IMG/VR virus record: IMGVR_UViG_3300025016_000004
Reading direction: 5' to 3' (one strand)
DNA: 64,000 bases
Origin: a virus
Taxonomy: Duplodnaviria; Caudoviricetes
Shown here: piece by piece, positions 1 to 64,000 of the stretch
How the letters are laid out: each line of letters opens with the position of its first letter
Numbering within the stretch: the stretch's first letter is position 1
Made by a program: the position numbers and the translations under genes
The notes under the pieces: generated by a model
Database searches by the model: none
Seen by the model: only the letters and a program-made list of their open reading frames with translations
Told to the model about the DNA's origin: nothing

Positions 1-244
1 TATAAAATACAATATGGTTATCAGCACATTTAAGTTCTTTTCCATCACTTAATTTAAGATGATATATTTCGTATGGAATTGTTTCATGTAGTGCTTCTAT
101 ATCAACCCAACCGTTAGGTGTTTCAACTTCATATTCACTTACCTGAGTTGATTTGGTGATTTTCTTCAATGAATTAAATTCATCTTTATCAAATAATAAA
201 ACATTATTACTAACCCTTTTTTTTATTTCCTCAATTCTATCCAT
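1..244 (-). CDS. C-terminal half of a split intein (IntC), presumably fused to the ClpC C-extein; runs off the window edge; not in the ORF track
   Basis: Manual translation from ATG at 244: MDRIEEIKKRVSNNVLLFDKDEFNSLKKITKSTQVSEYEVETPNGWVDIEALHETIPYEIYHLKLSDGKELKCADNHIVFY. This is a Hint-domain segment with a block B-like CADNH and no block A. Linkage to ClpC is inferred because the C-extein lies outside the window. Confidence 0.8.
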   Translation of the reverse strand, partial: MDRIEEIKKRVSNNVLLFDKDEFNSLKKITKSTQVSEYEVETPNGWVDIEALHETIPYEIYHLKLSDGKELKCADNHIVFY

Positions 245-270
245 TTATTTTTATTTTTATGTTAATAACG

Positions 271-301
271 CAAATATATAATTTATTTTTAATTAAACAA
301 A
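271..301 (-). promoter_or_regulatory. Bacteroidota-type primary-sigma promoter upstream of the IntC ORF
   Basis: Minus strand TTTG (301-298), 19 nt, TATATTTG (278-271); matches the TTTG/TAnnTTTG consensus. Confidence 0.7.
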
Positions 302-342
302 ATTATTTATACTTATTCTTTTAATTTTATTTATTAATTGAG

Positions 343-681
343 TTATATTAATTTAAGCTTCTCTTTTAATTTATTAAATTCTTTTCTACCACTAATCAAT
401 CTACATATTTTAGGTTTTATTCTAATGGTATCACCCAAATCTTCTGTTTCTATATCCAAATCTAAAATTATGTTAAACAAATCACCTAAATAATCTTTAT
501 TTATATCAACCCAAGGGTATGGTAACCCATAATTTTTATGACCCCAACAAGATGCTTCAGTACCTATCCCATTATAATTTAAAATGACAACTAATTCTCG
601 AACACCCTCATCAATCCTCATACCCAACCCATCGGTTATGATTTTCGACTTATCATCAATTTTTTTATATCTTTCATCCAT
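343..681 (-). CDS. Hypothetical protein with a TYW3-like IDxxxxxLVxxLNxxGxxTxxSCxGH motif
   Basis: IDEGVRELVVILNYNGIGTEASCWGH; family resemblance by eye only. Confidence 0.5.
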   Translation of the reverse strand: MDERYKKIDDKSKIITDGLGMRIDEGVRELVVILNYNGIGTEASCWGHKNYGLPYPWVDINKDYLGDLFNIILDLDIETEDLGDTIRIKPKICRLISGRKEFNKLKEKLKLI

Positions 682-724
682 AATTAAAATTTTTTATATT
701 CACGTACATACAATAAAGATATCT

Positions 725-1897
725 TTATTTTTTTAAGAAGTTGACACATTTATTTATTACCTCTTCTTTATTATTTTTATAATCGTATTCACTAACATGT
801 AATACTTCATAACAGGATTCTAATATCATTTTATCTCTTTTTTCTTCTCTTAATGAATTTTCTGGTGTACTTCTATGGTAATATGTTCCATCAAACTCAA
901 TAATTCTTCCAGTCGTTTTATCAAAAAAGTCAGGTAATATTACACCGTTTAACAATGATAATCGATATTCATTATTTTTACCACTATCATCTTTAACACC
1001 TTTATCATATGTTGCGAAATAAATTTCATAATTTGGTGGAAATTCTTTGGTTTCCAATATTTCCCAAAATAATTTTTGTGAAACTTTACTAAAATTATTT
1101 CTTTTATAGTTAGTTAACCATTTAATTTGTCTATCGTTAAATCGTTTTAAACCAGCTTCTTCACCGTATTTTTGAATACAAATTTCTAAGCTAAACGTTG
1201 TTTGCCGTTCAATTACTTTAACTTTAGATTGTCTATAATTAAAACCCCTTTCAATCCAATATTCAATATTTGTTGGGGTTAGTCTTTTTTCAAAATTAAC
1301 ATGTTTAGCAGCATTTATTTGGTTTTTACTGACCATATCTTTAGCATCATTTTCAGAAAACCCTTTATTAACCCAAAAATCAATATTTGCTGGTGTTAAA
1401 CAAAGACGTTTTATTTCTTCTTCACTATAACCTTTATGAGCTAACCTTTTTTTAGATTTGCCATGGCGAATTTTAACACATTTAGATGATTTTTGTTGTT
1501 GTTTAGAAATTTCATTAATTGCTTCTTCTTTAGAATAACCTTTATTAACCCAATATTCTCCACATAAACGATTTCTTTGTTTAAGTTCAAGATTTCGTTT
1601 TTCTAATTCATTCAAAGCACTGTCTTTACCCCATCCACGTTCCAAAAAATACTTTAATTCACCCCATTTTTTTGTTTTAAAACCATAGTTTTTGACTAAC
1701 CACCCACGCATCAAAGAATATGAAATAATACCATCATCTTCTTTTAATTTAACCATAAGGTTTTCCATTTCCAATTTTATGCTCTCATTCTCAAAACGTA
1801 TATTTTTATCTAATTTTAAAACGTAATTTTTAAAAGTTTCAAAATCTGGAAAAACTTCATTTACTTCTTTAACTCCTTTACTTGTTTTTATCTTCAT
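725..1897 (-). CDS. Free-standing homing endonuclease, Vsr/DUF559-like PD-(D/E)xK C-terminal domain with repeated N-terminal motifs
   Basis: C-terminal PDFFDKTTGRIIEFDGTYYH...EKRD; repeats EYWVNKGYSKEEA, DFWVNKGFSENDA, EYWIERGF, YFLERGW; lies between the split-intein halves. Confidence 0.75.
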   Translation of the reverse strand: MKIKTSKGVKEVNEVFPDFETFKNYVLKLDKNIRFENESIKLEMENLMVKLKEDDGIISYSLMRGWLVKNYGFKTKKWGELKYFLERGWGKDSALNELEKRNLELKQRNRLCGEYWVNKGYSKEEAINEISKQQQKSSKCVKIRHGKSKKRLAHKGYSEEEIKRLCLTPANIDFWVNKGFSENDAKDMVSKNQINAAKHVNFEKRLTPTNIEYWIERGFNYRQSKVKVIERQTTFSLEICIQKYGEEAGLKRFNDRQIKWLTNYKRNNFSKVSQKLFWEILETKEFPPNYEIYFATYDKGVKDDSGKNNEYRLSLLNGVILPDFFDKTTGRIIEFDGTYYHRSTPENSLREEKRDKMILESCYEVLHVSEYDYKNNKEEVINKCVNFLKK

Positions 1898-1912
1898 GAT
1901 ATCTATTTTATA

Positions 1913-1920
1913 ATAAATAT
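1913..1920 (-). promoter_or_regulatory. ATATTTAT putative phage late-promoter motif (one example; recurs at 6520, 11258, 17557, 19767, 21674 on plus and 29020, 30980, 41612, 57703, 61989 on minus)
   Basis: Same 8-mer found shortly upstream (mostly 10-25 nt) of starts of structural genes and all five free-standing HE genes. Confidence 0.6.
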
Positions 1921-1957
1921 CATGAAGTTTTAAAAAGTTCGGATTAATTGGTGTTGG

Positions 1958-4858
1958 TTAATGTTTTATTTTATCCATCAATTGGTTTATATTCATTTTT
2001 TCAATTAAATTAGTTCTTTTATTCCTTACAACTATCTCAGTATCAGCGGTAAAACATTTACCTACACCAGTTGGGCCTAAGAAGATAAATGAACCAATTG
2101 GTTTTTGACCACTTCTAATACCTAACCTACTACGTCTAATTGCTTTAGAAATCTTTTTAACGGCTTCATCTTGCCCTATAATATCTTTTTTTAAATCATC
2201 TTCAAGGGTTTTAAGGCTATTACTTTCAGTGGTTGTTAATTTAGTCAATGGTATTCCAGTCATAGTTGAAATTACTGTTTCTACCATATCTGAAGTGATA
2301 ATTGTACGTTTTTTTTCGTTTTTTGCTTCCCAATTATACATCAATTCATCAACTTTAATCTCATATTCCTTACGTCTATCTCTTAACATTGCGGCATCCT
2401 CAAAATCTTGTTTATTGATGATTTCTTTCATCTTTTCTTTGAGTTTCTGGATTTCAAGTTTTAATTCCTTAATTTCAATTGGAAGTTTGATATCAATATT
2501 GGTTGATGCACCAACTTCATCTAATATATCAATAGCTTTATCAGGCATTGCTCTATCAGAAATATACCTATCGGCCAATTTAACCATTAATTCAATAATT
2601 TCATTATCATAACTAACATTGTGATAAGTTTCGTAATTTTCTTTTATGTTTTTTAGAATCGTAACAGTTTCAAGTAAACTAGGTTCGTTAATTAATACTT
2701 GTTGAAATCTTCTGGTTAATGCACCATCCGTTTCAATATTTTCTCTAAATTCATCTAATGTTGTGGCACCAATTACTTGGATTTCACCTCTAGCCAACGC
2801 TGGTTTGAATATATTTGATGCGTCTAATGAACCTGATGCGTTACCCGCACCTACAAGTGTATGTAATTCATCAATGAAAAGGATGATATCAGGATTATCT
2901 TTTAATTCAGTTAGAATAACTTTCATTCTTTCTTCGAATTGGCCTCGATATTTAGTTCCAGCAACGATTGAAGCTAGGTCTAGTGCGTAAATCTTTTTAC
3001 CTAATAAGGGTTTTGGCGCATCACCTGAGTTTATCAATAGGGCTAACCCTTCAACTATTGATGTGTTATGTGTTACAATATAATTATCTGTAATATATAA
3101 ATGATAATCATCTTCAACCATTATACATTTAGACTCCTTTCGTCCAATTAACTCTATTTTAACAATATTATTCTTAAGTGTTTTAGAATATTGATAATTA
3201 CTTGATACCTTTTCTTTTTTTCTCTTTAATAAAAATAAATTTTTTGGTGAATGGTATCTAATAGTTAAAATATATGACACTTGACCTAATTTTTTAACAC
3301 CTTTATATGTATAAGAAGTTTGTTTATCGCTTATTTTTGCTATACCACCAATAGACCAAATTAATTCTTGTATGTCTTTAATTAATTGGTAACTAGCACT
3401 TGAATATTGTAATGTACCACTATTGGTTACAGTCCCATAAGAATCCATTAAACCTTGTATGAGAGATATTTTTTGGGATAATGAACCGTTTTTATATTTT
3501 TCTGGGATAAATTTATTATTGGCTTTAGTTTCAGTTAAGTTCAATAAATCAGTCTCCCCCAATAATGGGTGTATTCTATCATTTTTATAATATCTAGTTC
3601 TATCTTCAATTAATTTATCTTCGGATAAATTAATTCTAAACGTATTTGTTTTTATCCCATCACCATTTATATTTAATTTATAATCTGACCCAATTAATTC
3701 CTCAACAGTTTCAGGTATTTCAATATCATCAGTGGTAAGTGAAAGTTCGTATTTACCAAAATGACCATCACCTAATAATAACCCCATTAAATAAGGGTCA
3801 ATAATATAATCTAAATCTTTACCCCTATTTATATTTTCAGACACCAAAGGTAATTTTAACCTATAATTAGTATTTTCAATTTTATTTTTAATATCAACTG
3901 TATTAAGAATAGACCAAGATTTTTTTCTTTCTTTACCTACTGGCATACCATAAACTTTCCATAAATGCTCACCACAAGCTTCAGTGCTTCTGCCATCTTT
4001 AAATGTCATTCTATAAATATCCTTTACGCCTTGTGGGTAAACCCCAATTATTTTAGTAGTTTTACCTTCTGGAGTTAACACAAAATCACCGACACTTATT
4101 TCACCCATAGTTGTCCAACCATTAGGTGTTAATATTTTAGCGTCAAGTGGTTGGGCTTTACCAACGCCAGGTTCGCCAATCAATACAGGGTTGTTCTTTT
4201 TACGTCTTGCTAAGATTGCTGTAACCCTTTTAATTTCATTTTCACGCCCAACTACAGGGTCTATTTTATTTTCAGTTGCATTTTTTGATATATCTATACA
4301 GAATCCATCCAATGCTGGCGTTTTAGACGAAGCTTCAATTGTTGGTCCTCTTCGTTTTTTAGGGTTTAAAGGAGAATTTTCAAAATCCTCATGTGGAATA
4401 TTTGCTTCATTGGTAGGTTCATTCATATCTGACATAAGTTTCGTTTTAAATATTTTATAATTTAGGTTAAGTTTTATTAACATTTTTTGTGCCATACATT
4501 TGGTTCTTAATAACGCTAACATAATATGTGCCTCATTAAGTACAGAATCTTTCATCCTATCACGTTCTCTTTGCATTTCTTCAACTATAAATTTAGTTTC
4601 AGGGCTAGGCAATATTTCATTACTTGATGAGTATGCTCGATTATTATTTATAATACTATTGGTTAAGTGGGTGCTTAACTCTTCGAACAATCCATCAACA
4701 TCAAAATGTAATTTACGAAGAACGGAAACAACCACATTATGGTCATGCAGAATGATAGACATAAGGATATGTTCGGGCCTAAATTTATTATCTTCATAAT
4801 CTTTAGCCTGATATATCGCTTGTTGCATCAACTCCTTGGCTGTTTTGGTCATCTCCAT
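1958..4858 (-). CDS. clpC: ClpC/ClpB-family AAA+ chaperone, N-terminal part: Clp-N, NBD1 with cis intein, UVR-like middle domain, start of NBD2, then IntN
   Basis: [75 protein letters not shown]. The ORF stops 32 aa after the second Walker A. Confidence 0.92.
1961..2056 (-). mobile_element. N-terminal half of a split intein (IntN, 32 aa)
   Basis: [32 protein letters not shown]-stop directly after GPTGVGK; block A with Cys1. Confidence 0.85.
3065..4156 (-). mobile_element. Class-3 (Ala1) intein with LAGLIDADG domain in the ClpC NBD1 Walker A, 364 aa
   Basis: GEPGVGK|[14 protein letters not shown]...CGEHLW...KCIMV...IVTHN|TSIVEG. The WCT triplet is present. LAGLIDADG motifs GLLLGDG and GLMDSYG. 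Confidence 0.9.
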
Positions 4859-4882
4859 AGAATAATTAGTTTAATTTTTATA

Positions 4883-4912
4883 CAAAGATACTAAAAAATT
4901 TTCAATAAACAA
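4883..4912 (-). promoter_or_regulatory. Bacteroidota-type promoter for clpC
   Basis: TTG (4912-4910), 19 nt, TATCTTTG (4890-4883). A divergent plus-strand variant TTG-N20-TATAATTG lies at 4914-4944. Confidence 0.65.
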
Positions 4913-4970
4913 GTTGTTTTTTTATATTTTTTGTAGTATAATTGCGTAATAAAGTAAAACACAATTAATT

Positions 4971-5399
4971 ATGTTATTAAAAAGAATTGTAAATGGTGAT
5001 ATTGTAAAAGGAATTTACAAGTCATCGAACATTTTGGTTTCAGAATATAACCAAGCAAACAATGATTTAATCGTAGTCTTTAAATACGGTGGTAAGTATA
5101 AATACAACAATGTACCTAAAACTGATTTCACCAGATTTGAAATGGCTGATAGTCAAGGTGAAGTCTTAAATTCACATATCAAAAAATACACATTTGAAAA
5201 TTTAGGTAAAGTTGATACTAAGCTACTTCTTGAAAGTGTTCAAGAGGCTGTGAAAGAAAATCTAAAAGATTATCAAGGTGTTATTATTTCTGCAATGAAA
5301 GGGATGACAACTGATTGGGATGGTTCAATCTTCGATGATGATAAACTTACGAAAGTAAAAGAATTTATTAAACTTTATGATGATAAAAAAGCTGAATAG
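4971..5399 (+). CDS. KTSC-domain protein
   Basis: SSNILVSEYNQANNDLIVVFKYGGKYKYNNVP...ADSQGEVLNSHIK matches the KTSC pattern. Confidence 0.75.
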   Translation: MLLKRIVNGDIVKGIYKSSNILVSEYNQANNDLIVVFKYGGKYKYNNVPKTDFTRFEMADSQGEVLNSHIKKYTFENLGKVDTKLLLESVQEAVKENLKDYQGVIISAMKGMTTDWDGSIFDDDKLTKVKEFIKLYDDKKAE

Positions 5400-5787
5400 T
5401 TGGCATTGCCAATATCTTAAAGACGAATTTATGTACTATCTAACAGAGTCTGACCCTGAAGATGGTATTATTTGTGAACATTTTTTTAATACATTTAGTG
5501 AACTTGAAATGTTTGTTATTAAGAATCGAATTCCAGTGTTTCTACCTGAGAATGTGAATGTTGGTGATATTGAGCATGAACACGAATTCTATCTTGGGCA
5601 ACAAGGTCTTACTGTTTTTGAATTTAAGTCACTTGTGAGTATGTATGAGGGAGACCTTAAAGGGAAAATGTTTAAGGCTCAATATAAAATGACCTTGGAG
5701 TTTATACGGTATGCCTCAGAAGAGGCATTGGGTGCCATGTTAAAGCAAATGTTAACTGATTTAGATAATCATATTAAAAAGAAATAA
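5377..5787 (+). CDS. Hypothetical protein
   Basis: ORF on the coding strand overlapping its neighbours; no motif recognised. Confidence 0.55.
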   Translation: MMIKKLNSWHCQYLKDEFMYYLTESDPEDGIICEHFFNTFSELEMFVIKNRIPVFLPENVNVGDIEHEHEFYLGQQGLTVFEFKSLVSMYEGDLKGKMFKAQYKMTLEFIRYASEEALGAMLKQMLTDLDNHIKKK

Positions 5788-5790
5788 ATT

Positions 5791-6084
5791 ATGGGCAAAA
5801 TACCTGAAATTAATATTATTTTAAAGGAAATGATGGTTAAAGGGGGTGATGTTGTTTTTACAAATAAAAGTTTTTACGATAGGACTAATTTATTTGGTAA
5901 ATTAAAAATGATTTGGCGTTGGTATTGGACTGAAAGTGAAACTAAACCTTGGTTAGCTTATCTTAATACAAGAATTAAAATAAAATGGGAACCAGAATTA
6001 GCTCAAGATTTAAATGTGTTTCATAATCCTGACGCTGAATCTGAATTAATTCAATTATTAGAGAAAGAAATAATAGATGGGTAG
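5791..6084 (+). CDS. Small protein ending in a copy of a major-capsid-protein segment
   Basis: WEPELAQDLNVFHNPDAESEL versus the window's MCP WSPELAQDVSAFHNIDAEAEL (15/21 identical). Confidence 0.7.
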   Translation: MGKIPEINIILKEMMVKGGDVVFTNKSFYDRTNLFGKLKMIWRWYWTESETKPWLAYLNTRIKIKWEPELAQDLNVFHNPDAESELIQLLEKEIIDG

Positions 6085-6443
6085 TTAACTTCATTGATGA
6101 TTATAAGGGTATTCAACCATACGCTGTTAAAACTGTAACCAAATCTAAATTAATTGATGGTTCTTGGTCTAATATTATAATTACTCTTTATGACCTTATT
6201 GGCCCATCAACGACTCAAGCATTAATGGATGGTATTCGTTCTGAATGGCAAATTAATTATAGAGAAATTCCACACATCAAATATAAATTAAATATGCTTG
6301 ACCCAACAGGCGCGGTTGTAGAAGAATGGTTAATTACTGGTAAATTAAAAGAAGTTGATTTTGGAGATTTAGATTATGTTAATACTGAAATTACAGAAAT
6401 TAAACTTTTAATTGAACCTATTAGTGTTATTTTAAATTATTAA
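6045..6443 (+). CDS. T4 gp19-like tail tube paralog; reading frame open from 6045, first ATG only at 6225
   Basis: NRWVVNF...WSNIIITLYDLIGPSTTQALMDGIR...LNMLDPTGAVVEEWLITG...DFGDLDY resembles gp19-like tube proteins. Confidence 0.6.
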   Translation: MNSIIRERNNRWVVNFIDDYKGIQPYAVKTVTKSKLIDGSWSNIIITLYDLIGPSTTQALMDGIRSEWQINYREIPHIKYKLNMLDPTGAVVEEWLITGKLKEVDFGDLDYVNTEITEIKLLIEPISVILNY

Positions 6444-6544
6444 TAATTTAAAAAAATAATTAAAAAATAATGGCCTGACTTTAAAATTACTATAAAAAGG
6501 GTTTTTTGTAAGTTTTTCTATATTTATATATAAAAAGATTTTGT

Positions 6545-6775
6545 ATGAATATAATGAATAATGTGATACACCCATCAGCTAGTGCTGATTTCACTGGTTA
6601 CACATATACGAAGGTATATGCTGGTGCTATTGCAACTCCAACAATTAATGGTACTTCAGTAGCAATGGCCGCTGGACATACCATTGATATTCTTGTACAA
6701 TCTATTTCTGGTACAGCTAATGTATATGTATTAGGGTATAAAAAAATTATAGCACCTTCGGTGATAAACGGATAA
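6545..6775 (+). CDS. Small hypothetical protein, possibly virion-associated
   Basis: Preceded by ATATTTAT motif (6520-6527); rich in Ala/Thr/Gly. Confidence 0.55.
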   Translation: MNIMNNVIHPSASADFTGYTYTKVYAGAIATPTINGTSVAMAAGHTIDILVQSISGTANVYVLGYKKIIAPSVING

Positions 6776-6794
6776 AATAAATTAACAGTTAAAA

Positions 6795-7514
6795 ATGGAA
6801 AAGAATAATAATATTAGACCAGTTGGTTTAAAAGGAAATGACCAAGTAAACAGGATGCGTTCATTAATGGGAATGACACCTATTCATGAAAATACAAAAA
6901 CTTCAGTTGTTGAACTAACTAAAATGGGTCCTGATGGTATGGTTTATGGTATCGTTAGAGAAAACCATAAATATTTTATTAAAATAACTAATAAAAAACA
7001 AAATTTAGTTGCTGAAGATTTTATGTACATCGGTGGTTTGAAAAACAAAACCGAAAAAGCATATGATAGCTATTCTCAAGCTACTAAACAATTAAATCTT
7101 AAATTTTTAAGTCTTAATGAAGCTTTGGGTAAAACTGAACAAATCAATGTCTTAAAAAATGATAATTTATTAGCTGAACAATTTGATGCTTATCCTGAAA
7201 GCCCAAAAGGAAGTCAACCAGACAAACCATTAGGAACCGTTAAAGAAATGGGGAAAAATGATGGTCATGAAAAAGAAATTATTGGTGATGAAGGTGAAGA
7301 AGGAAACCCTGATGTTGACACTCCACCTGTTGTAGAAGAAGATGAAGAAATCACTGAAGAAGATGGTGTTGAATTAACTGAATCTGAAAAAGCTATCGAT
7401 AATATTATTCGTGAGTTAAGGGGTGATGTATTAACCGAAAACCAAAAACTTAGTATTTCTACAGCGATTAAAAAAATCCAAGAAGGCGAACAAAGCTCAA
7501 AAAAAAAAGTATAG
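6795..7514 (+). CDS. Putative internal head protein; ends at an A10 run (candidate -1 frameshift)
   Basis: Acidic; LNE/LAE/LTE motifs; ends TCA AAA AAA AAA GTA TAG. Confidence 0.65.
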   Translation: MEKNNNIRPVGLKGNDQVNRMRSLMGMTPIHENTKTSVVELTKMGPDGMVYGIVRENHKYFIKITNKKQNLVAEDFMYIGGLKNKTEKAYDSYSQATKQLNLKFLSLNEALGKTEQINVLKNDNLLAEQFDAYPESPKGSQPDKPLGTVKEMGKNDGHEKEIIGDEGEEGNPDVDTPPVVEEDEEITEEDGVELTESEKAIDNIIRELRGDVLTENQKLSISTAIKKIQEGEQSSKKKV

Positions 7515-9052
7515 TTGAACTTGATAATATTTCAGGTCAAGAAAATATAGGATACCATGATAGACTAAATAAAGTCTATGGTGATATCCCTAATATTATT
7601 GGTTTACATTTTGGTGAGAAGTCAAAAGAATTAACTGGTAAACTACACACAGCTGTTAATAACAGCGATTTCCAAGGTCAAAATAATGTTAGTTGGAGCG
7701 TAAATTATGAAGATGGTTTAATCCTTCGTGGTTATTACGGTAAAAATGGTCGTACTATTAGTGTATGGGCTAAATACTATTCATTCAGTATGGAAAGTGC
7801 TATTGAAGTTTGTAAATTAATTGGTAAATTAATTGGGATGTGGGGTATGGATGCTTCAGAAATCAATTCTCACGTTTCAGAAATAGTAAAAGCTTTAACA
7901 GGTGAGTATAACACTGACCTAGATGTTATTTTAGAGTCAAAAAAATTAGCTGAAACCAAATTTAAACTTAAATTAGATAACCCATCACCTGAGCCACAAG
8001 CTCCAGATATGGGTACTCCAGCTTCAGGTGATGAATTCGGTGGCGATATTCCAAGTGAAGAACCTATGGATGGTGGTTTTGGTGGTGAAGAAACACCTTC
8101 AAGTGAAAAGCCATTTGATGATGAGCCATTCGATGCTGGCGTTGAGGCTGATGAAGATGCAAGTCCAGAAAAATACATACAACAATTATCAGGTAAATTA
8201 GGTCAAAGCTTAAGAAAATACACTGAAGATATGGGCGCACCTGACTATGATTTAGAAAAATTCGCAATCAATTCTGTATTGTCCGCAACCAACTCTGGTG
8301 AAATGGACCAAGAAGACCAATCAGACATCATACAAAAAGTCAAATCATCAACTACTGATGGGACTGGTAAGAAAAATGACGAGCCAGAAACAGCTGATGA
8401 CGGAACTAATGACGAAGCTAATGGTGATGAAGAAGGTTTAGATTTAAGTGGAATCGACATGGAAGAAAGCCATAATTCAAATGCCAATAAAAAAACTGTA
8501 TTTCAAGACCCTACTTTAGGTGTTAAAGATGATGGAATGGAAGAAAATAAGTATTTAAACTTGGAAAATATTAAAAAAAGTAGTAACATTGTAGATAAAC
8601 AAATAATTAAGAAAATGCTTAAAGAAAGTCTAACTACAATTGAGCCACAGGTTAAGCCACAGGTTAAGCCAAGTGTTGCTCCTACTAGAAGAGCTAAACC
8701 TTATAGAATCATTCCTGAACAATTGCCTGACCCAAAGCCAAAAGCTGAAAAAAAAAAGGGTGATGCGACATTCATAAAAGATTCTGGGTTTTCAGAAGAT
8801 GGAAATTCGGTAACTATTAAATTTGATGTTGAAGGTCAACCAAATAGATTTGTCGCTAATTTTATCAATTCTGGCGAAGTGTTGGAGAAACCTAAAGCTT
8901 ATGATGAACCGTATGTTTACGCATACGAAACAGAGAATATAATGCCTAATGGTAAACAATATTATGTAGAAATAGCTAAATTTGGCCATCAAGAAAATCC
9001 TGATGCCCCAATATTTATTGATGGTGATATTCCTGTAATACACGAAGTTTAA
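7472..9052 (+). CDS. Putative internal head protein; frame open from 7472 but first ATG at 7790, so likely the -1 extension of the upstream ORF
   Basis: 106 sense codons with no ATG/GTG/TTG before 7790; acidic Pro/Gly-rich body; PDPKPKA motif. Confidence 0.6.
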   Translation, partial: KNPRRRTKLKKKSIVELDNISGQENIGYHDRLNKVYGDIPNIIGLHFGEKSKELTGKLHTAVNNSDFQGQNNVSWSVNYEDGLILRGYYGKNGRTISVWAKYYSFSMESAIEVCKLIGKLIGMWGMDASEINSHVSEIVKALTGEYNTDLDVILESKKLAETKFKLKLDNPSPEPQAPDMGTPASGDEFGGDIPSEEPMDGGFGGEETPSSEKPFDDEPFDAGVEADEDASPEKYIQQLSGKLGQSLRKYTEDMGAPDYDLEKFAINSVLSATNSGEMDQEDQSDIIQKVKSSTTDGTGKKNDEPETADDGTNDEANGDEEGLDLSGIDMEESHNSNANKKTVFQDPTLGVKDDGMEENKYLNLENIKKSSNIVDKQIIKKMLKESLTTIEPQVKPQVKPSVAPTRRAKPYRIIPEQLPDPKPKAEKKKGDATFIKDSGFSEDGNSVTIKFDVEGQPNRFVANFINSGEVLEKPKAYDEPYVYAYETENIMPNGKQYYVEIAKFGHQENPDAPIFIDGDIPVIHEV

Positions 9053-9053
9053 G

Positions 9054-9470
9054 ATGAATGAGTTATATTTAATATATGTACATGAGATTGGATTCGACCA
9101 TGAAGATAAATACTTCTATGAATTCATTTTTAGTGACAGTATAGAAAATATTGATGCTGAAGGGTGGGACTCTTATCCAGCATCAGGAAATCCTAGCGCA
9201 CCTACGGGTGACTTGGTTAAAGAAGTTGGTAAAATAGAACTTGATGGAAATTTAATTGTTGCACAAAACAATGAACAATTTTCAATGTGGGATGCTACCG
9301 ATGGAATTATACCTTTAGCTTGGGAAAATATAGATGGTATGGAAGAATACCCAGAAAAAAGATTAGTATTTCCTTTTGGGATATCATTGACAGCCGTTAA
9401 TGATATATTATATGAAAGGGATATCAGAATAACATTTAAAAAAGGATTAAAAAATGTCAAACAAAAGTAA
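9054..9470 (+). CDS. Hypothetical protein in head module
   Basis: Tightly packed ORF; WDATDGIIPLAWE motif; function unknown. Confidence 0.6.
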   Translation: MNELYLIYVHEIGFDHEDKYFYEFIFSDSIENIDAEGWDSYPASGNPSAPTGDLVKEVGKIELDGNLIVAQNNEQFSMWDATDGIIPLAWENIDGMEEYPEKRLVFPFGISLTAVNDILYERDIRITFKKGLKNVKQK

Positions 9471-9954
9471 ATTAAAAGAAAATAGCGGGCTTAATCTTAG
9501 CGTTAGTAAGGCAGATTATAAAGATAACGAGCAAACATTAGATAACGCTGTTGGTACTGATGGTTCAATAACTATTTCAAATAAACCTAAAGGGGTTGGG
9601 ATGACAACAGAATCTGATGTAAATGAGTCAATGAATGGTAATTCAGAACAACAAGCTTTTTTTGCTGGGTTAATTGAAGGTAATAGTTCACATGAAGGTA
9701 CTTTTGTTGGTGAGATGAGTAAAAATAGATTAGCTTTAATGGCTTGGGAGCGTTACAAATCGAATCAACTACCAGAAATTCCAGATGAAGAAAGGTTTGA
9801 AAGAGGTAATGAATATGGAATTAGAGGTGAGAGTTTTGATAAATTAATGGAAGATTTAAAAAAATCTAGTGCACCAAAAATTAAAATCAATGAAACTATC
9901 AACCCAAGAATTAAGAAATCAGATTTAATAAATTATATTAAAAACAAAAAATAA
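9454..9954 (+). CDS. Putative internal head protein
   Basis: LKE/VNE/INE motifs; overlaps neighbours. Confidence 0.55.
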   Translation: MSNKSKLKENSGLNLSVSKADYKDNEQTLDNAVGTDGSITISNKPKGVGMTTESDVNESMNGNSEQQAFFAGLIEGNSSHEGTFVGEMSKNRLALMAWERYKSNQLPEIPDEERFERGNEYGIRGESFDKLMEDLKKSSAPKIKINETINPRIKKSDLINYIKNKK

Positions 9955-11180
9955 TGTCAAATAAATATAGAGCACTTGCTATTAAATCTTTAAGTAAACC
10001 TAAAAAGAAAGGTAAGTTATTCGAAAGTAGAATGTCATACGATGACGCTCACAAAGAACGAATGGCACCAGCTTTAGAAAGACAACTTAGAGAAAAAACA
10101 CATTCATTAGGTAAGCACCCAGCTTTTCCTGATGATGATGAAAGTAACTTTGAAGAAAAGTTAATGTCTAAACGTTTTAAAGATGTTTTAAAGGCATTTA
10201 AAAGGCATCACGGTGTTGAAGAAATTAATGTTGATGAATTCTTAAGTGGGCAAGCTGATTTAATGAGACAAATTATTAAATTAGAACATAAACATGAAGA
10301 TGAGTTAATTGAAATGGCTATCAATATGGTTAGAGAAGAATTTGATGTAACTGAAGAAGATGTTATCATAGAAGCTAAATTTACTACTGATATGTCTTTA
10401 AATAAAGATATAAACAAATTAAAAATCAACCCAACAACAAATATTGAATTTGATAATCACGATGAGTTCGTTCAAGCTAATAAAGAAGTATATAAACGTA
10501 GAATGGTTAATGCTTTGATACAAGGTTCAGCTAAGAAAACAAACCATATGTTCCATATGATTGATGCAGAATTACAAGAATTAGAACCAATGTTACCTAA
10601 CTTGTACGCTAAATTAATGAGTGCCGCTGATTATATGTATATGGTTCAAGATGACCATAAACCTAGAATGATTGGTGGGATTGTAAACGTTGAATTTCCT
10701 AAGAGTGAGGGTGATATACCTAAAATCATTGTAGAGGCTATGACGTTGCCTGTATTGATTCATGAGATAGTTAAAGGTGTTATGGAGATACTTTCATATC
10801 ATGGTTTACCAAAAGACCCTAAAATCGCTCAATTTGTAATTGATAAAGCTGATTTTATGGCCGCTGAAAGTTGGGATATGAGATTAGGCCCACCAATTTG
10901 GGAAGCGTTTGCAGAATCAATTCCAGCGGAAGATTTTGGGTTAAAACATCATGTATATGTTGAATTGGTATCATTACCAGTTGATGAATTTAATAAAGCG
11001 TTGAAAGAAATTCTTATGGGTACTAGAGCTGGTAAAGCTAAGGTCGAAGAGATGTTGGAAAACGTTAAAGATGAATTAAAAAATGATGAATTTGATAATG
11101 CTATGGCTATGTTAAGTGATGATGATTACTTTGGGTCTGAAGATTTAGATAACTTAAATGACGAAGATTGGTTCATGTAA
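9954..11180 (+). CDS. Hypothetical protein upstream of terminase
   Basis: 408-aa ORF with acidic C-terminus, followed by a terminator. Confidence 0.65.
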   Translation: MSNKYRALAIKSLSKPKKKGKLFESRMSYDDAHKERMAPALERQLREKTHSLGKHPAFPDDDESNFEEKLMSKRFKDVLKAFKRHHGVEEINVDEFLSGQADLMRQIIKLEHKHEDELIEMAINMVREEFDVTEEDVIIEAKFTTDMSLNKDINKLKINPTTNIEFDNHDEFVQANKEVYKRRMVNALIQGSAKKTNHMFHMIDAELQELEPMLPNLYAKLMSAADYMYMVQDDHKPRMIGGIVNVEFPKSEGDIPKIIVEAMTLPVLIHEIVKGVMEILSYHGLPKDPKIAQFVIDKADFMAAESWDMRLGPPIWEAFAESIPAEDFGLKHHVYVELVSLPVDEFNKALKEILMGTRAGKAKVEEMLENVKDELKNDEFDNAMAMLSDDDYFGSEDLDNLNDEDWFM

Positions 11181-11201
11181 CCATAATATATTTAGTTTAC
11201 G

Positions 11202-11228
11202 AGGGCACCTTTAAAGTGCCCTTTTTTT
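11202..11228 (+). terminator. Rho-independent terminator
   Basis: AGGGCAC-ctttaaa-GTGCCCT followed by a T run. Confidence 0.8.
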
Positions 11229-11277
11229 GTTTTTAGGCATTTATAGCCACTTTTAGTATATTTATATATAAAAAAGT

Positions 11278-13140
11278 ATGCTTACAGCTGGTGAAGTATT
11301 AGAGGAATATGGTAAATGCCTAATGGACCCTTGCTATGCGATTACCGAATTTTTAAAAACATTCGATAAAACGCAAGAAGGTTTTGTGCCTTTTAAATTA
11401 TTCCCAAAACAAGTTGAAATTGTTGAAGCTTATAGAAATCATAGGTTCACAATGGTTACTAAACCTAGACAGGCTGGCGTATCTACTACAACAGCGGCCT
11501 ATGCTTCAGTTATATCAGTTTTTGCTGACCCTAACAACCCTGAACATATATTAATCCTTGCCAACAAACAAGACATGGCCTTTGAATTCTTGGATAAAAT
11601 TAAAGACTTTATTGTTCAATTTCCAAGATGGGTGTGGGGCTCTGATTATTATGGTACACCTGAAAAGGAAAGTAAATCAATATTCTCGACAGAATCTAAA
11701 AAAGAACTTAAATTACCTAACGGTAGTAGGATTAAAGCTGTTGCTACATCTAAAAACGCATTAAGGGGCTTCACACCTACTTGGTTAATTATGGATGAAG
11801 CTGCCTTCATCGATAATGGTGCGGTAACCTATACAACAGCGTTAACAGCTTTAGGTACTGGTGGTCGTGTTTCTTTAGTTTCTACACCTAACGGTTACGA
11901 TGAATTATATCATAAAACATATGAACAAGCAAAAAGTGGTGATAATGATTACCATGTAGTTGAAATGAAATGGTATCAAGACCCACGATACACCACAAAT
12001 CAAAATTCAAAACTAAGAGATTTAGTTTGGATTAATGAAGAAGATGAGACTGATATAATAAAAGAAGTTAAGTACATAAATTTCGGTGATTCTGAAGAAA
12101 CCGTTGAAGGTGTTTATGGTCATTATGAAGATATGATTAGAAAGGGTTATAAACCTAGTTCAAGTTGGTACGTTAGTATGTGTAGGGGTATGAACAATAA
12201 TAAACGTATGATTGCTCAAGAGCTTGATGTATCGTTTATTGGTTCTGGTGGTAACGTTATTGACACCAAAGATATTCAAAGACAGGAAAAATTATTTGTT
12301 ACTGAACCTAATTGGATTGAAAACGATGAGTTTGGTGAGATTTGGTTATGGGAAAAACCAATTGCTGGTCATCAATATATTTTATCTGCCGATGTTGCTA
12401 GAGGTGATGGGGAAGATTATTCAACCATTATCATATTAGATTTCACTACAATGACTCAAGTCATGGAATTTAGAGCTAAATTACAATCTGATTTATTAGG
12501 TTATGTAGTTGATAAATGGGCTAGAATTTATGAAGCTTTGGTTGTGGTTGATATTACTGGTGGTATTGGAGTTGGAACTGTTAATAAATGTATGGAAATT
12601 GGTACACCTAATTTATATTATGGTGAAACAACTAACAAACCACTTGATAAGAAAACTAATAAGGTTAAATTTGAGAGTGATGAAGGTAAGTATCCAGGTT
12701 TTAACTGTTCGGCTGGGCTTAGAACGCCAGTAGTTGCTCGTTTTGAAATGATGATTAGAACTATGGGTGTTAAAGTTCGTTCTAGGAGATTAATTTCAGA
12801 AATGAATACATTCGTATTTAAAAACGGTAGAGCTGACCATCAAGATGGATTTCACGATGATTTAATTATGGCTATGGCTTATGCATTGTGGGTAGCTGAA
12901 TATTCATTTAAAAAATTAGCTGTAGCTAAAGAGAAAACTAAAGCAATGTTAAGCGCATGGTCAATAAATAACGCTGGTAATAGAGCACCTAGTGATGGTT
13001 ATATTAGTGACGCTTTCATTTCTAAGACAGATAGACAGAAAAAAGTAACAGCTAAACAGCCTAAATTCACACCACAGGTTGCAAAAAATATGCAAGACCC
13101 TACAGGTAAATACATGTGGTTATTTAGTGGTAGTAGATAA
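11278..13140 (+). CDS. terL: Terminase large subunit (T4 gp17-like)
   Basis: KPRQAGVSTT Walker A, LIMDEAAF Walker B, VSTPNG, nuclease ADVARGDGEDYS and HDDLIMA. Confidence 0.93.
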   Translation: MLTAGEVLEEYGKCLMDPCYAITEFLKTFDKTQEGFVPFKLFPKQVEIVEAYRNHRFTMVTKPRQAGVSTTTAAYASVISVFADPNNPEHILILANKQDMAFEFLDKIKDFIVQFPRWVWGSDYYGTPEKESKSIFSTESKKELKLPNGSRIKAVATSKNALRGFTPTWLIMDEAAFIDNGAVTYTTALTALGTGGRVSLVSTPNGYDELYHKTYEQAKSGDNDYHVVEMKWYQDPRYTTNQNSKLRDLVWINEEDETDIIKEVKYINFGDSEETVEGVYGHYEDMIRKGYKPSSSWYVSMCRGMNNNKRMIAQELDVSFIGSGGNVIDTKDIQRQEKLFVTEPNWIENDEFGEIWLWEKPIAGHQYILSADVARGDGEDYSTIIILDFTTMTQVMEFRAKLQSDLLGYVVDKWARIYEALVVVDITGGIGVGTVNKCMEIGTPNLYYGETTNKPLDKKTNKVKFESDEGKYPGFNCSAGLRTPVVARFEMMIRTMGVKVRSRRLISEMNTFVFKNGRADHQDGFHDDLIMAMAYALWVAEYSFKKLAVAKEKTKAMLSAWSINNAGNRAPSDGYISDAFISKTDRQKKVTAKQPKFTPQVAKNMQDPTGKYMWLFSGSR

Positions 13141-13199
13141 TAAATAAATTACTATTGATTAATATCAAAAATTTAGTATAATATATAAAAGATTAAAAA

Positions 13200-16100
13200 A
13201 TGACACAACAAAAGTTAACAGTATTTCAAAAACTAGGTAATGTTTTTGGTAAAGATGGGTTAAACCCACATGTTAAAAAAACCAACAAATATTCGTTAGG
13301 TAATAGTGAGTTACTTAAAACTCAAGATAAAGGTGAGTTTGAAGTTGCTAAATTACAAGCGCAACAAAATAAGTATTTACTTAATCAATGGCAAAAAGTT
13401 GATGGTGAATTATATCAACAAGCTATCCATTATGAAACAACAAGAATTGGTTCATATTCTGATTTTGAAACTATGGAATTCTATCCAGAAATTTCAGCTA
13501 CTTTAGATATTTTCATGGAAGAATCAACAACACCAAATGATAAGGGTGATGTAATCAATGTATATTCAGGTAGTAAACGTGTTAAAAGAATATTGGAAGA
13601 TTTATTAATCAATAGATTAGATATTCACACATCTTTACCTATGTGGACCAGAAACCTTCCCGTAAGAGAGGATAGTATAATTCCATTATTGGATGGAACT
13701 GAGGTAACTATTAAAGATTTATCCAAAATAATTAAAAATGGTGAAGAAGTTTGGTCTTATGCAATTCAAGATAATACCAAGGCGATTGTACCAAGTAAAA
13801 TTATTTGGTGTGACCTTACAAGAAAGAATAGTGAATTATTTAGAGTGACCTTTGATGATGGGACGCATATTGATACCACACCAGACCATGAGTATATGCT
13901 TAGGGACGGTTCATTCAAGAGAGCTGACCAGTTGAGTAAGGGGCAGTCGTTGATGCCGTTTTATACTAGAAAAAGTGAAAAGAAAAAAGATTGCATAGAT
14001 GGTTATGAAAAAGTTTATAACCCATCAACTGGTAAGTATAAATTTACACATTCTATGGTTTCACATCAGTGTGTCCGAGATTTGGATTATGAAAAATCTA
14101 TTGGGTGTCAATTTGATACTCACCACGTAGATTTTAATAAATTGAATAATGACCCACGTAATTTAAATAGAATGACGCATTCTGACCACTTTAAATTACA
14201 TGTTAAACATTTTGATAAAATATTAGGTTCACCAGAGGTTATTAAAAAAAGAATGGATGGGATTGATAAATACTTAAGGTCTGATGAGAGAAAAGAACGA
14301 CTTTCTTTAGAAATGAGTGGAATTTACCCAAAATATTTCGAAGAATATAATAATAGTGAGTTACATAGCGAACATAATTTAACCAATTGGAAATCTGGTG
14401 AGTTCATACAAAAAACTAAAAAAGGTATGACGATTGAACTAACAGATGGGTGTTTAAATTATATTTCTGATTTAATTATTAAATCAGATAAATTCATCCC
14501 TATTAGTAAATTATCCAAATTATTAAAAGGTGATGATAAATTTATAGAATTATTTAAAATAAATTATAGATTAAGAAAGGATATTACTAAATCAATTAAC
14601 AAAACCACTTTAAATAAAAATTTAATTAGAAAGATTGGTTTGAATTACTTTGACTATGTATCATCAATTAACCCAAGTTTAGTGTTAGATAAGGGTTACA
14701 TAAAAGCTAAATCAATTAGTTTAGGTAGAAAAAAAGAAAAGGTTTTACTAAATCATAAAGTGGTTTCTGTTGTTAAATTAACTGAAACTTCTGATGTATA
14801 TTGTTTAGAGGCAGTTGGTCCAAATGGTGAAAGTGATAGACATAATTTCCCAATTTGTAGTAAAGATTCTAATAATCAACATACTAGAGGTGGTGTATTT
14901 TTGTCCAACTGTAAATATGGGGATAATTTTGTTCATTTAAATATAGACCAAACTGCTGGTATCATAGGTGCTAGACAATTACCTAATTTTGAGATAGAGC
15001 GTAGAGAAAATGATATTCAAGGTATTATATCACAATCTCAGTTAGAGGGGGTTAATGCTGATGAAGGTAAAAATAAAACTAGATTCTTTTGGAAGGGTAG
15101 GGATATTACATTTAATTCTTGGCAAATAGCTCACTTTAGATTATTAGGTGATGATAGAAAATTACCTTATGGAACTTGTTTAAAAGGTGATACTAGAATT
15201 AATACCATCGATGGGGTTAAAGAAATTTCGGAAATTAAAAAAGGTGATATAGTTTATAGTTTTAACATTAAGACACAGTCTATAGAATCATCACCAGTTT
15301 TAGATACGATAAATTCTGGTAAAAAAGAATGTTTTAGAATTGGTAGTAGACACAATTTTGTTGATGCCTCTAAAGAACATAAAATATTAATATTAGAAAA
15401 TGATGAGTTTATTTATAAAAATGTGTTAGATTTAAAATTAGGTGATTTATTAGTAATTAATAAAAATGAAAAAACTAAAGAACTTATTAAAATAGATAAA
15501 AGTAAACCAAATGATAATAAAAATGGGTGGTCTAATGATATGGATTTATTTCCAGATTATGTAAATGAAGATTTTGCACAATTATTTGGCTTTTTAATTG
15601 GCGATGGATGGGTAAATCACACAGTAAATACGGTATCTTTTGTCTTAGGTGAGGATGAAGAAACAAATGAATATTACATAAATTTATTAAAAAAATTCAG
15701 TGGTGGTAATCCTAGAGTTGTAAATAATGGTAATCAAGTAGTTTTATCATCTAAATTATTATCAACAATTTTAGAAAGGATGGGATTCAAAGGAAAGTCA
15801 TACGAAAAAAGATTACCAAAATGGATTTACAATACAACCCCTGAAATACAAAAATCATTACTAGCTGGTTTAATGGATGCCGATGGTTGGTGGACTAAAG
15901 ATGAGTGGGTTGTTGGTTGTCATATTGAATTGAATAATGAACAATTAATTAAAGATTTAAAGATATTATTACAACGAATTGGTTATAAGTCTGGGTCAAT
16001 TAGAAGTAGGGTTAGAAAATCCCCAATTATTGAAGGTCGTGAAATTAAAAATGTTAGAGAAAGTTTTATGATAACATTTTTTGATTCATATTTAACCCAA

Positions 16101-17531
16101 ATGAAAAAATATGAAAATAGTAATAGGTTATTGGATAACTATATATTAGAGCCGATTACTATAATTGAAAGTATTGGTGAATTTGAGACATTCGATATTT
16201 ATGTGGAAAATGAAAATCATAATTTTTATGCTAATAATATTGTGGTTCATAATAGTTTCTTAGAAAAAGCAAGACGTATCTGGAAACAATTGATATTGGC
16301 TGAAGATGCTATGCTTGTTTATCGTGTAACTAGAGCACCAGAAAGACGTGTATATAAAATATTTGTTGGTAACATTGATAATGAGGATATTCCTGCTTAC
16401 GTAGATGAAATTGCAAATAGATTTAAACGTTCTCCACTTATTGACCCACAAACTGGTCAAATGGATTTAAGATACAATCAATTAGGTATTGACCAAGATA
16501 TTTTCGTTCCAACAAGAAGTGAAGATGCGGCCACACCAATTGATACCCTTCCAGGTGCGCAAAACTTAGACCAAATCGCTGATATTGAATACTTACAAAG
16601 AAAATTATTCACAGCGTTAAGAGTTCCAAAAACATTTTTAGGTTTTGAGGAACCAACAGGTGAGGGTAAAAACCTTGCATTGCAAGATATTAGATTCTCA
16701 AGAACTATAAACAGAATTCAACAAGCAATGCTTCACGAATTAAATAAAATTGCGATTATCCATTTATACTTAATGGGCTTCCATGATGATATAGATAATT
16801 TCACATTAACGCTTAATAACCCATCAACTCAAGCTGAAATGCTTAAGATTGAACATACTGCGGCTAAAGTAACTCTTTACAAAGATGCTGTAGCTGATGC
16901 TGGTAACGGTTTTGGTGCTATGTCAATGACTAGAGCTAAAAGAGAAATCTTAGGTTGGAGTGATGATGAAATTAAGCAAGATTTACTTGAACAAAGAATT
17001 GAAAAGGCTGCGGCTGCTGAATTAGAAAACACTGCTAATGTAATTAAAAATACTGGTGTATTTGATAGAGTAGATAGAGTTTATGGTGATATGGAAATGG
17101 CTAAAATCGGTGGTCAAGTTGATGAAGAAGGTAATGCTGCTGGTGAATCTGGTGGTAGTGCTGGAGGTGGTGGCGGCTTTGGTGGCGGCTTCGATGCTGG
17201 TGAATTAGATTTGGGTGATGAAGAAATTGATACTGAAGGTGAAGAAGGGTTAGGTGAAATTGGGGGTGAAGAAGGATTAGGTGGACCTGAAGCTGGACCT
17301 GAAGATACTACAACTGAAGAAGGTACAACTAAAAAAGGTAGATTAATCAATGAAACGGTTAATAAAAAACCTAAAGACATTTCTACTAAAAAGTACTTAG
17401 AACTGTTAAATGAAAGTGTTAGTGAAGATGATAAGAACAACAACGAAATCACTAAGATTTACGATAAATCCATCAAATTTAATGATGATTTAAATTCAAT
17501 GATTAATGAAATAGATTCGAAATTGGGATAA
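13200..17531 (+). CDS. gp20: Portal protein (T4 gp20-like) with two inteins; predicted spliced length 667 aa
   Basis: YSDFETMEFYPEISATLD, WTRNL/CKYGD, LPYGT/SFLEKARRIWKQLILAEDAMLVYRVTRAPERRVY, YLQRKLFTALRVP. Confidence 0.92.
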   Translation: MTQQKLTVFQKLGNVFGKDGLNPHVKKTNKYSLGNSELLKTQDKGEFEVAKLQAQQNKYLLNQWQKVDGELYQQAIHYETTRIGSYSDFETMEFYPEISATLDIFMEESTTPNDKGDVINVYSGSKRVKRILEDLLINRLDIHTSLPMWTRNLPVREDSIIPLLDGTEVTIKDLSKIIKNGEEVWSYAIQDNTKAIVPSKIIWCDLTRKNSELFRVTFDDGTHIDTTPDHEYMLRDGSFKRADQLSKGQSLMPFYTRKSEKKKDCIDGYEKVYNPSTGKYKFTHSMVSHQCVRDLDYEKSIGCQFDTHHVDFNKLNNDPRNLNRMTHSDHFKLHVKHFDKILGSPEVIKKRMDGIDKYLRSDERKERLSLEMSGIYPKYFEEYNNSELHSEHNLTNWKSGEFIQKTKKGMTIELTDGCLNYISDLIIKSDKFIPISKLSKLLKGDDKFIELFKINYRLRKDITKSINKTTLNKNLIRKIGLNYFDYVSSINPSLVLDKGYIKAKSISLGRKKEKVLLNHKVVSVVKLTETSDVYCLEAVGPNGESDRHNFPICSKDSNNQHTRGGVFLSNCKYGDNFVHLNIDQTAGIIGARQLPNFEIERRENDIQGIISQSQLEGVNADEGKNKTRFFWKGRDITFNSWQIAHFRLLGDDRKLPYGTCLKGDTRINTIDGVKEISEIKKGDIVYSFNIKTQSIESSPVLDTINSGKKECFRIGSRHNFVDASKEHKILILENDEFIYKNVLDLKLGDLLVINKNEKTKELIKIDKSKPNDNKNGWSNDMDLFPDYVNEDFAQLFGFLIGDGWVNHTVNTVSFVLGEDEETNEYYINLLKKFSGGNPRVVNNGNQVVLSSKLLSTILERMGFKGKSYEKRLPKWIYNTTPEIQKSLLAGLMDADGWWTKDEWVVGCHIELNNEQLIKDLKILLQRIGYKSGSIRSRVRKSPIIEGREIKNVRESFMITFFDSYLTQMKKYENSNRLLDNYILEPITIIESIGEFETFDIYVENENHNFYANNIVVHNSFLEKARRIWKQLILAEDAMLVYRVTRAPERRVYKIFVGNIDNEDIPAYVDEIANRFKRSPLIDPQTGQMDLRYNQLGIDQDIFVPTRSEDAATPIDTLPGAQNLDQIADIEYLQRKLFTALRVPKTFLGFEEPTGEGKNLALQDIRFSRTINRIQQAMLHELNKIAIIHLYLMGFHDDIDNFTLTLNNPSTQAEMLKIEHTAAKVTLYKDAVADAGNGFGAMSMTRAKREILGWSDDEIKQDLLEQRIEKAAAAELENTANVIKNTGVFDRVDRVYGDMEMAKIGGQVDEEGNAAGESGGSAGGGGGFGGGFDAGELDLGDEEIDTEGEEGLGEIGGEEGLGGPEAGPEDTTTEEGTTKKGRLINETVNKKPKDISTKKYLELLNESVSEDDKNNNEITKIYDKSIKFNDDLNSMINEIDSKLG
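13659..14909 (+). mobile_element. Portal intein 1: Pro1, HNH-containing, 417 aa
   Basis: WTRNL|PVREDSIIPLLDG...TTPDH...HHVDFNKLNNDPRNL...DVYCLEA...GVFLSN|CKYGD. Confidence 0.85.
15177..16253 (+). mobile_element. Portal intein 2: canonical Cys1 LAGLIDADG intein, 359 aa
   Basis: PYGT|CLKGDTRI...FGFLIGDG...LAGLMDADG...IVVHN|SFLE. Confidence 0.92.
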
Positions 17532-17579
17532 TAATTGTTTTTATATTAATTATAACATATTTATTATAAAAAAGGAACA

Positions 17580-18359
17580 ATGCAAAATTTTGGACAAATA
17601 AATGAGACTTTTAAGAATATACTAGTTGATAGTATAATCACAAAAGACAAAAAAGGTAAAAGTGTTTTCAAAGCTTATGTTAAAGCTTTGAAAGAAAACA
17701 AAATATTAAAAACCCAATATTCGGTTTACCAAAAATTAGAAAATAAAGTCAATGTTGCTAACGAAGAAGAACGTTCAGCAATATTTGTTGAAGAGTGTAT
17801 TTCTATGTTACAAAAATTAGGTAGAGATAATATAGTTGAAACTAACAATAAATTGGTTAATTTTCTAAAGAAAAATGGTTATAAGGTTTATGCTGATGAA
17901 TATGATTTCAAATCACTTCATGAGCATATAAACAATGTGGCTTTTTTAGAAAGAAATGTTAAAAATGTTAATACTATAGTTGAATCTAAAATGTTCATTA
18001 AAAGCTTTTCAAATTTAACTGAGAAAAAAGAATATAAAGTGGTTGAGCCTTATTCAAATAAAATGCTATTACCATTATTGAAGAATAAATTCAATGAAAA
18101 ATACGCTAATTTAAGTGAATTAGAAAAGAAAGTAATTAAATTAAGTATTAATGGTACGGATAGTGATAAAAAGGAATTATATTCTGGAACTATTAAAGAA
18201 TGTGTAGCGTTGGTAAATGAACAACTTAAAGAATGTTCTATAAACCAAAAAGACACTTTATTACAAGTAAAAGATAAGTTATTAAGATATAACTTTAATT
18301 TAGATAACTTTGCATCAGAAATGAGTGAAATGAATTATTTAAAAACAACATTAAATTAA
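17580..18359 (+). CDS. Hypothetical head-module protein (possible prohead core component)
   Basis: Directly after portal; ATATTTAT at 17557-17564; helical composition. Confidence 0.55.
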   Translation: MQNFGQINETFKNILVDSIITKDKKGKSVFKAYVKALKENKILKTQYSVYQKLENKVNVANEEERSAIFVEECISMLQKLGRDNIVETNNKLVNFLKKNGYKVYADEYDFKSLHEHINNVAFLERNVKNVNTIVESKMFIKSFSNLTEKKEYKVVEPYSNKMLLPLLKNKFNEKYANLSELEKKVIKLSINGTDSDKKELYSGTIKECVALVNEQLKECSINQKDTLLQVKDKLLRYNFNLDNFASEMSEMNYLKTTLN

Positions 18360-18362
18360 AAA

Positions 18363-18659
18363 ATGAATTTTTTATTACAAACTGGTGTTGCGCCAGAAAT
18401 ACTATCTTGGCTAGTACAACAAGCACCAGTTATTGTTGTAATGGGAGCTGCTATTTATTGGTTAGCTAAAAAATTAAATAAAGCTGAAACTGATAAAGAC
18501 GATTTAGCAAAAGATGTTATCAAATTAACAACTTTATGGGAAGAAAAAAGTGATAAAATTGATGCTAAAAGTGATAAAATCGATGAACGTAATCTAAAAC
18601 TAACTGAACAGATTTTAGAATTACTTCGGGATATTAAATTAATAGTGAGTAAACAATAA
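18363..18659 (+). CDS. Small membrane protein (one transmembrane helix plus coiled coil), holin-like
   Basis: APVIVVMGAAIYWLAKK hydrophobic stretch followed by a charged heptad tail. Confidence 0.5.
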   Translation: MNFLLQTGVAPEILSWLVQQAPVIVVMGAAIYWLAKKLNKAETDKDDLAKDVIKLTTLWEEKSDKIDAKSDKIDERNLKLTEQILELLRDIKLIVSKQ

Positions 18660-18660
18660 A

Positions 18661-19161
18661 ATGAAAAGTATAATCGATAGATTTTTTCCAGAGAAAAACG
18701 AAAATTACACAAAAGCTATATATGGTCTTGCAAACTTTAAGAAAAGTTTTGATGGTTTCGTTATTGCATTTCCAGATATAACTCCTAATGAAATTATGTT
18801 TGTTAAGGAGAAATGGGAAGAGTTACCTAAAAGTATTTCTAATGGTGTTAAAATTATGGCACTTAGTTTTATTGATGATTATAAAACACTATTGACTTCT
18901 TATAACCCTAATTCTTATGTTATGCCACACAAACATGATGAAGAATTTGAATACGGTTTAGTTATTAAAGGTGAATTGATTGATAAGTTTACAGGCAATC
19001 GTTACAAGGTTGGTGATAGATATGAGTTTGAACCAAAACAACTACACTATTTATGTTCAACCCAAAGAGGTTGTTTGGTATATTCTACATTAAGTGTTAA
19101 TAGCGGGCCAGACGAATTACCAATAACAAAAGACGTAAAAAAAATACTTTCTTACATATAA
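18661..19161 (+). CDS. Cupin-domain protein
   Basis: MPHKHDEEFEYGLVIKGEL...FEPKQLHYL cupin metal motif. Confidence 0.7.
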   Translation: MKSIIDRFFPEKNENYTKAIYGLANFKKSFDGFVIAFPDITPNEIMFVKEKWEELPKSISNGVKIMALSFIDDYKTLLTSYNPNSYVMPHKHDEEFEYGLVIKGELIDKFTGNRYKVGDRYEFEPKQLHYLCSTQRGCLVYSTLSVNSGPDELPITKDVKKILSYI

Positions 19162-19231
19162 CTAGCATATTTTCAGTCGTTAACAACTATTACTAAATTA
19201 TAAATACCTGGTTTTATGGTCGTTAGACCAC

Positions 19232-19261
19232 TTGACTTTTAGCCAAGATGTCGTATATTTG
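19232..19261 (+). promoter_or_regulatory. Bacteroidota-type promoter
   Basis: TTG (19232-19234), 19 nt, TATATTTG (19254-19261); implies the true start is ATG 19266. Confidence 0.7.
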
Positions 19262-19265
19262 TAGC

Positions 19266-19733
19266 ATGAGATATAATAGAGGAACAGAAGTAACATTAGA
19301 CAAGTTTAAATCATTAAACGTTGTTATTGGGTCAATTGATAAGTATAACCCAAAAACTTTATACATTAGAATTAGTGGTTGGGGTAACCCAATTAATTAT
19401 TATGAAAATAATGACTATAAAGTCATAATAAGAAATTTCGATAAAAAAATTAGAAGTTGTTTATTTAGAGAATTAAACTCAGATTTTAATAAAACCATGA
19501 CTATGGTTGATTTAGATATGAGGGATTCTGGCATTGTTGATAATAAATCCAGTTTCATGAGTTGCGAAATAACCTTATTTCAAACAAATAATTATTTGTT
19601 AGATTCTGAAGATATATCTAAAGAACTTAATCGGGTAATTAAACTTGTATTAAAGGATGTATTCGAAAATAACAATCATTTCAAATTTTTTAAGAAAAAA
19701 AAGTCAGCAAAAGAATTATTAATTAAAGCCTAA
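19266..19733 (+). CDS. Hypothetical protein
   Basis: ORF track 19248-19733; start moved to ATG 19266 because of the promoter position. Confidence 0.6.
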   Translation: MRYNRGTEVTLDKFKSLNVVIGSIDKYNPKTLYIRISGWGNPINYYENNDYKVIIRNFDKKIRSCLFRELNSDFNKTMTMVDLDMRDSGIVDNKSSFMSCEITLFQTNNYLLDSEDISKELNRVIKLVLKDVFENNNHFKFFKKKKSAKELLIKA

Positions 19734-19754
19734 TCATAAAGATTAGGTTTTTTT
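19728..19754 (+). terminator. Rho-independent terminator
   Basis: GCCTAATC-ataaa-GATTAGGT followed by a T run. Confidence 0.7.
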
Positions 19755-19790
19755 ATGTTTATTAGCATATTTATTGAGAAAGAGTATAAT

Positions 19791-21605
19791 ATGTCAGATG
19801 AATATAAAATAATTAGAGGGGGTAAAACTGGTACGGGTTTACTTATAGAGGGTGACGCTGGTTTTATCGAACCTAATGATTTAAGAAATAGACCATTCAT
19901 TAATGAGGTTAGTAAGATAGGTAGTACTAGTCAAATTATGATTGAACCCCTTATATTATTTGTTGTATTACAAAAATATGGAGTTGAGAATAGAAACGGT
20001 AGAATTTACCCAGAACACATATTAAAGAGAGAAGCTAAAAACTACGAAGAGCTTATCAGAAATAGATTGGCCATTGGCGAATGCGTTCCAAAGGGTACTG
20101 AAATTTTCACGGAAAATGGTTGGGTAGAAATTCAAGATATGAATGTTGGTGATAATATATTCACTTTAAATGTCGAAAATAATCAATTGGAGATACAACC
20201 AGTTATTAGAACTACCAATAAGAAATATGAGGATGATATGATTCATATATATAATTCATCATCATTGGATATGTTAGTAACTAAAAAACATAAAATAGTT
20301 TTATGGGATAGAAATGATAAACCATACATATTAACCGCTGAAGAATTATATGATAAAATAAATAAAAATGATTCTAGAATATCACATTCATATATTAGAA
20401 ATTCTGGTGAATGGGTTGGTGATGATGTTACACATATTAACATACCTAACTCTAATTATTCAATTGATGCAGAATTATGGGCGAAATTTTTAGGTATATT
20501 CCTAGCCGATGGTCATTGTTCTGGAACTAGAGGTGGTCAAATAAAAAATGCTGTTATTATTACTCAAGTAAAAGATAAATCATCTTTAAAGGTTATTGAA
20601 ATGTTAGATGAATTACCTTTTGAATATTCAATTAGTGATGATAGACAATATATAATTTATGATGAAGCATTACATAAATTTTTATTTGAATTAGGTAATT
20701 CAGAGGAAAAATTTATACCTAACTACGCTAAAAATTGGAATGTTGGGTTATTAAACACTCTATTAGATTGGATGCTTTTGGGTGATGGTAGGAATAGAAC
20801 TGACAGAAATGGTAACTTGATGAAAGAATATTATACGATTTCAGATAAACTTTCGGAAGATGTTTTTGAGGTTATGCTCAAAATATCAAATGGTGCGACA
20901 TTTAACAAACGAATTCAAGAAGATAGGTATATTACCGACACTAAATTTATTACTGAAGAAGTTGAAGTTGATGGGATGTTAGAGTTAATTAAAAGGGAAG
21001 TTAAAGTTAAAAGATTAATTAAAGCTATTAATTCAAAACCTTTACATATAATATCAGAAAGACGTGCTAAAGGTATCACGTTAGATACTAGATTTACTAA
21101 AGCTGAAAAAGTACCGTTTAATGATAATGTTTATTGTGTTACAGTTAACAATGGAACTTGGTTAATGAGATATAATGGGAAAATTTCTTGGACACATAAT
21201 AGTGACCACCCAGAATCATCAGTAATTTCAAACAGTAGAGTTTCACACGAAATCAAAAAAATTTGGTGGGAAGGTCATACGCTTGTTGGTGAAATAGAAA
21301 TCATTATGTCACCTGGTTTTATCAATCAAGGAATCATTTCTTGTGAAGGTGACCAAATAGCTAATATGCTAAGAAAAGGAATTCGTGTTGGTGTATCTTC
21401 AAGAGGTGTTGGTTCACTAGAAGAAGTTGCTGGTAAATTATTGGTGCAAGATGATTTTGAATTAATTTGTTGGGATATTGTGACTAGTCCTAGTACTCCA
21501 GGCTCATATATGTTTAACAAAAGGTCTGACGCTCAGCCATTTATGGAAGGTGAAGAAAAGGGAAAAGACCTATTAATAGATAAATTAAATAAATTTTTAC
21601 TATAA
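19791..21605 (+). CDS. gp21: Prohead core protease (T4 gp21-like) with intein
   Basis: NRNGRIYP, AIGE/SDHP, GVSSRGVGS, DFELICWDIVTSPSTPG. Start placed at ATG 19791, after ATATTTAT (19767-19774). Confidence 0.9.
   Translation: MSDEYKIIRGGKTGTGLLIEGDAGFIEPNDLRNRPFINEVSKIGSTSQIMIEPLILFVVLQKYGVENRNGRIYPEHILKREAKNYEELIRNRLAIGECVPKGTEIFTENGWVEIQDMNVGDNIFTLNVENNQLEIQPVIRTTNKKYEDDMIHIYNSSSLDMLVTKKHKIVLWDRNDKPYILTAEELYDKINKNDSRISHSYIRNSGEWVGDDVTHINIPNSNYSIDAELWAKFLGIFLADGHCSGTRGGQIKNAVIITQVKDKSSLKVIEMLDELPFEYSISDDRQYIIYDEALHKFLFELGNSEEKFIPNYAKNWNVGLLNTLLDWMLLGDGRNRTDRNGNLMKEYYTISDKLSEDVFEVMLKISNGATFNKRIQEDRYITDTKFITEEVEVDGMLELIKREVKVKRLIKAINSKPLHIISERRAKGITLDTRFTKAEKVPFNDNVYCVTVNNGTWLMRYNGKISWTHNSDHPESSVISNSRVSHEIKKIWWEGHTLVGEIEIIMSPGFINQGIISCEGDQIANMLRKGIRVGVSSRGVGSLEEVAGKLLVQDDFELICWDIVTSPSTPGSYMFNKRSDAQPFMEGEEKGKDLLIDKLNKFLL
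20082..21200 (+). mobile_element. LAGLIDADG intein in prohead protease, 373 aa
   Basis: AIGE|CVPKGTEIFTENGW...GIFLADG...MLLGDG...VYCVTV...WTHN|SDHP. Confidence 0.92.
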
Positions 21606-21740
21606 ATATTTTTAATAAATTACGAAAATTTAAGTTTTTTTTACTTAAATCAGGTATTTTAAGAAAATAACACATATTTATTAAGTAAACGTATGATTTT
21701 TATTATACACAATTATAAAACAGCTTAAAAAACAAAAGAA

Positions 21741-23279
21741 ATGGCAGACAAGAAAAAGTCTATTATAGAAGAAGCACTAGCGGAATTTAGCCTTATTGAG
21801 GAAACATTAAATTCAAATGCTAAAGAAATACTTCGTTCCGTTGCGAAAGAAGAAATTACAAGCACGCTAAACGAATCCTTATACGAAGATGAGGATGAAT
21901 ACGATATCGAAGATATCGATAATGTTGACGGAGAACCTGAAATGGGTTCTGATGTTGACACATTACCAGTTGATGATGCTTCAGATGCTGCACCAGATTT
22001 CGGTGGAGAAGAAGAAGGCTCTGAAGAACTTGGATTAGATAGTATTGGAATGGACACTGGAGAAGAAGACTTAAGTCTTGAACCAGAAGAAGGTAGCGAG
22101 GACTACGGATTAGACATGACTAGTGCATCAGACGAGGAAGTTATCTCAGTTTACAAAAAATTAAGCGGAGAAGACGAAATAGAAGTTGTATCATCACAAG
22201 AAGTAATAATAAAAGACCCAGTATCAGGGGCAGAATACAACGTTAAAATGAACGGTGGTGGTGCAGACGAAAGTCTTATCGACCAAGGTGAAATGGATGT
22301 TGATGATTTTGAACCAGAAGCTGAAATGGAACCAGAAATGGGTGCTGAGCCAGAAGCTGATTTTGGCGTTGAAGACGCTGAAGAAGAAGCTGGTGAAGAA
22401 GAAGCTGAAGAAACTGAGGAAGAAGAAGACGAGGATTTAGGAGAAGCCGTTGTTTATGAAATTGAATTATCTGAGGAAGATGAGATTGCAGAAGACATTA
22501 TAAGAGGCAAAGGTCACGATAAAGAGTTAGTTAATACTGCTGCGCCTAATTCAGGTGATATCGAAGGACAAAAAGCTCCTGAAGACAAAGATTCGGGTGA
22601 TAATCTTGAAGGTGGATTTGATGATGATGCTCAAAACGGAAGTGGAGACAATCACGCAAAACACATCATGGAAGATGAAACAATAGAAGAATCAGAAGAA
22701 GTAATTGATGAGGAAGATGTTGTTGAAGGTGAGGAAGCTATCGAAGAAAAAATCTCTACTAATAGAGTTCGTACAAATCAAGCTGGTGGTGACTTAACTG
22801 ACATTACTGGTCCAGGCGGAAAACTTGGCCGTAAAGACGAAAGCGTTAGCAAGAAAAAACTAATCGAGGCTGTTAAAAAATACAACACCTTATTAAGTGA
22901 AGCTAAAACTCTTAAAGCTGAAAATGAAACTTTCAAAAAAGCTTTAAAAGATTTCAGAAAAACAATTACTGAAACAGCTGTATTTAATATTAACTTAACT
23001 CACGCTACTAAATTATTCTTAGAACACTCAACTACTAGTGAAGAGAAAAAGAATATTTTAACTAGATTTGACGAACAAGTTAGTACTATTGAAGAGTCTA
23101 AAAAACTTTATAAAACAATCAACTCTGAATTAGGTAATAAAATACCTATGAACGAATCAGTTGAGAATAAATTAGTGTCTGAGCAAAAATCAGGTCAATC
23201 ATCTCAAATTAACGAGACAGTGGCTTATATAGACCCAGCACAAAAAAGAGTTCTTGATTTAATAAACAGAACTAAATAA
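21741..23279 (+). CDS. Prohead scaffold/core protein (gp22-like position)
   Basis: Extremely acidic with C-terminal coiled coil; lies between protease and MCP. Confidence 0.7.
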   Translation: MADKKKSIIEEALAEFSLIEETLNSNAKEILRSVAKEEITSTLNESLYEDEDEYDIEDIDNVDGEPEMGSDVDTLPVDDASDAAPDFGGEEEGSEELGLDSIGMDTGEEDLSLEPEEGSEDYGLDMTSASDEEVISVYKKLSGEDEIEVVSSQEVIIKDPVSGAEYNVKMNGGGADESLIDQGEMDVDDFEPEAEMEPEMGAEPEADFGVEDAEEEAGEEEAEETEEEEDEDLGEAVVYEIELSEEDEIAEDIIRGKGHDKELVNTAAPNSGDIEGQKAPEDKDSGDNLEGGFDDDAQNGSGDNHAKHIMEDETIEESEEVIDEEDVVEGEEAIEEKISTNRVRTNQAGGDLTDITGPGGKLGRKDESVSKKKLIEAVKKYNTLLSEAKTLKAENETFKKALKDFRKTITETAVFNINLTHATKLFLEHSTTSEEKKNILTRFDEQVSTIEESKKLYKTINSELGNKIPMNESVENKLVSEQKSGQSSQINETVAYIDPAQKRVLDLINRTK

Positions 23280-23314
23280 TAATAAAAGATTAAAAAAAAT
23301 TAAAATATAAAATT

Positions 23315-25114
23315 ATGTCAAATTTTTTAACTTCAGGTCAAGTTGGTAATATCGGACTTAACCATATGAAACAAGTGAGAGAAAATACTATCAACAAGTG
23401 GGATAGTTTAGGATTCTTAGATGGTCTTAAAGGTCATGTAAAAGAAAACATCGCTCAATTATATGAGAACGAAGCTTCTCATTTATTAAACGAATCAACT
23501 GACGCTTCTAGCTCAGGTTCTTTCGAAACAGTGGTATTCCCTATCGTTAGGAGAGTATTCTCTAAATTATTAGCAAATGATATTGTATCTGTACAAGCTA
23601 TGAATATGCCAATTGGTAAATTATTCTTCTTCGTACCTCAAACATCTGCTAGGTATGACAACGTAACTAATACTTACGGTGACCCTCACAAAGATGGTTC
23701 ACAATATTCTGCACACACTTCAATGGGTGCTGATGGTCTTCCATTAGTAAGAAACGCTTCTACAGGTTATGCTGTAACTGACTATTTAGCTAAAAACTTA
23801 TATGATATTTACTATAATGACGGATTATTTGATGCGTCTAAAGGTGCTATCACTATTAAAGTTGGCTCTGGTAACTTAGTGGTTTTATCTGCTAGTGGTA
23901 CTTACAGTGCTGCTGGTGCTTTAAGTACTCTTCCAACTGCAACTGATGGGTCTTTAAGAAACGCAATTTTACAAGTTTCTGGATTTAGCTCAACAGCTAA
24001 AGGTAGATTAACTGGTCCAGATGGTAACCAAATGGATACTGAATCTTTCTTAGCTTCTTTAAAAGTAACTTCTACAGTTGCTTTAAATGACCAAGATGGT
24101 AATGCTATCATTGCTGCTGCTGGTGAAGTTCCTTTCAGATTAGTAACTCAAAAATATGGTAAAGGTATCGTTTCTTACGATGACATTTGCGATGTTAACG
24201 GTGTTATCTACTTAGAATTAGATATGACTCACCCAGTAGATGCTGCTGGTACATCAACTTATGATGGTTATGTTGGTCTTGACGCAACAGGTGCTACCGT
24301 ATCTGGTTTAACAGCTAGTAACTTCCCAGTTTCTTGGGCAGAATATGCTACATTAGAACTTGAAACTGAAATGGGAGAAGTATCTTTCAAATTAGATGAA
24401 GTTGTTGTTTCTGTTGAAGAAAGAAAATTGAGAGCTACATGGTCTCCAGAATTAGCACAAGATGTTAGTGCATTCCACAACATTGACGCTGAAGCTGAAT
24501 TAACTGCTATGTTATCTGAGCAAGTTGCTGCTGAAATCGATAGAGAAATCTTAAGAGACATCAGAAAAGCCGCTGCATGGCAATTGAGATGGGATTGGAA
24601 CGGATGGAGAAAAGCTTCTCTAGCTGCTAATGCTTATACTCAAAAAGACTGGAATCAAACTTTAATTACTAAAGTTAACCAAATTTCAGCACAAATCCAT
24701 AAATCTACTCTTAGAGGTGGTGCAAACTTCATCGTGGTTTCTTCTGAAATCTCTGCTGTGTTTGACGATTTAGAATACTTCCACGTATCTGATGCATCTC
24801 CAGAGCAAGACCAATATAATATGGGTATCGAGAAAATCGGTTCATTAAGCGGAAGATACCAAGTGTATCGTGACCCTTATGCTCCATCTTGGTCACTTAT
24901 TATGGGACATAAAGGTAAATCATTGTTAGACACTGGTTACATCTACGCACCTTACGTGCCAATGCAACTTACACCTACAATGTACAACCCATTCAACTTT
25001 GCACCAGTAAAAGGTATTATGACTCGTTATGCGAAAAAAATTGTTAACAACAGATTTTATGGGGCTGTAAGAGTTGATGGTCTACAAACATTCAACATTA
25101 ACGAATTAAGATAA
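23315..25114 (+). CDS. gp23: Major capsid protein (T4 gp23-like)
   Basis: VSVQAMNMPIGKLFF, RKLRATWSPELAQD, AEIDREI, RGGANFIVVS, YIYAPYVP, GIMTRYA. Confidence 0.95.
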   Translation: MSNFLTSGQVGNIGLNHMKQVRENTINKWDSLGFLDGLKGHVKENIAQLYENEASHLLNESTDASSSGSFETVVFPIVRRVFSKLLANDIVSVQAMNMPIGKLFFFVPQTSARYDNVTNTYGDPHKDGSQYSAHTSMGADGLPLVRNASTGYAVTDYLAKNLYDIYYNDGLFDASKGAITIKVGSGNLVVLSASGTYSAAGALSTLPTATDGSLRNAILQVSGFSSTAKGRLTGPDGNQMDTESFLASLKVTSTVALNDQDGNAIIAAAGEVPFRLVTQKYGKGIVSYDDICDVNGVIYLELDMTHPVDAAGTSTYDGYVGLDATGATVSGLTASNFPVSWAEYATLELETEMGEVSFKLDEVVVSVEERKLRATWSPELAQDVSAFHNIDAEAELTAMLSEQVAAEIDREILRDIRKAAAWQLRWDWNGWRKASLAANAYTQKDWNQTLITKVNQISAQIHKSTLRGGANFIVVSSEISAVFDDLEYFHVSDASPEQDQYNMGIEKIGSLSGRYQVYRDPYAPSWSLIMGHKGKSLLDTGYIYAPYVPMQLTPTMYNPFNFAPVKGIMTRYAKKIVNNRFYGAVRVDGLQTFNINELR

Positions 25115-25138
25115 TATCTTAAGCTCGTATGAAAATAC

Positions 25139-25167
25139 AAAAGGTCTAGATTTTCTAGACTTTTTTT
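25139..25167 (+). terminator. Rho-independent terminator after MCP
   Basis: GTCTAGA-ttt-TCTAGAC followed by T7. Confidence 0.7.
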
Positions 25168-25217
25168 ATTTTATAAAAGAACCATAATTTCGATTATTTA
25201 CTTGACTTTCAATATAT

Positions 25218-25376
25218 TTATAAAGGAGCGTAAAACCCATTAAGTTTCATATCATATAGTTGACCTAAAACTGTTTGTTCTTGTGTTGCGGCTAATTCTT
25301 TAGCTTTTTTAATTTCAGAACTATCGCAAGAAAATAGTAAAGAAAAGATTGTTAATACTAATAAGATTTTTTTCAT
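25218..25376 (-). CDS. 52-aa predicted lipoprotein; not in the ORF track
   Basis: MKKILLVLTIFSLLFS|CDSSEIKKAKELAATQEQTVLGQLYDMKLNGFYAPL; signal peptide II with lipobox LFSC. Confidence 0.65.
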   Translation of the reverse strand: MKKILLVLTIFSLLFSCDSSEIKKAKELAATQEQTVLGQLYDMKLNGFYAPL

Positions 25377-25449
25377 AATATTTAATATTTTATTAATAAT
25401 CGTAATTGTTCACTGGCCGCAAAATATGTGTCTATTTTATCTTTTGTCA

Positions 25450-25677
25450 TTACTTAGCTTCTTTAATCAGCGTATAACGAGCATATCTTACATCGTCACC
25501 AAATTTATTCTTACCAGTTTCAGTTGTAGATGTAATTACATGACCATCTTTCTTAAGTTGAAAAATAGTTGCAGCTAATCTGGTGTTACCCAATTTATTA
25601 AAAGCATACCATGGACTAATTGACCCATGACCTCTCATTGCATCTAATACTCGTTGTTTTTGCGTTACTTTTGACAT
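25450..25677 (-). CDS. Winged helix-turn-helix protein (HTH_39-like)
   Basis: TQKQRVLDAMRGHGSISPWYAFNKLGNTRLAATIFQLKKDGHVI. Confidence 0.7.
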   Translation of the reverse strand: MSKVTQKQRVLDAMRGHGSISPWYAFNKLGNTRLAATIFQLKKDGHVITSTTETGKNKFGDDVRYARYTLIKEAK

Positions 25678-25699
25678 AAATTTTTAAATTAATATTCTA

Positions 25700-25730
25700 C
25701 AAATATAAGGATAATATTTTACTTATCCAA
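25700..25730 (-). promoter_or_regulatory. Bacteroidota-type promoter
   Basis: TTG (25730-25728), 20 nt, TATATTTG (25707-25700). Confidence 0.65.
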
Positions 25731-25733
25731 ATT

Positions 25734-25889
25734 TTAATCAACTCTTTTTTTAATTATCTGAAATACCATATCTTCAACCTCTTTTTTAATGTCATCTTCA
25801 AGGTTATACCACCAATCATCAAACCCACTTCTATCACATAGTGCGTCAAATATTTCTGCAACCGTTTTTTTTATTTCTCTATTTTTCAT
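25734..25889 (-). CDS. 51-aa hypothetical protein; not in the ORF track
   Basis: MKNREIKKTVAEIFDALCDRSGFDDWWYNLEDDIKKEVEDMVFQIIKKRVD; overlaps the upstream ORF. Confidence 0.55.
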   Translation of the reverse strand: MKNREIKKTVAEIFDALCDRSGFDDWWYNLEDDIKKEVEDMVFQIIKKRVD

Positions 25890-26022
25890 TTAATTTATCT
25901 TTTATTAAATCCAATTTCCTATTTTCCATTTGATTTATTAAACTCAATGATTTAGTTATTGGGTTATTCTCAACCCAGAATTTAGCTCTTTTTAATTCAA
26001 GAGTTACTTCACTCAGTGACAT
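25879..26022 (-). CDS. 47-aa hypothetical protein; not in the ORF track
   Basis: MSLSEVTLELKRAKFWVENNPITKSLSLINQMENRKLDLIKDKLNEK; overlaps the rmlB stop. Confidence 0.4.
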   Translation of the reverse strand: MSLSEVTLELKRAKFWVENNPITKSLSLINQMENRKLDLIKDKLNEK

Positions 26023-27028
26023 TTCTTTGATTCTCATAATATTTTATAGTTTCAACCATACCTTCCTCAAAGTTTTTTTCAGGTTTCCAATTAAGGTTTG
26101 TTTGTAGTTTATTTGAATTGATTGCATATCTTAAATCATGACCCTTTCTATCTGTAACAAACTCTATTGGCATAGGGATATTGAAATTGTGGGGACCCTT
26201 CAAAAATATTTGATACTGTGCACTTATTTTTCTGATTAATTCAATATTAGTCATTTCATTATCACCACCAACATTATATGTTTGGCCAGTTTTACCATTA
26301 TGAAATATTTCGTCAATGGCTGTTACATGGTCACCAACCCATAACCAATCTCTTACGTTTTCACCTTTACCATAAACTGGTATCTTCTCACCATCCATTA
26401 ATTTATTGATAACAACTGGTATCAATTTTTCTTTATGTTGGTGTGGACCATAATTGTTTGAGCAGTTAGATATTGTTACATTCATGTTATACGTTCTACC
26501 ATAAGCTCTCACAAAGTGGTCAGAAGCCGCTTTAGAAGCCGAATAAGGTGAACTGGGGTCATAAGGCGTTGATTCACTGAAAGGGGCTTCATCAAGCTCT
26601 AAATCACCGTAAACTTCATCAGTTGAAACATGATGGAATCTATTATCTGAACCTTCACCCCAAAATTCTTTTGCAACATTTAATAAATTAACCGTTCCCA
26701 TAACGTTGGTATCAACAAATATGTTAGGGGTTAATATTGAATTATCTACGTGAGATTCTGCGGCCAAATGGATTATATCGGTAATATCATGTAATTTGAA
26801 TAAATGAGTTACTAATTCAGTATCCCTAATATCACCTTTACAAAAAAATATATTTTCTTTCCACCCAACTCTATTACCTTCAACATGCATTATGTTGTGA
26901 ATATTAGAAGCATAAGTTAGTAAATCTAAAACTACAAATTTATAGTTTGGGTATTTATCTGTGAAGAAGTTAACAACGTGGGAACCTATAAACCCAGCTC
27001 CACCTGTTATTAATATTGTTTTTTTCAT
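26009..27028 (-). CDS. rmlB: dTDP-glucose 4,6-dehydratase
   Basis: ITGGAGFIGS, HLAAESHVD, HVSTDEVYG, PYSASKAASD, CSNNYGP, DRKGHDLRY. Confidence 0.93.
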   Translation of the reverse strand: MKKTILITGGAGFIGSHVVNFFTDKYPNYKFVVLDLLTYASNIHNIMHVEGNRVGWKENIFFCKGDIRDTELVTHLFKLHDITDIIHLAAESHVDNSILTPNIFVDTNVMGTVNLLNVAKEFWGEGSDNRFHHVSTDEVYGDLELDEAPFSESTPYDPSSPYSASKAASDHFVRAYGRTYNMNVTISNCSNNYGPHQHKEKLIPVVINKLMDGEKIPVYGKGENVRDWLWVGDHVTAIDEIFHNGKTGQTYNVGGDNEMTNIELIRKISAQYQIFLKGPHNFNIPMPIEFVTDRKGHDLRYAINSNKLQTNLNWKPEKNFEEGMVETIKYYENQRNVTE

Positions 27029-27197
27029 TATTTAAATGGGTTATATTTTTCTTTCAAATTTTCAATAAAGGTCATCTTAGATTCAAAAAAACCTACTTTC
27101 CATGAAATATAAATCGTTATTAATGCTATTATTCCGAAGATGATATATTTTAAATTCTTTTTATTCATATTTCAGTAAATTATTTACAATTATACAC

Positions 27198-27229
27198 AAA
27201 AAAAGGGGAAAAACAAAATTTCCCCTTTT
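27198..27229 (-). terminator. Rho-independent terminator
   Basis: AAAAGGGGAAA / TTTCCCCTTTT inverted repeat with a U tract on the minus strand. Confidence 0.7.
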
Positions 27230-27263
27230 AATTTATATCGTAATTAACTATTATTATTTAATT

Positions 27264-28178
27264 TTATAATTTTCTACCACATTTTGAGCAGAAATTATCT
27301 TTAGCTTTCGCTTTTGCACCACAATTGGTACAGTAAGATTTGTGTAAATCTTGTGTTTCCACATTTTTTTGTGAAATCGGTAATAGTTTATAAGAAACTC
27401 TATGAAATGCATATGTTTCAAATTCAATGTTTACCGTTTGGAATTTTTGATTTGACTGAGCACCTTGCTCCACTCTACCTGTTTCAATCTTTTTGGCAGA
27501 CCTTAATACACTTTTAAGCTTTTTTTCTGAAGGTTGACCTAAAGATGTTGATTTAAAAGCGTCTGGTATTTGAGGTTGTGGTGCGAAATCGTTAGATAAA
27601 CTACCTTGTGACATCATATCTAATGTCGCTGTACTTGAATATAGGGCATTTGTACTAACAGTAGTGCTAGTATTACCAAATGCTACACCATTTGTTGTTG
27701 TAGTATGAGCATACCCGCCACTTGAAGTACCATCAGAATAGGTCCATGTTGGGCCTGAGAATGGAGTCCAAGTAGTACTATTACCAGAATTTATAAAAAT
27801 AGGGTTTAATTTTGTGGTTTGTTCTTTATAGAACAAAACTTCAACATCACCATTATCTCTAATAGCTTGTTTTACTTCATCACCACCTGATACTTCATAG
27901 GTATCAAATTTAAATTTCTTATCTATATCAAAATACCTATCAAGAAATACACGCTCACCAGGTCTCAACACCAATCCACTTTGTGAAATTAGTTTGTTGT
28001 TCAACTTGATTTTGGCTAAAACCTTATCGGTTGTTGGATTGAATAATTCAATTTGGAATTGACTTGATTTATGTAAATAATACACAGGTATTTCATTTTT
28101 TTTATCATATTGTTTAATTCTACTTTTATTTATTGCTAAATAAGCTGTAGGTTCATTATTTTTCATTATATTTTTCAT
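27264..28178 (-). CDS. Hypothetical protein with C-terminal zinc ribbon; its N-terminal 37 aa are a replacement segment carried behind the HE
   Basis: YCTNCG...FCSKCG at the C-terminus; N-terminus paralogous to the stub at 29027-29194; ATGA overlap with the HE stop. Confidence 0.75.
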   Translation of the reverse strand: MKNIMKNNEPTAYLAINKSRIKQYDKKNEIPVYYLHKSSQFQIELFNPTTDKVLAKIKLNNKLISQSGLVLRPGERVFLDRYFDIDKKFKFDTYEVSGGDEVKQAIRDNGDVEVLFYKEQTTKLNPIFINSGNSTTWTPFSGPTWTYSDGTSSGGYAHTTTTNGVAFGNTSTTVSTNALYSSTATLDMMSQGSLSNDFAPQPQIPDAFKSTSLGQPSEKKLKSVLRSAKKIETGRVEQGAQSNQKFQTVNIEFETYAFHRVSYKLLPISQKNVETQDLHKSYCTNCGAKAKAKDNFCSKCGRKL

Positions 28179-29005
28179 TTTTTTAAATTTTTATATTTCC
28201 AAATAAACCCATAAGATGTTCTTGCTTTATTATTACAACACATCCAAATATTACCTACAGATAAATTTAACGCTTTCGAAGCTATTCCAGCTGAATCCCA
28301 TTCAGTTATTAAATTCATTTCTAAATCATATTGTAATACAGGTTTAGATTTTTTATTATTTTTACCACTATTTGCGGAACCAATTTTTTGTTTATGCTCG
28401 TTTGTTAGAGTTTTACCTAACATTGGTCCTAACCCAAAATGTGGATTTTTATTACCTCTTTTAGCTTCAGACATTTTTTGTTTTGATTCTTCTGAATGTT
28501 TTTTATTGAAAAAGGGGTTAGTTTTATCTTTACTAATTTCTAAATTAGAAGATTCATTAATAAAATATTGATTTTCGTCTTTATTTAATAAAGTTTTTGT
28601 TAATATTATGTGATGACCTTTTAAGTTAGATTTTAATTTAGCTTCAGACATTTTTTGTTTTGATTCTTCTGAAAATTTAAAACCAAGAGTAGACCCCGCA
28701 ATCCCACTAATATTATAACCAATGTTTTTGTCACAAACATTTAAATTATCAATAAATGTTTGTTCTTCCATTAATAATAAATTTTTTTCTGGTTTAACTT
28801 CTAAAATAGGTTTGAATTCAAAAGAAGTTTCACCATATTTATTCCAAGCATTTTGTAAATGTGAGTTGGGATGCTTATTTTTACGCAATAATTTTTTATG
28901 GTCATTAAATCTTATTTTAAAATTTTTTGTTGACCCAATATATAATTTATGGTTATTTAAATTAATTATTTTATAAACACCTGATTTGTATTCTATTTTT
29001 TTCAT
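28175..29005 (-). CDS. Free-standing GIY-YIG homing endonuclease with NUMOD3 repeats and C-terminal HTH
   Basis: SGVYKIINLNNHKLYIGST...RFNDH; HSEESKQKMSEAK repeats; KPVLQYDL...YGFIWKY. Confidence 0.9.
   Translation of the reverse strand: MKKIEYKSGVYKIINLNNHKLYIGSTKNFKIRFNDHKKLLRKNKHPNSHLQNAWNKYGETSFEFKPILEVKPEKNLLLMEEQTFIDNLNVCDKNIGYNISGIAGSTLGFKFSEESKQKMSEAKLKSNLKGHHIILTKTLLNKDENQYFINESSNLEISKDKTNPFFNKKHSEESKQKMSEAKRGNKNPHFGLGPMLGKTLTNEHKQKIGSANSGKNNKKSKPVLQYDLEMNLITEWDSAGIASKALNLSVGNIWMCCNNKARTSYGFIWKYKNLKK
28460..28673. repeat. 37-nt perfect direct repeat (two copies, 28460-28496 and 28637-28673)
   Basis: tttagcttcagacattttttgttttgattcttctgaa twice; encodes duplicated SEESKQKMSEAK (NUMOD3). 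Confidence 0.85.
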
Positions 29006-29026
29006 AATATTATTTTTATATAAATA

Positions 29027-29194
29027 TTAAATTAAATAGAAGTATTCAACCCTAATGGGGTTTAAAATTAATAAAATTTTTTGAAGATAGTAAGTCGGAA
29101 TATTTGACTTATTGTTATACATTTTTACTCTACCTTTGTTGATAGCAAGAGTCGCTGTTGGGTTAGGATTACCCACCTTTACATTTGTTTTCAT
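29027..29194 (-). pseudogene. Displaced original 5' end (stub) of the zinc-ribbon gene
   Basis: MKTNVKVGNPNPTATLAINKGRVKMYNNKSNIPTYYLQK then unrelated ILLILNPIRVEYFYLI-stop; 18/28 identical to PTAYLAINKSRIKQYDKKNEIPVYYLHK. Confidence 0.85.
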
Positions 29195-29217
29195 AATTAC
29201 TTTTAATTTTTAATTAT

Positions 29218-29277
29218 GTACCAATCTTTTTGTTACCGAAATAACTCCAAAGCCGTTTATCGACTCAAGACCAATAC
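29218..29277 (-). ncRNA. Candidate structured cis-regulatory RNA (three-way junction) in a 5' leader
   Basis: P1 GUAUUGGUCUU/AAGAUUGGUAC, P2 GAGUCG-AUAAA-CGGCUU, P3 GUUAU-UUCG-GUAAC; folded by hand only. Confidence 0.4.
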
Positions 29278-29395
29278 GTATTGTTAATCACGTTATATAA
29301 GTAAATATATGAAATCTAAAAAAAACGTCAAGTTTTTTTAAAAAAATAATCTATTTATTATATGTCTCTTGGCTTAGAAATAAGGTTTTTAAAGC

Positions 29396-29560
29396 TTAAT
29401 AAGTTTTGGTAAAATTATCACACCCAACGTGATTTCCATTAATAAAGAAAAATTTACAACGTATTTTTTTTACGTTATTATCCGCTTTATTGAAAGTATT
29501 ACAATATTGCTTAATGGGGCAATCTTTGTTAGTACATTTTATATTATCCTTTTCTTTCAT
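29396..29560 (-). CDS. 54-aa Cys-rich protein; not in the ORF track
   Basis: MKEKDNIKCTNKDCPIKQYCNTFNKADNNVKKIRCKFFFINGNHVGCDNFTKTY. Confidence 0.45.
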   Translation of the reverse strand: MKEKDNIKCTNKDCPIKQYCNTFNKADNNVKKIRCKFFFINGNHVGCDNFTKTY

Positions 29561-30965
29561 CTACTTGGCTAGTAATGTCAAAACTAATTATATTTTTAGT
29601 TGTGGTCACTTCGTAGCTTGATGTTGCTTTAACATCTAAGTAGTATCTATTTGGAACAAGACTTGCAGTATCCAATAGGAAATAATTATAATTGAAGGCT
29701 AATTCAACTGGTGTGTAATCAATTACAGTATATTCAGCTTTACCTTCCTTAACATATAATCTATATTCTAAAGAATCTAAAACCTCTTGTTGATTAACAG
29801 TATACGGAATTCTAGCCATAACCCTAACCTTTCTAATATCACCTCTATTAATTTTTTCACCATCTTTTATTCCTGATACATTAAATGTGTAATTTTTAGG
29901 TATTGACGAATCTGACCCTATTTTATAGTATTCGTCAGCTGATTTCAATTCAAATTCTAATTCAGCGTTTGGTCTGGTAACGCCATTGATGGTAATTCCA
30001 CTCCAAATATCTTCGTATAATACACATCCTACTGGTGTAGTTGGTACCAATAATTGAATTGAGTATACACCTTTGGTTTCATGAGTAATATCAGCACCCG
30101 TAAATGCAGAAACTACATCACCTAAATTATCTAATATTGTAACACCCATACCTGACATAGAATCAACATTGGTTGGGACGCCACCGACATTAACATATAG
30201 GTATAATTTATTAAGCTTATCTAAATAAAAATTACCTCTGTTATCAAGAATGGTATTATTATATCTAGATTCTACATAAGGTTCGTAAAAAGTTTGTGTA
30301 TGTCTGGTAAAGAAACCAACATATTTTAAATTGTCTTCAATAGCGTTTTCAAGTGCATCATCAAATGCTAAACCTAAACCATAATTTGTATCACCAGTTA
30401 AATATCCATTTACGATATCTGTAATGTCCATCTCAAGATTTTCATTACCATCTGCGAAGTGTTGTGTTACCAATGTAACTCCTGATGTTGCGCCAGTATA
30501 CACACCGCTACCACTTGGCCAGTTGGTACCAGTTTGAGCGTCAATCCAATTGGATGGTGCATCACTTAAAACAGTTGCATTAGAAGATGTGAAGTATTTT
30601 TGACCAGCAAAATCATAACCTATACCTTCGTCCCATTCTTGGTCAATAGCAAATAAATTTAAGTTGAAAGAACTTGTTCTATCTTTACCATCACCAGTCT
30701 CTTTACCCAATAATGAAGTATCGAAAGTGCTGGTATTGGTCATTCTAAGTGTATGGGTTAAACCAGTTAATTCTGGGTACATACCAGTATTATAAAATTC
30801 TTTTAATCTAGTAATATCAAAATGGAAGATATACCTAGTATATAGTGGGTTTTCCGTTAACCAAACCCCACCGTAAAATAGTTCGGCCACAGGGTTTTTA
30901 CCAGTGTTAACGTTTTGATTGTACACCAGTGTATTATTTTTATCAAAGTAACTTCTTACTACCAT
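29544..30965 (-). CDS. Probable virion structural protein (DNRLRE-like beta domain)
   Basis: YTRYIFHFDITRLK, FAIDQEWDEGIGYD; Thr/Gly-rich; adjacent to the gp5-like gene; ATATTTAT upstream. Confidence 0.55.
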   Translation of the reverse strand: MVVRSYFDKNNTLVYNQNVNTGKNPVAELFYGGVWLTENPLYTRYIFHFDITRLKEFYNTGMYPELTGLTHTLRMTNTSTFDTSLLGKETGDGKDRTSSFNLNLFAIDQEWDEGIGYDFAGQKYFTSSNATVLSDAPSNWIDAQTGTNWPSGSGVYTGATSGVTLVTQHFADGNENLEMDITDIVNGYLTGDTNYGLGLAFDDALENAIEDNLKYVGFFTRHTQTFYEPYVESRYNNTILDNRGNFYLDKLNKLYLYVNVGGVPTNVDSMSGMGVTILDNLGDVVSAFTGADITHETKGVYSIQLLVPTTPVGCVLYEDIWSGITINGVTRPNAELEFELKSADEYYKIGSDSSIPKNYTFNVSGIKDGEKINRGDIRKVRVMARIPYTVNQQEVLDSLEYRLYVKEGKAEYTVIDYTPVELAFNYNYFLLDTASLVPNRYYLDVKATSSYEVTTTKNIISFDITSQVDERKG

Positions 30966-30996
30966 TTCTCGCTTTTATAATAAATATCTAGTTTTT

Positions 30997-31938
30997 TTAA
31001 TTAATCTTTATATTTCTAGATAGTAATGATTCTAAGTTAAATTCCAATACTTTAGTTATATCATTAGAACCAGAAAGGTCTTGTGGTTTCATGCCTGGAT
31101 ATGGATGAACATGATTAATAAAAGCATTGATGAATAATTTCAAAAATTCCACTAAATTATCACCAAAAACCAATGGATGGGCATCTTTTATAATTTTTTG
31201 TATTTCTTTATCGGTAATCATAGAATCTTGGTCATTCAATCTAAATCTAGGGCTTCCATTCTTATGGGTTAATAAATTAATTTTATTACTAACAACATTT
31301 ACTACACCACCTAATTGATTATTTCTGGTATCATCAGATTCAGTTAAAACTACATCATGTTTAACTTGAATAAACGATGGGTTAATTGAATTAAATTTTG
31401 GTATATCTCCATTCCCTGTTGTAGAGTCAGATTGACCAGCTCTAATCAACACTTCCTTTTCTTTAAATATGATGTCAGAATTATTTCTACCTTGTATTGC
31501 TATTGTATCTAAATCTGGATATACACCTCGGTTTTCTGGTATAGTAAATGGTGCTGGTTTAGCTTGTTTAATTCCACTATTCAAAGTTGATTTTGCTGAA
31601 AATAAATCACTATCTTTTTGTAAATTTTGAGGTTGTGAAATAATAGGACCCAAATACATTCTATCAATATATGGGTTTTTCACGTCTGGTATGAAAATCA
31701 TAACCGTTTCACCTATTTTAGGTATAACATGAAAGAATTTTTGGAGCATAGGGAATGCATAGTTCAAATCACCATCTACCACAGGGTCATCTATGCCCGT
31801 TATACGTACTTTAATGCGATTTGCACCCACTTCATCATAATTTGATATAACTCTACCATAATAGAATACTGTGGTCTCTAATAGCTTACCAGAACCTTTA
31901 TTATATATACTACCACCACCGTATGCGTATTTACTCAT
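30997..31938 (-). CDS. Baseplate hub / gp5-like N-terminal OB-fold protein
   Basis: GRVISNYDEVGANRIKVRI...AFPMLQKFFHVIPKIGETVMIF; C-terminal HVHPYPG. Confidence 0.7.
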   Translation of the reverse strand: MSKYAYGGGSIYNKGSGKLLETTVFYYGRVISNYDEVGANRIKVRITGIDDPVVDGDLNYAFPMLQKFFHVIPKIGETVMIFIPDVKNPYIDRMYLGPIISQPQNLQKDSDLFSAKSTLNSGIKQAKPAPFTIPENRGVYPDLDTIAIQGRNNSDIIFKEKEVLIRAGQSDSTTGNGDIPKFNSINPSFIQVKHDVVLTESDDTRNNQLGGVVNVVSNKINLLTHKNGSPRFRLNDQDSMITDKEIQKIIKDAHPLVFGDNLVEFLKLFINAFINHVHPYPGMKPQDLSGSNDITKVLEFNLESLLSRNIKIN

Positions 31939-31943
31939 TATAT

Positions 31944-32108
31944 TTACCCTCTTTTATTTAAAATCGCTTTACCTTTGGCATATTCAGCATCTAATTTATC
32001 TAATTTATCAACCAATTGCCCAATTTGAGTTTTAATTGCTTCGTATTCTTGAAGCATTTTAAGATGATGGGCGTTTATTTCCATATTTGACATTTCTTCG
32101 TAATTCAT
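31944..32108 (-). CDS. 54-aa coiled-coil protein; not in the ORF track
   Basis: MNYEEMSNMEINAHHLKMLQEYEAIKTQIGQLVDKLDKLDAEYAKGKAILNKRG; fills the gap between flanking genes. Confidence 0.6.
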   Translation of the reverse strand: MNYEEMSNMEINAHHLKMLQEYEAIKTQIGQLVDKLDKLDAEYAKGKAILNKRG

Positions 32109-32110
32109 AA

Positions 32111-32515
32111 TTATCGTATTACACCTTCACCCACACCAACGTTTGTTGTTGCGCCTTGACTTATTACTGGCCCACCCATATTACCTAAACCAGTTGTGGT
32201 TACTTGGACTCCAGGCGGTACAACCACTTCTATTTTAGCATCAAGTTGCATAGCACTTATAATTTCTTCAATTAAAATTACGGTCATAGATTCCATAATA
32301 TTTGAATTTTGAGAGAATACATCACCAACAGGTGCTCCAGCTTCCGATTGTCTGGCTATAACCCTTGAAGCAATATTCCTTGCGCTTAACCCCGGCCTCA
32401 ATCTAGCACCAACTAATATTAATTGTGGTGGTAAACTTTCTAGTGGTGTTCTAGGTGTTGAAAATGCCGCCTTTAACGTATTGATGACGTTTGTCATTGA
32501 ACTCCTTTGTGCCAT
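32111..32515 (-). CDS. Probable baseplate-associated structural protein
   Basis: Position next to the gp5-like gene; C-terminal beta-rich VTTTGLGNMGGPV. Confidence 0.5.
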   Translation of the reverse strand: MAQRSSMTNVINTLKAAFSTPRTPLESLPPQLILVGARLRPGLSARNIASRVIARQSEAGAPVGDVFSQNSNIMESMTVILIEEIISAMQLDAKIEVVVPPGVQVTTTGLGNMGGPVISQGATTNVGVGEGVIR

Positions 32516-32518
32516 GAT

Positions 32519-33973
32519 TTAATTTATTAATCCAGATATTTGTCTAAGTACTTCACCTTTAACCCCTACTAAACTAGCTATCTGAGCTTTTTTATATTTA
32601 ACCCTTTCTATTTGAGTTTTAATTATATTATCACTTACCAAGATTTTAATTTGCTTAAGAATTTTATCCATTAATATGCCAACAACAGCATCTCTTATCG
32701 ATTGCATTACCGCTGTAATTAAACCCCTATTCTTTTTAATAAAATCTTCAGTATTTTCAAATGCTTCACCATGAATTATAGTGTGATTAACCGCTAAGAT
32801 AACAATTAACTTAGGTGATAATATCACACTCACAATTGCAGACATTAAGCTTTTTAACATTTTTTCGATAAAATTAATCTTTACGTTTAATTTATCTTTT
32901 TCATTAGCATTACTAGCTGAATCATTGGCTAAATCATCTAAACCGTTTCTAACGATAGTGGTAATAGCTTCAATCAATTGACTTGTGCTTTCTTGATTTG
33001 ATAATGGTGTTAATTGAGCGTTTAGACTACTTAAAGTATCAAATGAAACTGAAGAATCCAAATCACCACAAGTGGTTACTATAGTTTTACCTTTTCTTCT
33101 ATCTTCAGCTCTAGAATCAATTGAATTTAATTCTTCATTGGTAAAAATAAAATAGCTATCATCAATAACCATATTATCATCAGTATTGATGATTCTATCG
33201 ATTATATCTTGAATTTTTATTTCATTTTTTATTTGTTTTTTATCTTTATTTATACTTAAACTAACGGTGCCAAAAACAGATTCAATTATATTATTGATTA
33301 ATTTAGCTGAATCAAAAAGTTTGATGCTATCAATATAATCATTATTTAAATCTGGTAATTTTTTACCATTTGCGCTATCAGCATAATAAGCACTAGGTTT
33401 TATATTAAGTGTATTGTTTGGTAATTCTGGGCCTACACCTTCCTCATTAAACGTAATTTGTAGGATGTCATTACCTGTTGTTACAGCTCCCCAAGAATCT
33501 GTAGTATTACCTTGTATTGTATTGTATAAGAATGTGTTGAAATCTGTGCTATCTGATAATCCATTTGGGTCATTGTATAGTAATTGCCCAGCGGAACTAA
33601 ACGGACTAGTTTTAAACATACCTAATAGGTCTATTTTACTAAGTTCTACATCTATTCCATTATCAATGAATGATTGTGGTATTTTTGGATTCACACTACA
33701 ACTTACCATGGATTTTAAAGCTTTTTTAATTGCTTGTTTAATATCCAATTCAATTTCATTTAAATTATAAGTTAATACGTCAACCAAAGATTCTTTAAGT
33801 GATTCAAAACCAATTAATGCTTTATGTAAGTCTACTAAAAAATCTAGGCTATTTGTTTTTTGTGAAATTGATGCAATGGAGTTAGTCAATGACTGTTTAG
33901 GGTAACCTTCAGCGGAAACCCTTAATGCGGCTATTTGACCGAATACATTAGATTTTTCTCTAGTAACATCCAT
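32519..33973 (-). CDS. Probable virion structural protein
   Basis: 484-aa ORF in the baseplate cluster; no enzyme motif seen. Confidence 0.5.
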   Translation of the reverse strand: MDVTREKSNVFGQIAALRVSAEGYPKQSLTNSIASISQKTNSLDFLVDLHKALIGFESLKESLVDVLTYNLNEIELDIKQAIKKALKSMVSCSVNPKIPQSFIDNGIDVELSKIDLLGMFKTSPFSSAGQLLYNDPNGLSDSTDFNTFLYNTIQGNTTDSWGAVTTGNDILQITFNEEGVGPELPNNTLNIKPSAYYADSANGKKLPDLNNDYIDSIKLFDSAKLINNIIESVFGTVSLSINKDKKQIKNEIKIQDIIDRIINTDDNMVIDDSYFIFTNEELNSIDSRAEDRRKGKTIVTTCGDLDSSVSFDTLSSLNAQLTPLSNQESTSQLIEAITTIVRNGLDDLANDSASNANEKDKLNVKINFIEKMLKSLMSAIVSVILSPKLIVILAVNHTIIHGEAFENTEDFIKKNRGLITAVMQSIRDAVVGILMDKILKQIKILVSDNIIKTQIERVKYKKAQIASLVGVKGEVLRQISGLIN

Positions 33974-33981
33974 TATGTGGT

Positions 33982-34353
33982 TTATTCAGGTTTTTTATTT
34001 CTAGCTTCAACTAATTCTCTAACTCTTTGGAAACTATCTTTGTTGACAATTTCTGAATTATTAGAAAATGCGGCTGCAACATTACCACTATGCTTTATAA
34101 TATCACTTTGTAATTTACCAACATCTAATTTAATCTTAATTGCAGAGTCTTTAAGTTTTAATGCGTCAGTCTTAGCTTTAGCTATTTTAGTCCAATCATC
34201 AACATCTTCTGGTGTTGCTGCGGCAGAAACCTCATTAATTACCTTTTGAGCGTCTTGAATTTGGTTACATGCGTTATTATAAACTTCTTGCATCACATTT
34301 TGAAGTGAGTCATTATCGTTTATCTCTATTTGTTGTCTTTTACTTCTAGGCAT
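33982..34353 (-). CDS. Hypothetical helical protein
   Basis: CTATTTAT variant motif upstream (34370-34377). Confidence 0.55.
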   Translation of the reverse strand: MPRSKRQQIEINDNDSLQNVMQEVYNNACNQIQDAQKVINEVSAAATPEDVDDWTKIAKAKTDALKLKDSAIKIKLDVGKLQSDIIKHSGNVAAAFSNNSEIVNKDSFQRVRELVEARNKKPE

Positions 34354-34394
34354 AATAAGTCTTTTTATTATAAATAGATAGTTTTAGGCTTTTA

Positions 34395-35141
34395 TTATAA
34401 ATAACCTTCATCTATTTTCTCTTCTTTAACTATATCATATATAGTTTTATACCTACGCATTGCAACCCTAATTTCTTTAGTAACTAAATTAGTGTTTTCT
34501 CTTATGGTTGCTAAAATAACATTTTTGTTAAATTTAGAACCACCTTGTAACGATGAAAATAACATTTCCCAATTATTAAGAATATCAATTAACGCTTCAC
34601 CAACCTTTCTTTCATTATCAGTCATTTTCTTTTTACTACCCTTCCCTTCATTCTCAATCTCAACCCTAATTTCCTCAGAAATAGTATCTATTAAATCCGA
34701 TAATGTATAATCAGATTCTGGTAAAGTATAAATGAATTTTTCATCTTGGTGTATCGTTGAAATTGAGGTGTCAAAATCTAGGGCCTGATTAAGCGTTTTT
34801 GTATCTTTAATCATCAAACCTAAAATATAATGTTTACATATCGTTCCGTAATAAGAATAAGCTCTTTTACCCATAGTTGGGTCGAACTTATCGGCTTTTA
34901 ATATAAGGTATGATAAGGTATCACTGTGTAGATTATCAAATGTGTAAGTTTTTCTATATAATTTATAACGTCTAATAATAGATTCAATCATTGTATCGAA
35001 TGCACCTCTTAGATGTTCATTATATATTTTATTCCTTATTAGAGGGTCTTCCTCATTTAAAAAATCTACTACAGCTTTTTCTTGTTCTTCACCAAAATAT
35101 AAACCATTTTTTCTTTTACGACCTCTTCTTCGTTTAGCCAT
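34395..35141 (-). CDS. Phage sigma factor, T4 gp55-like (late transcription)
   Basis: LILKADKFDPTMGKRAYSYYGTICKHY resembles the sigma region 2 motif of gp55-like proteins (FDPxKxxxxxxYFT). Confidence 0.55.
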   Translation of the reverse strand: MAKRRRGRKRKNGLYFGEEQEKAVVDFLNEEDPLIRNKIYNEHLRGAFDTMIESIIRRYKLYRKTYTFDNLHSDTLSYLILKADKFDPTMGKRAYSYYGTICKHYILGLMIKDTKTLNQALDFDTSISTIHQDEKFIYTLPESDYTLSDLIDTISEEIRVEIENEGKGSKKKMTDNERKVGEALIDILNNWEMLFSSLQGGSKFNKNVILATIRENTNLVTKEIRVAMRRYKTIYDIVKEEKIDEGYL

Positions 35142-35147
35142 GAAATG

Positions 35148-35951
35148 TTAATCCTTTTTTTCGTAAAGAATTACCCTATCATTGATATGGTAACATTCTT
35201 TTTTTGCTAAAGATAACCACCATCTGGATTCATCCATAGATAGCTCTTTTTTATATGTATTGAAAAGGCTTCCTTCTCTATCGTTAACATGTTTGTAAGC
35301 CAATTTTGGGATTACTTTAACTCTGCATGGATTGTAAGTCATTCTTAATAGAAATTCATAAATAAAACTTAATTTAATACTTTCTTTAAGCCCACCATAT
35401 TCTTCATAAGCTTCTTTAAGTACCGCCATTCCATCAATGTTAAAGTTTTGGTATCTTAATAATGCTGCATTATCTAAGACACCAAGTTCATCTGAAAATT
35501 GTGAAGCCCAAACAGCTTCATTCGTAAAGTTCAAAAATTGGTCATTAGGTGTAACATCTAATATCATCGGTAAGAAGATATTTACGTTAGGGTCATCTTT
35601 TCTATATTTAATTACGTTATCAACCCATATAGTAGCTATCTCATCATCTTGTTCAAGGAAAATAAACCATTCTGTTTTAGATTCTTTAACACCTAAATTT
35701 AATTGAGCTTGAAAATTTGTGTCACCTTCATTAGCAACAACCCTAAAATTTAATGTTTTTTCAAACTCACTTTTTAATTTTAATGCTAATTTATAGTCAT
35801 CAGATTCTGCTTTAGCCACCAAAATTAATCCATCTGGTTTTACCTTTTGATTATTAACGCTAGTTACAGCCCTTCTTAAGAAAGTTTCATCAGCTTCAAA
35901 CACTGGAATAATTACACTTATTTCGTTTTTTTCTTTCATCTTATTTTTCAT
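35148..35951 (-). CDS. Glycosyltransferase family 2
   Basis: ISVIIPVFE, EWFIFLEQDD. Confidence 0.8.
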   Translation of the reverse strand: MKNKMKEKNEISVIIPVFEADETFLRRAVTSVNNQKVKPDGLILVAKAESDDYKLALKLKSEFEKTLNFRVVANEGDTNFQAQLNLGVKESKTEWFIFLEQDDEIATIWVDNVIKYRKDDPNVNIFLPMILDVTPNDQFLNFTNEAVWASQFSDELGVLDNAALLRYQNFNIDGMAVLKEAYEEYGGLKESIKLSFIYEFLLRMTYNPCRVKVIPKLAYKHVNDREGSLFNTYKKELSMDESRWWLSLAKKECYHINDRVILYEKKD

Positions 35952-37032
35952 TTTTTTCTTCTATTTGTAATAATGTTTCGAATTCAGCTTTTCTGCTAGA
36001 AACAAAATTAGTATATAACTCTTTTATTAATTCAGCTTCTTTTTCTTCAGTAAATAAATCTTTAGAGTCATTGATTCCATCAATAAATTCTTGAGGAATT
36101 GAATCTTCTAACCAAGCTCTCATAAATTCAGCAATTAAATTTGGTATCGCTAAAATATCGTTGGTCCAAATACCATTATTTTTTAATTTAATACTATTTG
36201 AAGTTGAATCTTCACTTTCCATCCATTCTGGTACCATATCAGGTATTTTACCAATTACTGGTGTGTTACATTGAATTGATTCCAATGGAAACGTACCGAA
36301 GCTAGAAATATCATCTACCCATACAGCTAAACAAGATTCACCTAATTGTTCAGCAAATGTTTTTCTAGGCAAGCCTCTTAATTCCCTAAATGTAATCCAC
36401 TTATACATTGGATATCTAAGGTAAAAAGCTTTAACTATTTTTAGAGCTGATTTTTGGTCCCTAGTTAAGATTGATATAATTGGTTTTTTTAATTTTTCAC
36501 TAGGTTTAAAATACTCTGGAATAGACGGTGCTACAATATGAGTTTTTATACTAGGAAATAAACTTTTGATATAATCAGCTTGTTTTTGACTACTTGTTAT
36601 TACATCTCTAAAACCATAATTTAAATCCCATCTTTCAGTCATTTTTAATAATTCTAAAATATAAGTATATGATTGAGATAATACTATTTTCTTACATGGA
36701 AATTCTTTTACCTGTTCCATTACGTTAGCAAAAATTTCAGGTATGATTAAATAATCAATTGCAGTTAAATTTAATTTTTGTTCTTCGATTGATACGTGAG
36801 GTAAACTTGAATAGCTTTCACCTAACCAATCACCAACACCATGGTAATCATTTTTTTCATGTAAGATACTGGCTTTGTAGCCTAAATCATTTAATATTTT
36901 TACGTGTTCGTAAATATTGGCAATCCCAGCTGTTGGATTTCCTTTAGTGTCTAGAGTAAAGAAATAAAAACCAAAATCTTTATTATCTATTTTCTCAATT
37001 AACTGTAATACTTTTTCTTGTTTACTTTCCAT
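35941..37032 (-). CDS. Glycosyltransferase, GT-B/GT4-like
   Basis: DYLIIPEIF, SFGTFPLESIQCNTPVIG. Confidence 0.7.
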   Translation of the reverse strand: MESKQEKVLQLIEKIDNKDFGFYFFTLDTKGNPTAGIANIYEHVKILNDLGYKASILHEKNDYHGVGDWLGESYSSLPHVSIEEQKLNLTAIDYLIIPEIFANVMEQVKEFPCKKIVLSQSYTYILELLKMTERWDLNYGFRDVITSSQKQADYIKSLFPSIKTHIVAPSIPEYFKPSEKLKKPIISILTRDQKSALKIVKAFYLRYPMYKWITFRELRGLPRKTFAEQLGESCLAVWVDDISSFGTFPLESIQCNTPVIGKIPDMVPEWMESEDSTSNSIKLKNNGIWTNDILAIPNLIAEFMRAWLEDSIPQEFIDGINDSKDLFTEEKEAELIKELYTNFVSSRKAEFETLLQIEEKNEK

Positions 37033-37036
37033 TTTT

Positions 37037-37387
37037 TTAATTCATTTTTTTTAATATTCCATAAGCTAATAGCGTGTTAAAGGCCAATTTAAACCTAATA
37101 CTAGTCTTATCTAAATTATTACGACCTAACATTGGGTCGTCTTCTTTTTCATCTGTCTCATCACCTAAATCAGTAATGAATTGTCTGATTAACTCAAACT
37201 TAACTCCATTAATTTCTTTATGTTTTATATGTTCTTTTGTGGTAAGCCACCTATCAGTTGTGCCATTATGATTAATTTTTTCCACCTTTTTTTTAGTTTC
37301 AACTATATCTTCTTTATCATCAAAGGCTAAAAAAACATCAAGTTCTTCAAAATCTATATAATATAAATCACCAAATATTTTAATCAT
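37037..37387 (-). CDS. Hypothetical protein
   Basis: Tightly packed ORF; no motif recognised. Confidence 0.55.
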   Translation of the reverse strand: MIKIFGDLYYIDFEELDVFLAFDDKEDIVETKKKVEKINHNGTTDRWLTTKEHIKHKEINGVKFELIRQFITDLGDETDEKEDDPMLGRNNLDKTSIRFKLAFNTLLAYGILKKMN

Positions 37388-37958
37388 TATTTATAATTTT
37401 ATTAAACATATCTTCGTCATTAACGAAGTCTAAAATGCTGTCTAATTCATAATCAGCTTCAACATTTTTGTTATAAGACGCATTTATCTTAACAGAAAAT
37501 TTACCTTCTGGTTTAGCTTCTAATGCGATTGGGTTTGCAGTAACTAAAATGTCAATACCATCCCATTTTTTGGTTGTGTCTGTTACAAACTTAATATTAT
37601 CACCAGTGAACCCTAATTTAGATAAAAAGAAGAGTGTTGAAGGTCTGCTTTTATGTGCATCCCTACTAATGATTACAATCTCATGTTCCTCATAATCATT
37701 TATATCAGCTATAAATCTATTTAAAATTGGTCCGATGTTATTATGTAACTGGTCCGCATGTGCATATATTTCCATTGGTGCCTCGCTATAAAGAAATTCA
37801 TTTAATTTTGTTTCATTTGGAAATTGGAAATATTTTAATAAATCCCATTCCTCAATTACAACATCATCTAAATCTTCATTATAGTATTTACCATAAACAT
37901 ATTTTAGTTGTCCGATGAAGTCACGTATGACCTCATTTAAGCTTATTCCTATTCTCAT
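37380..37958 (-). CDS. 5'(3')-deoxyribonucleotidase-like HAD-fold protein with degenerate motif I
   Basis: MRIGISLNEVIRDF in place of IGIDIDGV; KINASYNK at the C-terminus. Confidence 0.55.
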   Translation of the reverse strand: MRIGISLNEVIRDFIGQLKYVYGKYYNEDLDDVVIEEWDLLKYFQFPNETKLNEFLYSEAPMEIYAHADQLHNNIGPILNRFIADINDYEEHEIVIISRDAHKSRPSTLFFLSKLGFTGDNIKFVTDTTKKWDGIDILVTANPIALEAKPEGKFSVKINASYNKNVEADYELDSILDFVNDEDMFNKIINND

Positions 37959-38006
37959 ATTATTATTTTACTAATTTTTTATTGAAAGTAAACAAAAAGA
38001 TAAAAA

Positions 38007-39812
38007 TTATTTATCAGTGTCTGGTTTTTTATAATTCCTAACCATTTTAGTTATTAATGGATTTCTAACGATATCATTTTCATCAAATTCAAAGAACCCA
38101 ATTTCATCGATATTTCTATGTCTATTCATGGCATCATATAACCCCGTTTTAGTGGCATCATCATATCTATCAGATTGGTCCATATCTCCAGAAACAATAT
38201 ATTTTGAACCGTACCCGATTCTAGTTAAAAGACTTTTCATTTGAGATGGTGACATATTTTGAGCTTCCTCACCGATTAAGATTGAATTATCTAAGGTTTT
38301 ACCTCTAATAAAACCCAAAGGTTCAACCATTAATTCTTTAGAATCTTCTAATTTCCTTCTAGCATCTTCACCTATAATTTTATCAACAATGTCGATTGAT
38401 GCAGCTAAATATGGCTCTAGTTTTTCTTTTAGATTTCCAGGTAAGAATCCTAAGTTCTCTTCAGCTTCAACGGCTGGTTTAACTATTAAAATTTTATTGA
38501 ATGAATTATCTGGGTCTTGAAGTAGTTCTAAAGCTACTGCGATAGCTACGAAAGAATTATGTGTAACTATGAAGTTATCTGTAATATATAAAGAATCTTT
38601 ACTATCAATTGAGATACATTTAGCTTCTGATTGACCTATAGGTTCTATGTCAGTGATATAACGTTTTGGTATATATTTAGTTTTAGGTTTAACTAATTGT
38701 GCTTTTCTTTTTAATTTAAATGGATTAACCTCTGGTGGTAGTGATATAGTTAAGGTGTATGCTTTTTTACATAAAATTTTTTCACCATTATTATCAATAT
38801 ATGAACCTATTTTATCGTTTAACTTAAAAACACCCCCTAAACTATTAACGATAAAACAAACTCCATCAATTAAATCTTTAGATGTGTTAGTGAAAAATGT
38901 GGAAGTACCATTCTTATTTACATAACCATCGGTATCCATTAACCCTCTTAATACTTCTAATCTAACTTTTTTAGTATTAAAAAGGTATTTATCTGGTATT
39001 TTTTTATTTATTGTTGCAATATTTTTTAAGTTTAATTCATTTAAATTATTTAAAATTTCATTATTATTATTTTCACCAATAATTGAGTATTGATACTTAC
39101 CACTTTTTTTATTTATTGTGTGATAATCATTTAATCTTTCGGAAATAAGTTCTACGATTTCAGTATCTTGAGTTGTAAATGTAATTCTATTTTGCGTTAA
39201 ACCACCATCACCTAATAAACATCCTAGAACATAGGGGTCAATAAATAATTCCTTTTCTTCAAATTCAATTGATTTAACTAATGGGATTGTGTGATTTTTA
39301 TCACCTCTACTGGTATTTAAGGTTTCCATTATTTCACTCAAAGGTTTTACATGACCCTTTCTGGGTGAGTAAAATCTTTTACCACCTTTTTTTACTCTAT
39401 AATTTCTATCGTAATATGTGTCAGTTAACCATAAATGCTCATCACAACAATCTGTATAAGAACTATCATTAAAATATACCCTATAAATTTCTTTAATACC
39501 TTGAGGGTGAATTTGAATAACTTTTGTTGGTTTACCTTCAGGGGTTAAAACTTCATCACCAACTCGTATCTCACCCATAGTAGTCCAACCGTTAGGTGTA
39601 AGTATTTTAGAATACAATGGTTGTGCTTTCCCTACGCCAGCAGGCCCAGAACAAAGAACAATTTCTTTCTCTTTAATTAAATTTACAAAATCTTTTTGTT
39701 TAGTGTTTTTGCACTTTAATCTTACCTTGAGTGGTAAGATTTTATTTACAGACCTTTCCTTTGTGGTTGGTTGTGTTGGTGTACTTGTTGTACTTCTTTT
39801 ACCTTTTGCCAT
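38007..39812 (-). CDS. phoH: PhoH-family ATPase with intein
   Basis: SGPAGVGK/SF, KPAVEAEENLGFLPG, PLGFIRGKTL, EEAQN, SGDMDQSD, IVRNPLI. Confidence 0.93.
   Translation of the reverse strand: MAKGKRSTTSTPTQPTTKERSVNKILPLKVRLKCKNTKQKDFVNLIKEKEIVLCSGPAGVGKAQPLYSKILTPNGWTTMGEIRVGDEVLTPEGKPTKVIQIHPQGIKEIYRVYFNDSSYTDCCDEHLWLTDTYYDRNYRVKKGGKRFYSPRKGHVKPLSEIMETLNTSRGDKNHTIPLVKSIEFEEKELFIDPYVLGCLLGDGGLTQNRITFTTQDTEIVELISERLNDYHTINKKSGKYQYSIIGENNNNEILNNLNELNLKNIATINKKIPDKYLFNTKKVRLEVLRGLMDTDGYVNKNGTSTFFTNTSKDLIDGVCFIVNSLGGVFKLNDKIGSYIDNNGEKILCKKAYTLTISLPPEVNPFKLKRKAQLVKPKTKYIPKRYITDIEPIGQSEAKCISIDSKDSLYITDNFIVTHNSFVAIAVALELLQDPDNSFNKILIVKPAVEAEENLGFLPGNLKEKLEPYLAASIDIVDKIIGEDARRKLEDSKELMVEPLGFIRGKTLDNSILIGEEAQNMSPSQMKSLLTRIGYGSKYIVSGDMDQSDRYDDATKTGLYDAMNRHRNIDEIGFFEFDENDIVRNPLITKMVRNYKKPDTDK
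38556..39626 (-). mobile_element. Class-3 (Ala1) LAGLIDADG intein in the PhoH Walker A, 357 aa
   Basis: GPAGVGK|[14 protein letters not shown]...CDEHLW...AKCISI...IVTHN|SFVA; WCT triplet; GCLLGDG and GLMDTDG. Confidence 0.9.
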
Positions 39813-39844
39813 AAAAAAATGTGAGCTTTTTAATAACTCACATT
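39813..39844 (-). terminator. Terminator-like hairpin immediately before the phoH start
   Basis: AATGTGAG / CTCACATT inverted repeat (39818-39844) followed on the minus strand by a T run and then ATG. Confidence 0.45.
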
Positions 39845-39882
39845 TAATATAATCACAAAAAATAAAAATTAAATAATAAAAG

Positions 39883-40875
39883 CTATATTTTAGCTTCTTT
39901 ATTTTCGTAGCGTTTTTCTAATTCAGCTAACTTGTACTTTTCGAATATGTTATCTCCATTTACTGTAACTTCAGCAATGAATTTAATTACATAGTGTCCG
40001 TTAAATTCAACGATTTTATCGAATTTTTTTACCTCATATTCATATTCTAAACCATCAATTGCACCTATGGTTTTATCAGTAATGAAACCAATCTTAGTAA
40101 TATCAAGTATATTTGAAGCTCTAGGGTTTTTTATAGCTTTTTTAATTTCACCTATTAAAAATTTGGTTTTCTTATCATATTCATCTTGGTAAGAAGATAC
40201 GTAAAATTCCAATAATTTTTCAGTTTCGTTGATATTTCTAACTAACAATTTTTTGGCATAATATTCAATTTCAAATTTCGGTCTAATATCCCTGTCCACA
40301 TATAGAGCCTTTTTTGATTGCATTGTGGACACCATATCATCAAAAGAAATCTCAGCCAACGTATTACCACTCCAAACATCCGCACCAACTAAATCAAACA
40401 TTATTTTACCATCAATAGGTGTATTATCACCTTTTGGGTTAAGTTTTAATTTATCGTTGCTGAAGGCTTCATAAGCTGATTTGGTGATGTCTTCATTCAT
40501 GACAACTAGCTCAACTGGATACGGGTCGAAGTTATCACGGGTTACTTTATCTAATTTATATTTCTCAATATTATAGGTTTCAACTATTGGTAATCCATCA
40601 GCATCATAACCAACTATTTTAGCTGTTTTATTTTTAGATTCACTTAAAACTTTATACAACCGCCATCTCAACTCTTTAACTTGTTGATTCGTTATCTGAT
40701 TTTTTAACCCATGTAATAATGTACCTTGGTCCTTTTCTATTATTAATCCAACACCTGACAAGTCGGAAGTTTTTGATTGAGATAATATCTTTTTATCAAA
40801 AACTGATAAACCAATCAAAAGCCCCATAATTTTATTTTTTATCCACGTCATATTTGTATTGCCATTTAAATCCAC
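39883..40875 (-). CDS. Hypothetical protein; N-terminus (to VKE) is a replacement segment behind the HE; likely start ATG 40851
   Basis: N-terminus aligns without gaps to the stub at 41643-41828; start overlaps the HE 3' end. Confidence 0.7.
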   Translation of the reverse strand: MDLNGNTNMTWIKNKIMGLLIGLSVFDKKILSQSKTSDLSGVGLIIEKDQGTLLHGLKNQITNQQVKELRWRLYKVLSESKNKTAKIVGYDADGLPIVETYNIEKYKLDKVTRDNFDPYPVELVVMNEDITKSAYEAFSNDKLKLNPKGDNTPIDGKIMFDLVGADVWSGNTLAEISFDDMVSTMQSKKALYVDRDIRPKFEIEYYAKKLLVRNINETEKLLEFYVSSYQDEYDKKTKFLIGEIKKAIKNPRASNILDITKIGFITDKTIGAIDGLEYEYEVKKFDKIVEFNGHYVIKFIAEVTVNGDNIFEKYKLAELEKRYENKEAKI

Positions 40876-41596
40876 CCGTTTTATTTCTTTTACCTAAACA
40901 AACCGCACTTATTTTACCTCTAATTATATTTAATTCTTTTTCAGCTTCCCCAGCGTGTGACCATAATTTAATTATTTCACCATCTAACCCAATTTGGTAG
41001 ACGTGTTTTCTTTTATTAGAAACTTCACCCTTTTTACTTTCACTTATTTTAGCCCTAACTACTTCACTAACTATTCTACCTGTTAATTTTTTTGATAGTT
41101 TTATTTTAGTTTCTTCTGATGTAACTCTCCCCATATTAGCTTTACTAATTTTTAATTTAGTTTCTTTGGACAATTTACTACCAGTTCTTAATTTTTTCAT
41201 TCTAATAGAAATCTCTTTTGAATATCTTTTAGCTAAATTCGACATTTTTTTCTTGGTTTCATCACTATGCTTATGCCCTATATTACCATGACCACCCTCA
41301 TTACAATTTAAACCAAACTTAAAACAATCATAATGTTTAATCCAATACTTTTCACGATTATTTAAATATTCTTTATTTACCCCACATAAACATTCTTCGA
41401 TTATTTCATAAGTATCAACAGGGTTCCATTTATGTTTTTCGCAACTAGCCCATAATTTTATTTGCGATTTAAAACCCCCCTTTTTATAATTATATTTTCT
41501 TTTTTTATTATTTATTGTTTGACCTATATAAATTTTACCGTTTGGGCTAGTTAATTTATAAATATAACCCTTTACATTTCTTAAATCTTTTTTCAT
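40832..41596 (-). CDS. Free-standing GIY-YIG homing endonuclease with NUMOD repeats
   Basis: GYIYKLTSPNGKIYIGQT; HSDETKKKMS-type repeats; KTGGFKWQY; ATG at 41596. Confidence 0.9.
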   Translation of the reverse strand: MKKDLRNVKGYIYKLTSPNGKIYIGQTINNKKRKYNYKKGGFKSQIKLWASCEKHKWNPVDTYEIIEECLCGVNKEYLNNREKYWIKHYDCFKFGLNCNEGGHGNIGHKHSDETKKKMSNLAKRYSKEISIRMKKLRTGSKLSKETKLKISKANMGRVTSEETKIKLSKKLTGRIVSEVVRAKISESKKGEVSNKRKHVYQIGLDGEIIKLWSHAGEAEKELNIIRGKISAVCLGKRNKTGGFKWQYKYDVDKK

Positions 41597-41642
41597 AAAC
41601 ACTATTTATTAATAAATATATAATTTTTAATAAAAGTGAAAA

Positions 41643-41828
41643 TTATTCTTTAACAGGCATCGTTATCTCACCTCGTAATAGAGCATCAGCTAACATGCCT
41701 TGTTGATATGTTTGTTCCATGGAACCAATATCACCCAAAGCGTCAGACTTTTGAGTTAGCATGCTCTTTTCAACCCTAGATAATGATAGGGATAGTAATG
41801 CGAATTTTCGTTTTAAGTAGTTAAGTAT
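41643..41828 (-). pseudogene. Displaced original 5' end (stub) of the 39883-40875 gene
   Basis: ILNYLKRKFALLSLSLSRVEKSMLTQKSDALGDIGSMEQTYQQGMLADALLRGEITMPVKE-stop; ends exactly at VKE, where the downstream gene reads VKELRWR. Confidence 0.75.
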
Positions 41829-43412
41829 TTATGTTCTTATATCTGGGTAATTATTATTAAACCAATCAATACTTTCTTTCAACCCATCACGTAATGAAGT
41901 GAATTCAAAATCTGGTAAGTATTTTTTAATTTTACTATTATCACTTGGTTTTCTATATTGTCCATCAGGTTTACTTGTATCCCAAATAACTTCACCATCA
42001 AATTCCATCAATTCAACTATCATATTAACAACTTCTCTTATTGAATGTTCAGTAGATGTGGTTAAAATAATGGGTTCATCTTCATCATAGTTATATAAAA
42101 CCCATTCAGCTAATTTTGCAACGTCTTTAACATATATAAATTCTCTTAAAGGTATTCCACTACCCCAAATAGTAAACGGAGTGTTGTCACGCTTAGCTAT
42201 ATAACATTTATGTATCAATGAAGGTATAACATGGCCATCTTCGATGTTAAAATCATCATTTGGGCCATAAATATTAGTCGGCACTACACACTTATAATTT
42301 AACCCATGTTGCTCCCTATAAGCTCTTATTTGGACTTCAGCCATACGTTTAGCATAACCATAACCATAATTAGATTCATGTGGAGGACCTAAATGTATTT
42401 TATCTTCAGTTAGGGGGTATTCAATTTTAGCTGGGAATATACATGTAGATAAAAAACAAACTAAATTTTTTACACCATGTTTTCTAGCCGCCTCAATAAC
42501 GTTGGTGTTAATCATTAAATTTTCATAAAAATAATCGCCCATATGTTTCATATTACCACCTAACCCACCAACTTTACCAGCACAGTGTATTACATTATTT
42601 ACTGGGTTAGTTTTAAAATATTCATCAACTGAATTTTTATCCATTAAGTCACATTCTGCTCTAGTTAACTTAATAGAATTGTTGGTAAATTGCGACCCAA
42701 CTAATCCGTTTGCCCCAGTGATTAATTTACTATTTAAAAAAGTAGATAATTTTTGGTGATGTTGGTCAATAACGTGTTCCATATTATCTGGGTATCTTCG
42801 CATTTGAATTAATTCAGCCTTTACGCTTTGGTGCGTTTCATCATTATTATTTCCAGTTACATCAAATCTATCATGAGATATGACAATTAATGGTTCTTTT
42901 ATTGTTAAACCTAAGCGTTTCCCCAATATATCTATCCATGAGTCACAAGCAGCAACTTGTGACCATGAGCCAGTCACTTCAAACCATTTTTTTGGGATTA
43001 TTGGAAATAACACACCTTGTTTTTCCCAAAATTCAATCATTGTGTCAACTTTTGGTGAAATAACACAAAATTTATTTTTATATTTTAATATTTCTAAATC
43101 CCAATGCACACTATTCATAATAGCATCATCATTCCATAATAATAAAAATTCTCCTGATGATTTAGTACTTAAATCATTATAATAATTATGTAACCCACGA
43201 TAAAATTGCCTTTCATAAAAAAAGAGTTTAACATTTGGTTTATCCATTGCATACTCTTTTATTTCATTTATAGAGTGAATATCATCATTATCTAAAGCAA
43301 CTAAAACCTCAAAATTATTAACATCACTACAACTTTCAAAAAGAGAATTAATTGATTTTTTAAATAGTTTACCTCTATTTCTTGTTGGTATTAAAACACT
43401 TACTTTATTCAT
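41829..43412 (-). CDS. fcl: Fusion of a GT2 glycosyltransferase with GDP-L-fucose synthase
   Basis: VSVLIPTRNR...LWNDD then LITGANGLVG, HCAGKVGG, LSTCIFP, GYGYAKR, PTNIYGPND, WGSGIPLREFIY. Confidence 0.88.
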   Translation of the reverse strand: MNKVSVLIPTRNRGKLFKKSINSLFESCSDVNNFEVLVALDNDDIHSINEIKEYAMDKPNVKLFFYERQFYRGLHNYYNDLSTKSSGEFLLLWNDDAIMNSVHWDLEILKYKNKFCVISPKVDTMIEFWEKQGVLFPIIPKKWFEVTGSWSQVAACDSWIDILGKRLGLTIKEPLIVISHDRFDVTGNNNDETHQSVKAELIQMRRYPDNMEHVIDQHHQKLSTFLNSKLITGANGLVGSQFTNNSIKLTRAECDLMDKNSVDEYFKTNPVNNVIHCAGKVGGLGGNMKHMGDYFYENLMINTNVIEAARKHGVKNLVCFLSTCIFPAKIEYPLTEDKIHLGPPHESNYGYGYAKRMAEVQIRAYREQHGLNYKCVVPTNIYGPNDDFNIEDGHVIPSLIHKCYIAKRDNTPFTIWGSGIPLREFIYVKDVAKLAEWVLYNYDEDEPIILTTSTEHSIREVVNMIVELMEFDGEVIWDTSKPDGQYRKPSDNSKIKKYLPDFEFTSLRDGLKESIDWFNNNYPDIRT

Positions 43413-44634
43413 TTTTATAATTTATTAATTTAAATTTAGGGCATGGTACTATAAAAGTCCCGCCATTTTTTAAATATTCATCTTCCCTAATGGTAAATTC
43501 ATTAATAAAATGCCATGGTAATACTAATAAATAATCAGGTTTAGTTTCTCTCATTTCTTTTTCAGAAAAAATAGGAATATTTGTGCCAACGGTTTTCAAC
43601 CCCCATTTTTGATGGTTTTTTTCAGCAATACCATCAATTAAAGAGTTATCTAGCTCAAAATATTGTAACAGGGTGTTTCCCTTGGTTGATGCACCATAAC
43701 CCCAAATAGACTTACCATTACTTTTTTCTGTTTTGATAAAACTAACCAGTTTATTTTTTAAACTTTCAATTTCATTAAAAAAATTAACCCACGTTTCTTT
43801 TTTATCTAAATTTAATGTTTTTTCATAATTTAATAATGAATTTACTCTAAATTTAGCAACATCTCTATATGGTTGTGTACCAAATTTACTTTTATCGGCT
43901 TCATTTTTCATTGCATAGACTCTAAATGACCCACCATTAACATCATTTAATTGAGCATCCATAATATCCAACCCACATTCTTTAAATAATTTTTCAATAT
44001 TGAATAATGAATAATAAAATATATGCTCATGGCATATATTATCAAACGCTAATTGTTTCAACATTAAAGGTGTATAGGATAATTGTATAACCCAAATACC
44101 ATCATCATCTAAAATTTCTTTTAAATCATTAATAAAATTTTTAGGAGTTTCCAAATCATAAAACATTGCTATTGTTGTAACAACTTTAGCTTTAAGATTT
44201 CCAAATCTACTTTTTTTAAAACCTTCAGCTGAAAAATAATCTTGTATTATTAAATCTGAATGTTCTTCAGCTTCAATTTTAAAGGAATCATCGCATGGGT
44301 CAATACCCACTCTTATTAAATTTTTTGGTACAAAACTTAATAATGTACCATCATTAGACGCAATATCTAACCAAATATCATTATCAGATAATTTTGTTAT
44401 TTTTAAAATAGAATTAACTATACTATTTAATTCATTTTTCATTGTATTATTAATCCCAGAACGATACCAATATTTACCATACATTTCATTAATTTTTGGT
44501 GGGTTGGCAATCTTTACAGCTGAACTTTCCTCATCAAACACCAAAGCTAATTCGTGTTTACCCCCTCTAGGTGTTTCACCTTCATTAATGAAGTCTGAAA
44601 TATATAAGTCGCCTAATGTTAACATTTTTTCCAT
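43405..44634 (-). CDS. NDP-sugar C-methyltransferase
   Basis: LDIASNDGTLL, MFYDL, ICHEH, NGGSFR, GYGASTKGNTLLQ, LPWHF. Confidence 0.8.
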   Translation of the reverse strand: MEKMLTLGDLYISDFINEGETPRGGKHELALVFDEESSAVKIANPPKINEMYGKYWYRSGINNTMKNELNSIVNSILKITKLSDNDIWLDIASNDGTLLSFVPKNLIRVGIDPCDDSFKIEAEEHSDLIIQDYFSAEGFKKSRFGNLKAKVVTTIAMFYDLETPKNFINDLKEILDDDGIWVIQLSYTPLMLKQLAFDNICHEHIFYYSLFNIEKLFKECGLDIMDAQLNDVNGGSFRVYAMKNEADKSKFGTQPYRDVAKFRVNSLLNYEKTLNLDKKETWVNFFNEIESLKNKLVSFIKTEKSNGKSIWGYGASTKGNTLLQYFELDNSLIDGIAEKNHQKWGLKTVGTNIPIFSEKEMRETKPDYLLVLPWHFINEFTIREDEYLKNGGTFIVPCPKFKLINYKNE

Positions 44635-44637
44635 ATT

Positions 44638-45684
44638 TTATTTATAATAATTCATCCAATATTCTATCATTTCATCAATCATAGTTTCAAAGGTATATTT
44701 AGGATTCCATCCTAAGTTATTTTTAATTTTAGAAGAATCACCTTTTAAATCTCTTAATTCTTCTGGCCTTAAGAATTTAATGTCTTGTTTCACATAATCT
44801 TTGTAATCCAAACCTAATTTGTTAAATGTATATTCACATAGGTCTCTAACTGAATGTGATATACCTGTTGAACAGACATAATCTTCTGGTGTTTCTGATT
44901 GTAACATTAACCACATAGCTTCAACATAATCTTTTGCATGACCCCAATCTCTGGTAGCTTCTAAATTACCTAAATTTAATTCACTTTGTAATCCACCTTT
45001 TATCCTTACGGCAGCTTTAACAACTTTGTTAGTTACAAAATTAGTCCCCCTTCTAGGTGATTCATGATTGAATAAAATTCCATTCCATATTTTCATACCA
45101 TAAGAATTTCTATAATTCCTACAGATATTGTAACCATACACCTTAGCGCACCCATAAGGGCTTACTGGTGACATTGGTGTTGTTTCTCTCTGATAACCAT
45201 CTTCATCTATATTATTACCAAACATTTCAGAAGAACTTGCTTGGTATATTTTAGAATCTGGTGATACCATTCTAACAGCTTCCAATAAATTTAAAATTCC
45301 TAAACCTACAACACTTGTGGTATAGATTGGTTGGTCAAAACTAACTCTAACATGTGATTGAGCGGCCAAGTTATATATTTCATCTGGTTTACATAAAAGC
45401 AACACTCTAACCAAAGATGCCATATCGGTCATGTCAGCATATTCCAATTTAATTAATTTATTTACCCTTAATTTTTCAATTCTAGTTGATTGGGTTTCAG
45501 CCACAGAATTTCTTTTAACAATTCCCCAAACTTCATAACCCTTCTCTATTAAAAACTCAGCTAAATATGAACCATCTTGCCCATTTATGCCCGTGATTAA
45601 TACGATTTTTTTACGTTCATTCAAGATAGGTTGTATATCATCTTCAGTATAATAATCATGTTCACTAATTATATCTTTTTTCAT
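44638..45684 (-). CDS. gmd: GDP-mannose 4,6-dehydratase
   Basis: ITGINGQDGSYL, YNLAAQSHV, QASSSEMFG, PYGCAK, FNHESPRRG, LGNLEATRDWGHA. Confidence 0.95.
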   Translation of the reverse strand: MKKDIISEHDYYTEDDIQPILNERKKIVLITGINGQDGSYLAEFLIEKGYEVWGIVKRNSVAETQSTRIEKLRVNKLIKLEYADMTDMASLVRVLLLCKPDEIYNLAAQSHVRVSFDQPIYTTSVVGLGILNLLEAVRMVSPDSKIYQASSSEMFGNNIDEDGYQRETTPMSPVSPYGCAKVYGYNICRNYRNSYGMKIWNGILFNHESPRRGTNFVTNKVVKAAVRIKGGLQSELNLGNLEATRDWGHAKDYVEAMWLMLQSETPEDYVCSTGISHSVRDLCEYTFNKLGLDYKDYVKQDIKFLRPEELRDLKGDSSKIKNNLGWNPKYTFETMIDEMIEYWMNYYK

Positions 45685-45688
45685 TATA

Positions 45689-46348
45689 TCAATTTTTTAT
45701 TTTATAATTTGGGTTGAAAATATAACATTCTAACCTCTCTATCATCCAAGGGCCTGTAATATCATTTGTTAATAAATCAATGATTTTTTTGTAAAACTCA
45801 CGAGGTCTTAGTTTAATTTGCTCTTTTGTTATAGCAAAATGTCCACCTGGCATAAATTCATACCTATTCGGTGGTCTACCTTCAAATAAAATTTCCCAAT
45901 ATGAATCAACATTAATATTTGGATTATTATCATGCGGGTATCCGTTACTATGACATATTAAGACGCTTCCATTACCAAATTGTATGGATTGATGTAACGG
46001 CCAAGCACTACCAAAAGTGTTATTATGAAATCCATAATAACCACCAAAATTTAATGACACTGTATTTTTAATATCATTAACGTCACCATTTAATACATTT
46101 AATAGATTACCCCAATGGTCAAATGGGAAATCCTGAACAAAAAAAGTATAATCACTTAATTTATCGTAATTAGTGTAGATATGGTAAAAAAATGAATGGA
46201 CGCATCGCCCCATATTAGGTTCAATTAATGTTTCCACTCTATTAGAAGTTTTATCACCTTTTCGATAGATACTAACTAATATATTATCATTAACTTCATC
46301 AACCCAACCTAAATCTTTATCATATGCTGCAATTACTAATTCTTTCAT
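45689..46348 (-). CDS. DUF3431-like protein
   Basis: LVIAAYDKDLGW, NMGR, YHIYTNYDKL, TFFVQ. Confidence 0.65.
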   Translation of the reverse strand: MKELVIAAYDKDLGWVDEVNDNILVSIYRKGDKTSNRVETLIEPNMGRCVHSFFYHIYTNYDKLSDYTFFVQDFPFDHWGNLLNVLNGDVNDIKNTVSLNFGGYYGFHNNTFGSAWPLHQSIQFGNGSVLICHSNGYPHDNNPNINVDSYWEILFEGRPPNRYEFMPGGHFAITKEQIKLRPREFYKKIIDLLTNDITGPWMIERLECYIFNPNYKIKN

Positions 46349-47181
46349 TTAAACAAATGTTTATATTTTTCTTTATTATTTAAAATATATTCGGGTAAAC
46401 TATTCTCATCAATCACTGACCCCGCTTCTCTACCCTTCATATAACCAATAGTATATATTGGGTGTTTAAAGCTATTAATTTTATTAATTATACCACCTAA
46501 TGCATTAAAATGCCAACCACCATCTTCAATATAAATTGATTCAGTTTTTCTGATTGTTCTTAAATGATTTAAACAACTTTCTTTTACGTTTTTATAAGTG
46601 GTAACTATCGGCCCAGTAAATGGGTTTGAAGCTACAGTCCACTTTTCTGATGTTTTCACATTTAGATAATTAATATAACAGTTAGTAATCATCGGTTTAT
46701 ACACCTTATATTTAGTATTATATTTTTCAGCTAAATGTGGGTTATTAGGGATATCTTCAACGTTTATAGTTAAATTATAATTCCATATTTCATCTACATC
46801 TGAAATATAACAAATATCTTCGTCATGTAAAGATGTTAGAGCATTTTTAATTAATTCTTTTTGGTAGAATTCTTTTAACCAACATAAAATATCACGACTA
46901 ACATTATCACTATTACATGCTAAATTAAATGCATGTTGGTCACAATCTTTATCATTAAAATCTTTTGGTGTGTCAGTAATGACATAATGAATTATTTTAT
47001 GAGCAAACTCCTTAAACCTTTCTTTATTAAGTTCGTAATAAAGTGGTTTCGGAACACCACTAAAAGTTTCAGTAGCTTCTACGATAACGAAATAATCGAC
47101 ATAATCATTTAAAATATTTAATCTTATTTCAAGCATATCTAATTCATCGTTAAAAGTGAAGATATCGTATTTTAAGGCCAT
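46345..47181 (-). CDS. GT17-like glycosyltransferase
   Basis: FNDELDMLEIRLNIL, VEATETFSG, SDVDEI, GGWHF. Confidence 0.8.
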   Translation of the reverse strand: MALKYDIFTFNDELDMLEIRLNILNDYVDYFVIVEATETFSGVPKPLYYELNKERFKEFAHKIIHYVITDTPKDFNDKDCDQHAFNLACNSDNVSRDILCWLKEFYQKELIKNALTSLHDEDICYISDVDEIWNYNLTINVEDIPNNPHLAEKYNTKYKVYKPMITNCYINYLNVKTSEKWTVASNPFTGPIVTTYKNVKESCLNHLRTIRKTESIYIEDGGWHFNALGGIINKINSFKHPIYTIGYMKGREAGSVIDENSLPEYILNNKEKYKHLFK

Positions 47182-48068
47182 AAGTGTTTATTTTTTATTT
47201 TATATTCTTCAAATTCACTTATACACTCGTCATAAGTAAATAATTTATTTTCTCTATCAATATAGTTATGGTTTCTAAAAATATTATACCCACAACTCCA
47301 ATATCCATCTGAGATGTTGTGACGACCCCAATATTTAGGTGCTAAAAGATATTTTATAGTATCACTAGTTAATGTAGCAAAATATGGGAAACTAGAATTA
47401 GAAACTATCAAATAATGCGCATTTTTAACAATTGAATAGTCTGTACCAATATCAAAATGACGTACTTTAAAGTTAGGGAAAAATTGAGATGCTCTCACGA
47501 CATCATCCGTAATTACTATAAACTCAAAATTTGGGTTTATCTTTAACATCCTATTAACAGCGTCATTCCAATAATTTTTATTTAAATAAAATTGTGGATG
47601 GTTGGCCCACTCACCACCTCTAAAATTAATTACACAAATATTTTCATTAGAATAATCAAAACAATCTTTTTCAGGTTTAACTCTTAACCATTCTTTTATT
47701 TCTTCTTTTCTATGGATTATTCTATTTTCTGATTGAAAATATCCATCTAATTTAGTATTATCTGTTATTTCTTCTAATAATGGGTCATCAATTCTAATTT
47801 CACTCCCATTAGGGTGTGTGATAGCTCTTTCTCTAAAATAATTTGTTATACCATTTGGTAATGTTGTTGGTGGCGCACCTTCAGCTGGGCTACTACCACC
47901 AATTACTTCCAGACCAAAATCTAAATCCATAAAATCTAAACATTTAAATTTATGTGGATTCATTATTCCAAAATCATAACCTTTGTCTAATGCAACTACT
48001 CTAGTTGTTACATAACAAGCTAATTGATTACCCAAACCTTGGCCATTATATATTTCTGTTACTATCAT
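47172..48068 (-). CDS. GT11-like (alpha-1,2-fucosyltransferase family)
   Basis: GQGLGNQL, DGYFQSE, INFRGG, SNSSF. Confidence 0.8.
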   Translation of the reverse strand: MIVTEIYNGQGLGNQLACYVTTRVVALDKGYDFGIMNPHKFKCLDFMDLDFGLEVIGGSSPAEGAPPTTLPNGITNYFRERAITHPNGSEIRIDDPLLEEITDNTKLDGYFQSENRIIHRKEEIKEWLRVKPEKDCFDYSNENICVINFRGGEWANHPQFYLNKNYWNDAVNRMLKINPNFEFIVITDDVVRASQFFPNFKVRHFDIGTDYSIVKNAHYLIVSNSSFPYFATLTSDTIKYLLAPKYWGRHNISDGYWSCGYNIFRNHNYIDRENKLFTYDECISEFEEYKIKNKHLWP

Positions 48069-48759
48069 ATCTAGCGTTTACTATTTGATGTTCTTTATTT
48101 TTAACTTCCATAGGTGTTGTACTAGATAATCCTGTCCCATGAGTTCTATTAACGTAGGTTGGTTTATCTATAATGTATGGTCCCCCATGTTTATCAAACA
48201 TTTTTTTATAATGGTCAACATCAACCAACCAATTTAAAGTTTCATCAAAAGGTATTATATCTTCGTTTCTTAATGTCATTCCAGATGGGCATCCCATAGT
48301 ATTATTACCTGTCCATATTAAATCATTCCATCTTGGTACAAAATACCTATAAAAATCAGTACCAGTATTGCTATGATAAAATGTTGTCATAGCCCATTTA
48401 ATATCAGGTTGTGATTCTAACTCATCGGCTTGTATTTGTAATGAATTTTCATCATATAAAAAATCATCTTGAAATAATATTTTTATCCATTTACCCGTAC
48501 AACTACGCATAGCTACATTAAGGTTGGGTGAGATAAACCCACGACCTTGTTCATTCGAAACATAAACAATATTTAAATCGTATTTACTATACATTGATAG
48601 TACGTCAACTATGGTATTATCAGTGCTATGGTCAGAAATAACCACTTCGAAATTTTTAAATGTTTGCTTTTTTAATATATCTAAATTAAAGATAAGAAAT
48701 TCAGCACCTTTCCCAGCATATCCAAAGGCTGGTATTGCTATTGAGAAAAATGGTTTCAT
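48046..48759 (-). CDS. Glycosyltransferase family 2
   Basis: FSIAIPAF, VVISDHSTD, ILFQDD. Confidence 0.82.
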   Translation of the reverse strand: MKPFFSIAIPAFGYAGKGAEFLIFNLDILKKQTFKNFEVVISDHSTDNTIVDVLSMYSKYDLNIVYVSNEQGRGFISPNLNVAMRSCTGKWIKILFQDDFLYDENSLQIQADELESQPDIKWAMTTFYHSNTGTDFYRYFVPRWNDLIWTGNNTMGCPSGMTLRNEDIIPFDETLNWLVDVDHYKKMFDKHGGPYIIDKPTYVNRTHGTGLSSTTPMEVKNKEHQIVNARYDSNRNI

Positions 48760-49445
48760 AATAAATCTTTTTTAAGCTTATCTACGTTCATTGTTGTGTT
48801 TGTTGGTACATTATTGGGTGCCCAAGCCGTACCGACATCTTTAGTCTCTTTAGCCAACTCAAACATAGTTTTAGTTTCAGTCCCAACATTATAAACACCA
48901 TTTAAATCCTTATTAACCATTTTAATTATAAGGTCAGCTATGACATCAACATAATCAAAATTACCTGTTTGGTTTGTCCATGCGTTATCATATGGGAACG
49001 GCCTTGGTTTATGTGTACACCTACAAATCAAATAATCGTTTGACTCTAATTGTACTAAACCATCGGCTAATAATTTTGTATAGCCATACCAAGTATTACA
49101 ATGAACAGGTACGTTATTTTCAGACGCATTTTCTACTGAGTCAGCATATAAATAATCAGTTGATATATGAACCAACTTAATTCTAAAAGCATTACAATAT
49201 TTTATTAATCTATTAACAAAAACGTAATTAGTATTCCAATGAGATTCTCTATCTTCAGAATACGTGTCAGTATTTGCTATGCAATTAATAATAACATTTG
49301 GTTCGTAATCTAATTTAAATAATTCTCTTATATTATTAATATCAAACCCATCTTTTTTTCTGGAAAAATATTCCCACCCAGTTTGTTTAACAATTTCTGA
49401 ACCTAATAATCCATCCCCTAAAATTAATACTTTTAATTCACCCAT
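48756..49445 (-). CDS. RmlD-like NDP-sugar reductase
   Basis: ILGDGLLG, HISTDY, WYGYTK. Confidence 0.75.
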   Translation of the reverse strand: MGELKVLILGDGLLGSEIVKQTGWEYFSRKKDGFDINNIRELFKLDYEPNVIINCIANTDTYSEDRESHWNTNYVFVNRLIKYCNAFRIKLVHISTDYLYADSVENASENNVPVHCNTWYGYTKLLADGLVQLESNDYLICRCTHKPRPFPYDNAWTNQTGNFDYVDVIADLIIKMVNKDLNGVYNVGTETKTMFELAKETKDVGTAWAPNNVPTNTTMNVDKLKKDLL

Positions 49446-51883
49446 TTTTCTTTAAAAATTTTATCTATATAATCAAAGACTTCACTAGTATAATGCGGTG
49501 CTGCACCTAAAAAGAATACTTTATCCAATACAGTGTTGGCTTTTGGGTAAGAGTTTAAGTTACCTAAATGTTTATAACCATCATGCATAAGAATATTACC
49601 AGCAAAATAATTTCTTGTTTGGATTTTATTCTCTTCTAAAAACGCAACCAATTTATCTTTCAATGTTTTTGTTTCACAAATGAAAGGAGTTCCAAACCAA
49701 CAAGCGTCAGCTTTAGATAACATCTTAACTCCACTTAAACCTTCAACATAATTTAATAATATATTTTCAATATTATATTTACTAGCCTTTCTGTTAGAGT
49801 CAATTTCATCAAATTTTCTAAGTTGAACCAATCCAATTGAACCTTGAAGGTCCATAGGTTTAAGGTTATAACCCATATTTGCGAATACATATTTATGGTC
49901 AATAATACCATCATAAGAATCTAACCATTGGTCAAATCTATTTCCACATGTACCACAAGGTAATAAGTTGGCCGAACCAACGCAATAGCAATTGTGTGAA
50001 ACGATACCATTCGCATGATAACTTTCGTCTTTTTCAACTTCGAAATTAAAAACTTCTAAATCTTTAACATCATTTACTTCAATTGATGTGATTTCATGAA
50101 TCGCATATTTTTTATCCTCAGTGAAATATTCACTAACGTAGTGATTTTTCTTTTTACTCCAACCTTCATTTATTAAATCACTAAATATTTCAGCATTTTT
50201 ACCATAAGAAACTAAATTATATAAATCACGTTTCGCTTCTATTAATTTACCATTAACAATACTAGGGGTATGTTTATCTGGGGTTCTAACTAATAAATTT
50301 GGTGAAATATTAAATCTACTTAAAATTAATCTAAATTGGTTTGCTAAATTTATATTAGTGGTTGCTAATGACACAGATTGGAAATCATTTGAACCGTCAC
50401 CTCTCCAATAACCTTTAACCAATTCTATTAATAAATTTTTATCATAATGTATAAATTCATATGGTAACATTTTATTATATGATGAAGTTTTTAACGTTTT
50501 ATTAAAAAATTCGTAACCTTTTCTAGTCTTAAAAGTTATTGACACTCCATTTCCTTTAGGTTTTCTAGTAATCATAGACACCCCGAAATATTTTTTCATT
50601 AAATATTTTACATCATCAATATAATTAATCTCTTTCACGTTAAAAGAGAAATCAACCCTATAATATAAATATTTATTTTTAACATTTTGTTTATTTTTAC
50701 CATTAGACCCCTTATTCCCTTTACCTAAAGAACCTTCCGCTAACCAATAACCAATTAACCTAAATAAATCACCTTCAATGTTTAACTTAAAATTTTTAGT
50801 TTTAAGCAATGTTTTGTATGAATATTCCAAATTTTTAGGGGTAGCTTTATTGTCTGGTACTTTTTGAACTAGGAAATCACCTTTAATTATATCTTTAGGT
50901 TGTGTCCACTCAATTTTATTACCCCTCATTACGTATAATGGGTGATTTTCAGTGACTTTTATATCTTCATTTCTCATTGATTTAATTGTGAAAAGATTTC
51001 CATTATAATTTTTTTTAATTAAATCATAAACTTTCTCATAATTACCATTATGCGTATAAACTTTATCACCAATAACTATATTCTCAATATTTTTAACACC
51101 GTTAGTTGTATATATTGACGTTCCAGCTGGGTGACAATCCCTTCCCCACCAAGTAAAACTAGTGAATAACTTGCTTAATTGATGTATGTTGGTACAAACC
51201 ATTCCACCTTCACCCGTTGAAATATGGTGAGCTGGATAAAATGATGATGACCAAGCAACATAATAATCACTGATATCATTACCATCCCATTTACTACCGA
51301 TACTATCACAACTATCACCAATTAATTGCAAGCTATATTTATTACATAATCTAGTTAAGTAATCCATATCGGGTGGGTTACCTAAAACTGGTGAAACAAA
51401 TATAGCTTTTGTTCTATGAGTTATTTTATTTTCTATTTTGGTAATATCAAAATTCAACGTATCAAACTCAATGTCAACGAATACTGGTTTTAAACCATTC
51501 TGTACAACTGTTGATATGGTAGTAGGGAAGCCTACAGGGGACACAATAACTTCATCACCATCTTCCCATCCAAAATACTTTTTAAGACCCGCAATCAGCA
51601 CTAAATTAGCTGAACTACCAGAATTTACCATTTGGGCATACTTCGCACCAAATTTTTTGGCAAACATACGTTCAAATTTTCTAACATTTTCTCCAGCAAC
51701 TACCCATTTACCTGTAACTAAAGTATTGACCGCTTCTATTATTTCAGTTTCATCCCAATAAGGGCCTGAATATAAAACTTGGGATTCCCCAGCCACAAAG
51801 TTTTTATTATAAAGATACTTAGGGTTATTTTCCTTAACGTATTCTTTTAAATCATTTAATATTTTTTCTAATTTATTATCCAT
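49433..51883 (-). CDS. rfbH: RfbH/DdhC-like PLP-dependent (DegT/DnrJ family) sugar enzyme with intein
   Basis: VNSGSSANL, PVLGNP, SSFYPAHHISTGEGG, WGRD/CYC, YDHKY-like IIDHKY, GYNLKP, RNYFAGN. Confidence 0.85.
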   Translation of the reverse strand: MDNKLEKILNDLKEYVKENNPKYLYNKNFVAGESQVLYSGPYWDETEIIEAVNTLVTGKWVVAGENVRKFERMFAKKFGAKYAQMVNSGSSANLVLIAGLKKYFGWEDGDEVIVSPVGFPTTISTVVQNGLKPVFVDIEFDTLNFDITKIENKITHRTKAIFVSPVLGNPPDMDYLTRLCNKYSLQLIGDSCDSIGSKWDGNDISDYYVAWSSSFYPAHHISTGEGGMVCTNIHQLSKLFTSFTWWGRDCHPAGTSIYTTNGVKNIENIVIGDKVYTHNGNYEKVYDLIKKNYNGNLFTIKSMRNEDIKVTENHPLYVMRGNKIEWTQPKDIIKGDFLVQKVPDNKATPKNLEYSYKTLLKTKNFKLNIEGDLFRLIGYWLAEGSLGKGNKGSNGKNKQNVKNKYLYYRVDFSFNVKEINYIDDVKYLMKKYFGVSMITRKPKGNGVSITFKTRKGYEFFNKTLKTSSYNKMLPYEFIHYDKNLLIELVKGYWRGDGSNDFQSVSLATTNINLANQFRLILSRFNISPNLLVRTPDKHTPSIVNGKLIEAKRDLYNLVSYGKNAEIFSDLINEGWSKKKNHYVSEYFTEDKKYAIHEITSIEVNDVKDLEVFNFEVEKDESYHANGIVSHNCYCVGSANLLPCGTCGNRFDQWLDSYDGIIDHKYVFANMGYNLKPMDLQGSIGLVQLRKFDEIDSNRKASKYNIENILLNYVEGLSGVKMLSKADACWFGTPFICETKTLKDKLVAFLEENKIQTRNYFAGNILMHDGYKHLGNLNSYPKANTVLDKVFFLGAAPHYTSEVFDYIDKIFKEKWVN
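49991..51136 (-). mobile_element. LAGLIDADG intein in the RfbH-like enzyme, 382 aa
   Basis: WGRD|CHPAGTSI...VTENHP...GYWLAEG...GYWRGDG...VFNFEV...IVSHN|CYCV. Confidence 0.92.
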
Positions 51884-51886
51884 ATT

Positions 51887-52696
51887 TTATATTTTAATCC
51901 AATTTTCTGGTATTATATCTTGAGTGTCTTTTGGACCTCTTGGGCCAAACCATTGTTTAGGTGCAATCACCTTAGATTCAGCTAATTCATTTTTTCTCAA
52001 ATAAGCACCCCACCAACTAAAACTACTGTTGGCTATTATTTGACTTCCACAATATGATATCAATAGTAAATCTTCTATCTCTTCAGTAAGAGTTGAATAT
52101 GTGATGTTATCACCTTTAAAAGTTTCTTTACACCAATCGATATCATCTGAAACAAATATAAAATATTTATTTTCAAATATATCCATAGCCTCTTTATAAT
52201 AATTGGTAGTGGTTAAGTTTGTGTGAAAATCACTATTCTTTAAGTAATCACCCCTACGCACATGTACCGCCACTAAATCACTATAATTTAGTTTTTTATC
52301 TACAATAAAATTATATAAAAATGTTACAGCTGTATGTTTAAATCTAATAAATTTTGGATTATAAGGGTTAAATAATTTAATTAAACCATCTTTATAATTT
52401 TTAAAATATTTATCACTTTGGAAATACCCATCTAAAACAATATTGTCGTTTTTAGGGATTTCATTAAATGAAAAAGAAGGCTCCCTATACTCCATATTAA
52501 ACCGAGTATTATCTAACCTATTTATATCTTTAAAAAAACTATCTTTATATTTACTTGATGCATTCCCTTGATTTGGCGTATAGCAAGCGTCAAAATTAAA
52601 TCCATACTCAAATCCATGCCGTTTAGCATAAGCATATACGGTTGCTATTTGAAACATTTGGTTACCTATTCCCCCACACAATTTTGTTGTTACCAT
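51887..52696 (-). CDS. GT11-like fucosyltransferase
   Basis: GGIGNQMFQ, DGYFQS, VHVRRGDY, ANSSFSWW. Confidence 0.88.
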   Translation of the reverse strand: MVTTKLCGGIGNQMFQIATVYAYAKRHGFEYGFNFDACYTPNQGNASSKYKDSFFKDINRLDNTRFNMEYREPSFSFNEIPKNDNIVLDGYFQSDKYFKNYKDGLIKLFNPYNPKFIRFKHTAVTFLYNFIVDKKLNYSDLVAVHVRRGDYLKNSDFHTNLTTTNYYKEAMDIFENKYFIFVSDDIDWCKETFKGDNITYSTLTEEIEDLLLISYCGSQIIANSSFSWWGAYLRKNELAESKVIAPKQWFGPRGPKDTQDIIPENWIKI

Positions 52697-53415
52697 TTAC
52701 TTAATCTATGATATTTTGGTAATTGTCTTATTTTTGTTGCATGTTCAGTCACCATTTTCATATCTAATTTATGCTCATTAATCGGATTTGTTTCATTATA
52801 AACATAATTAATATCAGTCATAAAATGATAATGTTCGGGGCCAGCCATTTCTAACATTGGAAACATGAAACATACATCACCACTCCATTGCCAGTAATCA
52901 CCGTTTTCATCTCTTAAATCTTGTTCTCTAATTGCTCTCCATAACCCAGCTCTCCATGTTCTAATGTGTGAAGCTGTAAATCGGCCAGTTCTAAGATTGT
53001 CAAAATCTTTTTGTCTTTCAGCAAAACCACGAGCACCGCTAGAATACATAAAACTTCCATTGGCAATCCAAATATCTTGGTTTTTATAAACTTCATTTAT
53101 TCTCTCAAAAACCTTTGTATCTGGTAACCAATCATCACCATCGACTTCAATGCAAACATCGTTATCATCAATATTAAGGTTATGTCTTATTGACGTATCA
53201 AAGTTACCCGTTTGATATAGTTTCTTTTCATAGTCATCAAATAAAATAAATCTATCATCATCTTTGATAAAATCTTTGATTAATTGAACTGAATTATCAG
53301 TTGACATATCATGTGTGATATAACAAGTAAAATCTTTATAAGTTTGACTTTGGATTGTTGCCAAAGACCTTTCTATATAATCTTTCGCATTATAAAATCC
53401 ACATAATACTATCAT
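52690..53415 (-). CDS. Glycosyltransferase family 2
   Basis: YNAKDYIERSL, DMSTD, EVDGDDWL. Confidence 0.82.
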   Translation of the reverse strand: MIVLCGFYNAKDYIERSLATIQSQTYKDFTCYITHDMSTDNSVQLIKDFIKDDDRFILFDDYEKKLYQTGNFDTSIRHNLNIDDNDVCIEVDGDDWLPDTKVFERINEVYKNQDIWIANGSFMYSSGARGFAERQKDFDNLRTGRFTASHIRTWRAGLWRAIREQDLRDENGDYWQWSGDVCFMFPMLEMAGPEHYHFMTDINYVYNETNPINEHKLDMKMVTEHATKIRQLPKYHRLSKW

Positions 53416-54092
53416 TGTAAATATTTTTTTAAAACTCTTTTAATATAACCTTTTCGCATACTTTCTAGTTTATCCATACACTCATTAACAATATCACTAT
53501 TTTCAAAACTCCAATCATCGTATTTCTCATTTTTAACTAAATTAATGATGGGTTTAATTTTTAAAACACTACCAATTATTTTACAAATTTCCAAAACTTT
53601 AATCTTCTCAAAACCAGAAATATAAATCGTTTTATTGGTTACTTTATTTTTAGTATAATAAACAATTGATGTAACATCATCCACATCAATAATCGACCTA
53701 CTAATATTTTTATAGATTGAGATTTGTTCACCTTCGATTATAGAAGTTTTTAAAAAATTAACTAGGTTATCTTGGTTACCTTTTTCACCTATTACTTGGG
53801 GCAATTTAACTATCAAATAACTATTTGAATTACTTTTGATTAAATCTTCCATTTCTTGTTTATGGTTGTAATAAGGGTTATTGGTTATACCCGCTAATAT
53901 AGTGGTAAAGTAAATAAACTTTAAATCGTTATTTTTAGTTAATGTTTTTAGAATTAAATCAGCTTCACGTTTAAATTCTAAATCGGATATTTCTTTTGAG
54001 GAAGACACACCCGATGCAAAAACAACGCAATCATCGAACAAGTCGATGGATTCTCTAAAACTTGAGGCTATTAGCCCGTTACCTATAATCAT
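53412..54092 (-). CDS. NAD-dependent epimerase/dehydratase-like protein
   Basis: MIIGNGLIA, FASGVSSS, YYNHK. Confidence 0.65.
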   Translation of the reverse strand: MIIGNGLIASSFRESIDLFDDCVVFASGVSSSKEISDLEFKREADLILKTLTKNNDLKFIYFTTILAGITNNPYYNHKQEMEDLIKSNSNSYLIVKLPQVIGEKGNQDNLVNFLKTSIIEGEQISIYKNISRSIIDVDDVTSIVYYTKNKVTNKTIYISGFEKIKVLEICKIIGSVLKIKPIINLVKNEKYDDWSFENSDIVNECMDKLESMRKGYIKRVLKKYLQ

Positions 54093-54838
54093 TAATCTAT
54101 TATTTTTATTCTTCTATTTAGATAATATCTATAATCATCTATATTTTGTTCATCACTAAAAAGATAATAAGTCCCACAATCATATTTTAAGTTGAAATCA
54201 CTCAACCTTTTACCTTTTGGTGTACACTTTTTTAGGTGGTTTTTTAACCCAACATATTTGTAATGCAATAATTTTAAATCTTCACCATCGTAAGTTTTAA
54301 CTTCACCAATTGGTCTAGCAACGTGTGCACCTAAACTATAATTGATTTCTTGTATCTTATTACAATCAAACATCATTGGTTTATTCATTACATCAACAGG
54401 AAAACCAGATTTAACCAATTCAAATATATCATCTTCAGGTTTTAATTCTAATTCCTCATCAGCAATCATATGAACACCATGTGGTTTGAAAAATGTGTAC
54501 CCTTCTTCGAAAGATTTAATTAAAAACTCTTCCATATTTTCATGATATAAAAACTCGTCAATATCACCAATTATTACATAATCAGCCTCACCAACACTTT
54601 GTTTCCAAACCGTATTTTTTATTTGAGCATGTTTTAAATCATCAAATTTTTCATTTGAATTATATGGAATCACTTCCGTATTTTCAAATGAGTTTATAAT
54701 TTCAACACTACTATCGGTTGACATATTATCTATGATGGTAATCTTCTCACAAAACTTTGAATAATATTTCAAAACATGTGGTAAGATATATTCTTCATTA
54801 TAACATAAAAAATACGCATGCATTATTGGTTTTTTCAT
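54092..54838 (-). CDS. GT2-like glycosyltransferase
   Basis: YNEEYILP, IIDNMSTD, GDIDEF. Confidence 0.78.
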   Translation of the reverse strand: MKKPIMHAYFLCYNEEYILPHVLKYYSKFCEKITIIDNMSTDSSVEIINSFENTEVIPYNSNEKFDDLKHAQIKNTVWKQSVGEADYVIIGDIDEFLYHENMEEFLIKSFEEGYTFFKPHGVHMIADEELELKPEDDIFELVKSGFPVDVMNKPMMFDCNKIQEINYSLGAHVARPIGEVKTYDGEDLKLLHYKYVGLKNHLKKCTPKGKRLSDFNLKYDCGTYYLFSDEQNIDDYRYYLNRRIKIID

Positions 54839-55620
54839 AATTCTAATAATTTAACCCATTTTTGTATTATTTCTTCATTGGTTAAGCTCTCACCATCATG
54901 TACCGTTGCATCGTTGCCAAAAAATTTAGTTCCAGTGGTTTCGCACTCATCTTTAACCAAAGACGCCACTTCACTTTTTGATGACATAAATACAGCACCT
55001 ACCATATCGTACATCCCTTGTTTATCACCAATAAAACCATATTCAATTACATCCTCACTTACCAATGGTTTTACGTAGTTATTATAATATGGACTATCAT
55101 TTACAGTACCAAATAAAATTACTTTTTCATAACCCTCACTTAAAGCTCTTTGTATTGAAGTGTGGGTTTGTTTATTCTCATCAATTGAACCTATTATCCC
55201 AGCAACCTTTTCAACTTCAGGTGATTTTTCTTTTTTCGCTAAAACTTCTTTTAGGTTAGGGATAATTTCATATTTACCATAATATCCACTATGATACATT
55301 TGTTGTTTCTTATTTAAAAATACGGCAGTATCCCAATATTTTTTCACTTTAGCAACTTCAAATATATTCTTTTCATGACAACATAAAATTGTTTTTTTTA
55401 CATCTAATTTATTAGGTAATTGTAAAAAATGTGCAATAACAACATCATCTTTAGATGGTCTGAATTTATTTAGTTTATCAGCTTTACACTTATCTAAATG
55501 CCAATCGTGTGGCCCATAGAATGTTGTTTCATAACCAGCTTCATTTAAAGCGTTTGTTAATCTAACAAATGCAAATGTAGAACCACCTTTTTCACTCCAA
55601 CCTGATATTATTTTTATCAC
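54835..55620 (-). CDS. GT-B/GT4-like glycosyltransferase
   Basis: GGSTFAFVRL, IIGSIDENK, EVASLVKDEC. Confidence 0.6.
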   Translation of the reverse strand: MIKIISGWSEKGGSTFAFVRLTNALNEAGYETTFYGPHDWHLDKCKADKLNKFRPSKDDVVIAHFLQLPNKLDVKKTILCCHEKNIFEVAKVKKYWDTAVFLNKKQQMYHSGYYGKYEIIPNLKEVLAKKEKSPEVEKVAGIIGSIDENKQTHTSIQRALSEGYEKVILFGTVNDSPYYNNYVKPLVSEDVIEYGFIGDKQGMYDMVGAVFMSSKSEVASLVKDECETTGTKFFGNDATVHDGESLTNEEIIQKWVKLLEL

Positions 55621-56705
55621 GCTAATATTTTTTTATATTTTCCCACGTAATCTTCTAATTTAATTTCAGGGTCTATCTTAGTATAGGTTATTTCTGGAAA
55701 AAATTTAGGTAAAACTGCTTCAATTGGTTCAGATGGCCCCACAGTATGAACAATATCATAATTTAAAGGTTTAAATTTATATAATTTACCTTCTTCTGAT
55801 TTTACATTTCCGTTAGGTGTCTTCATTTCGAATTTACCATCACCTTTAATAAAACCTCTAGGAGTGTCTAAAGGGAAAAAATCAATTTTATCCGCTTTAT
55901 ATAATTTAAATGCTTCTGCATCAAATTGTGAGGTTACAGTAACAAAATGACCATCATCTTGTAATAGTTTGGCTAAATCAAATGCAAGCTCCATTGTTAT
56001 TGAAGCTAATAAGATTCTGAATTTATGGTCATCTTTAAACTCTCTACTAATCTTTATTGGTAAATCCTCTTTATATTTCTCAGCAAAAAGACCTCTATTA
56101 ACTTCCCATTGGTCATTGGTTTCACCAATTGACATATGGTTGATTGAAATATTTGTGTGAACTCCAATCTTAACCCCATCTAAATAATTCCTAAAACAAA
56201 AATCAATATCATAAAAATGAAAACCTTCAACAGATTCATCAAAATTATGTTTAAGCCTAGATTTCATTACTGAAAAAAATACACCATCAACAACAACCGC
56301 TTCTTCAATATGATTATTTTGGTCTTCGCTATAACTTGATAATGTTTTTTTACCCTGATGAGTGTGCCAAACACGCCCATACATAGTTTTCCTATCTTCC
56401 CACCATCTACCAGTATCAGCTAAGTATTTTGTACCAGCAACACCTAAAATACCATAATCAGAATTATCATAATGCTTTAATAATTTTTTAGCAAATTGCT
56501 TGGTTTGAATTTCTATATCGTGGTGTAAGAAAACCACAACATCAAATTTAGAATCGTTTAAACCTTTATTATATATTTCAGTTAATGAAAATTCACCTTC
56601 ATTTTTATAAGCTAAAAATTCTACTTTAGGGTGCCCCGCCATTTTTTTTATACCCTTACCATAATCCGTCAAATCATGCGGTGAAGAACAAACAATACTT
56701 ATCAT
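55617..56705 (-). CDS. GT2-like glycosyltransferase with additional C-terminal domain
   Basis: SLTEIYNKG, FLHHDI, GVAG, VVVDGVF, FHFYD. Confidence 0.75.
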   Translation of the reverse strand: MISIVCSSPHDLTDYGKGIKKMAGHPKVEFLAYKNEGEFSLTEIYNKGLNDSKFDVVVFLHHDIEIQTKQFAKKLLKHYDNSDYGILGVAGTKYLADTGRWWEDRKTMYGRVWHTHQGKKTLSSYSEDQNNHIEEAVVVDGVFFSVMKSRLKHNFDESVEGFHFYDIDFCFRNYLDGVKIGVHTNISINHMSIGETNDQWEVNRGLFAEKYKEDLPIKISREFKDDHKFRILLASITMELAFDLAKLLQDDGHFVTVTSQFDAEAFKLYKADKIDFFPLDTPRGFIKGDGKFEMKTPNGNVKSEEGKLYKFKPLNYDIVHTVGPSEPIEAVLPKFFPEITYTKIDPEIKLEDYVGKYKKILA

Positions 56706-56721
56706 AATTTATATTTATTTA

Positions 56722-57075
56722 TTAATCGTTATCTTTCACAAAAATTCCATCAACCATTTTACCAGTTCTTTTTGAAATTACATTATAAGCTGACTCTAAA
56801 CAATCTTCTATTGTTAAACCTTGTATTTCAGTTTGAATTATTAGTGTTACTAATATATCACCTATTGCATCTTTAATCTCATGTTCAGTGTTTTTTAAAT
56901 TACCTTTAGGACAAGTAAATTCAAGATTACCCCTTTCTTGAGCATTTAATGCCATGGTTAATTCACCAACTTCTTCTAGAGTTTTTGTGTGTTGGCTAAT
57001 TGGTGTGGCTTTATCAAAAATAGTTTTATCTTTAGCCCAATCAATCACTTTTATATTTAATTCTTTAAAATTCAT
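56722..57075 (-). CDS. mazG: MazG-like nucleotide pyrophosphohydrolase
   Basis: KTLEEVGEL, IKDAIGDILVTL, CLESAYNVISKRTGKMVDGIFVK. Confidence 0.82.
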   Translation of the reverse strand: MNFKELNIKVIDWAKDKTIFDKATPISQHTKTLEEVGELTMALNAQERGNLEFTCPKGNLKNTEHEIKDAIGDILVTLIIQTEIQGLTIEDCLESAYNVISKRTGKMVDGIFVKDND

Positions 57076-57679
57076 TTTTTTGTTTTAGTATATTAAGAGG
57101 TAATAACTTCTCTGTTTTTTTTTTATTATTTGACCACACTATTAATTCATCTAAAGTCACTCTACCATTATAATACGCCCATAATGTTGCGTTACCAAAT
57201 TGTTTATGTAACCATCTATGGTCAGATGGTGTTATTAATACTAAATTATTTGGGTCGTTATTATTAATATTACAATCTCTATGGTGGGTAATATACCCTT
57301 CTGGTAATTTATTAATATTTAACGTTTCAAATACAATTTTATGGTGTAACTTTATTCTACCAAATTTAGGTAAATAATCTAATTTATAACCACCGTCAGT
57401 TGTTACGTTTTCCCTAAAATTTGGGTTATTCTCACCTAAATATTCTTTTTTTCTAAAATTAGCAACACATTTAGTTGAACAGAAATAACCTTGACTTCTT
57501 TTATATCTTTTCTTAGAAGACTCTTTTAAATGAAACCCTACACCACATTGAGTACAGGTCGTATTAGGTTTACTTTTCCTAAAATTTGCTGAACACTCAA
57601 TACTACAAGTATGAGCGTTTTTAATTTGCTTCCCATATCTTTTAAATAGTTTACCACATATTTTACATTCTATTTCCAT
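57065..57679 (-). CDS. Free-standing HNH homing endonuclease with N-terminal CxxC zinc motifs
   Basis: CKICG, CSIEC, CTQCG, CSTKC; HHRDCNINNNDPNNL...HRWLH. Confidence 0.85.
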   Translation of the reverse strand: MEIECKICGKLFKRYGKQIKNAHTCSIECSANFRKSKPNTTCTQCGVGFHLKESSKKRYKRSQGYFCSTKCVANFRKKEYLGENNPNFRENVTTDGGYKLDYLPKFGRIKLHHKIVFETLNINKLPEGYITHHRDCNINNNDPNNLVLITPSDHRWLHKQFGNATLWAYYNGRVTLDELIVWSNNKKKTEKLLPLNILKQKNEF

Positions 57680-57758
57680 AATTTTTTACCTTTAATATGA
57701 ATATAAATATAACGAAAATGGTTTTATTGAAAATATGGGTTAAATCTATTACACCGAC

Positions 57759-58328
57759 TTACTTAGCTAAAAATTTTTCTTCTATTATGGCTAATTTAAT
57801 GGCGATTTTTAAAACGTCACCTAACGTAGAATTGTACCATTCTGATTGTACATCATCAACTTTATCATAATTAACGATAGCCGCAAATTCTTCATCAGTT
57901 AATTTAATACCACAACTCAAAGCATAATAAGCTGAACGCTCACCAACTTTCATTGAGACTAAATCATTATTGAAATCGTAGAACTTACCTCTTTTTTCTC
58001 TTTGCCATGCGTCTTTTTCTGGAATGTATAATTTTACTTTACCAATTCCATGTAATAAAACCACTTTAAATAATGAATCTTCTTTTATTTTTAGCCCATC
58101 GGTTAAATTATTTTCATTTATTTTATATGCATGTTTCATAACTCTAAGTGTGTGGTCAATTAAACCACCCTCAAATGCATTGTTTAAATGCTCAAAGCTA
58201 GATTCTGGTGCTTTTATTAAATCTTCACCTAAAAGATTTTCCAATTCTTCTGTCATAGCACCATGTTTTCTCGCTGCTTCCAAATACCTTTTGGTATTCT
58301 TTACGATTTTTTCTTTTGTTAGTTCCAT
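57759..58328 (-). CDS. HD-domain-like protein (HD motif reads HG)
   Basis: AFEGGLIDHTLRV, VLLHGIGK. Confidence 0.6.
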   Translation of the reverse strand: MELTKEKIVKNTKRYLEAARKHGAMTEELENLLGEDLIKAPESSFEHLNNAFEGGLIDHTLRVMKHAYKINENNLTDGLKIKEDSLFKVVLLHGIGKVKLYIPEKDAWQREKRGKFYDFNNDLVSMKVGERSAYYALSCGIKLTDEEFAAIVNYDKVDDVQSEWYNSTLGDVLKIAIKLAIIEEKFLAK

Positions 58329-58329
58329 T

Positions 58330-58776
58330 TTATACCTCTGTTTTTATTTTTTTATTTCTAAGTCGTTCTTGAAGTTTTTGAAATGCTTCATCCAATTCTT
58401 TTATATCTGTCTTATGTTTTTTATAAGCCTCTATTTTATCCGATTCATCATTTTTTAGAAATTTTTTCATCCTAGCACTAATCCAAAGTGGTCTACGGTA
58501 GTTATATCGATTACCATATAAATCTAAGGCTCCCTTCAATTCTTCATTATACTTCTCCGCTTCTTTTATTGTTTTAATATCTGTGATGGAAGACTTATTT
58601 TTCTGGTACATTAAGTACTGAAGTCTTTTTTTATTTTCTTCTAAGAATGAATACAACGCTTCTTCTCTTGTTAGTTCCATAGGTCTAACAAAATCTTTAT
58701 TTACCAACGAATATAATATCCTAATTATATAAATTGATATCTTTGATAATACACTTTTAATTGTTTTTATATTCAT
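58330..58776 (-). CDS. Hypothetical protein
   Basis: Tightly packed ORF; no motif recognised. Confidence 0.5.
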   Translation of the reverse strand: MNIKTIKSVLSKISIYIIRILYSLVNKDFVRPMELTREEALYSFLEENKKRLQYLMYQKNKSSITDIKTIKEAEKYNEELKGALDLYGNRYNYRRPLWISARMKKFLKNDESDKIEAYKKHKTDIKELDEAFQKLQERLRNKKIKTEV

Positions 58777-58807
58777 TTTTACTTAAAATATTCATAACGC
58801 AATTATA

Positions 58808-61147
58808 CTACTTTTCAGTGCCAAAAACAAGTTTTTTGTAATATTTAGCACGATTTTCTGTAACTTTATCCATTGAGTAGGTTTCAGCCACAGTATTATA
58901 TAAATTATCCCCAAGTATTTTTATCATCTCAGGGTTTTGTATCAATTTTTTAAGGTATTGATACCATTGTTTATGATTCCTATGAGAATCAACCAATAAA
59001 CCATTTTTAGTTAAATCAATTTCACCACCTTTTTGAAATGCATTTTGAATATCAATTGTATAAGGACCATAATTTTGAGCGATTAACGCCTTTTTATGGA
59101 AACCGCTTTCAATTACCTTTAATTGACTTTTAACTTTATTGAAGGTATGTTCAGTCAACGGTGCTAATGAAATATCAAATAAATTATAATTGGTCGCATA
59201 ATTGGTGATTGGTTTTGTCCAAACTCTTCTGTACGGCTCTTGCATAATGCTAGGGAATTCTTCAGTCACATATCTCAATAAATGCTCTTTATATTCTTTT
59301 GAAATTGTCGTATAATCATTGGTGAATATTTTTTCATATTCACACCAAACTGTTTCGTGTGGTAATATATCTCTTTGAGTTTGTTCACCTGTATCTTTGT
59401 TAATTGAATTAACCTTACCTCTAGTATCAAACCCACATAACACAAATTGTATTTTATCTAATAACCCGTCACCTTTTAATTTAGAAACTAATTGATTTAA
59501 TAATTTTAAATCTGCTAAATGACTATTCCCAATCCAAAATGCTTTACCATTTCGTCTAATATATATTATATGATTTTGAACTTCAACGCAATAAACATTT
59601 CCTTTATAATATTTTTTATATTGGTCATCTGTTTTAATTAAAGGGGTATTTTTATTATGTTTACTAACACTAGGGTGTTTTGTAAAATTAACAACTAATG
59701 AATCAAATTGGTTAGTGATTTTACGGCCTTTAATCATAGACGTTCTTTTACCTCGATTAGTAATGGTGGCTGAAATACCTAATTTTAATGCCATTTCTTG
59801 TAAATCATTGGCTAACGCTGATGAAGAGGTAAAAGCTCTAGTTCTACCATATTTGTTATTTTCAATATGACCATCACCATTAATAAACCATTCTAAAAAT
59901 ATCTTTAATTGCCTAGATGACAAATTTAATATTTCTTTAGGTATAAATTTTTCTGTAGCGGTACCAAAATCAGATAAATAATTCCATAATTGTTTATCAA
60001 AGACTCTCAATTGTTTTTTATCTTTAGTGTATTTTGGGTTAAATCCCATTTTAGTTAACAAATTAAACATATGCTCCAAATAATGATTATCTTTAGATTG
60101 AGCAATACCTACTTGATGTAAACCCTTACTTTTACTAGTCCAACCTTCAGCCATCCAAAAGCCGAAAAACTCTAACCAATCATTCATTTCTATCATAGTA
60201 TCAGTCCCATATTTTTCATATAAATCAACCCCATACTTATTTTTTTTATGTCCTTTTATAAAATTTTCATTATAAGCTTCTTCAAATTCGAACTTTAATT
60301 CAGTATAACTAGCTAAATTAGGTAATATAAAATATTCTACCTCATTACCAATCCAATTAGCATTTTTTCTAACATGAAAATTTTTACCATATATTTTTTC
60401 TGATTGTACTAACCCTAAATTCAATTTTTTATGAGTTAAATTCTTAGCTTCTGATGCGTACATATTATGGTTTGGTGTAACTTCATACTCAATTAACCCA
60501 TTTTTAGCACAATTTAATTCACCATCGAATGGTTCACATATATACCCACTTGGTTTATGATATTCCAAATAATTAGTTTCTGGGTTTAATGTTACTACTT
60601 TTTCAGTCTTATCTAACTCATCAAATCGTTTCCAACCACCATCAGTTAAAATTTCGGTATCTGGAGTCATACAACTCCCACCTAACCAACCAATTCTGAT
60701 TTTATCAGAAGGTTCTGGGTTTGAAGTGTATTGTTTTTCTGTTGGGTCAATAGCATTTGGTAAGACTACAACATTCTTGTTATGTTTTTTAATTTCATTT
60801 GCAAAAATTTCTGTTGTTGTTATAATATTCTCAGCAATTTTTAAATTATTAAGGATTTTTTTATCCAAATCATTATTTTTTATAATATGATATGCTGGGT
60901 GAGTCATATCTGGTAACCAATAATCATCTAAATCCATAACTGTAGGGATTCCTAATGATTTTAATTTTTCTAATAATCCTTCCATTTGGTCATAATTACC
61001 CAAAGCTCTATGATAATGAATTAGGTCGTATTGTTTTAACCAATCGTCATCATGTAATTTTGGCTCATATTCAATATCCACATGAAATTCATCTGGATAT
61101 AATTTTTCTAAATGTAAGTTTGGCTTGGTTGAACGAAAATAGCTCAA
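58808..61147 (-). CDS. GT4-like glycosyltransferase with intein; N-terminal strand lies in another frame (61144-61188)
   Basis: MDLDDYW, LPNAID, IGWLGGS/SH, DISLAPL, FNKVKSQLKVIE. Confidence 0.85.
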   Translation of the reverse strand: MSYFRSTKPNLHLEKLYPDEFHVDIEYEPKLHDDDWLKQYDLIHYHRALGNYDQMEGLLEKLKSLGIPTVMDLDDYWLPDMTHPAYHIIKNNDLDKKILNNLKIAENIITTTEIFANEIKKHNKNVVVLPNAIDPTEKQYTSNPEPSDKIRIGWLGGSCMTPDTEILTDGGWKRFDELDKTEKVVTLNPETNYLEYHKPSGYICEPFDGELNCAKNGLIEYEVTPNHNMYASEAKNLTHKKLNLGLVQSEKIYGKNFHVRKNANWIGNEVEYFILPNLASYTELKFEFEEAYNENFIKGHKKNKYGVDLYEKYGTDTMIEMNDWLEFFGFWMAEGWTSKSKGLHQVGIAQSKDNHYLEHMFNLLTKMGFNPKYTKDKKQLRVFDKQLWNYLSDFGTATEKFIPKEILNLSSRQLKIFLEWFINGDGHIENNKYGRTRAFTSSSALANDLQEMALKLGISATITNRGKRTSMIKGRKITNQFDSLVVNFTKHPSVSKHNKNTPLIKTDDQYKKYYKGNVYCVEVQNHIIYIRRNGKAFWIGNSHLADLKLLNQLVSKLKGDGLLDKIQFVLCGFDTRGKVNSINKDTGEQTQRDILPHETVWCEYEKIFTNDYTTISKEYKEHLLRYVTEEFPSIMQEPYRRVWTKPITNYATNYNLFDISLAPLTEHTFNKVKSQLKVIESGFHKKALIAQNYGPYTIDIQNAFQKGGEIDLTKNGLLVDSHRNHKQWYQYLKKLIQNPEMIKILGDNLYNTVAETYSMDKVTENRAKYYKKLVFGTEK
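59525..60673 (-). mobile_element. LAGLIDADG intein in the glycosyltransferase, 383 aa, penultimate Gly
   Basis: WLGGS|CMTPDTEILTDGGW...VTPNH...GFWMAEG...FINGDG...VYCVEV...WIGN|SHLAD. Confidence 0.9.
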
Positions 61148-61227
61148 CTTACCCCAGTACGGTCTGAAGGGACTACAAGTATCTTCATTTTTTGACCTAC
61201 TGGGGTATCAATTTTGTTTGTTTTCAT
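61144..61227 (-). CDS. Recoded replacement N-terminus of the glycosyltransferase (27 aa, or 14 aa from ATG 61188), out of frame with the gene body
   Basis: MKTNKIDTPVGQKMKILVVPSDRTGVS-stop; body continues (TTG) AGC TAT TTT CGT = SYFR. Confidence 0.75.
   Translation of the reverse strand: MKTNKIDTPVGQKMKILVVPSDRTGVS
61150..61207 (-). other. Strong RNA hairpin starting immediately after the HE stop codon and enclosing the replacement AUG
   Basis: TACCCCAGTA-GGTC ... GACC-G-TACTGGGGTA (14 bp, one bulge) plus inner TGAAG/CTTCA. Confidence 0.75.
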
Positions 61228-61975
61228 AATATTTTATTATTTCGTTTATTAGTTCTGGGTTTCTTTTATAATCACTTTCCCAAATAACTTTACTATTATA
61301 ACCATTTTTTTTCGCTAAGTAAAGCTTTTTATTATCACATAACCAAATTTCTTTGGCTGTTTTACTTTTTTTCTTATGCCAATACTCAGCATTATATTTT
61401 TTTGGGTTACAATGCCAATAATCACCATTATACTCTATTAATAAATTAAATTGTGGGACGTAAATATCAAAAATTTTACTTCCTATTCTATAATTAGGTT
61501 CACAATTAATACCTACTTCACTTAATTTATTTATTATTTCATCTTCAGCTTTAGACCTATTATAACTTTTTAATTCACCATTCATTATCCTTTCTTTCAT
61601 CAACTTACTCATTTTAACCCTAACACCTTCCATTTCACCACTTGCCCATAATTTTTTTTTCATATCACTAAACATTTTTCTATATTTTGGTTTAGACATG
61701 TGATTACTGGTGGAAACCCCTATTTTTGATTTACTTATCTTGTTTTTAGTTTCTTCAGTATGGGTTTTATTATAAAATGGGTTACCAACACCTTTTTGTT
61801 TTTTTAATGAACATTTTTTACATATACCTTTCTTTTTTAAATTTCTAGCTAAATAATATTCTTTTGAGGCTTCAACTAATATTTTATTTTTACATAAATG
61901 GCATTTGTAAAAAGAATACCATTTCTGGTTATCAACATTAAATTTGAAGTGTTTATATTTTTCATTTGATTCCAT
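61208..61975 (-). CDS. Free-standing homing endonuclease, DUF559/Vsr-like
   Basis: SKAEDEI, FDIYVPQFNLLIEYNGDYWHCNP, VIWESDY; N-terminal CHLC/CKKC. Confidence 0.85.
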   Translation of the reverse strand: MESNEKYKHFKFNVDNQKWYSFYKCHLCKNKILVEASKEYYLARNLKKKGICKKCSLKKQKGVGNPFYNKTHTEETKNKISKSKIGVSTSNHMSKPKYRKMFSDMKKKLWASGEMEGVRVKMSKLMKERIMNGELKSYNRSKAEDEIINKLSEVGINCEPNYRIGSKIFDIYVPQFNLLIEYNGDYWHCNPKKYNAEYWHKKKSKTAKEIWLCDNKKLYLAKKNGYNSKVIWESDYKRNPELINEIIKYYENKQN

Positions 61976-62004
61976 AAATTATTTATTAATAAATATGGAA
62001 AAAT

Positions 62005-62076
62005 TTATAAAAAGTTTAAGTATGATACACCTGTTCTGTCACTTGGGACAACTAAGATTTTTATTTTTTTACTCAT
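62005..62076 (-). pseudogene. Displaced original 5' end (stub) of the glycosyltransferase gene
   Basis: MSKKIKILVVPSDRTGVSY then LNFL-stop. Confidence 0.88.
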
Positions 62077-62125
62077 TCTAAAATTCACTTAAACAAGTAT
62101 AAGGAAATAAAAAGAATAAGTAAAT

Positions 62126-62153
62126 AAAAAAACCCACTTAAAGTGGGTTTTTT
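62126..62153. terminator. Bidirectional terminator
   Basis: AAAAAAACCCACTT-a-AAGTGGGTTTTTT. Confidence 0.75.
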
Positions 62154-62156
62154 ATA

Positions 62157-62750
62157 TTATTTAGTTGATTTTGGTGTAACTTTTATCTTACCTTCTTTGA
62201 TAAGAGTGGTAATAGTCCTTTTAATTGTAGTTTCAGTTAAATTTTTGGTAAAGGTAGTAGCCATAAAATCTAATAATTTATCTTGAATCTTTTTATCTAA
62301 CTCAGCTTCAGTCATTGTAATTAACATTTGACCTTTTGAATTTACGATTGTAGTTTCATTAATTTGAGAAACTTGAGTTTGTGTAGGTTGTACATATTGA
62401 GCTTGTGGTGCTATTTGTGGTCTAACTAATTTCTTAACATCATCTAAAGAAAATGTTGGCCCACCACCACTAGCCATTTCAAATTTAGGTATTGGGTTTT
62501 CTACCATAGCTCTTTTTATTGCTTCAGGCATTTTACTTTTTTCTAAATTTTGATATGTATTACTGATTTGTCTAGCTGGGTTTGTATGAGGTGTTGCGCC
62601 ATCTGGCAACGCTTCTAATAAATCAACATTACCCGTTAATGTTTCATTTATTATTGTATGGTCAACTTTAAAGTTCGTATTATTAACTTTATCCATTACA
62701 GCTTTGGCCCCACCAAGCATTGCTTCTAATCTTTCTTTACTTACGTCCAT
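62157..62750 (-). CDS. Hypothetical protein, putative internal head protein
   Basis: IINE and QINE motifs; Gln/Pro-rich linker. Confidence 0.55.
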   Translation of the reverse strand: MDVSKERLEAMLGGAKAVMDKVNNTNFKVDHTIINETLTGNVDLLEALPDGATPHTNPARQISNTYQNLEKSKMPEAIKRAMVENPIPKFEMASGGGPTFSLDDVKKLVRPQIAPQAQYVQPTQTQVSQINETTIVNSKGQMLITMTEAELDKKIQDKLLDFMATTFTKNLTETTIKRTITTLIKEGKIKVTPKSTK

Positions 62751-62753
62751 TTT

Positions 62754-63419
62754 TTAATTCTTTATATTTTCTATTTCCTCTTGGTCAGTATCTTGGTTAT
62801 TAACTTGGTTATTAACTTGGTTACTAACTCGGTTACCTTTTTCATCCGCTACTTTATCGCTATATAAATTACTATATTGGTAATCTTTAGCTGTTGGATA
62901 ATTAGGTTGAGGCTTTTCTTCATTATCAGCTCTATTTCTAACTAGTGGCTCATTAGTTTTTTTAGTATCTAAATTACTTTGCCAGTTAGCATGTCTTTGT
63001 CTATATTTATCTAAATTTTTATCACTAAATATAGCCATATTAGCCATACCATCATTATTTGGTATGTTAAGTGTTTTATCACCTAAAGCGTTATATAACT
63101 CATCAGGTGGTGCATAAAACGTAAAGTTAGTGGGGGTTATTGTCATTTTATTAGTTAAAAATGTTTTCCAACGAATTATTTTACCGTTTTTATCCCTTTT
63201 TAAATTTGGCCCAGATATTTGATAAACCCTAACTGCGTTATTACCTTTAGATGTTTTACCCATTGCCAAAATTTGACAATACCTAGGCCCACTATTACTA
63301 TCTATACTGTTATCTTCATAACTAATATTAACCGCACGATTGTTATTTATTACATCTTGGATGGTTTTTATATCAGTTCCTTCTAATATAACCTCTTTAT
63401 ATAAATTGTAAAGCTTCAT
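62754..63419 (-). CDS. WYL-like domain protein with low-complexity C-terminal tail
   Basis: AVNISYED...GPRYCQILAMGKTSKGNNAVRVYQ...WKTFLTNKM; tail NQVNNQVNNQD. Confidence 0.45.
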   Translation of the reverse strand: MKLYNLYKEVILEGTDIKTIQDVINNNRAVNISYEDNSIDSNSGPRYCQILAMGKTSKGNNAVRVYQISGPNLKRDKNGKIIRWKTFLTNKMTITPTNFTFYAPPDELYNALGDKTLNIPNNDGMANMAIFSDKNLDKYRQRHANWQSNLDTKKTNEPLVRNRADNEEKPQPNYPTAKDYQYSNLYSDKVADEKGNRVSNQVNNQVNNQDTDQEEIENIKN

Positions 63420-63427
63420 TTAAAAAT

Positions 63428-63754
63428 TTATTCAATAGTTACTTGCCCTACGTTACCAGTTGTATCTGGATGCTTGTAAGTGTTATCACTATTAAATTGA
63501 TTAATAATAGTGTTACCAATCCTACCAGACCCCGCAGCACTAGGTACTCCATAGATATCATAATACCCACCACCATTAGCACTGTCAAATTGTACGCCAG
63601 TACCTTTACCATGAATTGGTGTAATATCATCACTCTTAGCTCTAGTATGTATAGCTGAGTAATTGTGACTAATGTCGAAATTATTAAACGTGTTGTTTGT
63701 TAATAATTGTTGTCTTGCTGCAATTGCAGCTTCTTCTAATTTGTTAGATGCCAT
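63428..63754 (-). CDS. Small Gly/Asn-rich probable virion protein
   Basis: HTRAKSD...HGKG...GGGYYDIYG...SGR. Confidence 0.5.
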   Translation of the reverse strand: MASNKLEEAAIAARQQLLTNNTFNNFDISHNYSAIHTRAKSDDITPIHGKGTGVQFDSANGGGYYDIYGVPSAAGSGRIGNTIINQFNSDNTYKHPDTTGNVGQVTIE

Positions 63755-63767
63755 AATTAATTGTTTT

Positions 63768-64000
63768 TTATTTTCTATTCATATACTCTATTAAATATTT
63801 AATAGATTCTATTTCTTTATTATAAGCTTCAGTTTTCCTGTCACTTGATTTATATATTTCATCACCTCTTAATATCTTATCTGATACTTTACCTTTGGTG
63901 ATATCAATCATTCCACTATCTGGATTCGTTGGGTTTGCGTTATCGTTATCCTTTTCATGTGTTCGAATGAATTGGTTTTCTAACCCAGCATCCATTTTAG
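63768..64000 (-). CDS. C-terminal part of a hypothetical protein, probably starting beyond the window
   Basis: Frame stays open to the window edge upstream of ATG 63995. Confidence 0.5.
   Translation of the reverse strand, partial: KMDAGLENQFIRTHEKDNDNANPTNPDSGMIDITKGKVSDKILRGDEIYKSSDRKTEAYNKEIESIKYLIEYMNRK

Follow-up and report, generated by a model that had tools for sequence, protein, structure and literature searches.

A probable programmed short translational bypass on a homing-endonuclease cassette in a phage glycosyltransferase gene

The window analysed here is a stretch of 64,000 nucleotides from a virus of the Caudoviricetes (IMG/VR record IMGVR_UViG_3300025016_000004). On its minus strand a glycosyltransferase gene has lost its 5' end. 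The original end remains as a stub upstream of an endonuclease gene, while a short replacement ORF ends in UGA in a frame other than that of the glycosyltransferase body (Table 1). An earlier note, based on the letters alone, had suggested that the ribosome hops over the stop from AGU to AGC with the aid of a hairpin, and this suggestion is favoured by 25 distinct alleles of the gene, that of the window included, by compensatory changes in the hairpin and by the selection acting on the bodies. Judged from these comparisons, the locus probably carries a programmed short translational bypass on a homing-endonuclease cassette, analogous and not homologous to the gene 60/mobA element of phage T4.

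Table 1. Features at the interrupted glycosyltransferase gene (window coordinates).
Feature	Coordinates	Strand	Basis or remark
Stub, former start of the glycosyltransferase gene (MSKKIKILVVPSDRTGVSYLNFL*)	62005..62076	-	Cut after GVSY-(TT) by the cassette; native-type codons
Free-standing homing endonuclease gene, 255 aa	61208..61975	-	NUMOD3 motif and Vsr/MTES_1575-like nuclease domain
Replacement 5' ORF, 27 codons, MKTNKIDTPVGQKMKILVVPSDRTGVS then UGA	61144..61227	-	Start overlaps the endonuclease 3' end
Hairpin, 58 nt	61150..61207	-	Region fold, covariation
Putative take-off codon AGU (Ser)	61147..61149	-	GGU, GGC or AGU take-off in 25 of 25 alleles found
UGA stop immediately following the take-off codon	61144..61146	-	Stop there in 25 of 25 alleles found
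Putative landing codon AGC (Ser); decoding would restart at UAU 61141	61142..61144	-	Proposed hop product equals the native sequence
Glycosyltransferase body (GT-B/GT4-like), 778 codons including the landing codon	58808..61144	-	Profile and structure matches
LAGLIDADG intein inside the glycosyltransferase body	about 60673-59525	-	
Candidate take-off stem-loop	61128..61148	-	GUUGAGC (61148-61142) pairs with GUUCAAC (61134-61128)

Read on the minus strand, the replacement ORF ends with ACT GGG GTA AGT (61149-61147) TGA (61146-61144), and the body frame begins 5 nt beyond AGT, at 61144, with AGC (61144-61142) TAT TTT CGT. Shifting the serine tRNA by these 5 nt, from AGT to AGC, gives TGVSYFRS, which is the sequence of the uninterrupted relatives (PSDRTGVSYFRSTKPNLHLE in the native locus L003) and also agrees with GVSY of the stub; everything the earlier note had stated about the sequence of the two flanking serine codons and the frame holds. 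Since the A of UGA is also the first base of the landing codon, just 2 nt separate the serine codons, and the untranslated gap in the window would be UG (61146-61145). The +1 frame meets a TAA immediately after the take-off codon, and a TTG (61147-61145) overlaps the stop as TTGA. The AUG at 61188, to which the earlier note had drawn attention, lies in the hairpin loop and is not a likely start; the likely one is AUG 61227-61225, 5' of the hairpin, giving the product MKTNKIDTPVGQKMKILVVPSDRTGVS*. No tRNA genes were found within the window, and the junction region had no nucleotide match in 50,697 deposited phage genomes.

At least 25 distinct hop alleles (junction sequences) of the gene were recovered from viral contigs and metagenomes. 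The scans were anchored on the hairpin arms alone and were blind to what follows; they replaced a pattern that required a stop and was biased towards stops. Chance G+C-rich matches in the metagenomes were filtered by composition and by a downstream [FY]R[ST] motif, and the number of alleles is a lower bound. The layout of the replacement ORF is the same in all 25 alleles found: the hairpin is followed by a GGY or AGT take-off codon, an immediate stop (TAA, TGA or TAG), 0-5 more nt, a GGN or AGC landing codon and then [KYFH][FY]RS. Among these alleles the hop would be 5, 6, 8, 9, 10 or 11 nt long, all three frame relations are represented, and skipping of the gap restores the conserved protein sequence at each of these lengths. 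Take-off and landing codons are synonymous in 24 of the 25, the exception being L054, where AGT is combined with GGC (a first-position G-U). Some landings are GGA, at which a tRNA reading GGY would have a third-position mismatch. Most alleles combine GGY with GGN; in the window both codons have changed together, to AGT and AGC. A second, independent 5-nt case is found in L171 (GGT-TA-GGT).

A sample of 80 loci collected by similarity to the body, and thus unbiased with respect to the junction, contained four interrupted genes, all with hairpin and gap. None of the about 70 uninterrupted alleles has a hairpin, a gap or the endonuclease, and a search next to roughly 76 uninterrupted loci likewise found no homologue of the endonuclease. 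The earlier note had named a relative carrying the endonuclease together with an in-frame junction as evidence against a hop; no relative pairs the endonuclease with an uninterrupted junction, and where the gap is in frame, at 6 or 9 nt, it still opens with a stop. The hop alleles are scattered on the gene tree, corresponding to at least eight gains or losses. They may all share one ancestral cassette, so that they do not represent 25 separate inventions and their likeness is partly due to inheritance or homing.

The first base of the hairpin is the one next to the endonuclease stop codon (TGA 61210-61208), and its last base abuts the take-off codon. It consists of an outer stem, TACCCCAGTA/TACTGGGGTA, a middle stem, GGTC/GACC, and further inner stems. 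The hairpin proposed in the earlier note is real: the 101-nt region 61230-61130 folds at -30 kcal/mol, compared to -16.3 +/- 2.8 kcal/mol for 200 dinucleotide shuffles, none of which was as good (z -4.83). The hairpin alone gave -23.5 to -33 kcal/mol in each of the 21 alleles folded. Next to a CCCC/GGGG core one pair alternates between AU, UA and CG, and the closing pair between UA, AU and CG. As MAFFT misaligned the two length classes of the hairpin, pairs were counted by anchors and on two gap-free sub-alignments; 93-95% of the hairpin cells were paired, while slid controls gave 24-45%. The 5' arm encodes a TP(V/L)(G/N)(R/Q)K extension common to all relatives. Covariation at synonymous sites indicates a constraint at the RNA level, with which any role of this peptide as a nascent-chain signal in the exit tunnel would be confounded. 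The CCCC/GGGG core is invariant in spite of its synonymous sites, which implies that pairing alone is not enough and counts against the reading preferred here. The possibility that the hairpin is an intrinsic terminator was rejected, as a terminator scan made no call and no T-run lies behind it.

The body of the gene appears to be needed. Wherever a locus holds the whole ORF it is complete, with 378-423 aa, or about 777 aa when an intein is present, and the bodies of the judged alleles consist of DNA with roughly 30% G+C, yet are intact. The dN/dS ratio among hop-bearing bodies is 0.055-0.45, and 0.055-0.2 for related pairs; these bodies are under purifying selection. In a clade where all members carry the hop, the endonucleases are 57-74% identical at the amino acid level and the bodies 67-78%, with an omega of about 0.11 at a dS of about 1.7. 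The divergence of the endonuclease thus tracks that of the body, so the gap has been carried through this divergence and is old in the clade. The structure predicted for the native relative L003 has a pLDDT of 93.4, and its Foldseek matches include GlgM, MshA and BshA (E 1e-14 to 1e-13). In this model the hop would fall on residue 18, which caps the N-terminus of helix 1 just past strand β1 (residues 5-10) of the N-terminal Rossmann domain. According to the model, a product made from the body alone would therefore miss a core strand.

The endonuclease matches Pfam NUMOD3 (3e-7), MTES_1575 (1.4e-4, which is below the cutoff of that profile) and a PHROG annotated as 'homing endonuclease' (4e-13). 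It had no Pfam HNH match, and a sequence search of the PDB gave no match. About 15 hop alleles have a homologue immediately 5' of the hairpin, while in about nine the gene is lost or decayed and the hairpin, the hop layout and the body persist; the endonuclease gene of L184 has an internal stop. The gene is thus a free-standing homing-endonuclease cassette that is linked to the hop alleles, patchy and decaying. In L083 and L163 the stub is interrupted in the same codon as in the window (TAY T|), so three lineages share the break point. The stub ends are located 7-8 nt beyond the beginning of the codon equivalent to the landing codon, and the break thus adjoins the gap.

We envisage that such a cassette invaded the glycosyltransferase gene, bringing with it a recoded 5' end and leaving the old one as a dead stub. 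A ribosome would then arrive at AGU, the stop occupying the A site, the peptidyl-tRNA-Ser would release AGU, the mRNA would slide forward by 5 nt and the same tRNA would re-pair on AGC. Decoding would restart at UAU to give the native ...PSDRTGVSYFRS... enzyme, for which splicing of the intein would then also be required. The hairpin would be unwound while its 3' arm is translated, and re-zipping as this arm exits the ribosome probably pulls the mRNA forward. In a crude refolding-energy model the refolding gains just -2 to -6 kcal/mol for hops of 5 and 6 nt, a result that depends on where the mRNA is taken to leave the ribosome, here 13 nt 5' of the P site. The inserted bases are probably there to interrupt the recognition site of the endonuclease within a very conserved motif. 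We infer from the layout that the hop takes place, that the hairpin promotes it, that the endonuclease cleaves uninterrupted alleles and that the gap protects the carrier from its own endonuclease. A candidate take-off stem-loop, with a 7-bp stem (-7.1 kcal/mol, z -2.0) that would place the take-off codon and the stop in its 5' side, is not a general feature; similar GGUUAA/UUGACC stems are found downstream in some of the alleles, not in all.

Could the 5 extra nucleotides be an error of sequencing or assembly? For a single metagenomic contig this has some prior plausibility and nothing more, and the earlier note had listed it among its alternatives. Contigs from four separately assembled runs, with depths of 17-79x, are identical over 60950-61350 with zero indels. 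These are per-run Logan assemblies, which would not show minority variants lacking the 5 nt, and the source sample may be among the runs. Within the limits of contigs, their identity rules against an assembly error. With 24 other alleles from unrelated samples having the same kind of gap, the chance of an error is negligible. A further alternative, raised in the earlier note as an inactivating insertion, is that the gene is not functional: the cassette might have broken a dispensable glycosyltransferase, with the gap as a protective lesion and the full-length enzyme never being made. Homing elements can spread even when they are mildly harmful, and the scatter of the hop alleles on the tree means that many invasions could be recent. 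We nevertheless find an inactive gene unlikely, since every body that could be judged is intact in spite of the low G+C content, omega is low for related pairs, and in the hop-only clade, where endonuclease and body have diverged to the same extent, the gap is old. Nor is there any reason why a dead gene should preserve the repeated codon, the stop at the beginning of the gap and the covarying pairs of the hairpin over at least five changes of gap length.

The remaining alternatives accept that an enzyme is made and differ in how. In a two-chain enzyme the 27-aa peptide would end at UGA, the body would be restarted at TTG 61147 and the two pieces would assemble. The TTGA overlap is typical of translational coupling, and T4 39/60 and Aeh1 nrdA are examples of genes that homing endonucleases have split. 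Re-initiation at this TTG, also put forward in the earlier note, does not hold as a general solution: between the opening of the body frame and 45 nt beyond the landing codon, ATG, GTG and TTG are all missing in 10 of 21 alleles, and in the others the position of the start codon is not conserved. The genes of the window show no use of Shine-Dalgarno sequences, and the short piece would, judged by the model, have to provide the core strand β1 in trans. This makes two chains very improbable. Excision or editing of the bases from the mRNA, as in a micro-intron with the hairpin as recognition element, would agree with a conserved structure directly abutting the gap. The hairpin, however, lies wholly upstream of the gap instead of spanning it, and removal of RNA needs neither a repeated codon after the gap nor a stop as its first triplet, both of which are kept in the alleles found. 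We know of no mechanism that removes 5-11 nt in bacteria or phages and give this possibility as little credence as the two-chain enzyme. Conventional recoding, with readthrough of the in-frame gaps and +2/-1 frameshifting for the rest, appears if anything even more remote. The 6- and 9-nt alleles could be passed by readthrough, and an invariant GGGG, which lies 2 nt 5' of the take-off codon and 7 nt 5' of the landing codon, resembles the internal Shine-Dalgarno sequence of the +1 frameshift site in prfB. Three mechanisms would be needed for one conserved layout, readthrough would insert 2-3 residues into the invariant motif PSDRTGVGKFRS, and there is no slippery heptamer. A programmed +1 shift of the prfB type was rejected, as the +1 frame in the window meets TAA at once and the shifts required are +5 to +11. 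Since Shine-Dalgarno-like motifs were found upstream of only 0-2 of the 39 window genes, it is also doubtful that GGGG acts as in prfB. A hop that does not depend on the frame is the only explanation covering all three frame relations.

The element that most resembles the proposed bypass is that of T4 gene 60 and MobA (Huang 1988 and Bonocora 2011, as cited in 10.1101/2022.08.31.505936). There, matched codons and an adjacent stop are combined with a 5' stem-loop thought to drive the forward movement, and the gap blocks cutting by MobA (10.1101/2022.08.31.505936; 10.1101/2024.12.09.627546). In both systems the stop follows directly after the take-off codon, a homing-endonuclease cassette sits in a conserved gene, and the bypass, putative in our case, is found wherever the endonuclease is and is kept after its loss. 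The gap is 2-8 nt here (for hops of 5-11 nt) while it is 50 nt in T4, and the target is a glycosyltransferase gene instead of that for the large subunit of topoisomerase II. The endonuclease is of a NUMOD3 plus Vsr-like type, that of T4 is a MobA-type HNH enzyme. Where T4 has a take-off stem-loop and a Shine-Dalgarno sequence within the gap, the alleles described here have a long hairpin ending at the take-off codon, much larger than the 5' stem-loop of T4, for which we infer a driving role. Furthermore, the nascent chain is just 27 aa long, and the cassette replaces the 5' end of its target, whereas in T4 the protein is split into two subunits. The two elements are not homologous in sequence, and the T4 bypass has been studied experimentally while the present one is proposed from comparative data. 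A GT-B host gene and a non-HNH endonuclease make it an analogue of the MobA/gene 60 element, not a member.

Short hops over stop codons have been described in E. coli constructs, where 9 nt specifying one amino acid work at a low level (PMC5009743), and unassisted short hops are low-level there (10.1101/2024.12.09.627546). A high yield at the present junction is thus an assumption. In the synthetic 'stop-hops', as summarised in PMC5009743 (its refs 54 and 598-601), a stop is in the A site and the peptidyl-tRNA re-pairs on a nearby downstream cognate codon independently of the frame. Those are artificial, unstimulated and inefficient, while the present layout is natural, conserved, hairpin-linked and located in a gene that appears to be needed. 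The same 2016 recoding review states of natural in-frame stop hopping that 'no occurrences are known' (PMC5009743). One further, unproven case differs in having a rare UUA sense codon, a Shine-Dalgarno-like element and a proposed regulatory role, and in having no endonuclease cassette. In the mitochondria of Magnusiomyces capitatus, essential genes likewise carry short mobile insertions, termed 'byp', which bypassing renders harmless and whose codon pairs often, not always, match perfectly (Lang 2014, as cited in 10.1101/2022.08.31.505936). According to that account they are 27-55 nt long, GC-cluster-like and present at 81 sites, and the A site is occupied by a sense codon that is otherwise unused; they rely on relaxed mitochondrial translation and have no endonuclease. 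MobE in Aeh1 nrdA is also a free-standing endonuclease gene inside an ORF with the host gene still working (10.1101/2022.08.31.505936). Cassettes that split or re-head genes in this way add or replace terminal coding sequence and leave a stub of the old 5' end, but no recoding is needed there, whereas here a gap containing a stop divides the replacement 5' end from the body.

In phages, T4 gene 60 is the sole programmed bypassing system that has been studied experimentally. A survey from 2022 found only homologues of the T4 gene 60 element and called that cassette unique (10.1101/2022.08.31.505936). No published description of a hop cassette in a glycosyltransferase gene was found. We think it reasonably likely that the alleles form an old mobile family of natural short hops, 5-11 nt in any frame and independent of T4 gene 60, in which an upstream hairpin and a stop in the A site suffice to move the peptidyl-tRNA efficiently to the next matching codon, and in which homing endonucleases use mini-gaps for immunity without changing a conserved motif. 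If this is true, they would constitute a second, unrelated family with a natural series of gap lengths, stops and codon pairs and with a very simple set of signals, namely hairpin, codon, stop and codon. They would also offer a small, mutable system for studying how mRNA that refolds on leaving the ribosome drives the forward slide, an open question in the work on gene 60 (10.1101/2024.12.09.627546), and the link between homing endonucleases and recoding would be a general evolutionary solution. As gene callers label such genes as truncated or as pseudogenes, the enzymes are under-counted in phage metagenomes.

The junction in front of the glycosyltransferase body reads GGG GUA AGU UG AGC UAU UUU CGU, and comparative evidence argues strongly that it is probably decoded by a translational hop, in which the ribosome leaves AGU (61149-61147), passes the UGA stop and lands on AGC (61144-61142). 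Read on the minus strand, the earlier note's account of this junction and of the adjoining hairpin is correct, apart from two details. The short ORF more probably starts at the upstream AUG, 61227, than at the AUG in the loop (61188). Two serine codons do surround the UGA as described, but the stop is not separate from the landing codon; it overlaps AGC.

Features of the glycosyltransferase locus and other elements in the window
Feature	Position	Strand	Remarks
Terminator	62153-62127	minus	After the upstream gene
Stub (old 5' end), 23 codons	62076-62005	minus	MSKKIKILVVPSDRTGVSYLNFL, then stop
Endonuclease gene, 255 aa	61975-61208	minus	Pfam and PHROGs
Sigma-70-like promoter match	61418-61391	minus	11/12; in endonuclease 3' half
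Sigma-70-like promoter match	61323-61295	minus	10/12; in endonuclease 3' half
Short ORF	From AUG 61227; UGA at 61146-61144	minus	MKTNKIDTPVGQKMKILVVPSDRTGVS
Hairpin	61207-61150	minus	First base directly 3' of endonuclease stop; last base directly 5' of AGU
Glycosyltransferase body	From AGC 61144 to 58808	minus	Frame differs from short ORF
LAGLIDADG intein in body	59525-60673	minus	Between GGS and SH; Pfam LAGLIDADG_3, 3e-11
Second, free-standing endonuclease gene	57065-57679	minus	HNH_3, 1.8e-6

Using the first 159 body residues as query, 80 related IMG/VR loci were found. The N-terminus is continuous in related loci, as M(S)KKIKVLVVPSDRTGV[SG][YFK][FY]RS, and four of the 80 are interrupted at the identical codon. 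The nearest relatives share 74-78% identity with the query and display GVSYFRS, GVSYYRS or GVSFFRS; the 5-nt hop, proposed earlier to restore the native frame, is predicted to give GVSYFRS, exactly as in relatives. Modelling of the native relative L003 gave a confident GT-B, GT4-like fold (pLDDT 93.4), with GlgM, MshA and BshA as Foldseek matches (E 1e-14 to 1e-13). In this model strand beta-1 spans residues 5-10 and is followed by a loop (11-16) and by helix 1 from residue 17, so that the hop codon, residue 18, is at the beginning of the helix. A product started in the body alone would leave the N-terminal Rossmann domain without a core strand. With the intein in the body, an active enzyme would require both the hop and protein splicing. 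The alleles of the L083 group, whose body is equally long (777 aa), probably also carry an intein.

Viral contigs and metagenomes were scanned with a pattern anchored on the two hairpin arms alone, and hence blind to the sequence past GGGGT. The matches listed contain at least 25 distinct junction sequences, the window included. Among these, the take-off codon is GGT in 20, GGC in three and AGT in two of 25 junctions, and in all 25 it is directly followed by a stop (TAA, TGA or TAG), then 0-5 bases, a landing codon (GGT, GGC, GGA or AGC) and [KYFH][FY]RS. The hop would be 5 nt in the window (AGT-TG-AGC) and in L171 (GGT-TA-GGT), 6 nt in many alleles, 8 nt in L088, L109, L134 and L163, 9 nt in L135, 10 nt in L107 and 11 nt in the L034 group, and all three frame relations are represented among the listed alleles. 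Their sole constant is a codon repeated on both sides of a gap that begins with a stop, and since this is what a hop requires, the hop fits the constant feature. Serine is the take-off residue in two alleles, the window being the only listed match with AGY at both codons; it also occupies the hop position in the window's close uninterrupted relatives.

The ALTERNATIVES set beside the hop agree less well with these junctions. Reinitiation at the TTG at 61147, by which the body would be made as a separate chain, could apply to the window only and is very improbable, as the body frame near the junction is devoid of ATG, GTG and TTG in 10 of 21 alleles. Excision of the gap bases from the RNA needs neither the repeated codon nor the stop, and we consider it just as improbable. 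Readthrough or frameshifting is also very unlikely: the 5-, 8-, 10- and 11-nt forms are beyond readthrough, no single type of frameshift accounts for every hop length, and the +1 frame of the window runs immediately into TAA. An assembly error had also been raised. The stretch is present in 24 groundwater/aquifer runs, and 60950-61350 is identical with zero indels in separately built contigs (contigs, not raw reads) from four of them (depth 17-79), which excludes an error of one assembly, although the source sample is possibly among these runs.

The hop would take place next to a conserved hairpin. The 101-nt region holding it has a folding energy of -30 kcal/mol, compared with -16.3 ± 2.8 in shuffles (z -4.83), and the hairpin is formed in 21 of 21 alleles folded (-23.5 to -33 kcal/mol; the DNA has 26-37% G+C). 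It is absent from the about 70 uninterrupted alleles examined, and codon choice for SDRTGV is diverse among uninterrupted alleles. The pair beside the CCCC/GGGG core links synonymous third positions of Pro CCN and Thr ACN and is A-U in seven alleles, U-A in 11, C-G in two and mismatched in one. In the 66-nt class the closing pair, which has its 3' base immediately before the take-off codon, is U-A (six), A-U (two) or C-G (two), and in one allele GGTC/GACC has become GATC/GATC. Paired cells amount to 93% and 95% in two gap-free sub-alignments, compared to 24-45% after shifting the partners by 1-3 columns. The core itself is invariant, though partly on synonymous sites. A Shine-Dalgarno-like role of GGGG is doubtful, because the genes of the window phage do without such motifs: GGAG, GAGG or AGGA is found in the 20 nt preceding the start in 0-2 of 39 minus-strand ORFs of at least 120 aa in the window. 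Given also the A/T-rich leaders, initiation seems independent of Shine-Dalgarno pairing. The window has 29.8% G+C, and its stops are TAA (28), TGA (9) and TAG (2). The hairpin was rejected as a terminator by a terminator scan.

Decoding would stall once AGU occupies the P site and UGA the A site. The 15-nt 3' arm would then be in the ribosome, with the 5' arm and inner stems outside, and a forward slip would allow more of the 3' arm to emerge and pair. In a crude refolding calculation, for which the mRNA was taken to leave the ribosome 13 nt before the P site, the gain on hopping is on average -7 kcal/mol (range -1.6 to -17). Hops of 5-6 nt gain little and those of 8-11 nt much; when uninterrupted alleles are given a virtual 6-nt move, the gain is -1.5. 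This hints that re-pairing of the hairpin may match the 'driver' role proposed for the gene 60 5' stem-loop (bioRxiv 10.1101/2024.12.09.627546). A 7-bp stem whose 5' strand contains AGU-UGA (-7.1 kcal/mol, z -2.0) is found in the window and is not general across alleles.

The predicted window hop would be programmed translational bypassing, but outside the gene 60/mobA element. It shares with T4 gene 60/mobA the matched codons, adjacent stop, 5' structure, carriage with a homing endonuclease and a layout retained after endonuclease loss, while host gene, endonuclease family, gap length and architecture differ. A 2016 review describes low-level hops over a stop in E. coli constructs, where 9 nt specify one amino acid, and the review knew of no natural stop-hop (PMC5009743). 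A 2022 survey found gene 60 homologues alone (bioRxiv 10.1101/2022.08.31.505936), and full-text literature searches gave no published description of a glycosyltransferase hop family.

Each of the 21 distinct body ORFs for which the locus is long enough is complete, and dN/dS among hop-bearing bodies is 0.055-0.45 (L093/L122 0.055; L089/L102 0.076; L093/L096 0.117 at dS 1.7). As bodies might have diverged before invasion, the cassette was compared separately. In a clade of hop alleles only (L093, L095, L096 and L139) the endonucleases are 57-74% and the bodies 67-78% identical, and in a wider set the two identities are correlated (r = 0.61). The endonuclease divergence tracks that of the body; the cassette is accordingly old, and it and the gene have diverged together. 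These comparisons indicate that purifying selection on the body continued while the gap was present.

The window endonuclease contains NUMOD3 (3e-7) and a Vsr-like MTES_1575 nuclease match (1.4e-4, under its cutoff) according to Pfam, and its PHROGs annotation is 'homing endonuclease' (4e-13). In about 15 alleles a homologue 42-67% identical to it immediately precedes the hairpin. Two alleles contain remnants, one endonuclease has an internal stop, and about nine alleles have lost the gene and retain hairpin, hop layout and intact body. Relatives with both the endonuclease and an uninterrupted junction were looked for and none was found, and no uninterrupted allele has an endonuclease at 3 kb or less. 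When a tree is built on the first 150 residues, the hop alleles are dispersed between uninterrupted ones, and parsimony gives 14 changes, at least eight of them forced by well-supported branches; the cassette therefore repeatedly moves or is lost. From the promoter matches, which are consensus matches only, the replacement 5' ORF and body could be transcribed independently of the endonuclease. Two uninterrupted alleles, L027 and L043, encode Gly-Val as GGG GTG, making a cassette-type GGGG run, and L027 matches the cassette over the full GAC CGT ACA GGG GTG. Neither has the 5' arm, gap or endonuclease. Partial gene-conversion tracts are one possible explanation, an allele type ancestral to the cassette another.

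Three lineages have stubs, namely the window, the L083 group and L163, and in each the stub breaks off inside the codon after Tyr (TAC TT/, TAT T/, TAT TC/), 7-8 nt beyond where the hop-site codon starts. This shared break therefore places the insertion point beside the gap, and the cut is probably there too. The insert of MobA/gene 60 interrupts the endonuclease recognition site, according to the 2022 preprint (bioRxiv 10.1101/2022.08.31.505936). The position of the break agrees with a like role for the gap, which we infer would give immunity. The L163 stub, about 960 nt upstream of the L163 hairpin, encodes MSKLKKRQSMSDIVTNPFGRKLKVLVVPSDRTGVGY, a cassette-type N-terminal extension, and its region lacks both hairpin (-11 kcal/mol) and gap. 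It may represent a once-invaded allele that lost the gap, became cleavable again and was re-invaded. The sequence after the stub is alike in the window (62003-61985) and L163, A[AG]ACTTTTTA[TC][AT]AAT ... CCATATTTA, which suggests that the cassette has a defined left end; at this position L083 has a terminator-like hairpin instead. The second endonuclease gene of the window is flanked by MazG-like and HD-domain-like genes, as judged by eye from the translations.
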